Source: Macrostomum lignano (lineage: Eukaryota). Taken from it: 64,000 bases of DNA. Each line of letters opens with the position of its first letter. The first letter of the stretch is position 1. The stretch covers positions 165,396-229,395 of the forward strand of contig NIVC01000322.1 in NCBI GenBank assembly GCA_002269645.1, read 5' to 3'. This document shows positions 1-64,000 of the stretch, piece by piece. The notes beneath the pieces were generated by a model. The model worked only from the letters and a program-made list of their open reading frames with translations, was not told the DNA's origin and did not search any database. A program made the position numbers and the translations under genes.

Positions 1-133
1 TCCCCAGAAAGCAAGCATTCCCTAGATAGTAAGCATTCCCAAGATATCAAGCATTCCCCAGATAGAAAACACCCCCTAGATAGCAAGCAAAAGCAAGCAT
101 TCCCCAGATATCAAGCATTCCCCAGATAGCAAG
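1..133 (+). repeat. Minisatellite, ~19-21 bp unit GATAGCAAGCATTCCCCA
   Basis: Tandem copies from the window start; the same array resumes at 1080 after an insertion. Confidence 0.95.
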
Positions 134-281
134 TGTGGTATCTGGCCTGTTGAGTGCTCTTGCACTTTTTGAGTTGTTTTGCGTGCGCCCTAGGCGGCCA
201 TACCCAGACCAGTTCTGGCTGGTTGGGGGAAGGGGGGGGGGCGCTCGGCCCAGCTTGATTCTTTCCCGGCGGCGGCCACTG

Positions 282-433
282 ATTGGCTGGGCTTGTGTTT
301 TTGTGTTTTTCTTTTTGGCCCCCAGTCAATCAGATCTGCTCGGTGGGCACGCTGATTGGCTGAGGGGTCGTCTCTTTTGTTTGGCGTCTCTCTCTCGCGC
401 TGTCTGCCCCTCTACCCTGTTAAGTGGTATATA
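282..433 (+). promoter_or_regulatory. Putative LTR U3 promoter (two inverted CCAAT boxes plus TATA)
   Basis: CTGATTGGCT at ~279-288 and ~352-361; TATATA at 428-433. Confidence 0.5.
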
Positions 434-521
434 GTGCTCAAGCCTGGCCCAGTCAGCTCCCCGCTCACCGTTCCGCGCCCCGTGCCTAACTCTTCAAACT
501 AACCTAGCGATATTCAAGCGA

Positions 522-566
522 GACGTAAAGACGGTCTCTTACTGCGAAGAATCTTAATTTTGCATG
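522..566 (+). other. Spliced-leader exon-like copy 1 (45 nt, ends in ATG)
   Basis: GACGTAAAGACGGTCTCTTACTGCGAAGAATCTTAATTTTGCATG versus the M. lignano SL as I recall it, GCCGTAAAGACGGTCTCTTACTGCGAAGACTCAATTTATTGCATG: a 27-nt identical run plus the terminal TTGCATG. Not followed by a GT donor. Confidence 0.8.
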
Positions 567-580
567 CGATACTCAAGCGA

Positions 581-627
581 GCCGTGTCTATACGGTCTCT
601 TACTGCGAGGACTCAATTGATTGGAAG
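581..627 (+). other. Spliced-leader exon-like copy 2
   Basis: GCCGTGTCTATACGGTCTCTTACTGCGAGGACTCAATTGATTGGAAG. The 5' stem CCGT/ACGG is kept, the loop differs and the terminal ATG is lost. Confidence 0.75.
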
Positions 628-1079
628 CAAATAAAGCGGTCAAGTGGTGGCGATATTCGAACGAGCTCCACAGTTTCTGGCACCGGTAAGACCCCCGAGT
701 TCATTCGCTTCTTTAGCTTTTCCGAGGCCTTGCCGTAGCAGTGGTTCCATAACTAGAGCGTCATCACGCCTGCGACTGTGATCACTGCAGCACAGCAGCG
801 TTGTATATTGTGTATTATTGTAGTACTGTACCGGTTACTTTATATAGTGTGTACAACCTACAGTATCGAAAATAGAAGCACTCGAGAGTGTCACCACACC
901 TCGAGCCGCAGCGTGAACTCTGAGTGTCACAACACCAGAGGGATCGAACTATTATCGCAGAGCGTCGTCACGCCTGCTCGTATCCATAAAAGTACAGACA
1001 GAGCGTCACTACGCCTGTTATATTACATATAATATATTGTACTCGAGACTGGGCACCCAAACCGACCCGGGTCACGACA

Positions 1080-1427
1080 CAAGCATTCCCCATGATAGCA
1101 AGCATTCCCCAGATAGCAAGTATCTCCCCGATAGCAAGCATCCCTAGATAGCAAGAACCGATCCCCCTCCCAGATAGCAAGCATTCCCCAGATAGCAAGC
1201 ATCCCTAGATAGCAAGAACCGACCCCCAAAAAAAGCAAGCATTCCCCAGATAGCAAGCATCCCCAGATAGCAAGCACCCCATAGATAGCAAGCACCCCTC
1301 CACAAAAAAGCAAACATTCCCCATATAGCAAGCATTCCCCATATAGCAAGCATTCCCCAGATAGCAAGTATCTCCCCAGATAGCAAGCATCCCTGGATAG
1401 CAAGAACCGACCCCCCTCCCAGATAGC
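1080..1427 (+). repeat. GATAGCAAGC minisatellite, continuation
   Basis: Tandem copies of the same unit as 1-133. Confidence 0.95.
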
Positions 1428-2399
1428 AATCTAGTAGTAGTCTCTTAGTCATCGAATGTAATAATTTTATCATCTATGTGCGATAATCCTTTTGTCATCT
1501 AGTGCAGTAATGGTTTTCTCATGTATTGCATTAATCACTTTTTTCAGCCAGTGCAATAATCCATGTCTTAGCTAGAGATAAATAATTTAACTTTTAGTAT
1601 GGCATTGTATGCATTACTATTTTACTATTAGTAAAAATGAACTACAACTATTCGATCTTGTGCTCCTGGTTTTCATAAAAATCATTGGAAATCTATAATC
1701 CTACTTAGCAGTCTGTACAGCAACTTTTTAATTTTTTATATACAGTGCAATGAATGTTGGTATATTTATTATGCACTACTCAAAATAGTACAGAGTAGCG
1801 CATGAGAAAATACAAAAATCGCAAGTCCACAGCCGGTACGTCTAGCCTAGCGGGGGCCCACGGTGGATCCACTTGGCTAGCCAGGGATGTCAAGTTGCAG
1901 GGCCAGCCGTGCATTGAGTCCGACACACAAACTCAGGTCAGGACTGGGGTCTGAGGACCTGTCGACAGTGGCGTCTCAGTGGCCATCGACATGACAGCTT
2001 CATGACATCGATATGGACGTTGGCCAGGGCCTGCGGCTACATCTGTGAAGAACGCGGTTGCGACGCCCAAGACCCGAAAAGAAGAACTGCAGCATGAGGA
2101 CCGAAAAAACAATAACGGGACAGGTAGTCCATTTTAAGAAATCAAACAAAAAATATAGCCTGCTTATTATCCTGTTTTCAATACATATTAAAAACGAAAC
2201 CTCTGTCTGTGTGTCTGGCTGTACATGGATTGCTATGGACTCCCAAACCGCACAATCAAATGACACCAAATTTTGCACCCATCGTAAACTCATTACAGAG
2301 AAGGCTTTAGGTTACCTTGGAATCTCCTAATTTTAACTCTTCCTACTTAAAAGTGCAAAAGACTGCTAGCAAAACACGATTTTTTTAACTCAATCCTCC

Positions 2400-3140
2400 A
2401 TAGCGTTGATCCACTTGCCCTTCACAGAAGCAGTATTCAACGAGGCATTGCTGCGCATTGAGGACAAATTTTAGAACTGACAGATCGTCCCTTAAACGTT
2501 TTTGGACTTCCAGCACCTGGAAAAACATCAACAAGAGAATTTGAGTAGGAAGATGCTGCGAGAAACTAGCTTTGACCGCGAGCAGCTTCGTCAGTTCATT
2601 GAGGAAAATGAGCCCCGTCTACTACCTGAGCAGGCAGAGGCGTACCAAGAAGTACTGCAAAAAGTGAATAACAATGTAGAAGGAATACTTTTCCTGGATG
2701 CTCCAGGGGCGACAGAAGAAACTCTTCTGATTAACCTCCTTCTGTCAAAGGTTAGACACGGAGGCGATATTGCAGTTGCTGTCGCTTCCTCTGGAATCGC
2801 AGCCATGCTACTTCAAGGTGGTTGCACTGCTCACTCAGAACTAAAATTGCCACTTGATCTGTCAAGACCTGACGCTAAAGGAACTGCGCAGCAACAACCA
2901 GCTCATGGATGGTGTCACCCTGCTGCTCTATGGAGACTTTAGACAGACGTTGCTTGTAATTCCGCGCGGCACCCCAGCCCAAGATGAGATCAATGATTGC
3001 CTCAAATCTTCTCATCTGTGGCCATCAGTTGAAAAGCTGCACTTGCGAACCAACGTCAAGGCTGCAGTTTATGGCGATGAAACGGCTCATCAATTTTCTA
3101 TTAATCTCTTGGAGGTCTGTCCTGTTGTGAATTTGTAACT
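2400..3140 (+). pseudogene. Helitron RepHel PIF1-like helicase relic, copy 1
   Basis: Translations EAVFNEALLRIEDK, FGLPAP, FLDAPGATEET (decayed Walker A), VASSGIAAMLLQGGCTAHS, YGDFRQTLLVIPRG, EINDCLKSSHLW; broken by frameshifts and stops. Confidence 0.9.
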
Positions 3141-4724
3141 CAATGTACTTGCCCATACGGTAGCTCTCTCTCCCTCTGCCCACCCTCCCCGCCCTTCAAT
3201 GCTAACAACTTATTGTGAGCTATTTTCATAAAGTACTTAATTAATTTTGGGTGCCACTGCACTAGACCTAATCAATTGATGAATTATTATTGTAGTTGTT
3301 TAGCCTTTGTCTGCGATTTTCTCACCCCTGATTATTATTATCCCTCCCTTTCCGTGCCCTCTCATTGGCTGTCACTGTTATCTGCAATTCTTGTTTTCTA
3401 CCCCTAGTCGCGTTCTGTGTGGCTGCAGCCAATCCCCGCTCGATCTCTCTGCCCACCCCGCCTTTTCTCTTACCCTGCAGCTTTTGCCCCACCCCATGTT
3501 GTACTGACATATTTATTGGTGTGCGCTCCTGTCCCCTCCCCCTCGCTGACCTTTTGATCGTTTCTCCTCTGGCTCCTTCGCCGCTCCGACCATAACCAAT
3601 AAAAACAATATACAATCGTGCTAGCAATCGTATACAAACATAGACGCTTTGAGCACCGAGTGAGCAACCTACGCCCCAGTAAGTATCGTTTTGCTTTTGT
3701 TATTTGGGCTCTAGTACCATTAGGTCATCGTCACCAGGGCCTGGGCGTTCGCTGCCACCCTGGTTGCCGGCCTTCTGCCCGCCGTTTGTGCGACAGTGGG
3801 TTGGCAAGCAGCAGGACTGGGGCTGAGTCTCCCTGCTCGTACAGAGCGCGAGACGAAGCTGGCTGGTCCGTCTCGGGATATCTTCTGTGCAGGAGCTCTC
3901 AGAGTACAGAGTAGCGCATGGGAAAACACAAAAAATCGCAAGTCCACAGCCAGACCGGAAACAGGTGGCCGGAATCAACTTGGGGTCATCCCGTTTCTCT
4001 CACATGGCCAACTTTATGTTGCATGCTCACGCGTTGAAATCTACAGCTAGCCTCTTCCTCTGCTCCCCGGGGGGGGGGGAATTTGGTGTATCTTCAAGCA
4101 CTGCGATAAGCATCTGTGAAAGTCATTACAACTGGACTACATTCACAGACTGCATGGACTATAATATAGAAATTTTTCTAAGTCCAAGTTTTTTACGAGC
4201 TACATTTATCAGAAATACGAAGTTCCCTACTTTAATACGAGTAAATTTCTTGGTTACTAAGTTTTCAAACGTTCTTGACACAAGGGACCAACCCCAGAGC
4301 ACGAAACTCAAAGACATTGGTTGAACTATTTGTTGCGAACCTTCTGAAGCAAGCATCAAGTAACCTTCCCTCCAGACCAGAATAGAAATTTGGCTTTGAT
4401 TTGCTAAGAAATTGGCAACTTCAATACTAAATATCATTTTATCACTCCTCACACATGTTCCCTATCCAATTTTGCATTGTCTAGCATATTTACTCTGCTT
4501 AGCTTCTCTATAGTACTTAGACACTATTGTTAATTTTTCCGATTTCTCGATGTTAGGAGTCTCATATTCTATTCTACGAGCTATTCTAGAAGTATACTTT
4601 TTAAAGCGAGTTTTCTCCAAGTTTTGTTTAAGTCTATTAACAAGTTCTTGTTTGAGTATGATTTTAGATTCGAGAATGTATGCAAAAATAGTTCCGGGGA
4701 TCGGAATTCTGCGGGTTTCAACGG

Positions 4725-5700
4725 CTTATAGACTTATAATGAAGAAAAGCCAAGGGAGGCAAGAGAGGCAAGGCTGGAGAAAACTTAAGCATGCACAAAT
4801 AATGAGGCAGCCAAGACAATGGAATCCAGCAAACATGTAGGGACCTCCAGTGGAATGCAGCAACGTAGGAAAAATTTACAGTAGCCATTAACCATTTCAA
4901 AGTTAATTGAAGCTCACCGGCGAGGCGGCTGACAGGGGAAGGTGGCTGCAGCCGGAGAATATTTGATGAGCCCAGCACAGGGGCCACTCTTGTGGAGGAG
5001 ACCGACGGCCAACCCCGAGGAACGTAGCAACCGAGGGATGGACGCGCGGACAAGAGGGCAGTGAAAGACTTCCCCCAAATACTCTAACTCAACCAGAGTA
5101 AATTGATGAGTCTAACCGCCTCACCCTCGCCCCCTCCCCGTAGCAACTCGCGTGTTAAATGCTAATCCTATTGCAAGCGCTGTTTGTGAAAAACTTGCCG
5201 TCGCTAACCACGCGACATCCAACTCAAACCATCAACGGCAGGGGATGAAATTGGGGGTATTTTTGAGAATAGACGGGAGCTCAGCCCTAGGGGCACTTCT
5301 TTCTTCCTCGCTTTTAAGGAGCTTAATTCACAAACTGAAGTCCCATGCTCTATTTGAGTTAACGACAAAGATGAGACAAGGAATTGAGAATATAAAAAAC
5401 CGCCATCTCGGTTGTAAGCTCTCAAGAACACAGCAGAATCCACTAGAACTAGAAGATGGCATAACATTAGAAAAATAGAGTCTTGCATGAGCGATTCCCC
5501 CTATGAGTCCATTTCAGTAATTACCCATGAGCCTTGAATCTCAACAATTACCCATTATAAGCCTCATAAATTCCCGCCCGAGCCTTGACAGCAAAACAAT
5601 TTACCCTGTGAGTCTCATGACATCTTAGCAATTTACAATGAGTCATTTATGTTGGACAGGGTGAAGTCAAGTCTCAGTTGCAATGCAGTCTTGTTCGAAT
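4725..5700. repeat. Duplicated block, homologous to 13550-14525
   Basis: Shared strings such as AAGCCAAGGG..GAGGCAAGGCTGGAGAAAACT and CCGCCATCTCGGTTGTAAG.TCTCAAGAACACAGCAGAATCC; ends in degenerate ~30-bp repeats. Confidence 0.85.
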
Positions 5701-5734
5701 GTAATTTGTTGTTCGAATCGTTAATTTTTCGATA

Positions 5735-6547
5735 ATTAAAATTAGATGCACTCATACATTCATTTGAGCAATCTTTGACCCGCGAAGCCACTTGGTGGGG
5801 TAATGCGAACCGGCCTTACACGGATAGCTTCTCAGAAATGATCCATCATCGAGTACACAGTGTTGCTTGGCGTTGTATAAAAACTCCAAACTACGAAAGA
5901 ATGATTACAAGTAGCTTTTGATGCAAACTGTTTGTGCATCAGACTATTACTGAGCTGAGGTCAACTATATTTAAGAAGATCAAACAGATTTTAAATTAAA
6001 ACTGACTGCAGTTTCGTTTATGGCAGAGATTTATTTAAAAATTGAAGTAGAAGCTTGTCTCATGAACAAGCTGCAGCATCAAGTTAATAGCTGGATTTTT
6101 AATTGTGGCTTCACGCTCGACAAGTGCCGAAGAAAACTGTATTGAATGCACGGTACTAGGGATTTGTGCTTTTAAAAAAGTAAATGTATGTATGAGCAAG
6201 GTAGTAGTATCTAGTGCGTCGTAATAAAATTCGTTAATAACTATAAAAAATTGATTTGATAAAACCAACAGACAGAGATCCACAGACACTACAATGGAGC
6301 CCTTTTAAACATCTGCCTTCCGGCAGCTATTGATTATTATTCGGCCCTTATATTAGAGTATTTTGAATACATTGCGTAAGGTTTGTTAATAATTTAACAA
6401 AAATCTGTGCACTGTAAGCAGACGGGATGTTTGAATTATGACATGCGGTTATATAAAAAATTTGGACGCTTACACACAGTTGTGACGAGCACTTTTGATT
6501 TGTCCATCCGGTTCCTCTTACTTGGCGGTGCCTGCAGTGTCTCAGAA
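5735..6547. repeat. Lectin 3' flank, duplicated at 17132-17808 and partly at 23110-23417
   Basis: Near-identical strings (AAAATTAGATGCACTCATACATT, GAGCAATCTTTGACCCGCGAAGCCACTTGG) occur in both of the first two copies. Confidence 0.85.
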
Positions 6548-7290
6548 TCAGTTAAAAGGCGACAGGCACTCGCACAGAACATTCGGAACAGCACCGTATG
6601 TGTCGCTACTATCCGTGAGACCCATTTTATTGACTTGTCTCGCGATTACATTTTCTCCGCCACCGTTGTTATTCGGCTGGTCAGTGGCCCAAAAAGCGGG
6701 ATCAACGTTGATGTTGCAGCCGACCCAGTACCAGCCGCCCAGAGGCTCCGCACTACCTTCTGGCTGAAGTCCTCCGAGCCAGAAGTTCGAATTACTACCA
6801 TTGGTGAAGATCCAGTCCACGTGGCTCATCTCTTGCTCGCTGGTCACGTCGGCCATGATGACCAGACCGCTCTCTGACTCGCACTTCTGCCTGCTCGGCA
6901 ACCACGTCCCGATGCCAGAGTACAGCCTGTACTTCACTCCGCACAGGTCCATGCCGTAGCCAGACGGACACAGCGCGCCCGCCTCGAGCCCCGGCCGCTG
7001 CTTGACGAACACCCGGCCTCTCCTGGAGCAGCCGCAGCTCCTCACCGACTTGCTGCACTTGTCGAACACGAACAGCTGGCACGGATCCTTGGCAGGGTAA
7101 ACGCCTGACAGCGCTGGTTTTGGGCGCACAGAGCGGCGCACCCGAATTTGTTGAGTGCGCTTGAGTAGGTCTCAACAAACTCATCGTTGATGCAGAGGCT
7201 GCCGTCAATGAGGCTGTACACCTGTTCGCTGGCTGTGGCGAGGCCGAGTACAAGACTCATCCAGGCCACAATATTCGATACGCTGGTCAT
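6548..7290 (-). pseudogene. Secreted PAN/Apple + C-type lectin, copy 1 (1-bp frameshift)
   Basis: Paralog of 23418-24161. The N-terminal frame (MTSVSNIVAW...CQAFTL) and C-terminal frame (AKDPCQLF...VLCECLSPFN) are joined by a 1-nt deletion near 7094. Could be an assembly error. Confidence 0.85.
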
Positions 7291-8394
7291 TTTTGCTCGT
7301 AGCGTCGGTAAGGCTGCTGGGTTTTTTAATTTGTCAGAGTAATACAAATAAACCATGTAAATTGCTTTTAGCAGTAAAATTTCCAACAACTAGCCGATTA
7401 TATTTGCTTTTTTCTGACCAATCATGTGCTAGCTTTCTTGGGAAATTTTTCATTGGTGGAAGTGAAAAAGAAAATGAGGTGAGTGTCACACCATGTTGAC
7501 TGTGCCTTGGCCCTGGCAACCACGTGCACCGATGCCGCGCAGGGGGATCCGGTGGTGCCGGTGTCCGCAGCGGTGTGCCTCTCTGGAGAGTCCTGCAGGT
7601 GAATGGTCGCTCGCCCGGTAGCCCTAAGGTATCGAGGCCGAGCTGGCAGATATTTTCGGGTCTGAAAACGTCAAAGAACGTCCGGGTTTGTGCCCGAGGT
7701 AGGCGGGGCATTCACAGATGAAGTGCTGCACATTCTTGACACTGGAGATGCAGAATGGGCATCCTCACTGCAGATTTTCCCATGGAGGTAGCGTTTTTTA
7801 GCAAAGCACCCATGACCTGATAGGGCCATTGCTACCGGGCCTTGGTGTCCCTGCCGTTGAGTCCTAGCAGGGTCCTACGGAACGGGAGAGGGACAGGGGA
7901 TTGCAACAAAGACTCCCCCAGTGGGAGCCAGAGAAAGAAATATTTTAGCTCCAGAGTGCCCCAGACGAGACCTTACCAAACGAAAATTAAATTCTTTTCT
8001 GGGTTCTTTTGACCACTTTGACCTCCCCGATATGGGTCCCCCATTTCAGTTGAGCCTTGACATCTTAGCAATTCCCCCAGCCTTAACATCTCATGTTATA
8101 TGTGCGCTATATGAACTATTGCGTATAAGACGCACGTTAAATTTCATCAATTCATTATGTGCTAGAATTGAGAGCTCTTAATGAGCCGCCACTAAAAGAA
8201 AGAGAAAGAACAAGCCACTGCTGCAGGATAAAAAAGAAAGTACGTTGGTAACTCGCTACAATTAAACAATCACATACTTCGACTTTAATGTCGTTAATCT
8301 AGAAGAGTCCATCGAAACGGAAATAATAGTCATAGAAGATGCAGAAGACATAACATCTCAAGAATTCCCTCAGAGATATTTGAAATCTCAGCAA

Positions 8395-8964
8395 TTCGAT
8401 CCCCCAATAGCAAGCATCCCCCAGATAGCAAGCATCCCCAGATAGCAAGCACCCCCAGATAGCAAGCATACACCAGATAGCAAGTACCCACCAGACAGCA
8501 AGCACCCCACCCCAGATAGCAAGCACCCCACCCCAGATAGCAAGCACCCCACCCCAGATAGCAAGCACCCCCTAGATAGTAAACACCCTCCAGATAGCAA
8601 GCACCCCACCCCAGATAGCAAGCACCCCACCCCAGATAGCAAGCACCCCACCCCAGATAGCAAGCACCCCCTAGATAGTAAACACCCTCCAGATAGCAAG
8701 CACCCCACCCCAGATAGCAAGCACCCCACCCCAGATAGCAAGCACCCCACCCCAGATAGCAAGCACCCCACCCCAGATAGCAAGCACCCCACCCCAGATA
8801 GCAAGCACCCCACCCCAGATAGCAAGCACCCCACCCCAGATAGCAAGCACCCCACCCCAGATAGCAAGCACCCCACCCCAGATAGCAAGCACCCCACCCC
8901 AGATAGCAAGCACCCCACCCCAGATAGCAAGCACCCCACCCCAGATAGCAAGCACCCCACCCCA
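8395..8964 (+). repeat. GATAGCAAGCACCCCACCCCA 21-bp minisatellite
   Basis: Homogeneous tandem array; resumes at 10633. Confidence 0.95.
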
Positions 8965-10632
8965 CCCGGCGGTAAAAATCACGTCGAAATGACGTCGATA
9001 TTCGCCTTTTAAAGACTATCGCCGAATTAGTTGTCGGTTGAACCTTCATTCGACGTCGAAATTTCGATATGAATTATTTTATCTTCTCATTTGCCAAATA
9101 TATCATTTATGATATTTTACAATGTTTTCTTCAACGTGATTGCGAGTTTACAAAATTGACCTAAAAATTCAGTACAACAGAGGTTATATTTTTTGTTTTA
9201 ACTCAGCGCTAGATACGCGCATTTTTTAAAATATCGCCATGCGATGTCGATTTATTATTTTTGATGCCTAACTTATATACATAAATGTTTAACTTATACT
9301 TCTGTATTACGCATGGCAGCTTCTTCCTTTCAATGCATTTTTTATATTTGTCGCTGTATTAATGTGTGATTGTGTGTCATAAATTGTGTGTATAATTTGG
9401 TTTAACATAATATTGCTGCCTAGAGTTTTAATCGTTTATATATGTATAAGCGAATCAATAAAGTAGCCATAAATTTTTTATTGTTTGTTTTGCTGTCATT
9501 GCTGTTAATTATCTTTCCAGTCAAGAGGAACAACAAAGATAATTGTTCATTTTCCTCTTTTATTTGCTTTGCTGTTATTGTTACTTCTCATTTTTTATTT
9601 CACATTTTACATTTTTGAGTGTAGTTCTAGTTAGACTCAATATCATCTTTTGTCCATTATGTCATGCTTTTGCTAGTTCTTTATCAAGTCAAAATTGCAG
9701 AAAGTAAAGAAGTTGTAGTTTGTGTTTGTAGCATATGCTCATAGTTACAGTAAAAACTAAATTGCAATGGCCAAATAATTGCTGAGCTCTAAGCAAAAGA
9801 AGAAATAATTAAAATAAAGACTGATAGAATAAATATATTTTGTATGTAGTTTTTATAATTGCTTATAAACCCTACCGTTCTTTAGTATGATGCTATTAGA
9901 TGTATGTAGTTTAGTATATCAGAGCAGACCATTTTTAGTATATATATTTTGAGATTAGAGATTTAGTATAGGTGCATTTATTATATTTAGATGTTGCTAT
10001 TGATTAAGTGTAACTACTGTATTAAATGTATACTCTGTTGCCATTGCGTGTATCCGTGTATCATTGCTCACAGTTTTTCATCGTTTTTTTCTCATCGTTG
10101 CTTTCTGTTCGCAATTGCTGGATGCCGATTTCCATGATCGTTTCCAATTGCTGCTGAATTGGAATTGAATACACGGTACTATACTTTTTTCATGGTTGCA
10201 AGATTATTGCAATTTGCGCGGATAGCAAATGAAACGTCAGCCCTAATTAGCATTTTTATGCCTTAACACTTCTTTTACTGCTTAGAGTATTTCAGCGTAT
10301 GAGTTATAAAACTTATGTTCCGTCAGCTGTAAGTTACGTACATGTAGTTTATGGCTAATTGTATGAAACATTGCTCTAGCATATTAATAATATTAAGTAC
10401 TAGTATTAATAGCCATCATATTAAAATCGAAAATTTGTCGAAAATCGCCATTTACTTTCTGTGATCGACGAGTATAAACGACGTCGATTTTTCGCCATCA
10501 ATAGTGGAAAACACGACGTCGCATACTCGACATCTGATGGCGAAAATTTCGACGTCGAAATCGTGGTTCAAATCGACATGAAATTTCGACGTCGCTTTTC
10601 GACGTCATTTCGACGTGATTTTTACCGCCGGG
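8965..10632. mobile_element. Non-autonomous TIR transposon, CMC/EnSpm-like (1668 bp)
   Basis: Perfect 34-bp TIRs CCCGGCGGTAAAAATCACGTCGAAATGACGTCGA, 2-bp CA duplication, subterminal CGACGTCG repeats, AT-rich non-coding interior. Confidence 0.85.
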
Positions 10633-10750
10633 CAGATAGCAAGCACCCCACCCCAGATAGCAAGCACCCCACCCCAGATAGCAAGCACCCCACCCCAGAT
10701 AGCAAGCACCCCCTAGATAGTAAACACCCTCCAGATAGCAAGCACCCTAG
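10633..10750 (+). repeat. GATAGCAAGC minisatellite, continuation
   Basis: Array resumes in register after the TIR element. Confidence 0.9.
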
Positions 10751-10947
10751 CACCTAAGCGTTGCTTGTGCAATAATCCTTTTCTTAGCTAATGATAAAGA
10801 ATTTAACTTATTTTATTTTATGACATTTTATGCTTTACTATTTTAATATTCGTAAAAATACGTTATAACAATAAGATATTTTGCTCCTGATTTTCCTAAA
10901 AGTCATTTTTTGCCTATCTATAATCCTACTTAGCGATCGGAATAATC

Positions 10948-12530
10948 GGGAGTACGAGATCTGCAGGAAATCTGCTAGCCGAAGTTTGCTAGCGAGAAAT
11001 TTGCTTGCCGAAATCTGCTAGCCGAAGTTTGCTAGCCGAAATCTGCTAGCCGAAGTTTGCTAGCCGAAATCTGCTAGCCGAAATCTGCTAGACGAAATCT
11101 GCTAGCCGAAGTTTGCTAGCGAGAAGTTTGCTAGCCGAAATCTGCTAGCCGAAATCTGCTTGCCGAAATATGCTAGCTGAAATATGCTAGCCGAAATATG
11201 CTAGCCGAAATATGCTAGCCGAAATATGCTAGCCGAAATATGCTAGCCGAAATATGCTAGCCGAAATGTGCTAGCCGAAATCTGCTAGCCGAAATATGCT
11301 AGCCGAAATCTGCTAGCCGAAATGTGCTAGCCGAAATATGCTAGCCGAAGTTTGCTAGCCGAAATCTGCTAGCCGAAATCTGCTAGCCGAAGTTTGCTAG
11401 CCGAAATCTGCTAGCAGGAAATTTGCTAGCTGCCTTGCTCTCGTAGCTGTTGCATGTTATTTGCTGTGTTTTGATTCCGATTTGAGCTGCTTTGATTCGT
11501 ACGAGTAAATATATAACTTATATACCATATACTGCCACTACCAGCCATTAAGACTGAAAGTTGTGTGTATAGATAAGTTTAAATTTAACTACCTGAACTA
11601 CAGCTGCCTGTGCTACCTGAACTACGGCCTTACAGCTGATGATGCTAAAACATTATCAAATGTCTACGAGTAAAATAGGACAAAAAATATAAATGATTTT
11701 GATGATTTCCAAGTGCAGTTTTAGCATGTACAGTACTTTAGCATACAGTAACACACATGTTGGTGTACAGTATCTATTGCTAGATACATGTATGTCCAAG
11801 GTACAATTTACTATAGCTATATGTATTGTTAATGTATAGATATTTTCCATCGCTTACGGCACTGTGTACAAGCAAAAACTCTATGCAGGTGTGGCCCACA
11901 AGCTCTTACCCTGTGATCATGGATGTAATATATTTTCTTTATTCAATAGCTTGTATATGAACTTTTCAATCCACCTACGTTAAAACCTAAATCTTATTTT
12001 CTTTTTGTCTATGACGTCATCTACTGATTGCGTTTTAACACGTACATGTACGAGAACCCACGGCGAAGGCTAGGCGGCAGATTAAGTCGTCCAGATTGGA
12101 CAATAAAAAATGTCTCTAGCAAATTACAACTTCGTAAATTGCTGTTCGCCGGTTTTGGTTAGATTATCGCTAGCAGATTTCGGCTAGCAAAATCCTCGCT
12201 TGCAAAATTCCTGCTAGCAAACTTCGGCTAGCAGATTTCGGCTAGCAGATTTCGGCTAGCGGATTTCGGCTAGCAGATTTCGGCTAGCAAACTTCGGCTA
12301 GCAGATTTCGGCTAGCACATTTCGGCTAGCACATTTCGGCTAGCACATTTCAGCTAGCAAACTTCGGCTAGCAGATTTCGGCTAGCACATTTCGGCTAGC
12401 AAACTTCGGCTAGCAGATTTCGGCAAGCAAATTTCTCGCTAGCAAACTTCGGCTAGCAGATTTCGGCAAGCAAATTTCTCGCTAGCAAACTTCGGCTAGC
12501 AGATTTCCTGCTAGCAAATTTCATAGACCC
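10948..12530. mobile_element. Foldback/Mutator-like non-autonomous element with tandem-repeat arms
   Basis: Arms of 14-bp GCTAGCCGAAATCT repeats in inverted orientation (10960-11430, 12165-12520). Ends GGGAGTACGAGA/TTCATAGACCC, flanked by 8-bp GAATAATC on both sides. It interrupts sequence that is contiguous at ~1690-1790. Confidence 0.85.
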
Positions 12531-12849
12531 GAATAATCTCCACCAGTAAATTTTTATATTAGCATACTCAGGACAATGAATGTTGGTATATTTATTATGT
12601 ACTACTCAAGAAAGTTTACCACTTGGCTAAGCTCAGAATGTCAAGTTGCGGGGCCAGGCGTGCGTTCAGACGGGACTGAGGACCTCAACAGTGACGTCTC
12701 AATGGCCTTCGACATGACAGCATCATGATATCGATATGGCCTGCAGCTACATCTGTGACGTACGCGGTTGCGGCACCCAAGATCCGAAAAGGAGGACTGA
12801 AGCATGAGGGGCGAACAAAACTTATCTCGTATGCCATAACGAAACGAGA

Positions 12850-13430
12850 CGAGACGGATCGTCCCTTGAACATGTTTGGACGTCCAACAGCCGCAAAGAA
12901 TCAACAAGAGAGCCGTGGTGATGAAACGGCTCATCGATTTTCTATCAATCTCTTGGAGGTCAGTACCGAGGATGGGCTGTCACCAATTGCTGCATTCGGT
13001 ACAATCGCATCTTCGATGCAGGAGCTCAAGGCTACTAAGTTTACCTGAACCTGTCGCACAGATTTTCTGACATTGACTGGCTGTCAGAGAGAGCCATTTT
13101 GAGTCCCAGGAATGACGCAGCTAATAGTATCAACTCCCAGCTGCTCAATGAGCTGCCTGGCAATATCATCAGCTACTAGTCAATTGACACAACAATGACT
13201 GGTGACAATGCTGTAGAGTTTCCTATGTATTGAGCTCTTAAGCTCTCTAGAGCCTCCTGGAACGCCATCGCACAACCTCCAGTTAAAAGTGGGTGCTACT
13301 GCGCAATTTAAATGCCCCAAAGCTGTGTAACGGCACCAGGCTAATCGTCAAGCAACTCTTTCCGAATTTGATTGAGGCAAAAATTGGGACTGGATCCGGC
13401 AAAAGGCAATCTGTGTTTATTCCTTGTTTA
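12850..13430 (+). pseudogene. Helitron helicase relic, copy 2 (C-terminal part)
   Basis: DWLSERAILSPRNDAANSINSQLLNELPG, PPGTPSHNLQLKVG, NLNAPKLCNGTRLIVKQL, LIEAKIGTG, VFIP. Confidence 0.9.
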
Positions 13431-14685
13431 TTTACAAGGAATTAGATTTATCCTCAAGAACTGCCTAGACTTATAGACTTAGAGACTTAGATACGCATTA
13501 AACCCGGCCGGTCGATCGATCGATCCACTCAGCTTTAGATATAAGATTGTAGACTTATAATGAGACAAAGCCAAGGGCAGTAAATGAGGCAAGGCTGGAG
13601 AAAACTGAAGCAGGTATAAATATTGAGGCAGCCAAGACAATGGAATTCAGCAAACAAGCAGGGCCCACAGTAGAATGCAGCATCGCCGGAAAAAAACGCT
13701 ACAGCAGCCACCATCCATTTCAAAGTAAAGAAGCTCAAAGGCGATGCAGCTGACAGGCGGAGAGTGGAGAATATTGAATGAGCCCGGTACGGACGCCGCT
13801 TCTATGGAGGCGTCCAAGACCGACGGCCAACCCCGAGGAGCGTAGCAACCGAGGGATGGACGCGCGGACCGGGCCGCACAAGAGGACAGTGAAGAACTCA
13901 GGACTGACTTCCCCCAAATACTCTGACTCAACCATAGTTAGAAACGGATGAGTCTAACCGCCCCACCCTCGCTGTAAGGCTGTTGAATGCTAATTGCAAG
14001 CGCTGTTTGTGAAAAACTTTCCGTTGTTAACCACGCGACATCCCACCCCATCGACGGCAGCTGGGGATGAACTTGTGGGTATTTTTAAAATAGATGGAAG
14101 TTCAGCCCCGAGAGGCACTTTTTCTTCCTTGCTTTTGGAGAACTTAATTCACAAAATAAATGCCTATCTGTTATTTGAGTTATCAAAAAAGATGAGACAA
14201 CGAAAAATATAATAGTCTACCGCCATCTCGGTTGTAAGGTCTCAAGAACACAGCAGAATCCGTTAGAACTAGAAGAGAGTCTTACATCAGCAACCCCCTA
14301 TGAGTCCAATTCAGTAATTTCCCCATGAGTCTTCACATCTCAGCTATCCCCCTGTAAGCCTTGAAATCTCCGAAATTATCCACAAGGCTCACCGGATTAT
14401 AGCAATCCCCCCCGAGACTTGACATCAAAGCAATTTACCCTATGAGTCGCATGACTTCTTAGCAATTCCCCAATGACTTTTTATGTTCGACAGGGTTAAG
14501 TTAGTTCTAAGTTGCTATGCAGTCTTATGCTCTGCTTCCAAACTGTGTTTTCCAAATTGTTGACACAATTAAACTCTGAGTCACAATTCAGCGCGTCAAC
14601 TGATGTTAAATAAAAAGGCTGTTGTGAAATCTTAATCAGGAAAAGAATTCAGTCAGTCAGGCTTTTTGTTTTGCATTCATTATGA

Positions 14686-16440
14686 TGTAACCGCCCTTGA
14701 TGACCGTCCGCTCCGCGGGGAGGAGAGCGTAAGACCATAGGGGGCAATTATGACCGTAGGCTGCCTATGACCGGGCAATGACCTGACGGACCTCCAGCAC
14801 CAGACTGTCCCACTTTGGTAGCGTTGTTGTGACCATGCAGAGGGCCAAGGACCCACATGGACCCCACCTGTAGCCAAGGTGCAATAATTGGTCACTCGGT
14901 CACAGTGTGACCGAATGGCTGCCACCACTCTATGTGACTGGCGCACCTGGATCTTACAACCAGACATTTCGAGGCTAGAGCCCCGTCTGGATTGGTTACC
15001 AGGGGATTTAGGCTAACAGGTGGGACGCATGCAGCCGAGTTACAGGGACTCTGCTTGGGGCATATTTGGGAACTCTGGGATCAATCTGGAGCATTTCTCA
15101 GCAGGGGATCCTTTGTGGCTGTGAATGAGGCGGACTTGCGGCTTCAATTACTAAGAGTAGTGTGAGGTGAACATGTACTAGCTATAGTTTAGATTGCTCA
15201 GGGCGAAGGGACGCGTAAGTAGGGTGTTGCAACCTTTCTACTGCCATTCTGTTCCATGACTCGCTAATTACCTCTACTGCACGCACACGCGGACCCGCAG
15301 CACGCACTCACAGGCGGGCTTTGCACGGGGGAGGGCTATTAGCTTACCCAAATTTCCTTATGCTTTGCCACCCAAGGAGAAAGGCTCAGCAAGCCATGAG
15401 TGAAATGATAGTGAAGGTGTGAAAAATGAGGTGTTTAGTAATCGGTAACAATTAGACCCTTAGGCGAAATAATCAGGCAATTAGGCGGCTTAACTATTGA
15501 GTAAAATACAGCAAAGTACGGTACACAAATGGCTCAGTTCTTTAGTCAAGCAATGGAAAATAAGCAAACCCCCGATAAGCCAAGGCAATCAGAGTACAAA
15601 TTAGTACAGGAACTCACCGGCAGCCTCACAGAGAGAGAGCGTTGGAGTGACCTGGCGCGGCTGTAGACTGCGGACAGTGTAGCGGCGATGCGCTGAAGCG
15701 ACGAGGCGCTGATGTGGCACAGGCGATGCTGAGGATTCTGGGCGGTGTCAGACCGCGGGCCGACAGGCGAGCTCGCTTGGGGAGCTAAAGGAACTTGGCG
15801 GTATCAGACCGCAGGCCGGCAGAGGTTCGTCCTATAGACGAACGGGGGGTCAGACCGGCGTCTGACGGCAAGTCTGAGGATAGGACGAGAAGGAATCCGG
15901 TAGGCTTGAAAACCTAACCTTACCTTCCGGGAGGGTTTTACCAAAAAAAAGAAAGCAAGAAAGACTTGTGGCTCTCACGCCGGAAATCGCTTCCTCAAAT
16001 AGTCCTCACGGTCGCCGCTCCGAGGTCGTTTCCATGACTCCCTCTCTCTGATTGGCTGCCGGGAAAATGACGTCAGAATGAGTCATGATGAGAAGCATGA
16101 GATCGGCATAGCAACATGAGAAATGGGACAATTGCGCAATCCAGAGGAGGGGTGGGGGGAAATGAGCACGGCGGGGGCTCGAAGAAGTGTTGCGCAAGCA
16201 AGCATTGAGAACAATGGGATCCAGATCAAGAACAAAGGAAATGGAAATCGGGGATAATTGGGAAGAACCGAGAACAATAGAAAAGTAAACATTGGAGAAA
16301 AGGTGCTAATTGGGTGCGAACAGGAGAACAAAAGAACTAGAAAATCTGGGAAAATGTGATAGTTAAGCAATATAAAGGTTATTGATAACAAAAGAATCAA
16401 AAACGAGAACAATAGAAGTGGAGGAGGGGTGGGTGTCACA
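14686..16440 (-). mobile_element. Probable long solo LTR (~1.75 kb)
   Basis: On the minus strand it begins TGTGACACCC and ends GGGCGGTTACA; CCAAT and TGACGTCA motifs near 16050-16075; splice-donor-like sites. Only a 3-bp TGA flank match. Confidence 0.45.
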
Positions 16441-17808
16441 TGAGAAATCTTGAGAAGAGAACAATGGCCTGAGAAAAAGGTTGCGCAAGAGGGGGGATGA
16501 GTCATCGGGATGAGGGAGGGGTCAGAAGCCTTGCATCACCGTTTGGGATTCTAATAGGATATGGGGCGATGGTGAGCACAGGCAATACTGTAAGCACGGG
16601 GTGAGAAGGGGACAGCGCAAGAAAAACATAAGAAGTACATAATACTTGGGGTGGGGCGCATCAAAAATGGGGAAGGCAGAGCCGGCAGGGGATGCAACAG
16701 AGCGGGAGTCAGTTGGCCTGGTCAGGGACCCGGCCCAGTCTCTACAGCTCTGCCCGGTGGGTCTAAGGAGATCTGGGAGATTCCGAAAAAATTCCCCCAC
16801 CAGATCCTGCGACCAGAGCGTGGATACATCAATTAGTCAAAACTTCGGCTTGACCTTTGCAATAAAGATGTTTTTAAAATATTTAATCCCCTTAGCATTG
16901 AAGAATTTCTAAGCCTCGACACTCGTCACTGAAAACTTTCTAATCGAACGGTACATTTATTATGAAAATCGGTTGAGCATTTCATTCTGAAATCAATCAT
17001 ATACCTATCGACAGACAATCCGTTTTTAGTATAGGGAACAAATTTTAGTATATTTTTACAAGTTTTGTAGAGGACATTCAATCGTATGCAGTAAAGTGTT
17101 GTGCGAATTCTTTTTAACAAATTTATCTAGGAAAATTAGATGCACTCATACATTGATTTGAGCAATCTTTGACCCGCGAAGCCACTTGGCGGTGATGCGA
17201 ACCGGCCTTAGCACGGATCGCTTCTCAGAAATGATCCATTGAGTAAATTATGTTGCTTTGCGTTGTAGAAAAACTCCAAACTACGAAAGAATGATGACAA
17301 GTAACTTTCGATGAAAACTGTTTATGCTTCAGAGTATAACTGATGCCAACTATATTTAAGTAGCTCAAACAGATTTTAAATAAAAAACAAACTGCAGTTT
17401 TGTTTATTGCAGAGAAGGTTTGCTTAAAAATCGAAGTAAAAGCTTGGCTAATGAACAAGCTGCAAATTCCAAAAAACTTGATTTGATAAAACCAACAGAC
17501 AGAGATCGACAGGACACACTACAATAGAGCTCTTTTAAACATCTCTCTTCCAGCATTTATTGATTATTATTCGGCCCTTCTATTGGAATTTTTCTGAATA
17601 CATTGCGTCAGTTTTTATTGAGAAATTTATAAAAAATCTGTGTACTGTAAGCTGGGATGTTTGAATTATTACATGTAGTTATATAATAAATTTTGGACAC
17701 TTACACACGGTTATTGACGGTCACTTTGATAGCCTCAGTAAAATATTTTTGTGATTAAATCTGTCCATCCGGTTCCTCTTGTCTGGCGGTGCCTGCAGTT
17801 TCCCATAA

Positions 17809-18101
17809 TCAGTTAAAAGGCGACAGGCACTCGCACAGAACATTGGAAACAGCACCGTTCGTGTCGCTGATTTCATTAATACCCAATAGACCCTCGAATC
17901 TTCCAATTAAATTATCTTTGTCATCGTACGCTCGTAATTATTCGGCTGGCCAGTGGCCCAAAAAGCGGCATCAACGCTGATGTTGCAGCCGACCCAGTAC
18001 CAGCCGCCCAGAGGCTCCGCACTGCCTGTTGGCTGGCGGCCTCCGAGCCAGATCGATTGTCCAGAGCTGTAGTTTGAGTAGATGGAGTCCACGTGGCTCA
18101 T
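17809..18101 (-). pseudogene. C-type lectin copy 2, 5'-truncated and frameshifted
   Basis: MSHVDSIYSNYSSGQSIWLGGRQPTGSAEPLGGWYWVGC...QPNN, then a frameshift, then DDKDNLIGRFEGLLGINEISDTNGAVSNVLCECLSPFN. Homology stops abruptly at 18101. Confidence 0.9.
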
Positions 18102-18855
18102 CTAAGAATTTCTTAGGCCTCAATAATGTCAAAAATGTCAAACCTCGTGTCCGGGTTTGGGCACGAGACGTGACTACTTAGAGGCAGAATGGGGTTGTTT
18201 TTAGGCAGATTTAACGCAAAAACCAAAATTATACTACTATTGTAAAAAGAAGTACATGTAAGTAGTATATGGAAACGATATCCTAAGCGTACTGAATTTC
18301 AGTATCTTCTTCACATGACCACCCAAATTGCGCGGAAATTTCGGTTCGTGCAATTTTCTTGCGTAAATTTCATGTAATTGCAATTATCTTGAGGCAAAGC
18401 GTAAGAATTGCAATTTTCTTGCAAGGAAAATTGCAATTCTCGCAATAGCTAATGTTCTTCTTACACTACTTATTTAGTAGAAATAACAGCATTTCAGCTA
18501 GCAGCTATTCCTACTCAGTAGAAATTGCTATTATTCCAGAGAAAAAAGGTTTTTGGAATACTTTTTGTCCGCAGGCACGTTCAGGTGATATGAGTTTCAA
18601 TTTTCAGGTAATTTAAGGTACAAACATCTAAATCATATACCATGAATTGCTGGAAGAACATATAATAAAAGCGAAATCTGATAAGTTTTCTAAAAGTTTT
18701 TTTTGTAAAAACAAAATTTGTAAAAGCTACAATATAGTTTATACGTTTTGCGCTTAAAATTATGACATGTATCTTTTGTTTTATGGTTTAAGCGAGTGAA
18801 TTATTTTTTAAAAAAATTGCTTTTTTTCGTTTTCGATTTATGAAAAGTTCCGCTC

Positions 18856-19149
18856 ATGTCAGCAGGTCATGAGCGGAACGATCCTGAAATCCTCTATGAA
18901 AAGCAACAGATTGAAGAAGTCAATGAATTTAAATACCTGGGTATCATCTTTGAACCCAATAACAAATTTAAAAGATGCATTGCCTATGAGATCAAACAAA
19001 GTAATTCTGCAATGTTTTCACTGCTGCACAAAGTCAAAGACACCACGCTGGACATCATGCTCATCGGTAGACTATTCAACTCTCTGGTCCACCAGTTAAT
19101 AACGTACGGTTGTGAAATCTGGGGACCTCTAGCAATTAACCTGTACTGA
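18856..19149 (+). mobile_element. Non-LTR retrotransposon (L2/CR1-type) RT C-terminal fragment
   Basis: IEEVNEFKYLGIIF...LFNSLV...ITYGCEIWG motifs. Confidence 0.85.
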
Positions 19150-19934
19150 TCTCAAGAGTCAAGACCATCGACAAAATCAAACAAATTTCTACAAATACCT
19201 TCCAAACCTACCTCAAACCACTTGCAACTCTGTTATAGCTACCTGCTAGCTTTCATGTTATCCCCTTGTGCTACATCTCCTTTTTACATGTCCCTGCCTA
19301 TTTTTATGTACAAATACCGATGCAATTGCTACTGCATTACGCGTCTATTCGTATACCGTAAATACTTTAATTTCTAACAATTAAAGCCTACCTAACTCTT
19401 TGTTTTAAACGCAATATTTTTGGTTATTTCCTTTTTAAAAAATATCTTTCATTCTTAGAAGCCTAATAAAGTAATATTGCCAACAGTCTTTACATTCGAT
19501 GTTTGATATTGACTGATTAATACCTATATACCTATCTTAACCACCTAATAGATGAATTGCTCTCCACCAAGTTCATGCTGTACTTGTTTTATAATTCTTT
19601 ACCAAAATCTCTTTCGTTTCATTAGCCGTTAAAGTCCGTTCGAAGATTCGTAGAAAATTTTTAGCCACTCTTTCAAGAACTATATATATATTTTTTCAAA
19701 ACTCGTACTTTTACTAAATTTACCCTTTACTGGCTTCTAGTTGAATTACTATTAAATACTATTAAATACTGCTTTAAATAAAAATAATGCTTAACTAGTA
19801 GATTAGCAATGGTTCACCAGCAGTTTTGCAAGATTAGTATCACTCCCTTCTAGATTAGTACCATTCCCACTTAGATTAGTACCATTCCCACTTAGATTAG
19901 CACCACCCCGCCAAATAGTACCACTTCCACCCAG

Positions 19935-20278
19935 ATTAGAAACCACTTCATAAGATTAGAAACCACTTCATAAGATTAGAAACCACTTCATAAGATTAGA
20001 AACCACTTCATAAGATTAGAAACCACTTCATAAGATTAGAAACCACTTCATAAGATTAAGAAACCACTTCATAAGATTAGAAACCACTTCATAAGATTAG
20101 AAACCACTTCATAAGATTAAGAAACCACTTCATAAGATTAGAAACCACTTCATAAGATTAAGAAACCACTTCATAAGATTAAGAAACCACTTCATAAGAT
20201 TAAGAAACCACTTCATAAGATTAAGAAACCACTTCATAAGATTAAGAAACCACTTCATAAGATTTAGAAACCACTTCA
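19935..20278 (+). repeat. 20/21-bp minisatellite GATTAGAAACCACTTCATAA
   Basis: Tandem array. Confidence 0.95.
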
Positions 20279-21091
20279 TGATACTCGTACTCTTTGCAAA
20301 TCAACCCTTAATCAACTAATGATTAGTATCGCTGTGTAGAAAAAAACGTTGCCCCAGAAATGTATCATTAAAAAAAAATTTTAAAACTCTCTATGAAGCT
20401 GACTTTCTGCTTAGTCTATATGCCTGTTAATGTCTGCCAAAAACGCGGCTATTGTGCCTATTGAATGATGGTCGAAAACGGATTTATATTATGACTTTTC
20501 ATTTTACGAGCGTGTAGGGGCAGCCAGCCGCGAGCAGTCAATTACCGGTAGAGTAGAATACGCCCCTGTGCTCAAATTTTGTTGCGCAACGTACAGTCTG
20601 CCATCATCCCCCAAGCAGTCCGCAGTTATCTGACGCACCAGTTTGCAGCTATACGCTCATAAGTATGGAGAAACTACCTCAGCAGTTTTCAGTCTGTCCC
20701 CTGTGCAGTCTGCAATGATCCCTTCGACAATCTGCTGTTCCCCTCAGCAATCTGCAGTCATTCCATTTGCAATTAGCAACTGTTCCCTTAACAATTCTCA
20801 TTTATTCCCTCATCAGTCTGCAGTTCTCGTCTCGACCGGCTCCTCAGGCTCCTCAGCAAACTGCAATTTTCCTTTTAACAATCTAAAAATTTTTGGTACA
20901 TACAGGCAGTGGGATCACTAATAATCCAAGCAGCTTTTTACAAATCAAATTTGTTTAGCGACTTGTGCTGAATAGACAAAAATAGTTCATTTTTTAGTTC
21001 ATTATTTAGTGTGCCTTGTTAGTTAAGCAAAAATGTTCCAAGTAGTCGATGCACAAGCTACAAAAAAATAAATTTAATTTTAACTGTCCGC

Positions 21092-21168
21092 TGTGAGGCA
21101 GACTTGAACCTGGGACCTTATATAGCCTAAACCTAGTCCTAGTGCCTACAGTGCGGCTACTCCGCCTA
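21092..21168 (-). mobile_element. Possible tRNA-derived SINE head
   Basis: Minus strand has an A-box-like TAGCCGCACTGTAGG and a B-box-like GGTTCAAGTC; no complete cloverleaf. Confidence 0.35.
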
Positions 21169-22751
21169 TTGATCGGGGGGCAACAAAATCAGCCATATAT
21201 TCTTCAGAACTGCAGTTAAATACATAGCAGTGAGAGGCTGCTCAGTGTGTACAGGTTGTGTGCAGGCGGAGGGAGCCGATGCACAGTTGAGTGAAATCTA
21301 TAAATAGCAATTTTCTATAGAGTCCGCCAGTCAGACAGCCAGGGTCAGAATGTGCACACGCAGCCACTGAGCATTTTCCTCTCCCTTGCACACAGCAGCA
21401 AGTATTGGGGCCTAAACAGTGAAGAGGGAAAAGTTGTGGCGCAATCATTTTTTAAATTGGAATTCAGCCAGTCAAGAATTCAACCTGGTTTGGTCTCCCA
21501 TTAAAAGCATTGGGAAAACTCGTTTTTTAAATATTTAATACCTTTAGCATTAAAGAAGTTTTAAATGGCTTTTTACCAGATAATTACAAAAATGTTTGCG
21601 AAAACGCCATCAAAATTGGTCAATCAGTTCAATCTCCAGAGCGTTACAGGAACACTCACACAAAGTCAGTTCGTGTAAAAGTCATACGAAGCAGCTATGA
21701 CATAATCAATTACTCAGGACTGTTTCACTTTGTTGTGATGCAATCTTTATCAGAATCAGAGTTTCAACCAGTCAGTTTTTTCTCTAGCATTCTCACAATG
21801 CATTTCAAGTCAAAAAGTCTGCTTGACCTTTGCAAAAAATCATGTTTTTCGAATATTTAATCCCCGTAGCATCGAGCAATTTCTTAGCCAAGACACATGT
21901 ACCGTCACGGGAAAGTTTCTGATCGAATGGTGCAAGTTTGAAGAAAATCGGTCAAGGCAAGCGAACTCTGATATCTTCATGGACAAGCAAGCAATCAAGC
22001 AAATAAAGGTCTCTCTCGGCCTGGCTGTACAGCTGAAAACGGACACGGTATCCAAGCCACACTTTCCTTTGGCTTTCAGTGCAGCTGCTCTCCTTCCTCT
22101 CCCCGTCTCTTTCTCTTGTTTGAGCAGCTCTGAGCAATACACAATGCGGCTGAAAGTGTTACTCAGCCCTACAGGCAATGCCAACCACTCCACTGCCAGA
22201 GTGTACATTGCTGCAATAGAGAGAGAGCTTTAATAGTATGGAATGAATGAATGCCCAGACGTCCGTCTTCAGTGTACACTGGGGCAAGATTATAAGTACA
22301 TGTACATGTACAAGTCATTAGGCTGGTGAATCAGTTACACTACAAGCAGGTTGAAACTGGATTATTTTACCAACAGGATTTGGTGCACATTTAGTATTTT
22401 AGCTCGTAACTTAATTTGAATATTGAATATATCGTGCTTTTAAAAAAAGTTATTATTGCCAATAAACACCTAAGAATTACAAGTACATTGCAAGGCTTGC
22501 TTACAACAAGGACTGCTCAAGTAGAAGGACGGAAAACTGCGTTTTTGGAAAAATTTAGGAGGCAGGTTTTACCGAAAAACCATTACGACAATACGGAGAA
22601 TGGAGGTTAATTGACTGCAGCATAATGCCAGCGTGAAGTGCCGTTGGCCCTCCTTTGATCCCCATAGTCCGAAGGAATTTTTCGTTGATTAATCGCTTCA
22701 CGCAATAGTTTGAGTGACTGAACAATCAGCCTGTACTGCGTGAAAGTGAAG

Positions 22752-23100
<349 letters not shown>

Positions 23101-23417
23101 ATAGAGATCAGATCCACAGACAACATTATAATGGAGCCCTTTTAAACATATCTGTATTCGAGCAGTTATTAATTATTATTCGGCATTTCTATTAGGATGA
23201 TCTTAAAGTCGAGCTGATTTGCCTACCGTTTCAGATGGTTGCATTGAGAAATTTAACAGACTACTTTATACAGGAGATTTTTTCATGAATAGTTATTCAC
23301 TTTTGGAAACTATTCAAAGTTATTGATAGTCACTTTCATAACGTTAGCAATGTAGTTTTAAGAATAAATTTCTTCATTCGACTCCTCTTGTCGGCTGGTA
23401 TCTGCAGTTTCTCAGAA

Positions 23418-24161
23418 TTAAGCAAATGGCGACAGGCACTCGCACAGGACATTGGAAATAGCATCGTACTTGCCGCCGATATCCGTAAGACCCATAAAAT
23501 CCAGATACTTTGAAATTACATTTTCTCCTCCGAGGAAATTGTCGGGCTGATCCTTAGCCCAGAAGCTGCCAACGCTGGTGTTGCAGCCGACCCAGTACCA
23601 GCCGCCCAGAGGCTCCGCACTGCCTGTTGGCTGGAAGCCTCCGAGCCAGATCGATTGTCCAGAGCTGTAGGTTGAGTAGATGGAGTTCACGTGGCTCATC
23701 TCCTGCTCGCTGGTCACGTCGGCCATGATGACCAGACCGCTCTCTGACTCGCACTTCTGCCTGCTCGGCAACCACGTCCCGATGCCAGAGTACAGCTTGT
23801 ACTTCACTCCGCACAGGTCCATGCCGTAGCCAGACGGACACAGCGCGCCCGCCTCGAGTCCCGGCCGCTGCTTGACAAACACCCGGCCTCTCCTGGAGCA
23901 GCCGCAGCTCCTCACCGACTTGCTGCACTTGTCGAACACGAACAGCTGGCACGGACCGTCAGCCAGGCTGAACGCCTGACAGCGCAGCTTCCGGGAGCAC
24001 AGAGCGGCGCAGGCCAGCTTTCTGACCACGGCTGGGTGGAACTCGACGAATTCGGCATTGATGCAGAGACTGCCGTCAATGAGGCTGTACTGCTGCTCGT
24101 TGGCATTGGTGAGGCCAAGGACAAGAGTCATCCAGGCCACAATGTTCGATACGCTGAGCAT
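23418..24161 (-). CDS. Secreted PAN/Apple + C-type lectin domain protein, copy 3 (intact, 247 aa, no intron in CDS)
   Basis: Hydrophobic N-terminal signal; C-x3-C-x5-C-x-AF PAN-like pattern (CAALCSRKLRCQAF); CTLD motifs W...C, WLGG, WYW, W...QPDN, terminal LCE; AG acceptor 13 nt upstream of the ATG. Confidence 0.9.
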   Translation of the reverse strand: MLSVSNIVAWMTLVLGLTNANEQQYSLIDGSLCINAEFVEFHPAVVRKLACAALCSRKLRCQAFSLADGPCQLFVFDKCSKSVRSCGCSRRGRVFVKQRPGLEAGALCPSGYGMDLCGVKYKLYSGIGTWLPSRQKCESESGLVIMADVTSEQEMSHVNSIYSTYSSGQSIWLGGFQPTGSAEPLGGWYWVGCNTSVGSFWAKDQPDNFLGGENVISKYLDFMGLTDIGGKYDAISNVLCECLSPFA

Positions 24162-27100
24162 TTTTGCTCGTAGCTGTCGGTAAAATGTTTTGTTTTAGAA
24201 ATTGGTCAAAGTAATAACGATAGACGATGCGAATCGCTTTTATATAAACATTTTTAGCAAGCCGATTCTATTTGATTTTTTGCCCACTCGTGTCTCGTTA
24301 CCGATAATTTTTTTATTTGTTGAAAAATTTGAATTTCCTGCGGTGAATGCCAAACTACAGTGACTTTGTCCTGACTCAGCTAGAGGGGGCCCCGCGGGGC
24401 ACCGGATGCAGCTTTGAGTCTTCGCCGCCAATTCCGCTAACCCCTGGCAACCACGGGAAGCAATGCTGCGCAGGGAGATCCGGTAGTGCCGGCGTCCTCA
24501 GCGTGGTCCTCCTCCGGAGTCCAGGAGGTGGGTGTTTAGAGAACGAGTAGAGAACGAGGTTCACGGCTGAGCTGGCTGAGCCTGCAGCTGGACTGCTTAT
24601 TCCCCTATCAGGGACAAATTTAGAAAAGAAAATTCAGGAAGTTTCCTGCACCGCGTCCGAAACTTTGAGAACCTCTGAAGAGTTGATTCGGGAGGTGATC
24701 AGTCTCCCGAAAACTCCCACTTCCAGACACTTAAGCCTGGGAACAAAATCAGTGATCACTTACTGTTGCGGGCTCCTCTTCTTTGTCGCGCGCGTCTGTA
24801 GAGCTCGTCTCCTTAGAGCTGTTCCTCCTGGGGTAGTCTTCTTGAAGTCTAGAATCGGCCGAAAGTGAAAGCGTAACAATTAAATCGACGTCGCAGTATT
24901 TCTTCGAGTGCAGAATTCAATATATTCTCGAGTGTCGAAATCAATGTCAACGATGCGCCCTAGTAACAAAATCAACTTCTATACGAGGTCCTCCAGAAAG
25001 GGCGTCTTCTTCTAGAACTAACGGAATCGGAGTCGTGTTCTCCTATCGGTTAATCTAGGATAACCAAAATCAATCAAATCAATAATCCTCTAAGGGTATC
25101 GGAATCGGTCCGCAGATCCTATCCAATCCCTTAGGAAAATGGGAGGCCTCAAACTCAATAGACTCAATAAAATCAACTGAACAGTAACGGCCGGCAATAA
25201 CAATCGCTCTCAATAATCAAAATAACGAAGACTTGAACAAAGCTTACCAATTGGTGTTTATCTCTTCCTCAGAGATATAGCCTCGTTGGGCTGCTCTTGC
25301 AAAGCCCAATATCTTTGGAGGCTGCTCCGAGTCCGAGATTTCAGCTCGGATTTTGCGTTTGTATTTATACACAATTTTTCGGTCTTGAGTCGACCTTGAG
25401 CTCAAAACCGGTTTTTTGATGAGTTCACGAAAGGAATTTTATTATTTGACAGGTGGGGTTTTTGAATAGACATTCAGGTTAACATTTACCATATTTGGAA
25501 GTTCTAAAAATAGATGTCGAGAACCGGTTTTTTCGAACAATAGCATATAGCCACTCGCTGTTTGCGTGATATGACTGGTATTACTAAAATAGAGTATGAA
25601 ACATAGCTATTTTTAAATTTGTATTCATAACTTTATGTTACTACTTTTAGTAGGCTACTGTGTTTGAAGATCTCTACACCTCAACAGCCATTTATATCTG
25701 ATGGTGCAGGAAAGCAAAGAATTAACGATAAAGCTGGCGGTGTTAACAAAAGCTATACTTGCAGCAAGATAACGCGACAGTCCTGGCAGATAAATGGTTA
25801 TTTTTGCTTTCGAAAAGCAGAAAAATATGCATGTTTTTCGTAAATTTCTTAAATCTTAAACAGATTTGACAGTTTAGGCCTTGAAGCCTTTTTATTCGTG
25901 GCTTTGATCACCATCTTGCAGACTACTCGTACGAGGAAAAGAATGAAAGGAGGAAGGGGCATTTCTTCTAGTCAACCGTCCGAAAAATTATTTGGTTGGC
26001 TGTCGGCTTGGTCAGTAGCCCACATTTTGGGCTCCATCCCAGTGGTTTCATTTTGTGCCAGTTCGCACACAATATGGTGATATATCAATAATACATGTAA
26101 CGAAGCGATTAAAAATATATCAATTTGGTTACTGAATTTTGTCAAGGAATGAAATCTCATTCCTTTATTTTCACTTATTACAATTATCATTGGCTACAAC
26201 GCAAGTACACTGTAAGCATTTATAGCGGCTTCTTTTTCCGGATATGTTAAGAAATGTTTAAGGGATTAAACAAAAACTGTCAAAATTATTTTTAGTTTAG
26301 CTAACATGTGTGGCACCATTACTGAGATGCTTATCTAATAAAAATGTTTTGTGTGAACTAAGTTGAAATACTTTTCTACCAAACGTATCTTATTGTTAGT
26401 GCAAACAATAAATTATTTATTTTAACGGTATAACTTTTAATTAATTTTTCATGTCGAGCTTTTCAGAAACGGTACGGTACGGTACGGTAGACCGTACACG
26501 GTAGTGCAGTCCAACTTGCAACTCTGATTGCTAAGCAAACTGCGAAATTTGAGGCCCTTCTAAAATATTTTAATAGGGTGAATGTGTTTTCTATTCTTAA
26601 CCTGCCTACCGTCCCTACCGACTACGACTAGGTTTGAAAACTGATTTTGACGCAGTTTCATAGTACGAGCGTAGATAGAGCAAAGTATGATGATCTTTCT
26701 AGTGGTAGCGTTTTCATCTACCAGCCACGTGCCACGTTATCATCTTTTTGATAGTTTGTAGTGCCCTTCACAAGTTTTTTAGCTATGGTTCAATAGACAT
26801 AGTTCATGTGTCTATTCAATATATAATAGTCGAAAATTGTGTGAATCTCAGTTTGGATTAATGCATTATTAGTGTTAGAACCAGTCAGTCAGATAAGAAT
26901 CATAAGAGTAGAATTATTTTGTTTTAAAATTTTTGATTTTTGTGGCCAAGACTTTAGTAGTTTAAAATAACTAGTAGTAGTTTAAGTAGTTTAATAGTAG
27001 TTTAATAATTAGTATAAGGTCATTTTTAAGATTGATTTAAATGGACAAAGGAAATTATTTTCATTTCAGACTATTTTATTTAATCCTACTTGAACATTAT

Positions 27101-28675
27101 TTAGCTAGTCACTAACTTACTGTGGCTTGTTTTTTAATAATTTAAATTTCATTACTTTTTTAATTTCAGTTTTTTCTTTGAACTCTTTTCTTCTGTCTAA
27201 ATGGCATTTTATACTTCTTTTTTTCCTGTCTTAGAGTGTAAGCGAAAAATTAAGAATTTTCTTGCTTGAGACAAAATTATATCTGCATGTAATGTTATTG
27301 CTTACTCTATATCAGTTTGCAGTATAGTTTAACTTTTTTATAAACAATTATTATGCTGAAAATTTTAAATTATAAATTTAAAAGAAACCAAAAGTTCAAT
27401 AACACTGTGTAAGATTTAAGTCTCATGTTTTTGGCACTTTTTGATTAGCCATATTTAGCATCAAAGAAGTGACAGTCATGTTGATCTTAATTATTGTTTA
27501 AATTTATAAGTTTAGCGTGTACTTTTTTGCTATTTTTCTGAACTTTCGAACCCTTCGTTTTTAGCCAGCATTTTGGTTTTCAAACATTCGAGAAAATAAT
27601 ATTCGTAGTTAAAAATTCTAAAACAGACAGAAGACAGGAGCCATAACGGGGTTGCATGGATGACAAACAAAAGAAACTGGAGAAGATCTGCTCAAACTCT
27701 GCCCTGCTGAAATCTGTCCATCTCTCTCTCTACCGTTGCATTCTCACTCTCTCCCTAGCAAATGTAAACAAGGCTCTGGCAAACAGCGAAAAAGCACAAG
27801 CTGACTGATATCTGCTATAGACTACTGCCGTCCCACCGCTCCCTCGCTCTCTCCCCCCATCTCATTTCTCAGCCCTCCTCAACCCGTTATGAGCTGACGA
27901 CAAGAGAACTGGCGTACTTTGCTTCGCTTTGCACACAAAGCAGAAAAACGTCTTTTGTGGGGAGTTGGCGAGCAAGCCAGTGGTTGCTAGGGTGTGCAGG
28001 TATTTTTTTAATTATGGGGGGGTTAGAGGTAAGAGATTGAAGCCAGTTCGTTGTTCAATAGGCTTAGTTTCAGGTGGAAGGCAGGTGAGGTGTTTGTCTG
28101 CCTTTCCAAGACTCCAAGACTGCTTCACCCCCACCCCAACCGGCCTATATTCCTCATAGGCATTTGCAGCAGCTGTACTCTTTGGCTTTTAATCTTTGCT
28201 GCCAATGCCGCTGCAGATGCGCGATGGATGAACGTAGAGCTTCATCTCATCTTTCTTTCCCTTTGAATTCAACTGCTGCAAAATGGGCTCCTTTTATGCC
28301 TTCAGCTGGACGGTTGGTTAAGTAAAGATGCACTTCATTATTTGCTCTGTCGCTGCCTACCTGCCTACCCTCTTCTCTTCTCTTCATCTCTAGCACAGTA
28401 AATCCTAGCTCACTTACACTCGCGCTCTCCATTATTTATGGTCAGCGCAGACAGAGACTGGTTTGACAGACACAGGCAGGTGTTATCTGTATCCAAGCAT
28501 CGACAAAATGAGTTAAAAAACGGGTTTCAAGTGTTTCAAGCCCTTTTCAAATACTTTCTCCTGAAATTCACCATTTCAGTGTGGACAAAATAAACTGCAA
28601 CTTTAATTCCGGCATAGTTGGTTATTGAATTTCAAATTAGAGTTCAGACACAGAGCGCAGTGACTGCCGTGTGCC

Positions 28676-29374
28676 ATGACCAGCGCACTGATGGAGCACA
28701 GCGGCAATGTTGGCAGCCTCCTGGCCGCCCGACGTCAGGCCAGGGAGGAGCGGCGCCGGCAGAAGCGGATAGTGATTTTCTGCAACGGCGACATCTTCTT
28801 CAAGGGCAAGAAGGTGAGCATCACGCCGAACAGGTACGTGTCCTACAACGACCTGCTGCAGGACCTGACGTACCGGATGCCGCAGAATCTGTACCTGCCG
28901 AATGGCGTCAGGCAGCTGTTCTCCCCCAGCAGCGGCCGACGCCTTGGAAGCATCTCCGACCTTCGGGACGGCGGCGCGTACGTGTGCGCTGGCAATGAGA
29001 CTTTCAAGCCTGTGAAGTATGGAGCCGCTGAGCTGCTGCCCTGGGGCAAAGGTGAGCTGATTAAGACTACTGGCAACTCACCGCATTGGGTTCACATGTT
29101 CACGCATTCACGTAGCTGTCTAACTGTCAATATTCTCTTTTTCTGTTCCCTGTTTTAGAGGGTAAGAGATTTTTTAAAAATCCTTTTGCCTGCCCCTGAT
29201 GCTAGGGGTTGAATCAATTTATTAGAATTCATGCACTCACCTTGTTTAGCGCACCTTTATCGTTTTAACGTAGGCTGCGTTTTTTTAGAAATTATCAAGT
29301 TTCCTTTCAGTTTTTCATTTTCTAGTTTCAAAAGAACCTGATAGATAGGTAGATAGATAGATATATAGATAAAC

Positions 29375-29471
<97 letters not shown>

Positions 29472-29486
29472 TATAGATAGATAGAC

Positions 29487-29537
<51 letters not shown>

Positions 29538-29538
29538 C

Positions 29539-29634
<96 letters not shown>

Positions 29635-32600
29635 CGATCCCTAACTACAGTGCCGTCTATCAAACCCTCTCAGGCGCGCAGTCCAGCGGCAACTTCGACT
29701 CCGCCATCTACACAGGCAGCAGCTCCCAATTCGCCGGCTACAACGCGTTCCCGCCATCAAGGTTCCTGAAGCGGCAGCACCACGGCCAGCAGCAGCCGCA
29801 GGCTCTGCAGCTCAAGCACCCGCCCGAGTCCAGCCGCTTCGCCGCTCTCCGAGGATCCCGCGGACACGAGGCTGGCAGCGGAGCCGGCGCCGATGCTTCC
29901 GCTGGCATCGGTGGTGCCCCCGCCAGCCCAAGGTGATCACCGTCATCAAGGACGGTCAGCGGCCGCGCCAGGTGGTGAAGATCCTGCTGAACAGGCGCGG
30001 GGTGCAAAGCTTCCAGCAGCTGCTGGCCGACATCTCCGACTCGTTCGGCGGCGGACGGCGCGGCGGGCGACTTCGCCGACTGTGGAGCATCGCCGGCAGG
30101 GACGTTCGGGACGTCGGCGACCTGTTCCGCGACGAGGAGATCTTCGTGGGCAGCTCCGGCGAGGAGGCGATGACGCTGGATCGGGTGTCCGACCTGCTGG
30201 ACGAGTTGTACCCCGGGAACGCCGAAGTCAAGTCGTTGCTCCGACACTGGGAGCGCCGGCTCCGACGCCAGCAGAAGCGACGCGGCAGCAAGGGTCACGT
30301 GACCGCTCAGCAGCAGCAGCAGCAGAAGCAGTCTCGGCAGCCGCAGCAGCTGCCGCCTCCGCGCGTTGAAGAGCGAGACAGCGGCTACGAGGAGGCTGAG
30401 GGCTCGGCGTCCACCCCGACCTCCGGCGCCGCTCCGCTCCGAGGCGAGCCGCTGCGCCAGGCTCTGGCAGCCCGGCGGCATTCGAAGCCGCTGCCGCTGA
30501 TCCACGAGCCGCCATCGCAGCAGCAGCAGCAGCCGCAGGAGCCGGAGGAGATCAGCCGGCAGCAGAGGCTGGCGGAGGAGCAGCGACTGGCTGATGAGGC
30601 AGCGACAGCGAAGAAGGACAAGCAGCGCCGGTTGGGTAAACAGCGCGAGACTCCGGCAGGGAAACAACAGCAGCAACAGCAGCAGCAGCAGCAAGCCAAG
30701 GGTCGAGTTGTGTTGCCACCGATCCAAGCCTCTTCCAAGGAGCCGCAGACTGCTGAGAAATCTCGAAAAGCAGACGAGAAGCAGGCGCGCAAGGAGAAGA
30801 AGCAGCAGGAGGAGCAGCAAGAGGAGCAGCAGCAGCAGGAAGCTGATCAGGCACTGCCGTCGCTTCCGCAGCTTCCACCGGAACCTGCCGCCGTGGCAGC
30901 CGCCGACACAAAATCTCCCAAGCACCCATCGCCAAGGCAGCTTCAGCAGCAGCAGCAGCAGCAGCAACATCAACAGTCAAGACGGTCATCCACACCGAAA
31001 CCGGAAACCCCGGTGGCTCGGGTCCTGTCCCCGGTGCGCGAGGAAGAGAAGGAGGCCACGGCGGCCACAACGGCCACCACTGCCGCAGCCACTGTCACCG
31101 CCACGGCTACCGCAGCAGCCGCCACACCATCTGATGAAGCTTCCAGCGTCCAGGAGACGCCTAGGAAGCCCGATGAAAAGAAGGACCAGCAACAGCGGGC
31201 GTCGGCCAAGGAGAAGGCCAAGAAGGAATCACCTCAACGACAAACTCTCAAGACTCCCAAGAAGAGCGCATCGAAGAAGCGTCAGTCGGAGAGTGAGAAG
31301 CCGGAAGAGCCTCAGCAGCAGCCGCCGGCCCCGCCCGACTCCCAGCGGCCGCTGATCCGCCCCATCTCATCCAGCCGGTTCATCAATGAACGCTTCGAAC
31401 TGGGAAAAACCATGGGCGACGGCAACTTCGCCATCGTCCGGGCCTGCGTCAAGAAGGAGAGCCGAAACGAATACGCCATGAAGGTGATTGACAAGTCCAA
31501 GCTGCGCGGCAAGGAGCACATGGTGATCAATGAGGTTCGCATCATGAAGATGTGCCAGCATCATAACATTGTCCGCCTGGTAGAGGAGTACGAGACTCGC
31601 ACGGAGATCTACCTGGTGATGGAGCTGGTCAAAGGTGGCGACCTGTTTGACGCCATCAGTCAGGTTGTGAAGTTCAACGAGACCCAGGCGGCTCACATGG
31701 TGGCTGACATGGCCAATGCGCTGTTCTATCTGCACAGCAGGAATATTGTGCACCGGGACCTCAAGCCTGAGAACTTGCTGGTAAGGGACAAGTTGATACT
31801 TTGTAGGGATTACAGTAATTACTCTTTGTTGGAGTTCAGAGTGTAGGAGCCTAATTTCTAATTTGGGGACATATTAGGGATTATAAATTTGGGATCTGGG
31901 ATTTGAGAGCATTCGGGATTTGGGATCTGGGATCCTGGATTCTGGGATCTGGGACGTGGGATTTGGGATCTGGGATCTGAGATTAGGGATCTGAGATTAG
32001 GGATCTGAGATTAGGGATCTGAGATTAGGGATCTAGGATCTTGGATCTGGGATTTGGGATCTGGTAGCGCTATGGGAATATGACACGCCATTTTATCTTC
32101 CATCCGCAGGTTTACCGCACCAAAGACAATCGGATCAGCTTGAAACTGGGCGACTTCGGTCTTGCGATGGAGGTTGAGAAGCCGATTTACACAGTCTGCG
32201 GAACCCCTACCTATGTTGCTCCGGAGATTCTGGAGGAGAGAGGCGAGTGTTGCTATTGCTTCACTTCTAGACGTAACCTTGATTCTCCAATTAGACAGGT
32301 GAAAGATCCAATTAGACATGTGAAACATTCAATTAGACAGGTGAAACATTCAATTAGACACGTGAAACATCCAATTAGACACGTGAAACATCCAATTAGA
32401 CAGGTGAAACATCCAATTAGAGTGGTGAAACAACCAATGAGAGTGGTGAAACATCCAAGTAGAGTGGTGAAACATCCAATTAGACAGGTGAAACATCCAA
32501 TTAGACAGGTGAAACATTCAATTAGACAGGTGAAACATCCAATTAGACAGGTGAAACATCCAATTAGACAGGTGAAACATCCAATTAGACAGGTGAAACA

Positions 32601-33698
32601 TCCAATTAGACAGGTGAAACATCCAATTAGACAGGTGAAACATCCAATTAGACAGGTGAAACATTCAATTAGACAGGTGAAACATTCAATTAGACAGGTG
32701 AAACATTCAATTAGACAGGTGAAACATTCAATTAGACAGGTGAAACATCCAATTAGACAGGTGAATATCCAAATAGACAGGTAAAACATCCAATTAGACT
32801 TGTAAAACATCTAATTAGACAGGTTAAGCAGGTGTCAAAGTATTTACAACAGTAATATTTAAAGATTAATGATGTTTGATTACTGCAGGCTACGGTCTCG
32901 AGGTGGACCTGTGGGCTCTTGGCGTCATCACGTACATTCTCCTGTGCGGATTTCCGCCCTTCCGAAGCCGGGAACGCCGGCAAACGGAACTGTTCCAGTT
33001 TATCAAATCGGGCGTGTTTGAGTTCCTCAGTCCCTACTGGGATCACATCTCGCTGTGTGAGTTTTGAATTATACTTTTATCGAATATTATGGTGTTTACT
33101 GAAATAATGTACGAATGAATGTGTTTTTTATTCGTTTTTTTACTTCAACTCGTTGGCAAATTTAAATCGGTGCCAAAAACCCGGAAAATATTTTGAAGCA
33201 CCAAATATCTCCTACTTTTATTTCTCGTAGGTTTCGAAGTTTTTTCTTAGAATTTTAAATAAGTTCTAGGAAGTTTCCTAGAAACTAATTAGCTACTATT
33301 TTAATAGAATTTTTCAAGCACAGATTTTGAGTCGTGTATAATGTTATGATTTCTTGGAAAATAGTAGACTCTAAGAAGGTATGAAATTAAATAAATTAAA
33401 ACAAATTTGTTTTTCTAACTGTAATAATTATTTTCAAACCGGAATTCCAGCGGCTAAAGACCTCATCCAGCGCCTGTTAGTAGTTGACAGACGACGACGG
33501 TACACCGCAGTGGACGTGCTCTGCCATCCGTGGGTGATCAGCGTCGGGGGCTCAAGAAAGCTGCCAGCCAATGTCACCATGAAGGAGCATCAGGCCAAGC
33601 TGAGAGACCAGCTGACCAAGCAGGCAGACGAAGGCATGACGGAATTCCTGAAGGTCAAGGCAAGCAGCATCTATGGTGGACCGGTTAGTGCAAAGTAG
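28676..33698 (+). CDS. DCLK: Doublecortin-like Ser/Thr kinase (2 DCX domains, Q-rich linker, CAMK-type kinase)
   Basis: Exons 28676-29051, 29674-31780, 32110-32242, 32889-33056, 33451-33698. Motifs: DCX (IFCNGD..., [15 protein letters not shown]; VITVIKDG...), [30 protein letters not shown]. Needs one extra C in the C-run at 29917-29921; intron 3 is GC-AG. Confidence 0.92.
29341..29635 (+). repeat. (ATAG)n microsatellite in DCLK intron 1
   Basis: Tandem array. Confidence 0.97.
31885..32065 (+). repeat. 7/14-bp GGGATCT(GAGATTA) repeat in DCLK intron 2
   Basis: Tandem degenerate copies. Confidence 0.85.
32286..32830 (+). repeat. 21-bp minisatellite CAATTAGACAGGTGAAACATC in DCLK intron 3
   Basis: Tandem array filling most of the intron. 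Confidence 0.95.
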
Positions 33699-34681
33699 AT
33701 CCGCTATTCAATTAAGAGATTAATTTCTGCTTAAAACTCATTTAAGAATAAAATTGTAATACTCTCCGAACTGTGCCTTGTATTACAGTTTCTTGAAGAA
33801 CCAACTGCCTTTCCTTTAAGTGTCAGTTAAATGTTGTAATTGTTGATTTCATCTATAGTATTTTTGCCCTATATAGCTGGCAACCTACTAATAGTACTAG
33901 ATTTGCATGTACTTTTATTTTATTTCAATGGAAAAATTCTCCAAAACTGCTTCGACCTTGAAATATTTAGATTTCGCATTTTTGTACATTTCGAAGTGTA
34001 CACGTGTAGTATAACTGACTGCCTCTATTTTAATGACCAATGTCCTAGAGATACTACTGCTATTTTGATAAGTAGTGTAATTAGAGTATTCTGTGTATCT
34101 TGATTAATTAATTATATTAATTAGTGTAAAATGCGATATTTTCTATCAAAAAAACCCTTGCTAAACAGAAATGATAATTTATAGATTCGAACTATTTGTT
34201 CTACTTTCAAACCAGTATTGTACCTTGTGTACAACAGCATGGACCCTTCGGCCTTCAACAGACGAGCTAGCTACGCATGTACTTCTGTTGGCACACTTTT
34301 AAAGGATATTTTAGCTTCTTAATCATTGCTCCAGTTTATATTCCGTGTGTCTGATGATGCACAATTGATGGCTAATGTTAGCTCACAATGCTTTATATAC
34401 TACTGTATACGCGTATAGAAGCAGTAGTATATGAATTATGCTCAGAGTTCACGAATGTGCCTTATTTTAAAGTCGGATTTTACATTTATTATATAGATTA
34501 CCAAGATATTTTAATTATTACTATTATTTTACCTGTGCCTTGGTTATTCACATCATAAATGCGAATTATAATAAAATTTATGCATAAATTATTTTCGTAG
34601 CGCAACTCTGATTTAACTTCAACTGTTTGATCTGAGAAACTTTTGACTAACCTTTTTTTCATGAACTTCAATGCCGGCTTT

Positions 34682-35150
34682 TTCACCCACCCACAGATGC
34701 CTCAATGCCGCCCCTTCACCCACCCAGTGCCTCAGTGCCGCCCCTTCACCCACCCACAGATGCCTCAGTGCCGCCCCTTCACCCACCCACAGATGCCTCA
34801 GTGCCGCCCCTTCACCCACCCACAGATGCCTCAGTGCCGCCCCTACACCCACCCACAGATGCCTCAGTGCCGCCCCTTCACCCACCCACAGATGCCTCAG
34901 TGCCGCCCCTACACCCACCCACAGATGCCTCAGTGCCGCCCCTTCACCCACCCACAGATGCCTCAGTGCCGCCCCTTCACCCACCCACAGATGCCTCAGT
35001 GCCGCCCCTTCACCCACCCACAGATGCCTCAGTGCCGCCCCTTCACCCACCCACAGATGCCTCAGTGCCGCCCCTTCACCCACCCACAGATGCCTCAGTG
35101 CCGCCCCTTCACCCACCCACAGATGCCTCAGTGCCGCCCCTTCACCCACC
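34682..35150 (+). repeat. 33-bp minisatellite ACCCACCCACAGATGCCTCAGTGCCGCCCCTTC
   Basis: About 14 near-identical units. Confidence 0.95.
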
Positions 35151-35454
35151 TGGGTTTATACAAGTACAACATAAAAGCTACTTATAAAATGAATAAAAAG
35201 CAAACAAGTTCATGATTTGGTTCAAAACTATGCTGTCTACTATTTGATGAAGTTCTAACAACACTGTCTTTAGACTATTAGTCAGTAGTAGAGTAAGTTC
35301 CTATAACAATAAAACATTATATTTAAATGAGCACATTAATTAATAAGTTAAACGGCAATATGACTCTACATTTTGTTGTACAGTGGGACAGGTAATGGGC
35401 TTTAAGTTGTCGGTTGCACTAAGCTCTGTTTTTTAGTTTGCAATATAAAACTAT

Positions 35455-36200
35455 TTATGGATCCCATTATGGGGATAGTTATGAATTCCATTATGGGGAT
35501 ATTTATGAATCTCGTTATGGGGATATTTATGAATCTCATTATGGGGATATTTATGAATCTCATTATAGGGATATTTATGAATTCTATTATGGGGATATTT
35601 AAAAAATTCTATTATGGGCATATTTATAAAATTATCTTATGGGGATATTTATGAATCTCTTTATGGGGATATTTATGAATCTCATTATGGGGATATTTAT
35701 GAATCTCATTACGGGGATATTTATGAATCTCATTATGGGGATATTTATGAATCTCATTATGGGGATATTTATGAATCTCATTATGGGGATATTTGTAAAA
35801 TCCCATTATGGGGATATTTATGAATCTCATTATGGGGATATTTGTAAAATCCCATTATGGGGATATTTATGAATCTCATTATGGGGATATTTGTAAAATC
35901 CCATTATGGGGATATTTATGAATCTCATTATGGGGATATTTGTAAAATATCATTATGGGAATATTTATGAATCTCATTATGGGGATATTTATAAAATCCC
36001 ATTATTGGGATATTTATGAATCTCATTATGGGGATATTTATGAATCTCATTATGGGGATACTTATGAATCCCATTTATGGGGATATTTATGAATCTCATT
36101 ATGGGGATATTTATAAATCTCATTATGGGGATACTTATGAATCCCATTATGGTGATATTTTGGAATCTCATTATGGGGCTATTTATAAATATATTATGGG
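35455..36200 (+). repeat. 24-bp minisatellite ATTATGGGGATATTTATGAATCTC
   Basis: Tandem array. Confidence 0.95.
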
Positions 36201-36402
36201 GATAAAAACAAAGGATCCAAATTGAACACATTTTCAAACTTGGGACTCTAAAATGAAAAAGCTACACATTAAACTAACTCTATAGTAATATTGTGTTCAA
36301 ATCGCAAGCAAGCGAGCACGCGGTGCCACTTAAAGCCTACTAGAAGATATTTTAAAGTTTCAGTTTAGCCAGTTTAAACCAAGCAGTTTTCCTGTTCCGC
36401 AT

Positions 36403-39324
36403 TCACTCAGAGCTATCGCCAGCCGGTGGCACGAAGTTCCTGCTAGTAGTCCGCTCCTTGTTGAGCCTGAGCCACTCTCTGGCTCGGCGCTGACCCTCCT
36501 CCGAGGTGTCGCGGCTGTTGAAGGCGAACAGCGGGTCGGGGGTGCCGGGCGGCTCAGTGACGCTGTCCAAGTCTCGCTCTTCGATGCGCTGCGGCATGGG
36601 GGCCGGCGGAACCGGAGGGCGCGGCCGCTGGCTGTCGTGCAAGCGGATCTTGCTGAAGTAGCCGGGCGGTGGCCGCTCCTGGGGGGATTGCGGTTTGGGG
36701 GAATAAACCGGTGTCTAAAACAGGTGATAACCGGTGTCTAAAACAAATGATAACCGGTGTCTAAAACAGGTGATAACCGGTGTCTAAAACAAATGATAAC
36801 CGGTGTCTAAAACAGGTGATAACCGGTGTCTAATACAGGTAATAACCGGTGTTTAATACAGGTGATAACCGGTGTCTAATAGAGGTGATAACCGGTGTCT
36901 AATACAGGTAATAACCGGTGTTTAATACAAGTGATAACCGGTGTCTAATAAAGGTGATAACCGGTGTCTAAAACAGGTGATAACCGGTGTCTAAAACAAA
37001 TGATAACCGGTGTCTAAAACAGGTGATAACCGGTGTCTAATACAGGTAATAACCGGTGTTTAATACAGGTGATAACCGGTGTCTAATACAGGTGATAACC
37101 GGTGTCTAATACAGGTGATAACCGGTGTCTAAAACAGGTGATAACCGGTGTCTAATACAGGTAATAACCGGTGTTTAATACAGGTGATAACCGGTGTCTA
37201 ATACAGGTAATAACCGGTGTTTAATACAAGTGATAACCGGTGTCTAATAAAGGTGATAACCGGTGTCTAAAATAGGTGATAACCGGTGTCTAATACAGGT
37301 GATAACCGGTGTCTAATACAGGTGATAACCGGTGTCTAATACAGGTGATAACCGGTGTCTAATACATGTGATAACCGGTGTATAATACAGGTGATAACCG
37401 GTGTCTAATACAGGTGATAACCGGTGTCTAAAACAAATGATAACCGGTGTCTAAAACAGGTGATAACCGGTGTCTAATACAGGTAATAACCGGTGTCTAA
37501 TACAGGTGATAACCGGTGTCTAATACAGGTGATAACCGGTGTCTAATACAGGTGATAACCGGTGTCTAATACATGTGATAACCGGTGTATAATACAGGTG
37601 ATAACCGGTGTCTAATACAGGTGATAACCGGTGTCTAAAACAAATGATAACCGGTGTCTAAAACAGGTGATAACCGGTGTCTAATACAGGTAATAACCGG
37701 TGTTTAATACAGGTGATAACCGGTGTCTAATACAGGTGATAACCGGTGTCTAATACAGGTGATAACCGGTGTCTAATACAGGTGATAACCGGTGTCTAAT
37801 ACAGGTGATAACCGGTGTCTAATACATGTGATAACCGGTGTATAATACAGGTGATAACCGGTGTCTAATACAGGTGATAACCGGTGTCTAATACAGGTGA
37901 TAACCGGTGTCTAAAACAGGTGATAACCGGTATCTAAAACAGGTGACAGGACATAGCGGTCCGCACGATCACCTACCTGTCCCAGGTGCTGCCTCACGCA
38001 GTCATCAAACGGGCCCTGCTCCCGCCGGCAGTAGGCCGGACGGTTATAAGAGGTCGAGCGCTTCTCAAAGCAGTTCAAGTAGCGCTCGAACGGCAGGGCG
38101 CAGTGGCGCTTGATCTGGCGGAAGAACTCCAGGCCGCACTCGGTGACGGCCTTGCCCTCGGCCAGGCACTTGCGCGGGTCCTTTGAGTTGCATTTGGTAC
38201 ATAGAGTAGAATGATTGAGTATGTTAGGTAGATTAAGTAGTGTATATTGAGTAGAGCTAACTGAGTAGGGGTAGATTGAGTAGGGGTAGATTGAGTAGGG
38301 GTAGATTGAGTAGGGTAGATTGAGTTAGGGGTAGATTGAGTAGGGTAGATTGAGTAGGGTAGATTGAGTAAGGTAGATTGAGTAGGGTAGATTGAGTAGG
38401 GTAGATTGAGTAGGGGTAGATTGAGTAGGGGTAGATTGAGTAGGGTATATTGAGTAGAGTAGATTGAGTAGGGTAGATTGAGTAGGGGTAGATTGAGTAG
38501 GGGTAGATTGAGTAGGGTAGATTGAGTAGGGGTAGATTGAGTAGGGGTAGATTGAGTAGGGTAGATTGAGTAGGGGTAGATTGAGTAGGGTATATTGAGT
38601 AGGGTAGATTGAGTAGGGTAGATTGAGTAGGGGTAGATTGAGTAGGGGTATATTGAGTAGGGTAGATTGAGTAGGGTAGATTGAGTAGGGGTAGATTGAG
38701 TAGGGGTAGATTGAGTAGGGGTAGATTGAGTAGGGTAGATTGAGTAGGGGTAGATTGAGTAGGGTAGATTGAGTAGGGTAGATTTAGTAGGGTAGATTGA
38801 GTAGGGGTAGATTGAGTAGGGTAGATTGAGTAGGGGTAGATTGAGTAGGGTATATTGAGTAGGGTAGATTGAGTAAGGTAGATTGAGTAGGGTATATTGA
38901 GTAGGGTAGACTGAGTAGGGTAGATTGAGTAAGGGTAGATTGGGTAGGGTAGATTCAGTAGAGTAAGATTGGGTAGGGTAGATTGAGTATAGTAGATTGA
39001 GTAGAATCAGGTTGAGTAGGGTAGGTTGAGTAGGGGTATATTGAGTAGCGTAGAGATGAAGTAAGCATTGTAGAGTAGTATTGACTAAGTAGGCAAGGCA
39101 GAGTGGAACTATAAAATTACAAAAGTAGACAGACAGCCACAGTAGGGTGAGGCATTGCCTACCTTGAGCGTCTCCTGGTGGCACAGCATGAACTCCTTGC
39201 ACTGGTTGTCGCAGAAGCGGCCCAGCTGGTGCGCGGCGGCCAGCAGCGGCATGGTGGTGATGTTGAGCTCCGGCACCTCCAGCTCGGAGGCCGCCGGCAA
39301 CCAAACGTCGTTGCCAAGCACCAT
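36403..39324 (-). CDS. NDUFA8: NADH:ubiquinone oxidoreductase subunit A8
   Basis: Exons 39324-39163, 38180-37977, 36678-36403. LPAASELEV...AAAHQLGRFCD...KEFMLC...DPRKCLAEGKAVTECGLEFFRQIKRHC...ERP..GYFSK; twin CX9C pattern. Confidence 0.95.
36705..37945 (+). repeat. 23-bp minisatellite CAGGTGATAACCGGTGTCTAATA filling NDUFA8 intron 2
   Basis: Roughly 50 tandem units. Confidence 0.97.
38265..39050 (+). repeat. 14/15-bp minisatellite GAGTAGGG(G)TAGATT filling NDUFA8 intron 1
   Basis: Tandem array. Confidence 0.97.
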
Positions 39325-39414
39325 GACGGCGTTGCATTGGGGAATCAAACACGAGTACGTATTAAAAACTCGGCAGGATAACCAACGAGGATGAATTTAA
39401 GCTTGAGCCTTTAA

Positions 39415-39890
39415 ATTGAGGATCTGGGAGGCTGGCCTAGCAACTGAGGATCTGGGAGGCTGGCCCAGCAACTGACACTCTGGGAGGCTGACCCAGCAAC
39501 TGACACTCTGGGAGGCTGGCCCAGCAACTGACACTCTGGGAGGCTGGCACAGCAACTGACACTCTGGGAGGCTGGCGCAGCAACTGACACTCTGGGAGGC
39601 TGGCGCAGCAACTGACACTCTGGGAGGCTGGCCCAGCAACTGAGGATCTGGGAGGCTGGCCCAGTAACTGAGGATCTGGGAGGCTGGCCCAGCAACTGAC
39701 ACTCTGGGAGGCTGGTCCAGCAACTGACACTCTGGGAGGCTGGCGCAGCAACTGACACTCTGGGAGGCTGGCCCAGCAACTGAGGATCTGGGAGGCTGGC
39801 CCAGTAACTGAGGATCTGGGAGGCTGGCCCAGCAACTGACACTCTGGGAGGCTGTCCCAGCAACTGAGGATCTGGGAGGCTGGCCTGGGA
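39415..39890 (+). repeat. 28-bp minisatellite CTGGGAGGCTGGCCCAGCAACTGACACT
   Basis: Tandem array just upstream of the NDUFA8 start. Confidence 0.95.
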
Positions 39891-40419
39891 TCAACTAAAG
39901 CCGATGGTTTTTGGGATTTTAATGAACAACAAAACTGCAATAACGTTTAGCGATCAAGAAATGATTTACATATTTACTTGTATAATACACTTTTATATCT
40001 AATATTTTATAGATCGTCAAACTGATCAAACGCATACCGACAGAGCGTAACCAGAATATAAATGTTAGTATATATAATCGCAAGTGAACAGAGGTTTCTT
40101 AAAACGCCTAAGAATAATTTGCAAATAGGTGGAAAACTACTCATAGTAGAATATATCCTATATAGACAGCTTAATATTCAATTTATTGTCTTCTAACACT
40201 AGATATGACACCAAATAAAACAACAAAAAATAACTTCTATTATATCAGAAGATGTACATATGCTGATAATATAGCAGGATATTAACAATTTGTAATGGAC
40301 ACCAATATTGTATGCTTTTTTATTACATCAATAGACAGAATTATAAAATTAGAAATACCCGACAATGACTGCTTCGGACCAAGGATTGAACGATTGATTT
40401 TTCAAAAAATACAAGCGGG

Positions 40420-40900
40420 GAGAGGGCTGGAGAGGAGAGGTGAGGAGAGAGAAGACATGATAGGACGGGAGGAGGATAGACAAGAGAGGAGAGGGTTGAG
40501 AAGAAAGAGGAGGGAAGAGAGGTGAGGAGAGATATGAGAGGAGAGAGGAGGGGAGGGAAGGTAGATAGATAGATAGATAGGGAGAGGAGGGAGAGGGGGA
40601 GGAGAGTTGAGGAGAGAGAGGAGAGGAGAGAGGAGAGGTTAGGAGAGAGGAGAGAAGAAGAGAGGAGAGGAGAGGAGAGGAGAGGAGAGGAGAGGAGAGG
40701 AGAGGAGAGAGGAGAGGAGAGAGGAGAGGAGAGGAGAGAGGAGAGGAGAGGAGAGGAGAGGAGAGGAGAGGAGAGAGAGAGGAGAGGAGAGGAGAGGAGA
40801 GGAGAGGAGAGGAGAGGAGAGGAGAGGAGAGAGGAGAGGAGAGGAGAGGAGAGGAGAGGAGAGAGACAAGAGAGGGAAGGAGAGGAGAGTAGATGAGAGA
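40420..40900 (+). repeat. Polypurine (AGAGG)n tract
   Basis: Low-complexity GA repeat. Confidence 0.95.
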
Positions 40901-41054
40901 AACCAATGCTTTAAAATAGTTAATCTGGGGTGAACCTGGAGTTTCTCACAGGCCTGCAGACCCCGGCCATCAGAGCTCAGACGGGCACCAGCAAGTCAAT
41001 TAAAGAGCCGTCAGTCCCACAGCCCCATGAGTCATCATCAAGCAGAGCCCAAAC

Positions 41055-41519
41055 TCAAGCGTCTTGCATGAGCCAGCTCTCCTCAACAATAGCACGAACT
41101 TTCTTCTCATATTCCCGCTTATTCTCCTGGTAGAGAGTGGCGGCAACGTTATTGGCTGGTGAGTTCGGGTTCGGCTCGTCCAGCAGAGACTGAATGGAGG
41201 TGAGGATTGCTGACACATCGTAGGTGGGGCTCCACTTGCTCTGCAGAATGTCCAAACAGATACTGCCATCCGCGTACACATTGGGGTGGAACATTTTCGA
41301 TACGAATCTAACCGTAGGCGGCTTATTGGGATATTCCTCAGTGAACTCCATGGTCAGCTGGAAGGTGCCGTCCTCGAACGGGGTGTCCTGAGGACCGAAT
41401 ATGACGCAATTCCACTGCATAATATTGTCCTCCTTGGGTGCACCAGACACCCCGGCTGGAGGGTCCTCTTGGAGGCGCTTGAAATCTCGGATTAAACGAC
41501 GACGCGACGGGGTTGCCAT
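41055..41519 (-). CDS. UBE2A: Ubiquitin-conjugating enzyme E2 RAD6/UBE2A-B (154 aa, intronless)
   Basis: [21 protein letters not shown]...[17 protein letters not shown]...[18 protein letters not shown]; intact ORF. Confidence 0.98.
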
Positions 41520-42059
41520 GACGATTCAAAAATAGATTTGAATTTGAATTTGCATCAATGGTAAGCAGTTATCCTTTGTTTGTTGACTATTATATTGTAA
41601 GTTTAGTTTAACAGTAAATATATGTATTGGACACATTATATTTTTTCTTGGCGTATTTTCCTTATATTTCTACTGTCAGTAGAGACTCAAAAAAAGTTTA
41701 GTAAAATTTATGCACTAAGCCTCTTTGACCCACAGAAGTGAGTTTCAAAATGTAAAATACTAAAATAAAATAAATTTAATATCATGACACATGCTATGGC
41801 ACAAAAAACACTAGAGCCAAGAAAGAACACTAGATAGATTTGTTGACAAATGGAAAAAATTTCTAAATTTCTAAATTAGATAAGGTGGCCCTCGTTTAGA
41901 AAGTAAAATAAAGAGAAAGCCAAAAATTAACATTTATCAACCAATGCTCATCTGATTATAAACTTAAGCTCTAAATAGCCTTGTACATAAAAAAACCAGT
42001 CACCTACCCTTAATATGCATTCTGAGTGAGAGCACTGACCAGCTTGTATTTTATAACTA

Positions 42060-43105
42060 CAAGGGGTGTCCTTAAACATTACTCTTTAAGAGGCAACAAG
42101 GGTAACAGCAACTGATTTATTTCATAGTGCCTTTACTTACAAATGACACGAACTTATATATCATGAACTTTCAAAAGTTATGCTTTCCTTGCTGCATTGG
42201 GATACTGCATCTCCATCCATGAATAGGAACTTGGATGCTGCATAAGCTTTGGAGTACAAGTACCAGGAAACCGCAAGTCAGTTGTCTTTCAAAAAAAAGT
42301 TCAAATGTATTTCTCAATGGCAACTGAGACCTCAATATAGTCACCCTTCAGTTGGATGTACATTTTCTACTAGGTAAGCATGTTGTCAATGGCATCTGCA
42401 TACATCTGCCTTGGAATTTTGTGGACAAGAATCTGTATGCCCCATATCTCCGACACTTCATGTCTCCGACACTTCAAGTCTCTGATATTTCAAGTAGAGA
42501 GTGTTATATTAGATATATTAGACTACAGCTTCACTCTTCAAACCAATGGTACACTATGCTCCAAGACACTGCTTCAGACTTACAAATAAAGCTCAGCTGT
42601 GTCAGAATTCCAATTCCATTAAACCTCACATCAGAGGATATAGGCTGAGCAATATTGTGCCATCTTTGAGTAGACATCTATGGTTGTATGGATCCACAGA
42701 TTAGAAAGACTTTCTGGCAAGCACTTGACAACAAAGGCTTTAGGTTGCTGTATGTCTCAAAATGAGTCTCTTTCAATAGCTATTTCAGAGTGCCACATAA
42801 GCAGAAGCAAATGAAACTTGTACAATAGATATAGAAAGGAATGATATGGTACACACTAGAATTTTTTGCACCTTCTATGAGATTTCAAATTGTAGTTCAG
42901 TTTTTTGTTCCTATTTATGTATTGAGATATAGTATTCCACTGCAGTTAAAGAGGCATAACTTTTGAAAAGTTTGTGATATTTTCAAAATTCTTTCACTGT
43001 CATTTGTAAGTAAAGTGCTATGAAATAAATCAGTTGCTTTTATTCTTGCTGACTATTAAAAAGAGTAATGTAAAAAAAGTTGTAAGACTTTTTGGACAAC
43101 CATCA
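42060..43105 (-). mobile_element. Decayed Tc1-like element with long TIRs
   Basis: Imperfect inverted repeats of ~170-190 bp (42060-42230 versus 42905-43105), TA on both sides, terminus CAAGGGGTGTCC, faint WP.YSPDLNP-like remnant. Confidence 0.65.
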
Positions 43106-43703
43106 TATTCATAGTACAAGTTTGATTCTTTGTTTTCTGCCTATTGGTTTTTGCACTGCCCTATGGACTCAACCTTTAATGTAACTACTTTGTATATACA
43201 AAATATTTACTTACTAGCTACATTAGTTTGAATGACAAAGAATTTATAAATTCACTTTATTTACTGCTTTTTTGTTCTAAACAATATACCTAGCAATGCA
43301 CTTTGGTGTGCATAATACATTGTAACACCTTACATATTGATTTCTGGCTTTGTCCTTATGACACTTGATTATTTGTTTATTGGCTATGAGTAAGCAATAA
43401 TATAATAATAAGACTAGGCCTATAAGATTTAATTATAATTTTAATAGGCTTTATTTTTACTTCTTATTTTAAAAACAAGTTGCATTTTTAAAATCTGCAA
43501 AAAAAGTTATAAAAACTATGAGCTACATAATGTTAGATAAACAATAAAACTATTTTTTAAATTTTGTACAATTATATATTTGGTAGAACCAAACATTGTC
43601 TATGCACTTCTATACTTAATAAGATATCTACACACTTTTATATGTTCCACTAATAATTAACCAAGCTACAAGGGCTTATCCAAAACGTAGCCTTTTCATT
43701 ATA

Positions 43704-44991
43704 TGAGGGGCACTAAAAAAGTTCTAAGCCTGACCAAGATCCCATGGTCACAAAGCACTGAAAATTGATCCTTTAACACAATATGTTGATAGTCTTTGAC
43801 AAAATTTTCAGCTCTCTAGGCATTACTAAAGTTTCATAGCACCTTAATATTTTCAGCTACCTATGGCAAATTCTCAAGAACTAAAAATGAAGTACAGGAT
43901 AGTGATCAAATTTCTGACCTTAAAGGGCTCAAAAGCTGCTGAAATCCAAAGTTGCATGGCTGCCATATATGCTAGGGCTACCCCTTCATATGCCACTGTC
44001 AAGCATTGGGCAGCCAAGTTCAAGCGTGGCCCCGACTCTCTCGAAGATGACCCTCGATGTGGGCGTCCCGGACTGCTGTTACTACTGACAACATCCAGCA
44101 CATCCAGGCCCTGGTTGATGGCAACTGGCGGATAAAGGTCAGGGAACTTGCGGCGGACACTGGGCTTTCTGACCCACAGGTCATTGAGATCCTGCACTAG
44201 CATCTTCATCTGTCAAAGGTCTCAGCCTGATGGATCCCACAAATCTTGACAAGCAACCAGAAGTCCGCATAGTTGCAGTATGTGAAGCTTGTCCTGCGAA
44301 CTTACAATCTAGATCCTGCCGGCTTTCTGTCTTGCTGTGTGACCAGTGATGAGACATGGATCCACCACCATGATCCTGAGTCAAAGGAGGAGTTGAAGCA
44401 ATGGCTGCCAATTGGTGTACCTGCACCACTGAAGGCACAGTCTAGATGCAGTGCAGGCAAGATTATGCTCACTATCTTTTGGGATGCCAAAGGCCCACTG
44501 CTACTAGACTTTTTGCCACACAAGCAGACAATCACAGGTGCCTACTATGCCAATCTAATTGCCCATATGCGCGAGGCAATCAAGGAGAATTGGTGGGGAA
44601 TGCTGAGCCGTGGTGTGGTGCTGCTGCACGACAATGCACCTGCCCACACCAGTGGGCTGGCAAAGGCAGCTGTCAATATTGCAGGGTTCCAAGAGCTGCT
44701 ACACCCTGCCTATTCACCAGACCTTGCCCCAAGTGACTTTTACCTTATTTCCGCATCTTAAGCCAGCACTCCGTGGGCAGCAATTTGACACTAATGAGGC
44801 ACTGAAGGATACTTCGACCTTCTGGTTCAAGGGGTACTCAAAGCAGTTCTTTCAGAGTAGCATCAAAGCACTGCAATCAAGATGTCACAAGTGCATTTTG
44901 GTCAAGGAAGACTATGTAGAAAAAACTGATTGCATTTGCCCCAATTCTCTTTTTTTCATACTGAGGCTCAGAACTTTTTTAGTGCCGCTTG
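43704..44991 (+). mobile_element. Mariner transposon (1288 bp), frameshifted DD34D transposase
   Basis: TIRs TGAGGGGCACTAAAAAAGTTCT / AGAACTTTTTTAGTGCCGCTTG, TA flanks. Transposase from 43863: HTH (LEDDPRCGRP), VTSDETWIHH, LHDNAPAH, YSPDLAPSDF. Confidence 0.95.
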
Positions 44992-45088
44992 TATCTTTTG
45001 TTCTGGTGATCCATTCCAAATAATTTCATTTTACATAGTTTTATAGTAGCAACTAGAGATACAACAAATATTTGGTTTCAATCCTTTG

Positions 45089-45172
45089 CAACATGCACAT
45101 GTAAGTTGCTATTGGACAGAATATTAGTCACGTGACTGCTCTCAGCCAATAGCAACTTACATATATATGTTG
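45089..45172. repeat. Small hairpin/MITE-like palindrome
   Basis: CAACAT...ATGTAAGTTGCTATTGG pairs with CCAATAGCAACTTACAT...ATGTTG; central AGTCACGTGACT. Confidence 0.6.
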
Positions 45173-48100
45173 TTAATAGAAACAGCTGGGTGATTCCTAA
45201 GGTTATGCATATATGGGATTGAAATGCCTTATACATGTAAGGCATGATTGATCAATGAGCGCGCATGAATTGTGCATATTTATATACTCAAGAGCATTAC
45301 AAGATATCAAGATTTGCTTTGGTTGACTGTGCATAGTAAGGTGAAGGGGTGGGAAAGCACATGTAGTCCTTTAATTTTCACAACTCCACATGGGACTTTA
45401 TAGCAATCCTTGACACATTTTGATAGGAGAAATACCCATGCTACACAGTCGCATATGTGGTCGCATAACACAAATACTCAAGATTCATTAATGCCCAGAT
45501 GCATATGGGTATGAGTGCACATGGGTGACGCATTTGCATAGATATTTGCATTCAAACATTTAACCTAATGAATATACAATCTGATGTTACAAAATGGCAA
45601 AATTTGATCATTTAAAAAAATAAGGCAATTAATAAAACTAGTCATTGATATAACAAAAATTGTAAGCTATACAAGATATGCAGCTGTATCAACCCATCGT
45701 AAGGAAGGTGGCACAGTGTGTGCCAGAATAATTTTTTTGGGACAATCTATGTGCCATATTTGTGCCATTTATGCGCCATTTGTGCACTATCTGTGCACCA
45801 TCTGTGCCTTTATTTTATGTATTTTATGTAATTTACATAATTTATGTGATTTATGTAAATTATGTATTTTACAAAGAATTTACGAAATTCTTAGAATTCA
45901 TGCAGACTCACATACATGCGCAACAGTCAGTTGAGTCAGCCGATCCGGCCAACCAATTTGGCAGCCAACCAAGGAAGTCGCAAAAATGCTCACCCAAAAA
46001 AACACCAAAGTAGTAGTACTAAGTAGCTAATGAGGCATTTTGGCTTAATAAGACAGTCATAGTTACTCTTGCCATTTACCCAAAGTTGCATTAATTTTGC
46101 TTTAGGGTTTTTTTACATGTAAGTCGCATTTTTGGCCAAAAACTATGTCACATTTTTGTTAAAACTAAGTTGCACAGCTAACTGAATTTTGAAGGTTGCA
46201 TATGTATATAGACTCAATATGCTATGCCAGTTTTATGCTAATAAAGATTTTATTCTGATTCCTTATGCACCAAAGTTGTGCATAGCACTACATATGTCAA
46301 GGACCTTATGGCTTATGCGCCACAATTATGCGCCGCATGCGCTAGGGACCTCAGTGTGCACCATGATTGTGCGCGGCATGCGCCAAGGACCTTAGTGTGC
46401 ACCATGATTGTGCGCTAAGGACCCCTAGTGTGCGCCGGAATTTTCCATGGCAAAGGCTACCTTCCTGACTATAGATATCAACTACATACATGTATCATTC
46501 ATATAATGAAAATTTTTGTCACTTTGTCAACAAGCAAATGCCAAATGGGAAGGACCTAGGCATTGGTCACTTTGTCAACCACTAGTAAAGTCATCCCAAC
46601 ACTTTGGTCACTTTGTCAACCAAGTTGACAAAATGCCAGTTGACAAAATGACCATCACCTGGCAATTGCTCCTCTCCCCTTAGCCTAAGCCTTAAGGCAG
46701 AGACCAAAAAAGGGGGACCAAGCAATTTTTGCCTTAAACAGAACCACCCCTGCCTCCTCTCCCAGGTCTTTAACCTCTAGAATCCCTCCTCAAAAATTTT
46801 TGGTTGTGCTACTGATATAAATACTTAAATAGTTAGGCCTATAATCCCTATTGGAATAATGTGAAAAAATTCAAAGTTAAAACATGACACAAAGTTCAAA
46901 AACATTATAAATCAAATTCAATAACAATTGACAACAAAAATAACAGCAATAATGCTCCACCTGGCATCCAATACAAAATACTAATAAGTATTATTAATTT
47001 AGTATATCTCGAGGGCTTAGGCTCTATCTAGCACGACTAGCAGTAGCAGCTAGCACCGATAAAAGGGCTATATGGCTTTATCTATTCTAGTACTTATATG
47101 TATAGTTCTAAAGTATCTAGCAGCTAATTGTATAGATGTTTCTCTTTGACGCGAAACTGATACAAGATAACAATAGACGTTGTGTAAAGTACATATTTAA
47201 TTAACTAGGAAAACTTGTCTGTTTATCAGGTGTTTCTAGAAACTTCACAAGAACAACAACGGCTCAACAACTTCCATTTTTTCTGTAAATTTATTTATCA
47301 GTTTAATAGCTATAAGCCTTTTAATTCCTAAAAGTAGTAAAAATTTATTATCTGTTACGTGTGCATAATAGGATTTCGCTGCATAAGTGTTTTTTTTTGT
47401 TGTAACGTACTCAACCAGTTAAAAACAGCACGAAATTGCAGTTAGTTCGATTTCGATTTCGTTCTGCGTGAAAAAATCTATCCTCGCAAAGTGACCCGCG
47501 GTGGTCTAGTATGTATTTATGTTTACTAATTAACGCTTCCCAATACTATATCTTTTACAAAAATCGAATCATCATTAACTTATCTTGAAAAATCTCTTAC
47601 ATACATAGCCTTTTATTGGCCAAAAAGGCAAATTTGCCTAAGCCAAGCTCCTTACTACTACTACTACTATTACTTACTAGGCCTGCTTCTGCATTTTGAT
47701 TTTGATATAAAGTCTAGAAGTCTACTTTCCATTCCTCGACGAATTTGCGCCCTGGTGCGATCTGATTAACACTATCAGCTAGGTAAGGATATATTCACTG
47801 TTTTACTATTTAATCAGTGACATACTTGCATTATATGTAGCTGCTAAGCCTACTACTAACTCTTATTTACTAAGAAATAAATGTCAAATGTCACCAATAG
47901 TGATGTCTCGAACATTTCTGATGTATATTAGTTTAGTTTAGCTGCTGGAAAATTCTCAGGAGGCTGAAAGTGAATAGGGCATGCTCTGAAATTGAATGAC
48001 AAAACCAATACTATCTCGATTATGTCCATAGGAATAGCCATGTTTTACTTCTTTATTTATTATATTTGATATAAAAAGTATTAAAATATATTTAAAAGAA

Positions 48101-48869
48101 ATCAGTATACATTATATCTATTTACATATATCAACTAAACATGCTTATCATAATTAGCTAATACATGTACTCATGCTTATATCTTTTATGTCAAGATATA
48201 ATTTTGAACATAGTGTCAATGATAGTATTATACTTTCTAATAAAAATAATTTTACTATTATTAGGTATACAAAGTTCCCTAGAAATTAACCAAAGCTATA
48301 TCAAATTGAATACAATGGAAATGAAGGATTTTAGCTTTGTTAAAGTTTTAACAAAACATAAATTATGTGAGTTTAAAAAAAATAAATTGTTGCCAAAAAT
48401 TTAGCTATTCCTAATTTCTTTTTCTACATTAAGAATTTGAATTCATATTGCTACTATATGGTCTAGCTGCTATATAGACTGGGCTTTTTTCAGTTCTGAT
48501 GCATGACATTTTGCATCTTAGGTGTGCTAGAATACTATACATTGAGGAAGTTTCAATATACCAAAGACAATATATATAATTAGAAGTATATATTTGTATT
48601 ATATAAATTATGCGTGCTTGCTAATGTTTTCCCACCTTTGAGAAAATCTTATAACAGTTGAAGAACCTTGGTGCAATTCTACTCTACTGCAACCTATGCT
48701 TTCCATAGTTTTTTGTGGTCTTGTTGTATGTCTCAAGACAGCTAAATGAACTCTGTACAATTCTTCTACACTGCAACCCGTATCTTCATAGGTCTAAGCT
48801 CTGTGCATGCACGCTTGGTGACTTCTGCCACCAGTGTCCAGCACTTGCTGGCAAGAACCAGTCACACTG

Positions 48870-50542
48870 CAGTGTTGCCAATGCTACTGTACTCCAGTGA
48901 ATTTTAATTGCTGAGCAATTTTTTGTCATATTCAGCAATTTTCAGCGATTTTTTGTTCTAGGCATTAGAATTGTGGGATTCTGGGGGTAAGAACCGTGAG
49001 ATTCTGGGAGTAAGAATCGTGAGATTCTGATGGTAAGAATCGTGAGATTCTGATAGTAAGAATCGTGAGATTCTGATGGTAAGAATCTTGAGATTCTGGG
49101 AGTAAGAATCGTCAGATTCTAGGGTTAAGAATCGTTGGAGTCTGGGGGTAAGAATTGTGAGATTCTGGGTGTAAGAACCGTGAGATTCTGGGAGTAAGAA
49201 TCGTGAGATTCTGATGGTAAGAATCGTGGGATTCTGATGGTAAGAATCTTGAGATTCTGGGAGTAAGAATCGTCAGATTCTAGGGTTAATAATCATTGGA
49301 TTCTGGGGGTAAGAATTGTGAGATTCTAGGAGTAAGAATCGTGAGATTCTGATGGTAAGAATCTTGAGATTCTAGGAGTAAGAATCGTCAGATTCTAGGG
49401 TTAAGAATCGTTGGATTCTGGGGGTAAGAATTGTGAGATTCTGGGGGTAAGAATCTTGATATTCTGGGAGTAAGAATCGTGAGATTATAGGGGTAAGAAT
49501 CGTGAGATTCTGGGGGTAAGAATCTTGATATTCTGGGAGTAAGAATCGTCAGATTCTAGGGTTAAGAATCGTTGGATTCTGGGGATAAGAATTGTGAGAT
49601 TATGGGGGTAAAAATCGTGAGATTCTGGCAGTAAGAATCGTGAGATTATAGGGGTAAGAATCGTGAGATTCTGGGGGTAAGAATCTTGATATTCTGGGAG
49701 TAAGAATCGTCAGATTCTAGGGTTAAGAATCGTTGGATTCTGGGGGTAAGAATTGTGAGATTATGGGGGTAAAAATCGTGAGATTCTGGCAGTAAGAATC
49801 GTGAGATTATAGGGGTAAGAATCGTGAGATTCTTGGGGTAAGAATCTTGATATTCTGGGAGTAAGTATCGTGAGATTCTGGGAGTAAGAATCGTGAGATT
49901 CCAGGAGTAAGAATCGTGAGATTCTAGGGGTAAGAATCGTGAGATTCTGGGAGTAAGAATCGTGAGATTCTGGGAGTAAGAATCGTGAGATTCTAGGAGT
50001 AAGAATCGTGAGATTCTGGGAGTAGGAATCGTGAGATTCTGGGAGTAAGAATCGTGAGATTCTGGGAGTAAGAATCGTGAGATTCTGGGAGTAAGAATCG
50101 TGAGATTCTGGGAGTAAGAATCTTGATATTCTGGGAGTAAGAATCATGAGATTATAGGGGTAAGAATCGTGAGATTCTGGGGGTAAAAATCGTGAGATTC
50201 TGGCAGTAAGAATCGTGAGATTATAGGGGTAAGAATCGTGAGATTCTGGGGGTAAGAATCTTGATATTCTGGGAGTAAGTATCGTGAGATTCTGGGAGTA
50301 AGAATCGTGAGATTCCAGGAGTAAGAATCGTGAGATTCTAGGGGTAAGAATCGTGAGATTCTGGGAGTAAGAATCGTGAGATTCTGGGAGTAAGAATCGT
50401 GAGATTCTAGGAGTAAGAATCGTGAGATTCTAGGGGTAAGAGTCGTGAGATTCTAGGGGTAAGAATCGTGAGATTCTGGGGGTTAGAATCTTGAGATTCT
50501 GGGAGTAAGAATCGTGAGATTCTAGGGTCGGTGGCAACACTT
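48870..50542. mobile_element. hAT-like non-autonomous element carrying a 23-bp minisatellite
   Basis: Ends CAGTGTTGCCA / TGGCAACACTT; 8-bp flanks TCACACTG and CCACACTG (7/8 match); interior is GAGATTCTGGGAGTAAGAATCGT repeats (48975-50525). Confidence 0.8.
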
Positions 50543-51189
50543 CCACACTGGTCAGTTGCACCTTAGACAATTGACGAACTTGTAGCACGTCTCTTGATTC
50601 AGTGACTTTTATTGCAACTAAAACTGCTGAAAATCACTTTCATACATTCGAAAAATGCTTGTAGGATAGGTTGGTGTCCCGTAAATAATCACTCCACATC
50701 AGTAGTAATAGAAAATGATGCGCATACTCCAATTTTTTATTGCAAAAAAGTAGTAAGGTACCCGTCAGAAATCCTACTACGCACATACCACATTTTCCTA
50801 TTAAAAATTAAATAGTAAGGTACCAAACCAGCTGGGACAGGGTATTCTACAATAATCCTCACTACACAGTCTACACTGCCTGCACCCACAAAGAACAAAA
50901 GAAAAGATCTCAATAAATTGTGGGAGTCAAGTTCTAGCAGTCAATTTTCATGCTTCCCCCAAGCTACCAAAACGCAGTTCAGAACAGCGCACAGACAGCA
51001 AATAAAGTCAGTTTTTTACACTTGCTCCATAACACATTGTCTTCTCTATCCCCCAAACAGTGAATTCTAACTAAACAATCTACTGCACCGCACCCATAAA
51101 GAACGAAAGAAAAGACCACAATGTCGATCAACCAAGCTGGCCAAAAAATGTTTCTTGATATATTTCTGCATAACAATTGAATATAGGCA

Positions 51190-51747
51190 ACACATTGCAT
51201 TGTATTGCATTGCAAAGCATTGTAGGCAAAAATACGCACGCTGAAACTCATTTTCTCGACGATGCCCACAACCAAGAACACGCGTTAATAGAGAATCAGA
51301 GGGTACCACCATGAGTCAGTTTGAAATACAAAAAAACAACATCCGAATACCGCAATGACCAGTTCGATGGTCCTGAATAGCAAATTGGCTGTAGGTCCAA
51401 TTCTGAAAACCCCCACAATCCCGCCCCAACCACCGTCTAATATTTTCCAGGGGATTTCAACCAAGCGAATCAAAATACTCCCTAACTCTTCGTCCACTAC
51501 AACCCCCAACTCGCTTGCTACTCACCCAAACCACCACCCAATGCCTACCAGGAAGATACGAAGAAGTCTGTAATTGCCACAAAGAAATAGTCTCTACCAT
51601 CTAAAGGTAATTGTCTAAGAGCTCTCTTCGAATCCTGATGATACACACCTGAAAAGACAACACCAAGCAATCCCATATATAGATTTGTAATAATTGACCG
51701 CAAAATCTATCCCTGACACCCTGCAACATGTTCAGCTTCACTTCCAT
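51190..51747 (-). pseudogene. Adenain-type (adenoviral/Polinton) cysteine protease
   Basis: FSGVYHQD...FFVAITD, frameshift, PGRHWVVVW...EYFDSLG*NP...WTYSQFAIQDHRTGHCG..LFF. Catalytic H, D, Q, C motifs are in order; one frameshift and one stop. Confidence 0.9.
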
Positions 51748-52225
51748 GCTGTACCCGGCACGACGTCGCGAAGCTCCGTGATCTGCAGCTTCTTGTCAAA
51801 TAGACCGCCGAATATTACATTGTACTTACAGACAACGCTTGTTGCCTGAGCGAAGCGCAACTCCAACTTCACATTCCCTTCCTTATAAAGCTAAGCACTA
51901 TAATGCCCGACACCAGGCTCGCTTCCCAACGCAAACGCGAAAATCGAGTATCCATTGCCATAGTCCTCCATTGTGAAGCCAACGTCTCGTCCTTGCAGAT
52001 ACAACCCCAACTGCTGCAGCAGATTGGTATATTCTCTCACACAACTACCCGCACCAATTTTTTTGCAGCGGTCGCGAAGGGACAGACTCCCCGTTAACAA
52101 ACACAGCAATTCTGCTGAGACTTGCATGTTCCGCCTATTCAGACAGTTGAATGGGTGTGTATCCACTTCCATTGAAAACCTTGTTGTTCACGAAGGCTAC
52201 TAGAAGTAACCTCGGCACCTCGATC
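51738..52225 (-). pseudogene. Maverick/Polinton (adintovirus) major capsid protein, C-terminal part
   Basis: VPRLLLVAFVNNKVFNGS / HPFN...YTNLLQQLG...FTMEDYGNGYSIFAFAL...HYSA*LYKEGNVKLELRFAQA...NVIFGGLFDKKLQI; matches the Polinton MCP tail (G.TREDY.NGY.LFAFDL, GNL.LELKF). Confidence 0.88.
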
Positions 52226-52569
52226 ATTCTGCTGCTCGTTGCTGCTTGTTGGGAGCGTGGTTGTTGTTGTCAAAGCGTATCGTGGCAACGTTGGGTGTTG
52301 AAGTATGCAGAAATTAATTCATTCTCGTTGATGGCAGCAGCAGTAGTAGGCATTCTCGGTCTAGCCATTCTCACTTTTAGGCGCATTAAAGTTCGTAGTA
52401 GTAACTAAGGAGGACCCAGCTGTGTGAATAGGCGGTAAATCGAGTCGCGCAATTGAGCCAACAAGCCGCCAGGTGGCAACAGGCGCTACGCGTCACCACC
52501 ATCCTGGCCAGGTATAAACACCAAATAGTTGATCAGTCCTCGGTGAGCTGACTCGCGCAATTCAACCCT

Positions 52570-52899
52570 TCACCCATCAGGAGGATTGTTGGCAGCAGTT
52601 AGTTTGCGAATCGGCCCATCCAGTAGTTCAGGAACGGAACAGAATTGATACGTGTGAATGTGCAACTCCGCGCGAGAACGAAACATGCTCTTGCACACAA
52701 CACACCGTATTGAGGGCTGGAAAGGGAGATAAGTTTTATTAGCCAATGGTGTAGGCAGTAGTAATATTTTCCTATTAAGAGAATAGAATAAATAAATAAA
52801 CTTTTTTGTCAGCAGGGGGACGTCACTGCAAATAGTAGTAGAAGTAGTACTCGCGAACCCCAAACGCGAGGGCGTGTCTTTAATAATAGAGGGTGACAC
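52570..52899 (-). pseudogene. ORF with a C2H2/C2HC-type zinc finger (probably viral)
   Basis: CVVCKSMFRSRAELHIHTYQFC fits C-x2-C-x3-F-x5-L-x2-H-x4-C; same strand as its viral neighbours. Confidence 0.5.
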
Positions 52900-53419
52900 G
52901 ATTAACTTTAGTCGACTTTTAGCCCCTCGTTATTTTATTCATCAATCCGCGCGAGTTTGTAGATCCTATGTATGCAAATGGCTGTCGTCAGCACCTACAA
53001 AACGAGTGCCAACATGCACAACCAACAAAATAGATGGTGGTGGTGGTGCATCTCCAAGTAGCCGCAAGCGTCCTCACTTTCCTGTGGAAAATGCAATACT
53101 CCACTTGCATTGGCATTGGGTTTGTTGTTATCCTATGCACACCGTAATTCAACTAATGAATGCAAGCGCAGACCTCGTTATATTGGGTCAGAATCTAGCG
53201 CTCCTTTACTAGTCTGGTTGCATTTAAGGCACTGGCCAGGCGGGCCTGAATTGTTGTATGACCCAGAGTCGGCCTAGACACCCAGCTGTGGAAATAAAAA
53301 TCCACACAATGCAACTTCAAAGAGCTACTTGCCAATGGTCGAAAAAACCCCAGCCGTCAGTTTACACCAGACACCAGGATGGGCACGACCACACATTATT
53401 GCCGGCATAGAGACAAAAC

Positions 53420-53971
53420 CAAACCGTCGGCTGGCAAGCAAGTAAAACTCCTTCCACAACCGCATCAACAACAACGATTTTTAATAAATAGAATTAATCA
53501 TGTTGAAGAATGCTTGTCAGCAGGGGGACGTTATTCCAATAATAATAATAATAGATGGAAATACTCACGAACCTCAAACGTGGGGGGGGGCATGTTCAAT
53601 AGAGGGCCTCTGCCATAAGCGAGTTGAATGCGTGAGCAGACGCCATGGACCTTTCCATCACCAGAATTTCGTACTCCGGTTGATCCGGCTCCGGTGAGAG
53701 TAGCAATTCTCTCATGTTCTTGTCCCGGTGAAGCAGACAATGGCTCGCATGGATTTAAATGCCGATTGCTGATAGAGATCCTTGATAGAATTCCTCCAGC
53801 GAGTTCGTCTCTGCTGGCAGCTTCGGGTGTGAGGTGAACGCATGAACCGGCTCCTTGGCCCCAGAGAATCTGCGGTTCCCATTTCTCCAGTCGCGAGTTC
53901 AGGGCCAGATTTCTTAGAAGCGTTGTTTTGCCTACCGCTAGATTTCCCTCGAGAATGTAGGTCCGGGCCAT
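53420..53971 (-). pseudogene. Deoxynucleoside (thymidine) kinase, viral-type, disrupted
   Basis: YILEGNLAVGKTTLL P-loop, EP..W, NSLEEFYQG, ILVMERSMASAHAF, KIVVVDA; frameshifts and stops between motifs. Confidence 0.85.
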
Positions 53972-54032
53972 GGCTGGAATTTTTTGCTGATTGTGCTGCT
54001 TTTAGTAGCATGGCAAGCAGTGCATTAACGGA

Positions 54033-54587
54033 TCAAGTTAAGAGATTTACTTTGGTATCGTTTTTTGCTCCCATTGCGACAATTTTCCCAGTATGAAAGA
54101 CGTTGCAAAAGAGTCTTGGAGTTTTTGACTGTCTTGAACTGATTGCCTGCGGAAAAAAAACTTCTGCATCGTAGGTTGCCCTAAAGTCTCCATAGTTTGC
54201 GACACAGCTTTTTAAATAGTGGAAGATGTTTCTCCCAGGAAACTGAGCTTGACCAACCAATGTAGAAGTTTGAACGTGGACAGAATCGAAATCCAGTTTG
54301 TAAATAGTAATTTCGTTAACAAACTGTAAAATCGATGCCACGTCCGCATTCATATTGCGGCAAAAAATTGTCAGCCTTCCGTTGGGATAAAGCTGAATAG
54401 TTGAATCCACAAATTTAAATTTGCACACAGTAGGCCTCGCTTTAAAGACCTTGCACGAATATGACTTTCGAGCTAACGCTGCCTCATACAGAGCTTTTCT
54501 CCAGGAGAGATTTTTAGTGCGACACCAAAAATGAGAGGCACCAAGCGCTGAAAGAAGAAAAACAAAGGCTGAGTGGATTTCACCCAA
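54033..54587 (-). CDS. Divergent TATA-box-binding protein (TBP)-like ORF within the viral relic
   Basis: Repeat 2 FDSVHVQTSTLVGQAQFPGR...TYDAEVFFPQAI...PRLFCNVFHTGKIVAMGAK parallels TBP [20 protein letters not shown]...YEPELFPGLI...PRIVLLIFVSGKVVLTGAK. Repeat 1 is weaker (KVF...IQLYPNGRLTIF). The frame stays open upstream to ~54715 with no ATG. Confidence 0.8.
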   Translation of the reverse strand: MGEIHSAFVFLLSALGASHFWCRTKNLSWRKALYEAALARKSYSCKVFKARPTVCKFKFVDSTIQLYPNGRLTIFCRNMNADVASILQFVNEITIYKLDFDSVHVQTSTLVGQAQFPGRNIFHYLKSCVANYGDFRATYDAEVFFPQAISSRQSKTPRLFCNVFHTGKIVAMGAKNDTKVNLLT

Positions 54588-56515
54588 AATATAGAAATGT
54601 TCCTGGCGGAACCTGGGTAGCCAATGTATTTCGTATCCACAACCGTTTCTTTTAAATTGAATATCGATTTGGATTTAGAATTCGGATTTGGATTAGGATT
54701 TGGATTCAGTTGGCTTCAGAGTCGCTCGATGTGGACTGCTCCGCGGCGGCCGCGAGGTGATGTTGATATGCCAGGTCTTTAGAAGCCACCCGAGTTCCGC
54801 CAGTTGACGTTGAGATAGGTGACCCCGTAGAACTCACCAGTGCCTTGGCCGGGGACGGAACTTCAGCCGGGGCCAGCCGGTCGCTCTGTGTGGCTGCAGG
54901 CTTCGGTTTCTTGGGCGCAGGAGGCCGGCAAGGTGCCGCCAGCTTTTTTGGTGGTTGCTTTTTCTTGTAGCTAATGGTTCTAGCAAATACTACTTTTTCT
55001 CTGCTATTTTCTATAATCCTATATAGGCTGTAAGCAAACTAAGAGCAGAAGGAAAGACTCAGAGCCATAGTTATTAGGTGGAGCCAGAAATGAGGAAGCC
55101 CTACAAGTTAAAACCGATAGTGTTTGTTGATATAGAAGAAGACGAGGAGGTGTATATGCAGGCGTCGCAGTCCGCAGACACCCTCGCCGACGAGTAGAAA
55201 CACAAAATTCATTTTTCCTAATTCTTCCCAACTTTCAGTCACAACAACAGTTACAATGGAGTCAACGCCGATTAAAGCACCGCCATGCACGTCCCGCGCG
55301 GCAATTTTCACCGCGTTGACGCACTTCATACGTGATGAGTGGTGTCCGGCCCCCTCGGTTGCCGCGAATACGAGATTCAGTGAGCTGGCGAGTACGCGAC
55401 TGGCGACTGGCTGCCAAAGCCTTTATCCGTACATTTTGCAGCTGCACGTTTGCGTTGCATTTACTGCTTAATTAAAACGCAGTGTTTCCTGCCTTCCTTT
55501 AGCATCTGACTGTTGTATTCCAATCGATTAGAAGTGCTGTGTATCTATTCTAGTCTTTTTCTTCGTGAGAGGATGCTTTGTCTTTTAATCGCAAGCACAA
55601 CTGCACCACTATTCTATCGCGTGCAATTGCGTGGACAACTCTTGTGCATATGCTAACCACTATATAGACGGGACGTACATCTGCTTAGTAGCCTATTTTC
55701 AGTAGGCTGGACAACATTTTACGCCTAAATCCCCGAGATCTGTAGAGATTGTTGCATGGTGTGAGCTTTAAATAAATGAACAATTCTGGTGCACTTTCAA
55801 AACTCGAATGAATTTCATTAATAGTGTTCATTAATTACGTCTACATGCAAAGTACAAAAGTCATGTATGTGTAGTAAATGTGCTGTGGTAAATGTACCAG
55901 GTACATAGACGTCAAGGGAAGCAAATTTCTTATTCTTATTCTTAGGACTTAAAGTACTTCTTTAATGTACTTTGAAGTGGCCATGAAAATTTGCGCCAAA
56001 TGAATTGCAAATGCTCGTTTCAAACTGCTATATCTACATATATTGAAGTAGTGGTATTTTTACTAGTTTATAAATCGTATACTATTTCTTTAAAATAGTA
56101 TGTTTACGTACTTTCTTAAAAAATACTGTATTCAAATTCGCCGCCAAAGTTTTGTGTAAACTTTTGTCTTAAAAATACTCTATAGCTCGTAAGTGAGCAG
56201 AAACCGAGAAAACGAGAAAGCCTTTCAATTCAACAGTAATATTTTTCCAACTTTGGAAAGTTAACCAAATTCGATATTTGCAGTTTTAAAAGACTTTGTC
56301 ATTCCCTTAGAGACCCAACAAATGGGAGATTTACATATGTACATGTAAGAACCGTTTAGAAACGAGACTTAGTAGTCTGAAGTAGATCGCCTGACCCTCT
56401 GATCGCGGGAACGCACGGACTGAGAGAAATCCCTCTAGGAGTAAAATACGTGTAGAAATAAACAGGAATAGAATTCAGTGACATATAACCGCTCAGGCCA
56501 GTAAATAGTACATAC

Positions 56516-56758
56516 GGGAGCACGAGATTTTCCCGCGAGAGTTTCTCGCCGAGGTTTTCCCACGGGGTTTTTCCTGTGGGAATTTTAAGTCAAATCCTGT
56601 CTTATGGTCAATGCTGGACTAGATTAGAGCTAGTCTAGACTAGACATAAACTAGACTAGATTTCAAATCCGATTGGATTTGACTTAAAATTCCGACAAGA
56701 AAAACCCTACCGGAAAACCTCGGCTGGAAAACTTCTTGCGGGAAATTCTCATAGACCC
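56516..56758. mobile_element. 243-bp MITE, Mutator-like
   Basis: Imperfect TIRs of ~85 bp; ends GGGAGCACGAGA / CTCATAGACCC; perfect 9-bp duplication AGTACATAC. Confidence 0.85.
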
Positions 56759-57224
56759 AGTACATACAGTCCGCTACTACTATGCAGTGAATACGCTACC
56801 GGCTATACATGAAATATATTAGTGGCAGCTTTTAGGATTTAAAGAAGTGCAGAACGCCTACCTAGCACAATATATACAGATGATACAAATGGGTGCTTAA
56901 AGCCAACGTTGTCAGTTGAGAAAGGGCGCAGACAGGGGCACCTTGAGTGGTTATCTACTACATGTATATTAGTTGGCCCGGCCCTTAGCTATCGGCTGGC
57001 AAAACATGTTGCAGCATGTACATGTAAAGAATACAAATATGTGCATGTACGAACTAGCTACATGTTATAGCTAGTTACTGACGCCCCCGAAGCCCCCAAC
57101 CCCCAACGACGCAGCCCCTCGAAGAAAAATACTAGTACAAGCTCGTAGATATGCATATGTACGATTTTGCATGTACTTAGGATACACTTCCCAATCACTA
57201 CTATTCCTAAAACTTAAACTTCCC

Positions 57225-57465
57225 AAATTAAACCCTACACTTCCCAAACCTCATACTTTCCAAACCTTAAATTCCCAAACCCTACACTTCCCAAACCCTA
57301 CACTTCCCAACCCTACACTTCCCAAACCCTACACTTACCAAACCCTACACTTACCAATCCCTACACTTTCCAAACCTTAAACTTCACAAACTGTTAACTC
57401 CATATTTATTGAACTTCCAAAAACCTACACTTCAAAAAACAAACCTACACTTCACAAACCCTAGA
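57225..57465 (+). repeat. ~16-bp repeat CAAACCCTACACTTCC
   Basis: Degenerate tandem array. Confidence 0.85.
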
Positions 57466-57645
57466 CTTCTCACACATGAAAATCAATATTTTTACTCAAA
57501 ATGTTTTTACAATATGCATTAATGAGATTTACAATTTGGATTTTATATATTACATGTAAGTAAATATTTTGTGCAATACAGATTATACGAGGTGCACTAG
57601 AGGACACCTTAGAGGAAAAGTTATGACAAGATTTATGATACTCAG

Positions 57646-58945
57646 ACTCCTGCTCGCGCCTCTGGTGCTAAAGCCTCTGGTGCTAAAGCTCCTCGTGCTA
57701 AAGCCTCTGGTGCTAAAGGCCCTGGTGCTAAAGCCTCTGGTGCTAAAGCCCCTGGTGCTATAGCCCCTGGTGCTAAAGCCCCTGGTGCTGGCGCCCTGGT
57801 GCGAAGGCTCCTGGTGCTAAAGCCTCTGGTGCTAAAGCTCCTCGTGCTAAAGCCTCTGGTGCTAAAGGCCCTGGTGCTAAAGCCCCTGGTGCTAAAGCTT
57901 CTGATGCTAAAGCCCCTGGTGCTAAAACCCCTGGTGCTAAAGCCTCTGGTGCTAAAGCCCCTGGTGCTAAAGCCTCTGATGCTAAAGCCTCTGGTGCTAA
58001 AGCCTCTGGTGCTATGGCCCCTGGTGCTAAAGCCCCTGGTGCTGGCGCCCTGGTGCTAAAGCCCCTGGTGCTAAAGCCTCTGATGCTAAAGCCTCTGGTG
58101 CTAAAGCCTCTGGTGCTATGGCCCCTGGTGCTAAAGCCCCTGGTGCTAAAGCCTCTGGTGTTAAAGCCCCTGGTGCTAAAGCCCCTGGTGCTGGCGCCCT
58201 GGTGCGAAGGCTCCTGGTGCTAAAGCCCCTGGTGCTAAAGCCTCTTGTGCTAAAGCCTCTTGTGCTAAAGCCTCTTGTGCTAAAGCCCCTGGTGCTAAAG
58301 CCCCTGGTGCTGGCGCCCTGGTGCGAAGGCTCCTGGTGCTAAAGCCCCTGGTGCTAAAGGCTCTGGTGGTAAAGGCCCTGGTGCTAAAGCCCCTGGTGCT
58401 AAAGCCCCTGGTGCTAAAGCCCCTGGTGCTAAAGCTCCTCGTGCTAAAGCCTCTGGTGCTAAAGCCCCTGGTGCTAAAGCCTCTGATGCTAAAGCCTCTG
58501 GTGCTAAAGCCTCTTGTGCTATAGCCCCTGGTGCTAAAGCCCCTGGTGCTGGCGCCCTGGTGCGAAGGCTCCTGGTGCTAAAGCCCCTGGTGCTAAAGCC
58601 TCTGGTGTTAAAGCCCCTGGTGCTAAAGCTCCTCGTGCTAAAGCCTCTGGTGCTAAAGGCCCTGGTGCTAAAGCCCCTGGTGCTAAAGCCCCTGGTGCTA
58701 AAGCCCCTGGTGCTGGCGCCCTGGTGCGAAGGCTCCTGGTGCTAAAGCCCCTGGTGCTAAAGCCTCTGGTGTTAAAGCCTCTGGTGCTAAAGCTCCTCGT
58801 GCTAAAGCCTCTGGTGCTAAAGACCCTGGTGCTAAAGCCTCTGGTGCTAAAGCCCCTGGTGCTAAAGCTTCTGATGCTAAAGCCCCTGGTGCTAAAGCCC
58901 CTGGTGCTGGCGCTCTGGTGTAAAGGCTCCTGGTGCTAAAGCCCT
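57646..58945 (+). repeat. 15-bp tandem array CCTGGTGCTAAAGCC (reads PGAKA)
   Basis: About 85 units with higher-order structure; recurrent 14-bp units break the frame. Confidence 0.95.
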
Positions 58946-59173
58946 AAAAAAATCGAGTACACGCCCCCTTTGGAATGTATACAAGACTCTTTCACGCATG
59001 TGTTAGGCACACGGTAGCATGCTAATTAAAAGTCATAAATGTACACAAAATCTTGATGAATGAAGTGGGACACAATTTAAACCGCACGAAGTTGAATTTA
59101 AATCTATCGGTGAGTCGATATCGAGTTGAAGCTTAGATCATGCTTCTTTACAATGTTGTAGTATTTTGTGTAG

Positions 59174-59501
59174 TCACTTCGCATTTGCCGAGCGGTTTCT
59201 CGTCAAAAATTCCAGAATCCGATTGAGTTGCTCTCTATGTTCGATCAGCTCAAACTGCACCTCTCGGTGCCGACACTCCGCCTGCTTAGCCAGCTCCTCC
59301 GTTGCCTTGTCCAGCTCGCCTTCCACGAAAGCTCCGAGTACGTCGACATCGCTTCGATTTCGTTCCACACCGCGACGTAGCTTTGCCCGGCATTGACGCA
59401 GCTGTGTAGCTTGGTAAATCAGGTAGGCCTTGTAGTCTTCGGGGTAGTCGGCGAATGACTCCCGATTTTGCCACCAGGGTTGTTTCTGCAATTAGAATTA
59501 A

Positions 59502-59573
<72 letters not shown>

Positions 59574-59584
59574 TAGTAGTAGTG

Positions 59585-59642
<58 letters not shown>

Positions 59643-62517
59643 CAGTTTCCTAGCGAAGCAACGTCTTTCTACTCTAGTCGTCCATGAACGCATTTTTATC
59701 ATATATTTGAAGTACAAATATTGTTCACCTTTTCCGACGCGAAAGTTGCTACTCTGTTAACCTTGGTAGCCGTACATCTGCGAGCCCGATTGAGTAGCAT
59801 TACGATGTAGTGCAGACTGGATAGCGGAGCTGGCAAAGGACTCACTGTCGAGTATTCGAGAAGCATTCTGCAATTTAATATATTGCAGATTATAGTTCAG
59901 AAACATTAACGGCTGGTAGGCTACTTTGCCCCATTTGTCCTGCTCCCCAGAGCATTTACTTTATTCTTACAAGTACATACAGTACATACGATTGCTACAT
60001 TCAAAATACTTTAGCATGCACGAAAAATAACCGAACAAGACCCACCTGTAACGATTCCGACGCCATATGGCGATGCACTTGACATCCATCACTGCCACTC
60101 GCATGCTGAAGAGAGCAATCAACAGGTTCACCAGCACAATATTGACAACTATCAGGAATAGGAACACCAGGTATTTGCTGAACGCCACGAATCCCGAGCT
60201 GGCGGCGCACTCGAAATTGCCCGCCTGTCGCGTTTCATTGCAAGAGTCGAAATCAACCTTGCCAAAGTCGCCGAACATCAGGTGCATGGGAACAACGAAT
60301 ATGTGCTTGAAAATGGCGCGGGGCTGTCTGGTCACAGAGCTTGACATGATGGGGAAAAGCAGAGTAGTAAAAAATATCCCGAATGCGATAATGATGACGA
60401 AAGCGAAGTTAAAGAACGGCCAAAAGTCTTTGTAGAGCAGGCTGAGAAACATAGAGATCTTGGCCCCAGTGACTTTGAAGTAGTTGTAGAGGCTCACCAG
60501 GCGAAAGGCGCAGAACAGAAACGAGGCGCCCATTACGCTTTGACTGGCGTACAAAGCCTGCTCATTATGGCCGTACTGACCCAGCATTTTGAGCACAAGG
60601 CCGGTCCATATGAGCAGCAGGGCTATCAGGTCAACGTAAGCAAGCCCGAGAGTAAAGTTCCGACTAACTCTTCTGCTAGTGGTAAAGAACACCTCCCTTA
60701 GCTCGTGAATTGTCGCAAGCTGATTGAACCATTGCAGAGTGTGCGACGCGGCGCACAGACCCATAACTATGTCCACCTCCATGTGCTTCAGAGTTCGACC
60801 AAAGTCCATCAGGTACCATCCGAAGAAGCCGAGAAACAGGAACCAGTATACCGATGCGAGAATGAACTTTACCTGAATGGTGCAGCCACGCTTCGAGCAG
60901 CAGGGCGAAACTTCATTGCCACCCAGCCAACGGGGTTTGTCGCTGAAGTCGGCGTCGTCAGCCTCGTGTCTCCAAGGCAGCGGTGGCGGCAGCTTCCAGT
61001 ACTTCGACACCAGCTTGCTAATGCATTCAGTGCCAAAAAGCTCGACTGAATCAACAATGTCCACCAGCTCCATGGCCGATACGAACTCCAACTGGCTGTC
61101 GGCCGGTCTGCGACCTCTGGTGTTGAGACACTGCGGATTGAGAAACATCGGTCCTCTGACGCCGTTTGAGTCGATGAAACTCGCAGTCAAGTAGCCGAAG
61201 AGCAGCTGTCGTTCATTCTCCGACCCATTCGAGTACAGTGCTTCGAGCACGTTGACCAACACATTCAGAGCCTGAGTCTTGGCTCCGAGTAGCTGATCGA
61301 GCTTGCCTTGTCGCAGTTTAATTTTCAGTCTCAGCTGAATCAGCAAGTACAGCGTCTTTGGAATGATGTCGAATTGTGGCAGCATTGATAGTTCGGACAC
61401 TAAATTGGTTCTACTACAGAATATGGCAAAGTCAATTAGAGAAGGACTCTGGCTGTCGATTAGAATGGGTCGAATAGTCTCATTCGTGAGAAAATGTTCC
61501 AACGATCGACCATTGGTCAGCAGAGCAACCTGTAACTTGCTAATCACGCTTGGACTCATGTCTGCTGCGACAAACTCGCTAGCGATCAGATCACGAAGAA
61601 TCTCAGGTGAGTCCAGTTCCAGTGCTCGAAGAAGCCATCTCATTTGAGCCGATTGTTGAACGATTGAACTGGAATTTTGCCCATCATTTTTGGGTTTGAC
61701 TTCGTTGTTTCTGTCCAAGCTGGTTCCCACCATCTGACCATTGAAAAGAGACAGTCTGCTTAGAGCGACTGACTTCTCTGGAAGCGGCAGGCCACTCTCT
61801 AGAGGGTCAATTAACACTAGTAGGTCTCTGAGTTCCATTGAAGCGGATGCTGCTGCATTTATCAGTGCCTGCAGCTCTCCAGAGCAGCACGCCAGAGTGA
61901 CGCAATTTTGTCCGGAAGCTGTCTGAACGGTCAGGTCCAGACTCTGATCCAACAGAAACTTGATGTTCTTCTCGTGCCCTGCTTGACACGCCAGGTGAAG
62001 GCAGGTGGCTCCGCACAGGTCACCCCGAAGTCACGCAAAGATTCACCAAATCGTTAACGCTCAGTTCGCATAGCTGACTGAGCTCGGGCAGCAAATCCTC
62101 GAGTTGGTATCGACAGGCGAACACATGAACAGCATGAAGACCCTGTGAGTTGGTCTGGAGCGGGCCAAATGTCGGCTTCAAGTCGGACTGGGAAAGTCGG
62201 TGAAGAATCCGCTTCAATGCCTTCTGCTCCAGTTCGGTGCCGAGCAGGCAGTTCCTTAGACAGCCGTTTTCCTGACCGGGATCAACCCCAGCTTTGAGTA
62301 GACAGTGAACGGTGCTTGCAAACTTTTCTAAGTCGAAGTCATCGAAAGATTGATTAGATTGGAAGAGGGCGTGCAGCAGAGTGCTTTCACTGGGGTCGGT
62401 GACGGCTGCCCACTGTGAGAAATCTTTGCTCAACTTTTGCGTGTCAATCAAAGCGAAGTTCTTTGACTTGCATGCCTGGAACAGTTCTGCCGATCTGCGC
62501 TGAGACAACGCGTCCAT
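59174..62517 (-). CDS. TRP cation channel, ankyrin repeats plus TRPM-like transmembrane and C-terminal region
   Basis: Exons 62517-60046, 59867-59729, 59485-59174 with GT-AG junctions in phase. Ankyrin motifs TLLHALF, HAVHVFA, TCLHLACQAGHEKNIKFLL. Six TM-like segments, PMHLMFGD pore, NIVLVNLLIALF...IWRRNRYRMLLEY...PLPAP. One extra G at ~62022-62025 breaks the frame. Confidence 0.85.
59503..59643 (+). repeat. (TAG)n microsatellite in the last TRP intron
   Basis: Tandem array ending ~17 nt from the acceptor. Confidence 0.97.
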
Positions 62518-62989
62518 TTTGTTAGACAGTTGATCTCACTCGCTCTGCTTTCGAGAGATGCTTTTTGTTGTAGAATTCCTTTTTCCACTGAACTGTAGTT
62601 AAACTGTACAATTCTCGAGGTAAACACAATTCTATTTTCGCTTTTTTCCTTCCAGCAGTGTTGCTTTTCCATCTGAACTCCACTGTTTTTAATCTAAGTG
62701 CCTGACGGCTGACGCCTATCTCTTGAGGCCGAAGCAATAACAATAAACACGCTGCCTCTTTAGGCAGTCTGCTAGATTTTCTTGTTTTCTTCAGATATCT
62801 GGTGAGTCAGAACCCAAACTTGTTGGCGCTTGAGAGTGAGCATAAACATGACCCCAGCTATCTTCAGACTAATGCGAGTGTTGCTAAAAGTGCTAAAAAC
62901 AGCACGATATTACCTTCCATCATGGTTAAAAAGCCCACGTTTTCCACAGAAGTTTACAGGCTATACATATTTTTCTAGCAGCCAGTAGG

Positions 62990-63810
62990 TTAGAGAAGGG
63001 GTTAGACAGGTAGATAGGAGGGGTGAGACAGGTAGATAGAATGGGTGGGACAGGTAGATAGAATGGGTGGGACAGGTAGATAGAATGGGTGAGACAGGTA
63101 GATAGAAGGGGTAAGACAGGTAGATAGAAGGGGTGAGACAGGTAGATAGAAGAGTTGAGACAGGTAGATAGAAGGGGTGAGACGGGTAGATAGAAAGGGT
63201 GAGACAGATAGATAGAAGGGGTGAGACGGTAGATAGAAGAGTTGAGACAGGTAGATAGGAGGGGTGGGACAGATAGATAGAAGGGGTGAGACAGGTAGAT
63301 AGAATGAGTGAGACAGGTAGATAGAAGGGCTGAGACAGGTAGATAGAAGGGGTGAGACAGGTAGATAGAAGGGGTGAGACAGGTAGATAGAAGAGTTGAG
63401 ACAGGTAGATAGGAGGGGTGGGACAGATAGATAGAAGGGGTGAGACAGGTAGATAGAAGGGGTGAGACAGGTAGATAGAAGGGGTGAGACAGGTAGATAG
63501 AATGGGTGAGACAGGTAGATAGAATGGGTGAGACAGGTAGATAGAAGGGGTGAGACAGGTAGATAGAAGGGGTAGATAGAAGGGTGAGACAGGTAGATAG
63601 AAGGGGTGAGACAGGTAGATAGAGGGTGAGACAGGTGGATAGAATGGGTGAGACGGTAGATAGAAGAAGGGGTGAGACAGGTAGATAGAAGGGGTAAGAC
63701 AGGTGAGATAGAATGGGTGAGACAGGTAGATAGAAGGGTTGAGACAGGTAGATAGAAGGGGTGAGACAGGTGTAGAAGGGTTGAGACAGGTAGCTAGAAG
63801 GTGAGACAGG
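62990..63810 (+). repeat. ~21/22-bp minisatellite GAGACAGGTAGATAGAAGGGGT
   Basis: Tandem array. Confidence 0.95.
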
Positions 63811-64000
63811 ATGTAGCCCCAAAGAAGTAATATTTGAATAAGTAGATATTCATTTGCTAAAACAACCAAGATTTGTCTCCAATATAATCCGCGTTGAAAA
63901 AATACGCTACAAAATATCCATAAAGCATTCAAACGAAATTAACGACAGCTAAATAATTAGATTTTACATCAACAGGTTAGTAAAGACTGAAACAAAAAAG

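What the first reader, a model, noticed from the sequence alone, without database searches (positions are those of the whole stretch)
134..1079. Solo LTR carrying two tandem spliced-leader copies in its predicted R region
Seen: TG...CA ends with a CAAG duplication, then two CCAAT boxes, TATA (428), two SL-like units (522-566, 581-627), AATAAA (630) and a CCG|GTAAGA donor (686). Each SL copy is preceded by the same 16-mer GCGATAYTCAAGCGAG, and a third variant sits at 650. The two copies diverge from the recalled M. lignano SL at different positions; copy 2 keeps the CCGT/ACGG stem with a new loop. Established: flatworm SLs are added in trans and end in AUG. Inference: a retrotransposon has fixed an SL mimic in the part of its LTR that forms the RNA 5' end. 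It could mimic trans-spliced mRNA, or supply a promoter plus SL-like exon to neighbouring sequence. I do not know of this being described.
Basis: partly seen in the sequence, partly recalled or inferred. Interest (0 to 1): 0.8.

Follow-up and report, generated by a model that had tools for sequence, protein, structure and literature searches.

The report
Spliced-leader relics inside a flatworm solo LTR
A 946-base retrotransposon terminal repeat in the Macrostomum lignano genome carries two decayed copies of the worm's spliced leader, most likely fossils of trans-spliced element RNA that was reverse transcribed, a kind of event already noted in parasitic flatworms.

Summary
Window 134-1079 is a clean 946-bp insertion into an 18-bp satellite. 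It has TG...CA ends and a CAAG target duplication. On the + strand it has CCAAT motifs, a TATA box, one AATAAA and one GTAAG. Two copies of the published M. lignano spliced leader (SL) lie at 523-566 and 582-627, each after the same 16-mer.

The "SL mimic at the RNA 5' end" reading is not supported:
- The copies start about 70 and 130 nt downstream of the predicted start site.
- They are exon-only, with no donor, Sm site or SL-RNA fold.
- They are 14-18% diverged from an SL that is identical in three Macrostomum species.

SL copy 1 ends (ATG) exactly where a 15-mer begins, and the same 15-mer follows a branch-point-plus-TAG acceptor 59 nt upstream. That is the signature of a trans-spliced element RNA copied back into DNA.

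A 2025 survey of parasitic flatworms reported 597 partial-leader loci in LTR and LINE elements and gave the same explanation.

I could not test whether other copies of this repeat family carry the block. No M. lignano genome search was available, and the window holds no second copy.

Verdict: a new member of a known kind, of moderate interest.

The parts
1..133 (.). Host 18-bp satellite (unit TCCCCAGATAGCAAGCAT), left flank of the insertion
   Evidence: Tandem Repeats Finder; repeat families D1/D4
130..133 (.). Left copy of the 4-bp target-site duplication, CAAG
   Evidence: Read directly. Removing the element and one CAAG restores the satellite unit.
134..1079 (+). 946-bp LTR-like element (a solo LTR), TGTGG...CGACA. 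It is contig NIVC01000322.1 positions 165529-166474.
   Evidence: The same satellite lies on both sides. No gag, pol or integrase ORF anywhere in the window. No internal terminal repeats.
279..362 (-). Two exact copies of CTGATTGGCTG (inverted CCAAT boxes) at 279 and 352, with a CAAT-containing variant between them. Putative U3 promoter elements.
428..433 (+). TATATA box. The start site is predicted about 451-458 (inference from spacing only).
455..507 (+). Outron-like segment. It is 66% pyrimidine, has two CTAAC branch-point-like motifs (486, 499) and ends in TAG (505-507), a candidate trans-splice acceptor.
   Evidence: YAG only: it does not match the preferred [T/C]TNCAG motif of M. lignano (PMC8629364).
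507..522 (+). 16-mer copy a1, GCGATATTCAAGCGAG. Its first G is the G of the TAG acceptor.
   Evidence: (D7)
523..566 (+). SL copy 1: 44 nt, exon only, ends in ATG. This is the only ATG on the + strand of the whole element.
   Evidence: alignment to the published SL; ATG count
566..581 (+). 16-mer copy a2, GCGATACTCAAGCGAG. Its first G is the last base of SL copy 1, so the junction reads ATG|CGATAC, parallel to TAG|CGATAT at 507|508.
582..627 (+). SL copy 2: 46 nt, stem kept, loop changed, four substitutions, terminal ATG lost (GGAAG).
564..620 (+). 18-codon upstream ORF opened by the ATG of SL copy 1
628..649 (+). 22-nt spacer holding the only AATAAA (630-635). The R/U5 border is predicted about 645-660 (inference).
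650..665 (+). 16-mer copy a3, GCGATATTCGAACGAG, not followed by an SL
686..691 (+). GTAAGA donor-like site after CACCG. It matches the M. lignano cis-donor motif GT[G/A]AG.
   Evidence: Its resemblance to the SL RNA gene donor context is not above an empirical control.
756..1015 (+). Five dispersed copies of a 15-nt motif, GAGYGTCNNNACRCC, in the putative U5. Function unknown.
   Evidence: (D5, D6). Found nowhere else in the window.
1080..1083 (.). Right copy of the target-site duplication, CAAG
1080..1404 (.). The host 18-bp satellite continues as the right flank

Best explanation
Window 134-1079 is a solo long terminal repeat of an LTR retrotransposon, inserted into a satellite in M. lignano.

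Proposed origin of the SL copies:
1. Its + strand reads promoter (CCAAT, TATA), then a leader, then a poly(A) signal, as U3-R-U5 would.
2. Transcripts of the family were SL trans-spliced at the acceptor TAG|CGATAT (507|508).
3. Such a trans-spliced RNA was used as a template for reverse transcription.
4. The minus-strand strong-stop DNA therefore ended in the complement of the SL. When it transferred to the 3' R, the SL was fixed inside R. It was flanked on both sides by the 15-mer that lies between the acceptor and the transfer point.
5. Once one SL sits in R, the SL tail of the next trans-spliced template can pair with it. Each such cycle then adds one more [15-mer + SL] unit, giving the array a1-SL1-a2-SL2-(spacer)-a3 seen here. 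A simple local tandem duplication of one unit would give the same picture.

The copies are relics. They decay, and they are not SL RNAs. Their main present effect is probably a short upstream ORF from the one surviving ATG.

Shown: the insertion anatomy, the SL identity, the exon-only state and the junction.
Inferred: that the element is an LTR of a family, the start and poly(A) sites, use of the acceptor, and the strand-transfer route.
For: - Insertion anatomy: a clean break in the satellite, a 4-bp duplication and TG...CA ends. No coding part nearby.
- One orientation: the only AATAAA and the only GTAAG are on the + strand, downstream of the TATA box.
- Leader-like ATG depletion: the + strand has 1 ATG where 13.7 are expected (0 of 5000 shuffles). 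The minus strand has 7 where 14.2 are expected.
- SL identity: matches the published SL.
- Exon-only copies: a genuine macrostomid SL RNA gene (L015) has SL|GTAAGAC, an Sm-like U tract and a three-stem fold. The window copies have none of these.
- The junction: the last base of SL1 abuts CGATACTCAAGCGAG. The same 15-mer (14/15) follows a TAG preceded by two CTAAC motifs in a pyrimidine-rich stretch.
- No shared changes: the two SL copies share no derived change relative to the canonical SL. This fits separate captures, or a duplication straight after capture.
- Precedents: PMC12582326 reports 597 partial-leader loci in LTR and LINE elements and proposes the same origin. Repeated, spaced relict SLs mark repeated retroposition in dinoflagellates (PMC5585692). 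An LTR element's RNA is known to be SL trans-spliced (Cer1, PMC3315495).
Against: - No second copy of the element was available. There is none in the window or in the 90 kb of other M. lignano sequence fetched. 'LTR of a family' therefore rests on anatomy alone.
- The candidate acceptor is only a YAG and does not fit the favoured [T/C]TNCAG.
- The 22-nt spacer between SL2 and a3 is not predicted by the simple model. The junction after SL2 has no matching acceptor in the element.
- The putative U5 would be long (about 430 nt) and carries five repeated motifs, which is more usual for U3.
- Both copies are about equally diverged, so the order of acquisition cannot be read from them.
- No expression data were available.
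Confidence: 0.55

Rival explanations
1. Functional SL mimic. The family keeps SL-like sequence in its leader because it benefits from it. The benefit would be to pass as trans-spliced mRNA for translation or stability, or to hand an SL-like first exon to downstream genes through the GTAAGA donor at 686.
For: - A 17-nt SL core is perfectly kept in both copies.
- The SL-derived ATG is the only ATG in an otherwise ATG-free 946 nt.
- A donor-like site follows within 60-120 nt.
- Solo-LTR donors are known to splice into trans-splice acceptors in Echinococcus (PMC4558846).
Against: - The copies are internal to the predicted transcript, not at its 5' end.
- From general knowledge, SL function in translation depends on the trimethylguanosine cap acquired by the SL RNP. 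An internal DNA-encoded copy cannot supply that.
- The copies are 14-18% diverged from an SL that is invariant across three species.
- Copy 2 has lost its ATG.
- Conservation of the core is not significant once indel events and post hoc choice of the block are allowed for (my estimate).
- There is no annotated gene in the 10 kb upstream of the DCX-kinase gene, and no gene was found between the element and that stretch.
Confidence: 0.1
2. Private, one-off event in this copy only. The SL block entered this single LTR copy, or its immediate parent, through a template switch to an unrelated trans-spliced host mRNA or through a local rearrangement, and then duplicated in tandem. It is not a trait of the family.
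For: - No other copy could be examined.
- The [16-mer + SL] units form a plain 59-61-bp tandem repeat (D7/D8).
Against: - The 15-mer that follows SL1 is the element's own sequence after its own acceptor-like site. It is not foreign mRNA sequence.
- A third copy of the 16-mer lies further downstream without an SL.
- The repeat phase coincides exactly with the SL 3' end. A random duplication would do this about 1 time in 20.
Confidence: 0.2
3. DNA-level capture of an SL RNA gene or pseudogene. The third unit (650-735: 16-mer, exon-end-like CAGTTTCTGGCACCG, GTAAGAC, U-rich stretch) would be the decayed original gene. Copies 1 and 2 would be partial duplications of its exon.
For: A local alignment of window 670-732 to the SL 3' end, donor and intron of the macrostomid SL RNA gene L015 scores 29. 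Only 4 of 1000 shuffles reach this.
Against: - Against the 143 GTAAG sites of the window as an empirical control, the 686 site ranks only 4th upstream and 36th downstream.
- About ten comparisons were made.
- There is no SL-RNA-like fold (z +0.5).
- The 16-mer is absent upstream of the L015 gene.
- Copies 1 and 2 have full exons but no intron.
- L015 is not M. lignano, so the M. lignano intron itself was not compared.
Confidence: 0.07
4. Not an LTR at all. It would be another kind of mobile or transduced fragment that happens to have TG...CA ends and a 4-bp duplication.
For: No partner LTR, primer-binding site, polypurine tract or internal region can be shown for a solo copy. The family could not be surveyed.
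Against: - TG...CA at boundaries fixed independently by the satellite break has a chance of about 1 in 256.
- Promoter-leader-poly(A) order on one strand.
- No terminal inverted repeats beyond 3-4 nt and no poly(A) tail.
- No Rfam hit anywhere in the window, hammerhead ribozyme families included.
Confidence: 0.08

Closest known systems
Partial spliced-leader sequences inside LTR and LINE elements of parasitic flatworm genomes (PMC12582326, Mol Biol Evol 2025)
   Same: These are leader-only SL sequences embedded in retrotransposons of a flatworm, with no other SL RNA feature. The authors suggest that retrotransposon transcripts that had received the SL were integrated. This is the same explanation reached here.
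   Different: That report is a by-product of filtering: 597 loci were discarded, and no anatomy was given. It covers parasitic species only. Here the host is the free-living M. lignano. The position within the LTR, the tandem arrangement and the splice-junction signature are resolved for one copy.
Relict spliced leaders upstream of dinoflagellate retrogenes (Slamovits and Keeling 2008, as cited in PMC5585692; PMC5585692)
   Same: These are exon-only SL copies fixed in DNA by reverse transcription of trans-spliced RNA. Several spaced copies in a row mark repeated rounds.
   Different: There the carriers are host genes, retroposed without LTRs. Relicts lie at the 5' end of the retrocopy and are often truncated at an AG inside the SL. 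Here the carrier is the LTR of a retroelement, the copies are full length, and they are separated by a repeated 15-mer of the element itself.
SL1 trans-splicing of the Ty3/gypsy element Cer1 in C. elegans (PMC3315495)
   Same: It shows that RNA of an LTR retrotransposon can be a substrate for SL trans-splicing at an acceptor in its 5' region.
   Different: In Cer1 only the spliced 2.4-kb RNA is trans-spliced, not the 8-kb full-length RNA. No SL copy is reported in the Cer1 DNA.
ta-TRIM solo LTRs of Echinococcus that splice into trans-splice acceptors (PMC4558846)
   Same: A flatworm solo LTR with promoter and donor can replace the SL at a downstream gene's trans-splice acceptor. This would be the route for the 'supplies a leader exon' idea.
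   Different: Those LTRs carry no SL sequence. No downstream target gene is evident here.
Genuine SL RNA genes (M. lignano 109-bp gene, PMC8629364; environmental macrostomid gene L015:616-724)
   Same: The same 44-nt exon sequence (84-86% identical in the window copies).
   Different: The genes have SL|GTAAG, an Sm-like site and three stems. The window copies have none of these and lie inside a larger Pol II-type unit.

Membership tests
LTR of an LTR retrotransposon (solo LTR) | 5'-TG...CA-3' termini | tested here: met
   TGTGG at 134, CGACA at 1079
LTR of an LTR retrotransposon (solo LTR) | Short (4-6 bp) target-site duplication flanking the single repeat | tested here: met
   CAAG at 130-133 and 1080-1083. 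The satellite unit is restored on excision.
LTR of an LTR retrotransposon (solo LTR) | Promoter, start site and poly(A) signal in U3-R-U5 order on one strand | tested here: met
   CCAAT x2, TATA at 428 and a single AATAAA at 630, all readable on the + strand. ATG depletion of the + strand. Sequence prediction only.
LTR of an LTR retrotransposon (solo LTR) | Same sequence occurs as paired direct repeats around gag/pol with primer-binding site and polypurine tract | not testable with these tools
   No M. lignano genome search was available. No RT, integrase or gag ORF in the window.
LTR of an LTR retrotransposon (solo LTR) | Multiple dispersed copies in the genome | tested here: inconclusive
   No second copy in the 64-kb window or in L001, L016 and L017. 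ORF handles found nothing. This is far too small a sample of a 764-Mb assembly.
Functional SL RNA gene | SL exon immediately followed by a GT donor | tested here: not met
   Copy 1 is followed by CGATAC and copy 2 by CAAATA. The genuine gene L015 has ATG|GTAAGAC.
Functional SL RNA gene | Sm-binding site and three-stem-loop fold of about 100 nt | tested here: not met
   z-scores +0.5 to +1.5 for 523-640, 582-700 and 650-760, against -3.8 for L015:616-724. No Rfam hit. No Rfam family matched the SL region. L015 itself was not scanned against Rfam, so I cannot say whether Rfam holds a model for macrostomid SL RNA.
Functional SL RNA gene | Exon sequence identical to the SL found on mRNAs | tested here: not met
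   About 84-86% identity, while the SL is identical in three Macrostomum species.
Relict SL left by reverse transcription of trans-spliced RNA | Exon-only SL copy in genomic DNA | tested here: met
Relict SL left by reverse transcription of trans-spliced RNA | SL 3' end abuts sequence that elsewhere follows a 3' splice acceptor | tested here: met
   Met for copy 1: ATG|CGATACTCAAGCGAG at 566|567 against TAG|CGATATTCAAGCGAG at 507|508, with CTAAC x2 upstream. Not met for copy 2.
Relict SL left by reverse transcription of trans-spliced RNA | The carrier RNA is in fact trans-spliced at that acceptor | not testable with these tools
   No RNA-seq data were accessible.

The most novel reading that the evidence does not exclude
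SL copies in the R region act as portable strand-transfer homology. Trans-splicing removes the 5' part of R. A trans-spliced element RNA can then complete first-strand transfer only by pairing its SL tail with an SL already present in the 3' R. SL-bearing LTRs would therefore make trans-spliced RNA usable as a replication template. The array would grow by one [15-mer + SL] unit per such cycle. This would be a self-reinforcing link between SL trans-splicing and LTR replication that has not been described, and it predicts unit-number polymorphism among family members.
Probability: 0.15. Interest if true: 0.7.

Novelty: new member of a known kind. Interest (0 to 1): 0.38.

Why it matters
If the reading is right, this LTR is a dated fossil. 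It shows that RNA of an LTR retrotransposon in a free-living flatworm is SL trans-spliced, and that such RNA can still be reverse transcribed and integrated.

- It extends a 2025 survey observation in parasitic flatworms to the Macrostomum model.
- It gives the observation a resolved anatomy: position in R, a junction at an internal acceptor, and repeated units.
- It has a practical side. Genomic SL copies in repeats can mislead SL RNA gene finding and the SL-read-based gene boundary calls used for M. lignano annotation. An earlier 'SL RNA' of this species was itself a misassigned genomic SL copy (PMC8629364).

It does not, on present evidence, reveal a new function.

Tried and rejected
Searches that found nothing:
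- Rfam at gathering threshold over the whole window, and at E<=10 over 400-820: no hit.
- Second copy of the element by blastn (word size 9) and nhmmer in the window and all fetched loci: only self and the SL.
- Protein 'handles' to pull family copies from public assemblies. The U3 ORF 135-434 gave no hit. The U5 ORF 757-1029 had no relative in 1.84 billion representatives.
- Exact look-ups of ORFs within 10 kb of the element, to reach the sister locus: not on record.
- SL core in viral contigs: 0 hits.
- Six-frame ORFs of the window against Pfam, looking for reverse transcriptase, integrase or gag: none. Only PIF1, mariner-type and host genes.
- The supplement of the M. lignano LTR paper (PMC12801592) is not held.

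Searches that gave comparators but no copy of the element:
- SL core in metagenome contigs: 14 hits, of which 12 are chance. Two are real macrostomid sequences: L015, an SL RNA gene, and L012, a trans-spliced mRNA end. L015 proved not to be M. lignano.
- Other M. lignano loci fetched (L001, L016, L017): no copy and no LTR-retrotransposon genes.

Ideas rejected:
- The 16-mer is a decayed middle part of the SL: not significant (125 of 2000 shuffles at best).
- The spacer 628-649 is a decayed SL 5' part, or a copy of the sequence before a1: not significant.
- The third unit is a decayed SL RNA gene: fails the empirical control and the fold test.
- The element should be read on the minus strand. 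A TATAAA is there at 844, but there is no poly(A) signal, ATG depletion is weaker, and the SL would be antisense.
- Heat-shock elements like those in other M. lignano LTRs: none.
Full report
**Source.** The window is Macrostomum lignano assembly GCA_002269645.1, contig NIVC01000322.1, positions 165396-229395.
- A single-exon ubiquitin-conjugating enzyme gene of the window retrieves that contig. The 20,465 bp fetched are identical to the window.
- A doublecortin-kinase ORF matches an M. lignano protein at 100%.
- A sister copy of the locus lies on NIVC01000048.1, at 94-99.6% identity.
- The published M. lignano spliced leader (SL) is therefore the right comparator. I took it from papers: the 35-nt form from PMC8629364 and the 44-nt form from PMC5173321.

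- The element runs from TGTGG (134) to CGACA (1079). It interrupts an 18-bp satellite that continues in phase on the other side.
- CAAG is present at 130-133 and 1080-1083.
- CTGATTGGCTG, an inverted CCAAT box with conserved flanks, occurs exactly twice (279, 352).
- TATATA is at 428. The only AATAAA on either strand is at 630. The only + strand GTAAG is at 686.
- SL copy 1 is 523-566 and SL copy 2 is 582-627.
- The SL core 17-mer occurs twice exactly, where 0.08 matches are expected with up to three mismatches.
- A 16-mer precedes each SL copy and recurs at 650 (0, 1 and 2 mismatches). It is found nowhere else in the window.

**What kind of element.**
- The boundaries are set independently by the break in the satellite. 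TG...CA at exactly those boundaries, with a 4-bp duplication, is what an integrase-made LTR insertion leaves.
- There are no internal terminal repeats, no inverted repeats beyond 3-4 nt and no poly(A) tail.
- No reverse transcriptase, integrase or gag ORF occurs anywhere in the window. With the duplication flanking this single repeat, it is a solo LTR if it is an LTR.
- The + strand reading is supported by the order CCAAT, TATA, AATAAA.
- It is also supported by ATG depletion. The 946 nt hold one ATG on the + strand against 13.7 expected (0 of 5000 shuffles). The minus strand holds 7 against 14.2. ATG-poor leaders are typical of long 5' untranslated regions that ribosomes scan.
- The single ATG is the terminal ATG of SL copy 1. 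It opens an 18-codon ORF.

**What the SL copies are not.**
- A scan of metagenome contigs for the SL core gave a genuine SL RNA gene from an environmental macrostomid, L015:616-724. It is not M. lignano.
- That gene has the 44-nt SL at 100% identity, then GTAAGAC, a U-rich Sm-like tract and three stems (z -3.8).
- In the window neither copy is followed by a donor. No segment folds better than shuffles (z +0.5 to +1.5). Rfam finds nothing.
- The SL is identical in M. lignano, M. cliftonense and M. hystrix, yet the window copies differ from it by 14-18%. They are therefore decaying, exon-only copies.
- With TATA at 428 the start site should lie near 451-458. The copies would then sit about 70 and 130 nt inside the transcript, not at its 5' end.
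- From general knowledge, the trimethylguanosine cap that gives an SL its function is acquired by the SL RNP and cannot be encoded by an internal copy.

**Where they came from.** An SL without its intron must derive from a spliced product. The junction shows which one.
- SL copy 1 ends ...GCATG and is followed by CGATACTCAAGCGAG.
- The same 15-mer (14/15) lies 59 nt upstream, directly after TAG (505-507). That TAG closes a 66%-pyrimidine stretch with two CTAAC motifs.
- ATG|CGATAC is what SL trans-splicing onto TAG|CGATAT would produce.
- The phase of the repeat coincides exactly with the SL 3' end, and an AG precedes the first unit. For an arbitrary tandem duplication I estimate the joint chance at a few per thousand.
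- I therefore infer that element RNA was trans-spliced at 507|508 and then reverse transcribed.

**The proposed replication route (inference).**
- In LTR replication the first DNA made stops at the RNA 5' end and must transfer to the 3' R.
- A trans-spliced template gives this DNA an SL-complementary tail.
- If the tail primes just after the 15-mer, the new LTR has 15-mer, SL, 15-mer.
- Once an SL is in R, the tail of the next trans-spliced template can pair with it. One more unit is then added upstream. This is the order seen: a1-SL1-a2-SL2-spacer-a3.
- The two SL copies share no derived change. This fits two captures, or a duplication straight after the first.
- A plain tandem duplication of one unit remains possible for the second copy.

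**What does not fit.**
- The acceptor is only a YAG. The favoured M. lignano trans-acceptor is [T/C]TNCAG.
- The 22-nt spacer with the AATAAA between SL2 and a3 is not predicted. The sequence after SL2 has no matching acceptor. Its likeness to the SL 5' part, or to the sequence before a1, is not significant.
- The putative U5 is long (about 430 nt). It carries five copies of a 15-nt motif of unknown role.

**The third unit.**
- Window 670-732 aligned to the SL 3' end, donor and intron of L015 with a score reached by 4 of 1000 shuffles.
- Against all 143 GTAAG sites of the window, the 686 site ranks only 4th for the upstream part and 36th for the downstream part. It has no SL-RNA-like fold.
- I treat GTAAGA at 686 as an ordinary donor-like site and reject a DNA-level capture of an SL RNA gene. 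One caveat remains: the M. lignano intron itself was not available.

**What I could not do.**
- ORF handles from U3 and U5 found nothing.
- Look-ups of nearby ORFs failed.
- The roughly 90 kb of other M. lignano sequence I could fetch has no copy.
- The family status is therefore open.

**Comparison with what is known.**
- A 2025 comparative study of SL RNA genes in parasitic flatworms discarded 597 candidate loci that lay mainly in LTR and LINE elements. Those loci had only partial leader sequence. [quoted passage not shown] This is the same phenomenon and the same explanation, so the finding is not new in kind.
- Dinoflagellate retrogenes show the same logic. Repeated, spaced relict SLs mark repeated rounds (PMC5585692).
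- Cer1 shows that LTR-element RNA can be SL trans-spliced (PMC3315495).
- Echinococcus ta-TRIM solo LTRs show that an LTR donor can take over a trans-splice acceptor (PMC4558846). I found no gene between the element and the DCX-kinase gene at 28.6 kb. The 10 kb upstream of that gene carries no annotated gene. My look-ups of ORFs at 2.0-9.0 kb found none on record.
- What is added here: the host is a free-living model species, and the placement between TATA and poly(A) signal, the tandem units and the junction signature are resolved.

**Verdict.**
- Observation: confirmed.
- Interpretation: partly supported. It is an LTR-like insertion with real SL copies in the putative R region, but they are relics rather than a mimic, and the class has been noted before.
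- Novelty: new member of a known kind.
- Interest: moderate.
- Most novel reading not excluded: the SL in R serves as strand-transfer homology that lets trans-spliced RNA replicate and makes the array grow.

Noticed in passing
window 1-64000: The window is extremely rich in mini- and microsatellites, with more than 20 distinct arrays and periods of 3 to 164 bp. Arrays related to the host satellite of the element (21-bp CCCCAGATAGCAAGCACCCCA) recur at 8436-8964 and 10633-10747.
   Followed up: no
window 756-1015: A 15-nt motif, GAGYGTCNNNACRCC, occurs five times in the 3' third of the element and nowhere else in the window. It is partly palindromic. Repeated motifs of this sort are more usual in U3 than in U5.
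   Followed up: partly
window 134-1079: The + strand of the whole element has a single ATG (564), the one contributed by SL copy 1. SL copy 2 has lost its ATG. This would fit purging of upstream start codons from a leader.
   Followed up: yes
window 2496-2939 and one further ORF: PIF1-like helicase fragments, probably remains of a Helitron-type element, about 1.5 kb downstream of the LTR.
   Followed up: no
window 43848-45020: A mariner-type transposase fragment (Transposase_1, DDE_3, HTH_48 domains).
   Followed up: no
window 28600-32000, 41055-41519, 59970-62030: Host genes: a doublecortin-domain protein kinase (+), a single-exon ubiquitin-conjugating enzyme (-), and a long ORF that looks, by eye, like an ion channel with membrane-spanning segments (-); it has no Pfam hit of its own.
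   Followed up: partly
L001 (NIVC01000048.1:159031-183260) against window 20223-43076: A second copy of the locus exists in the same assembly at 94-99.6% identity. This is consistent with the known redundancy and hidden polyploidy of this genome. It could show whether the LTR site is filled or empty, but the relevant part could not be fetched.
   Followed up: partly
L015:616-724 (Ga0302322_100095745): A complete SL RNA gene from an environmental metagenome. Its 44-nt SL is identical to that of M. lignano, although the neighbouring Na/K-ATPase beta-like gene has no close M. lignano match (best 77%). The SL is thus conserved well beyond the three sequenced Macrostomum species.
   Followed up: partly
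L012:1-40 (Ga0316592_1034293): A metagenome or metatranscriptome contig that starts with the macrostomid SL joined to coding-like sequence. This is a trans-spliced mRNA end of an environmental flatworm.
   Followed up: no
L004, L009, L010: Three contigs from different samples share one about-100-nt sequence around a chance match to the SL core. It is a repeated element of some unrelated organism.
   Followed up: no

Follow-up and report, generated by a model that had tools for sequence, protein, structure and literature searches.

A TBP-fold gene in Polintons of Macrostomum lignano, with a predicted splice-dependent start and candidate lineage-specific late-promoter boxes

The Nucleocytoviricota and mirusviruses that carry a TATA-binding protein (TBP) are large viruses, and most of them have their own RNA polymerase. 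Their TBPs, such as the Heterosigma akashiwo virus TBP and the asfarvirus B263R-like proteins, are virus-borne, divergent forms of the fold, as is the protein described here (BFVD matches from E 2e-9). No polymerase or TFIIB gene was found in the 10-21 kb elements that were read; TFIIB matches lie on seven contigs, none of which is an element contig that was read. The late-factor cascades of baculoviruses and poxviruses also combine an early factor gene with a distinct short late-promoter motif, and the late motif of baculoviruses has a TAAG core. The A and B boxes described below share this core, but, unlike in those viruses, there is no viral polymerase here, and the TBP would redirect host Pol II.

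The closest described elements are the Polintons (Mavericks), in particular the Alpha-type adintoviruses (Starrett et al. 2021, PMC8502044), which our elements resemble in the protein-primed PolB (pPolB), the rve integrase with a chromodomain, the A32-like ATPase, the protease, PLA2X, the terminal inverted repeats and the 6-bp target duplications. In the accessible parts of that paper (preprint 10.1101/697771), TBP occurs only as a label in the legend of Fig. 5, for MELD viruses in the section on non-animal datasets; no promoter box, splicing or function for it was found there, and one supplement had 0 TBP matches. This label was the only mention of a Polinton or Maverick TBP found in the literature, most subscription papers and Repbase lying outside the search, and no TBP or TATA terms were found in PMC11161782, 10.1101/2023.08.22.554363, 10.64898/2026.10.13.758929, 10.64898/2026.06.19.733378 or PMC11131425. 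The first-pass annotation of this locus, which did not know of TBP as a Polinton gene, was thus nearly right, the legend label being the exception. The literature searched held no account of how Polinton capsid and packaging genes are timed without an RNA polymerase. New here are the apparently splice-dependent design of the TBP and the presence of several TBP/box pairs in one genome.

The Polinton remnant and its TBP copy

The window, i.e. the whole stretch of 64,000 nucleotides that was analysed, contains a deleted Polinton from 50701 to about 55280, which consists of the right terminus, the protease, the capsid end, the PolB start, the deoxynucleoside kinase (dNK), the TBP, part of an upstream gene and an inverted piece of the dUTPase (Table 1). 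An internal deletion joins the capsid remnant to the start of PolB; the window lacks the integrase, penton, ATPase and PLA2X genes and the larger part of PolB. We take the capsid gene to be that of the major capsid protein from its position and from Polinton motifs.

Table 1. Features of the Polinton remnant in the window
Feature	Position	Strand	Evidence
Right terminal inverted repeat region	50701..51105	-	blastn to both termini of the full copy C2529; element end at 50701, with the usual TACTACT
Decayed maturation protease gene	51211..51747	-	tblastn, 53% to the C2529 protease; weak Peptidase_C5/C48 matches in relatives
Presumed major capsid protein, C-terminal remnant in two frames	51741..52260	-	comparison with C2529; no Pfam match
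Protein-primed PolB, N-terminal remnant	52239..52731	-	tblastn, 79% to the C2529 PolB; full ORF matches DNA_pol_B_2, E 1e-20
Broken dNK, two frames, truncated	53605..53971	-	intact relatives match dNK, E 1e-20
TBP-fold exon, broken	53970..54547	-	frameshift near 54490 and, at 54033-54035, a premature stop; strand 1 not preceded by an ATG; fold from intact relatives
Predicted phase-0 GT-AG intron	54548..54837	-	donor at 54837; pyrimidine tract and acceptor ending at 54548; conservation 11/11 (donor) and 15/15 (acceptor)
Upstream gene, 3' part; SSB-like by a weak lead	54709..54972	-	79% to C1090; basic linker and acidic tail; holds the predicted donor
Inverted dUTPase fragment, marking the rearranged left end	55087..55279	+	blastn/tblastn to full relatives

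The full relatives in the genome are 15-22 kb long, have inverted repeats, and encode pPolB, an integrase with a chromodomain, an A32-like ATPase, PLA2X, dUTPase and dNK. In C2529 and C889, Pfam matches were obtained for PolB (E 1e-20), rve (E 3e-6) and A32 (E 2e-3), and weakly for the protease. The AGTAGT ends and 6-bp target duplications are exact in C2529, C889, C1975 and C114 and were also seen in C3727; the window retains the right end only. Candidate ORFs for the double jelly-roll major and minor capsid proteins, of 441 and 330 aa, stand in the expected positions of the relatives and have no Pfam match. The place of the TBP between an SSB-like gene and dNK/PolB is constant across the subfamilies. 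It is nearly certain that the TBP-carrying element belongs to the Polinton group, which agrees with the setting given in the first-pass annotation.

That annotation had described 54033-54715 as an uninterrupted TBP-like frame ending 62 bp upstream of the kinase ATG. Read as a single frame, the stretch contains stops. The minus-strand stop-to-stop frame has 213 codons (54033-54674), with its first ATG 107 codons in; it matches Pfam TBP with E 2.9e-4 and 21.0 bits, under the cut-off of 22.9, and the PDB TBPs (human TBP) with E 0.14 only. Comparison with the near copies C2529 and C1090 showed that repeat 1 begins (54547 to about 54488) in a different frame from the remainder, and that the stop listed in Table 1 is premature, the relatives running on through the last helix. 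The 213-codon frame was rejected as a real protein, since its residues 5' of about 54490 are not TBP; the reading of the TBP stretch as a chance ORF was also rejected. The 62-bp gap exists in the window because of the premature stop, and in the intact near copies the TBP frame continues over the kinase start. A TBP-like coding stretch on the minus strand is nevertheless borne out by the intact relatives, which exceed the Pfam cut-off and fold as TBP. The motifs reported for the C-terminal repeat, namely the Phe pair and GK.V..GAK, are present, together with a D-x-E stirrup. The N-terminal repeat is altered, as had been noted, but the F of its KVF is probably no equivalent of an intercalating Phe, because in the alignment of the relatives it falls, within an ambiguous stretch, on the Tyr that opens the first stirrup.

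The same remnant with its flanks (50400-56700 of the window) was found at two further loci, C48 and C102, with 93-94% identity, and their TBP copies are broken as well. The three homologous remnant loci parallel the host TBP and TRF2, each of which is present in three copies. The TBP gene of these Polintons is real and under selection, but the window copy is only its fossil and adds nothing functional. Elsewhere in the window, an intronless ORF for a ubiquitin-conjugating enzyme lies at 41055-41519 (-) (UQ_con, E 3e-55), and long intronless ORFs with several hydrophobic segments at 59967-61838 and 62020-62517 (-) look TRP-channel-like by eye, with no Pfam match at E 1. Decayed mariner-like transposase pieces were recognized by eye at 43863-45023 (+). 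Tandem arrays occupy 36590-38000, 48860-50520, 57540-58700 and 22590-23400, with units of 23, 23, 15 and 8 nt, respectively, and one of the 23-nt arrays sits just past the right end of the element.

The TBP family of the Polintons and its relatives

Of 104 candidates in the genome, 72 matched the window protein, and 48 of these are free of stops over at least 136 of 153 residues (by our own count, with frameshifts possible farther 5'). Six subfamilies of this lineage, here called A, have 33-93% identity to C2529. The dN/dS comparison across genomic copies that had been proposed in the first-pass annotation indicated purifying selection: the ratio was 0.17 at dS 1.24 between C2529 and C889, comparable to that of dNK (0.13-0.18), and 0.15-0.39 in the unsaturated between-subfamily pairs; the close pair C2529-C1090 gave 0.50 on few changes. 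Among 33 full-length lineage-A capsid matches, 25 share contig and strand with a TBP match (compared by eye), and of the remaining eight, three run up to the end of their contig and in three the left half is lost or disrupted.

Intact lineage-A copies matched Pfam TBP with 29.1 and 31.2 bits, and another copy with 21.2 bits. An AlphaFold model of the near copy C2529, made from eight element sequences only, had a pLDDT of 89 and two E-H-EEEE-H repeats. Foldseek with this model ranked TBPs first (E 2e-9), and the top five VIA-align matches were all TBP (Z 12.9-14.9, next non-TBP 7.7), the best with an rmsd of 2.6 over 168 residues. With this model, it is nearly certain that the lineage-A protein has the TBP fold, as the first-pass annotation had supposed.

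Like cellular TBP (PF00352; 7o4i_O, 1cdw and 5fur), the modelled element protein is a two-repeat saddle with a C-terminal Phe pair and an acidic stirrup; unlike it, the element protein is only 15-20% identical, and its gene lacks its own start codon and occurs in many copies on a mobile element. In the alignment, lineage A has lost Phe1, has Tyr for Phe2 and keeps Phe3 and Phe4, and the central Asn pair is replaced by Leu/Gln and Ser/Thr; the loss of both Asn and of the first Phe means that TATA binding may be weak or absent. The C-terminal Phe pair is retained in all 18 element rows, and the acidic C-terminal stirrup reads D-x-E in 8/8 A rows and E-x-E in 10/10 B/C rows (sequence only). TRF2/TLF (host paralogue L065) likewise has a divergent TBP fold with altered DNA-contact residues, but in the opposite way: in the host TRF2, three of the four Phe are gone and the Asn are retained.

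Host TBP and TRF2 are both present in the genome, with intronless core coding regions, and lineage-A TBP has 15-17% identity to them. In the trees, A and B/C were placed on long separate branches. The phylogenetic check against the host genes, also suggested earlier, rejected the grouping of A with host TBP (p-AU 1e-4) and with host TRF2 (p-AU 0.0095), and a single origin of the A, B/C and D TBPs had p-AU 0.26, the branches being long. The fasttree run omitted P rows outside 140-300 aa and two near-duplicates, and 45 rows picked by hand went into the IQ-TREE run.

All four Polinton lineages checked (A, B, C and D) carry a TBP. The lineage-B TBP reaches about 80 bits to Pfam, and the element also has PC4; lineage C lacks PolB and has TBP and PC4; lineage D, also without PolB, has a TBP with 22.6 bits and a capsid with 33% identity to that of A. 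The B and C TBPs start at their own ATG, without an upstream fusion. In B and C (L098, L104 and L197), besides the PC4-like gene, the TBP overlaps the end of an ORF that we take to be exonuclease-like. The lineage-D element C181 is a 10-kb Polinton without PolB that has a Fic-domain gene (E 7e-14; L212:921-1724). Within lineage A, a 15-kb high-copy subfamily (C753, C3727, C877 and about 25 more) retains TBP, dUTPase and the capsid block; dNK and the greater part of PolB are missing from the copies read, and a longer PolB was seen in C84. In subfamily A4 (C297, L110:3939-5345; C362), the TBP frame passes in frame into dNK to give a joint frame of 469-473 codons, and in subfamilies A1 and A2 the two genes share about 150 codons, read in different frames.

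Among 1.84 billion representatives, a profile search detected a few A-, B- and C-type relatives (including P0001-P0004, P0007, P0009 and P0011) and a group of short TBPs that share the first-repeat motif Y.GRP.ML of lineage A (P0032, P0041, P0055, P0077, P0091 and P0139). Word-index protein searches, a weak method, gave no match for the window frame or the longer fused forms, and no TBP relatives were found in the viral-contig scans or in one metagenome scan. A bacterial menaquinone locus, the one match of a further metagenome scan, was judged spurious. In the public gene models P0005, P0006, P0008 and P0012, pieces of element TBPs are joined to host domains of unrelated kind (Ig, ABC transporter), which means that databases mis-annotate these TBPs.

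The start-less TBP frame and predicted splicing

No ATG precedes strand 1 in the lineage-A TBP, and one subfamily has a stop codon directly before strand 1, with the first ATG 43 codons inside. A TBP made by splicing was predicted because the gene has no start codon. A pyrimidine tract and a YAG acceptor lie right before the first TBP codon in all of the 15 copies examined, and a phase-0 GTRAG donor occurs at a fixed position within the upstream protein in 11/11; given the codon usage of each ORF, the chance of donor-compatible codons in the six subfamilies is about 2e-5. The residues encoded ahead of the donor are similar to those with which lineage-B and host TBP begin. Lineage D has the same start-less layout of acceptor and donor in 4/4 copies, with introns of 67-196 nt. 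The putative TBP acceptor is well supported by this conservation, and expression of the lineage-A TBP very probably depends on splicing. An SSB-like-TBP fusion made by cis-splicing, as predicted from the sequences, has about an even chance, which we rate somewhat above that of a start supplied by the spliced leader; both can occur.

The RNA check was made on one related subfamily in three runs (X5-X7) from three studies, in the form of assembled contigs, which drop rare forms; the runs were taken as RNA only because GT-AG joints appear there and are absent from the control run X17. Intron 1 of the upstream gene was spliced in 3/3 runs, as was a leader intron, both joints being absent from the control. 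Neither the TBP intron nor the leader at the TBP acceptor was among the spliced joints listed in the three runs (assembled contigs), and one contig crosses the TBP intron unspliced. The four gene models found for the upstream gene all end in an unspliced tail. In run X7, the 3' end of the host spliced leader is joined at two other element acceptors, before the dUTPase and before the PolB remnant, which indicates that Polinton RNAs use host trans-splicing. The leader joints in the C753 element are near 384 and 1810 of L128.

The identity of the upstream gene as SSB is only a lead. The T7 gp2.5-like viral SSBs combine an OB fold with an acidic C-terminal tail; of these two, the tail is present by sequence in the upstream protein, which had an Atlas feature score of 0.93 to DUF2738/DUF5871 proteins of giant viruses (a cluster with 10% DUF2738). 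We take DUF2738 to be an SSB, and a literature search for a source equating the two found none. The upstream protein had no match in Pfam or PHROGs and no meaningful match in the PDB. The model of the lineage-D upstream protein was poor (pLDDT 34), this protein had no Atlas match, and the profile comparison of the A and D upstream genes gave 0.4%, so that homology was not found by profile.

Candidate promoter boxes and the proposed role of the element TBP

Two box motifs were picked by eye, and the shuffle tests therefore overstate their significance. The A-box TATAAG(C/T) occurs on the sense strand 6, 7, 10 and 5 times in four A elements (shuffle means 0.9-2.1), counts that were reached by 0, 0, 0 and 4 of 100 shuffles, and 0 and 1 times in B elements; the B-box (C/T)TTAAGAA occurs 7 and 7 times in B (0 of 100 shuffles) and 0-1 times in A. 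Copies kept out of the choice of motifs gave similar numbers, with 7 and 7 A-boxes in two A5 copies, all after PolB and mostly 46-97 nt before a start, and 8 and 7 B-boxes in two further B copies. The A-boxes of the first four elements lie downstream of PolB in 27 of 28 cases, and A-boxes precede dUTPase, PLA2X, penton and capsid-block genes. Only one of the 42 A-boxes (counted from lists) fits the canonical consensus TATATAAG. The canonical TATAWAWR (consensus as excerpted from PMC1935006) stands before the early gene in 12/13 elements (5/6 A, 4/4 B and 3/3 D), this gene being SSB-like in A and D and PC4 in B. The late box of lineage D is TATAAAT, in agreement with the canonical consensus. 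Lineage B has a B-box in front of its own TBP gene as well, contrary to what a simple early-to-late switch would give.

From these sequences, we lean towards an element-encoded late-promoter factor as the product of the TBP gene; a promoter factor was the first of the two roles inferred in the first-pass annotation, and the lineage-specific late boxes would fit it. Host TBP would read the canonical TATA box found before the early upstream gene. A single transcript that keeps the second intron gives the SSB-like protein with its acidic tail, as the gene models and RNA show, and joining of the conserved donor to the TBP acceptor is predicted to give the SSB-like-TBP fusion; alternatively, the host spliced leader ending in AUG is predicted to join the TBP acceptor in frame. 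The element TBP may then bind the non-canonical TATAAG(C/T) before the dUTPase, PLA2X, penton and capsid-block genes. If the N-terminal repeat of TBP reads the 3' half of the box, the altered repeat would face the non-canonical half. The element TBP would recruit host TFIIB and Pol II via the retained acidic stirrup; the C-terminal stirrup of TBP contacts TFIIB (PMC10005294, in excerpt). A complex prediction for the TBP with a piece of host TFIIB exon scored 0.00 and weighs neither way.

The late-factor role could also be filled by a free-standing TBP, if the leader were trans-spliced to the TBP acceptor, its AUG served as the start and the "donor" were conserved for protein reasons. The published leader of M. 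lignano ends in ATG (PMC8629364, in excerpt), leaders of flatworms are able to provide a start codon and to use the same acceptors as cis-splicing (PMC12582326, likewise in excerpt), the leader joints of run X7 are at two acceptors of the same element, and the TBP acceptor is in phase 0 in all six subfamilies, so that a leader AUG would be in frame. We nevertheless regard this reading as possible rather than probable: the joints listed include no leader at the TBP acceptor, the pre-donor residues resemble a TBP start, as mentioned above, and the presence of donor-type codons at a single position of the protein across six saturated subfamilies, as well as the 67-nt intron of lineage D, point to cis-splicing, although both routes may coexist. 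A different role, that of a decoy or inhibitor that no longer binds TATA and ties up host TFIIB or other partners of TBP while host TBP/TRF2 reads the late boxes, would accord with the loss of both Asn and the first Phe next to a kept TFIIB-side stirrup, with the canonical box of lineage D and with the presence of both host factors. It is weaker than the promoter-factor reading, and we consider it unlikely, as three of the four Phe positions are aromatic (Y, F, F), unlike in host TRF2, the A-boxes are almost all non-canonical, and the box type tracks the TBP lineage within one nucleus, a pattern that a shared host factor does not predict.

The position of the TBP within a replication block (SSB-like gene, dNK and PolB) could instead mean that the SSB-like-TBP fusion acts in replication or at the termini, by single-stranded DNA binding and a DNA-bending saddle, and not in promoter choice; a divergent Giardia TBP that has lost Phe residues prefers single-stranded DNA (excerpt of PMC12209930). 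Such a role is improbable, given that the B and C TBPs have no fusion, that C and D elements keep the TBP without a PolB, and that the SSB identity is itself only a lead. The broken window copy and the intronless cores of the host genes would suit a processed host TBP/TRF2 pseudogene that landed in the element by chance, but the probability of this is negligible: the low identity to both host genes, the synteny fixed in six subfamilies, the dN/dS of 0.17 and the AU tests all oppose it, and selection and synteny refute a host retro-pseudogene origin for the family.

As an extension of the late-promoter reading, we tentatively suggest that the TBP of each lineage may have co-evolved with its own late box and so insulate co-resident lineages, as a private transcription code without a polymerase, and that in two distant lineages one alternatively spliced gene may give both a replication SSB and an SSB-TBP fusion that would tie late activation to replicating single-stranded templates. 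The TBP together with a lineage-specific box is a concrete, testable gene switch for Polintons. Since at least four lineages with different TBPs and boxes are present in one genome, combining the TBP of one lineage with the promoter reporter of another would test specificity; transgenesis is available in M. lignano (PMC8629364, in excerpt), and the genome also offers recent, near-identical element copies. If TATAAG(C/T) or (C/T)TTAAGAA is read by these natural TBPs, they would show how the TBP saddle changes its specificity.
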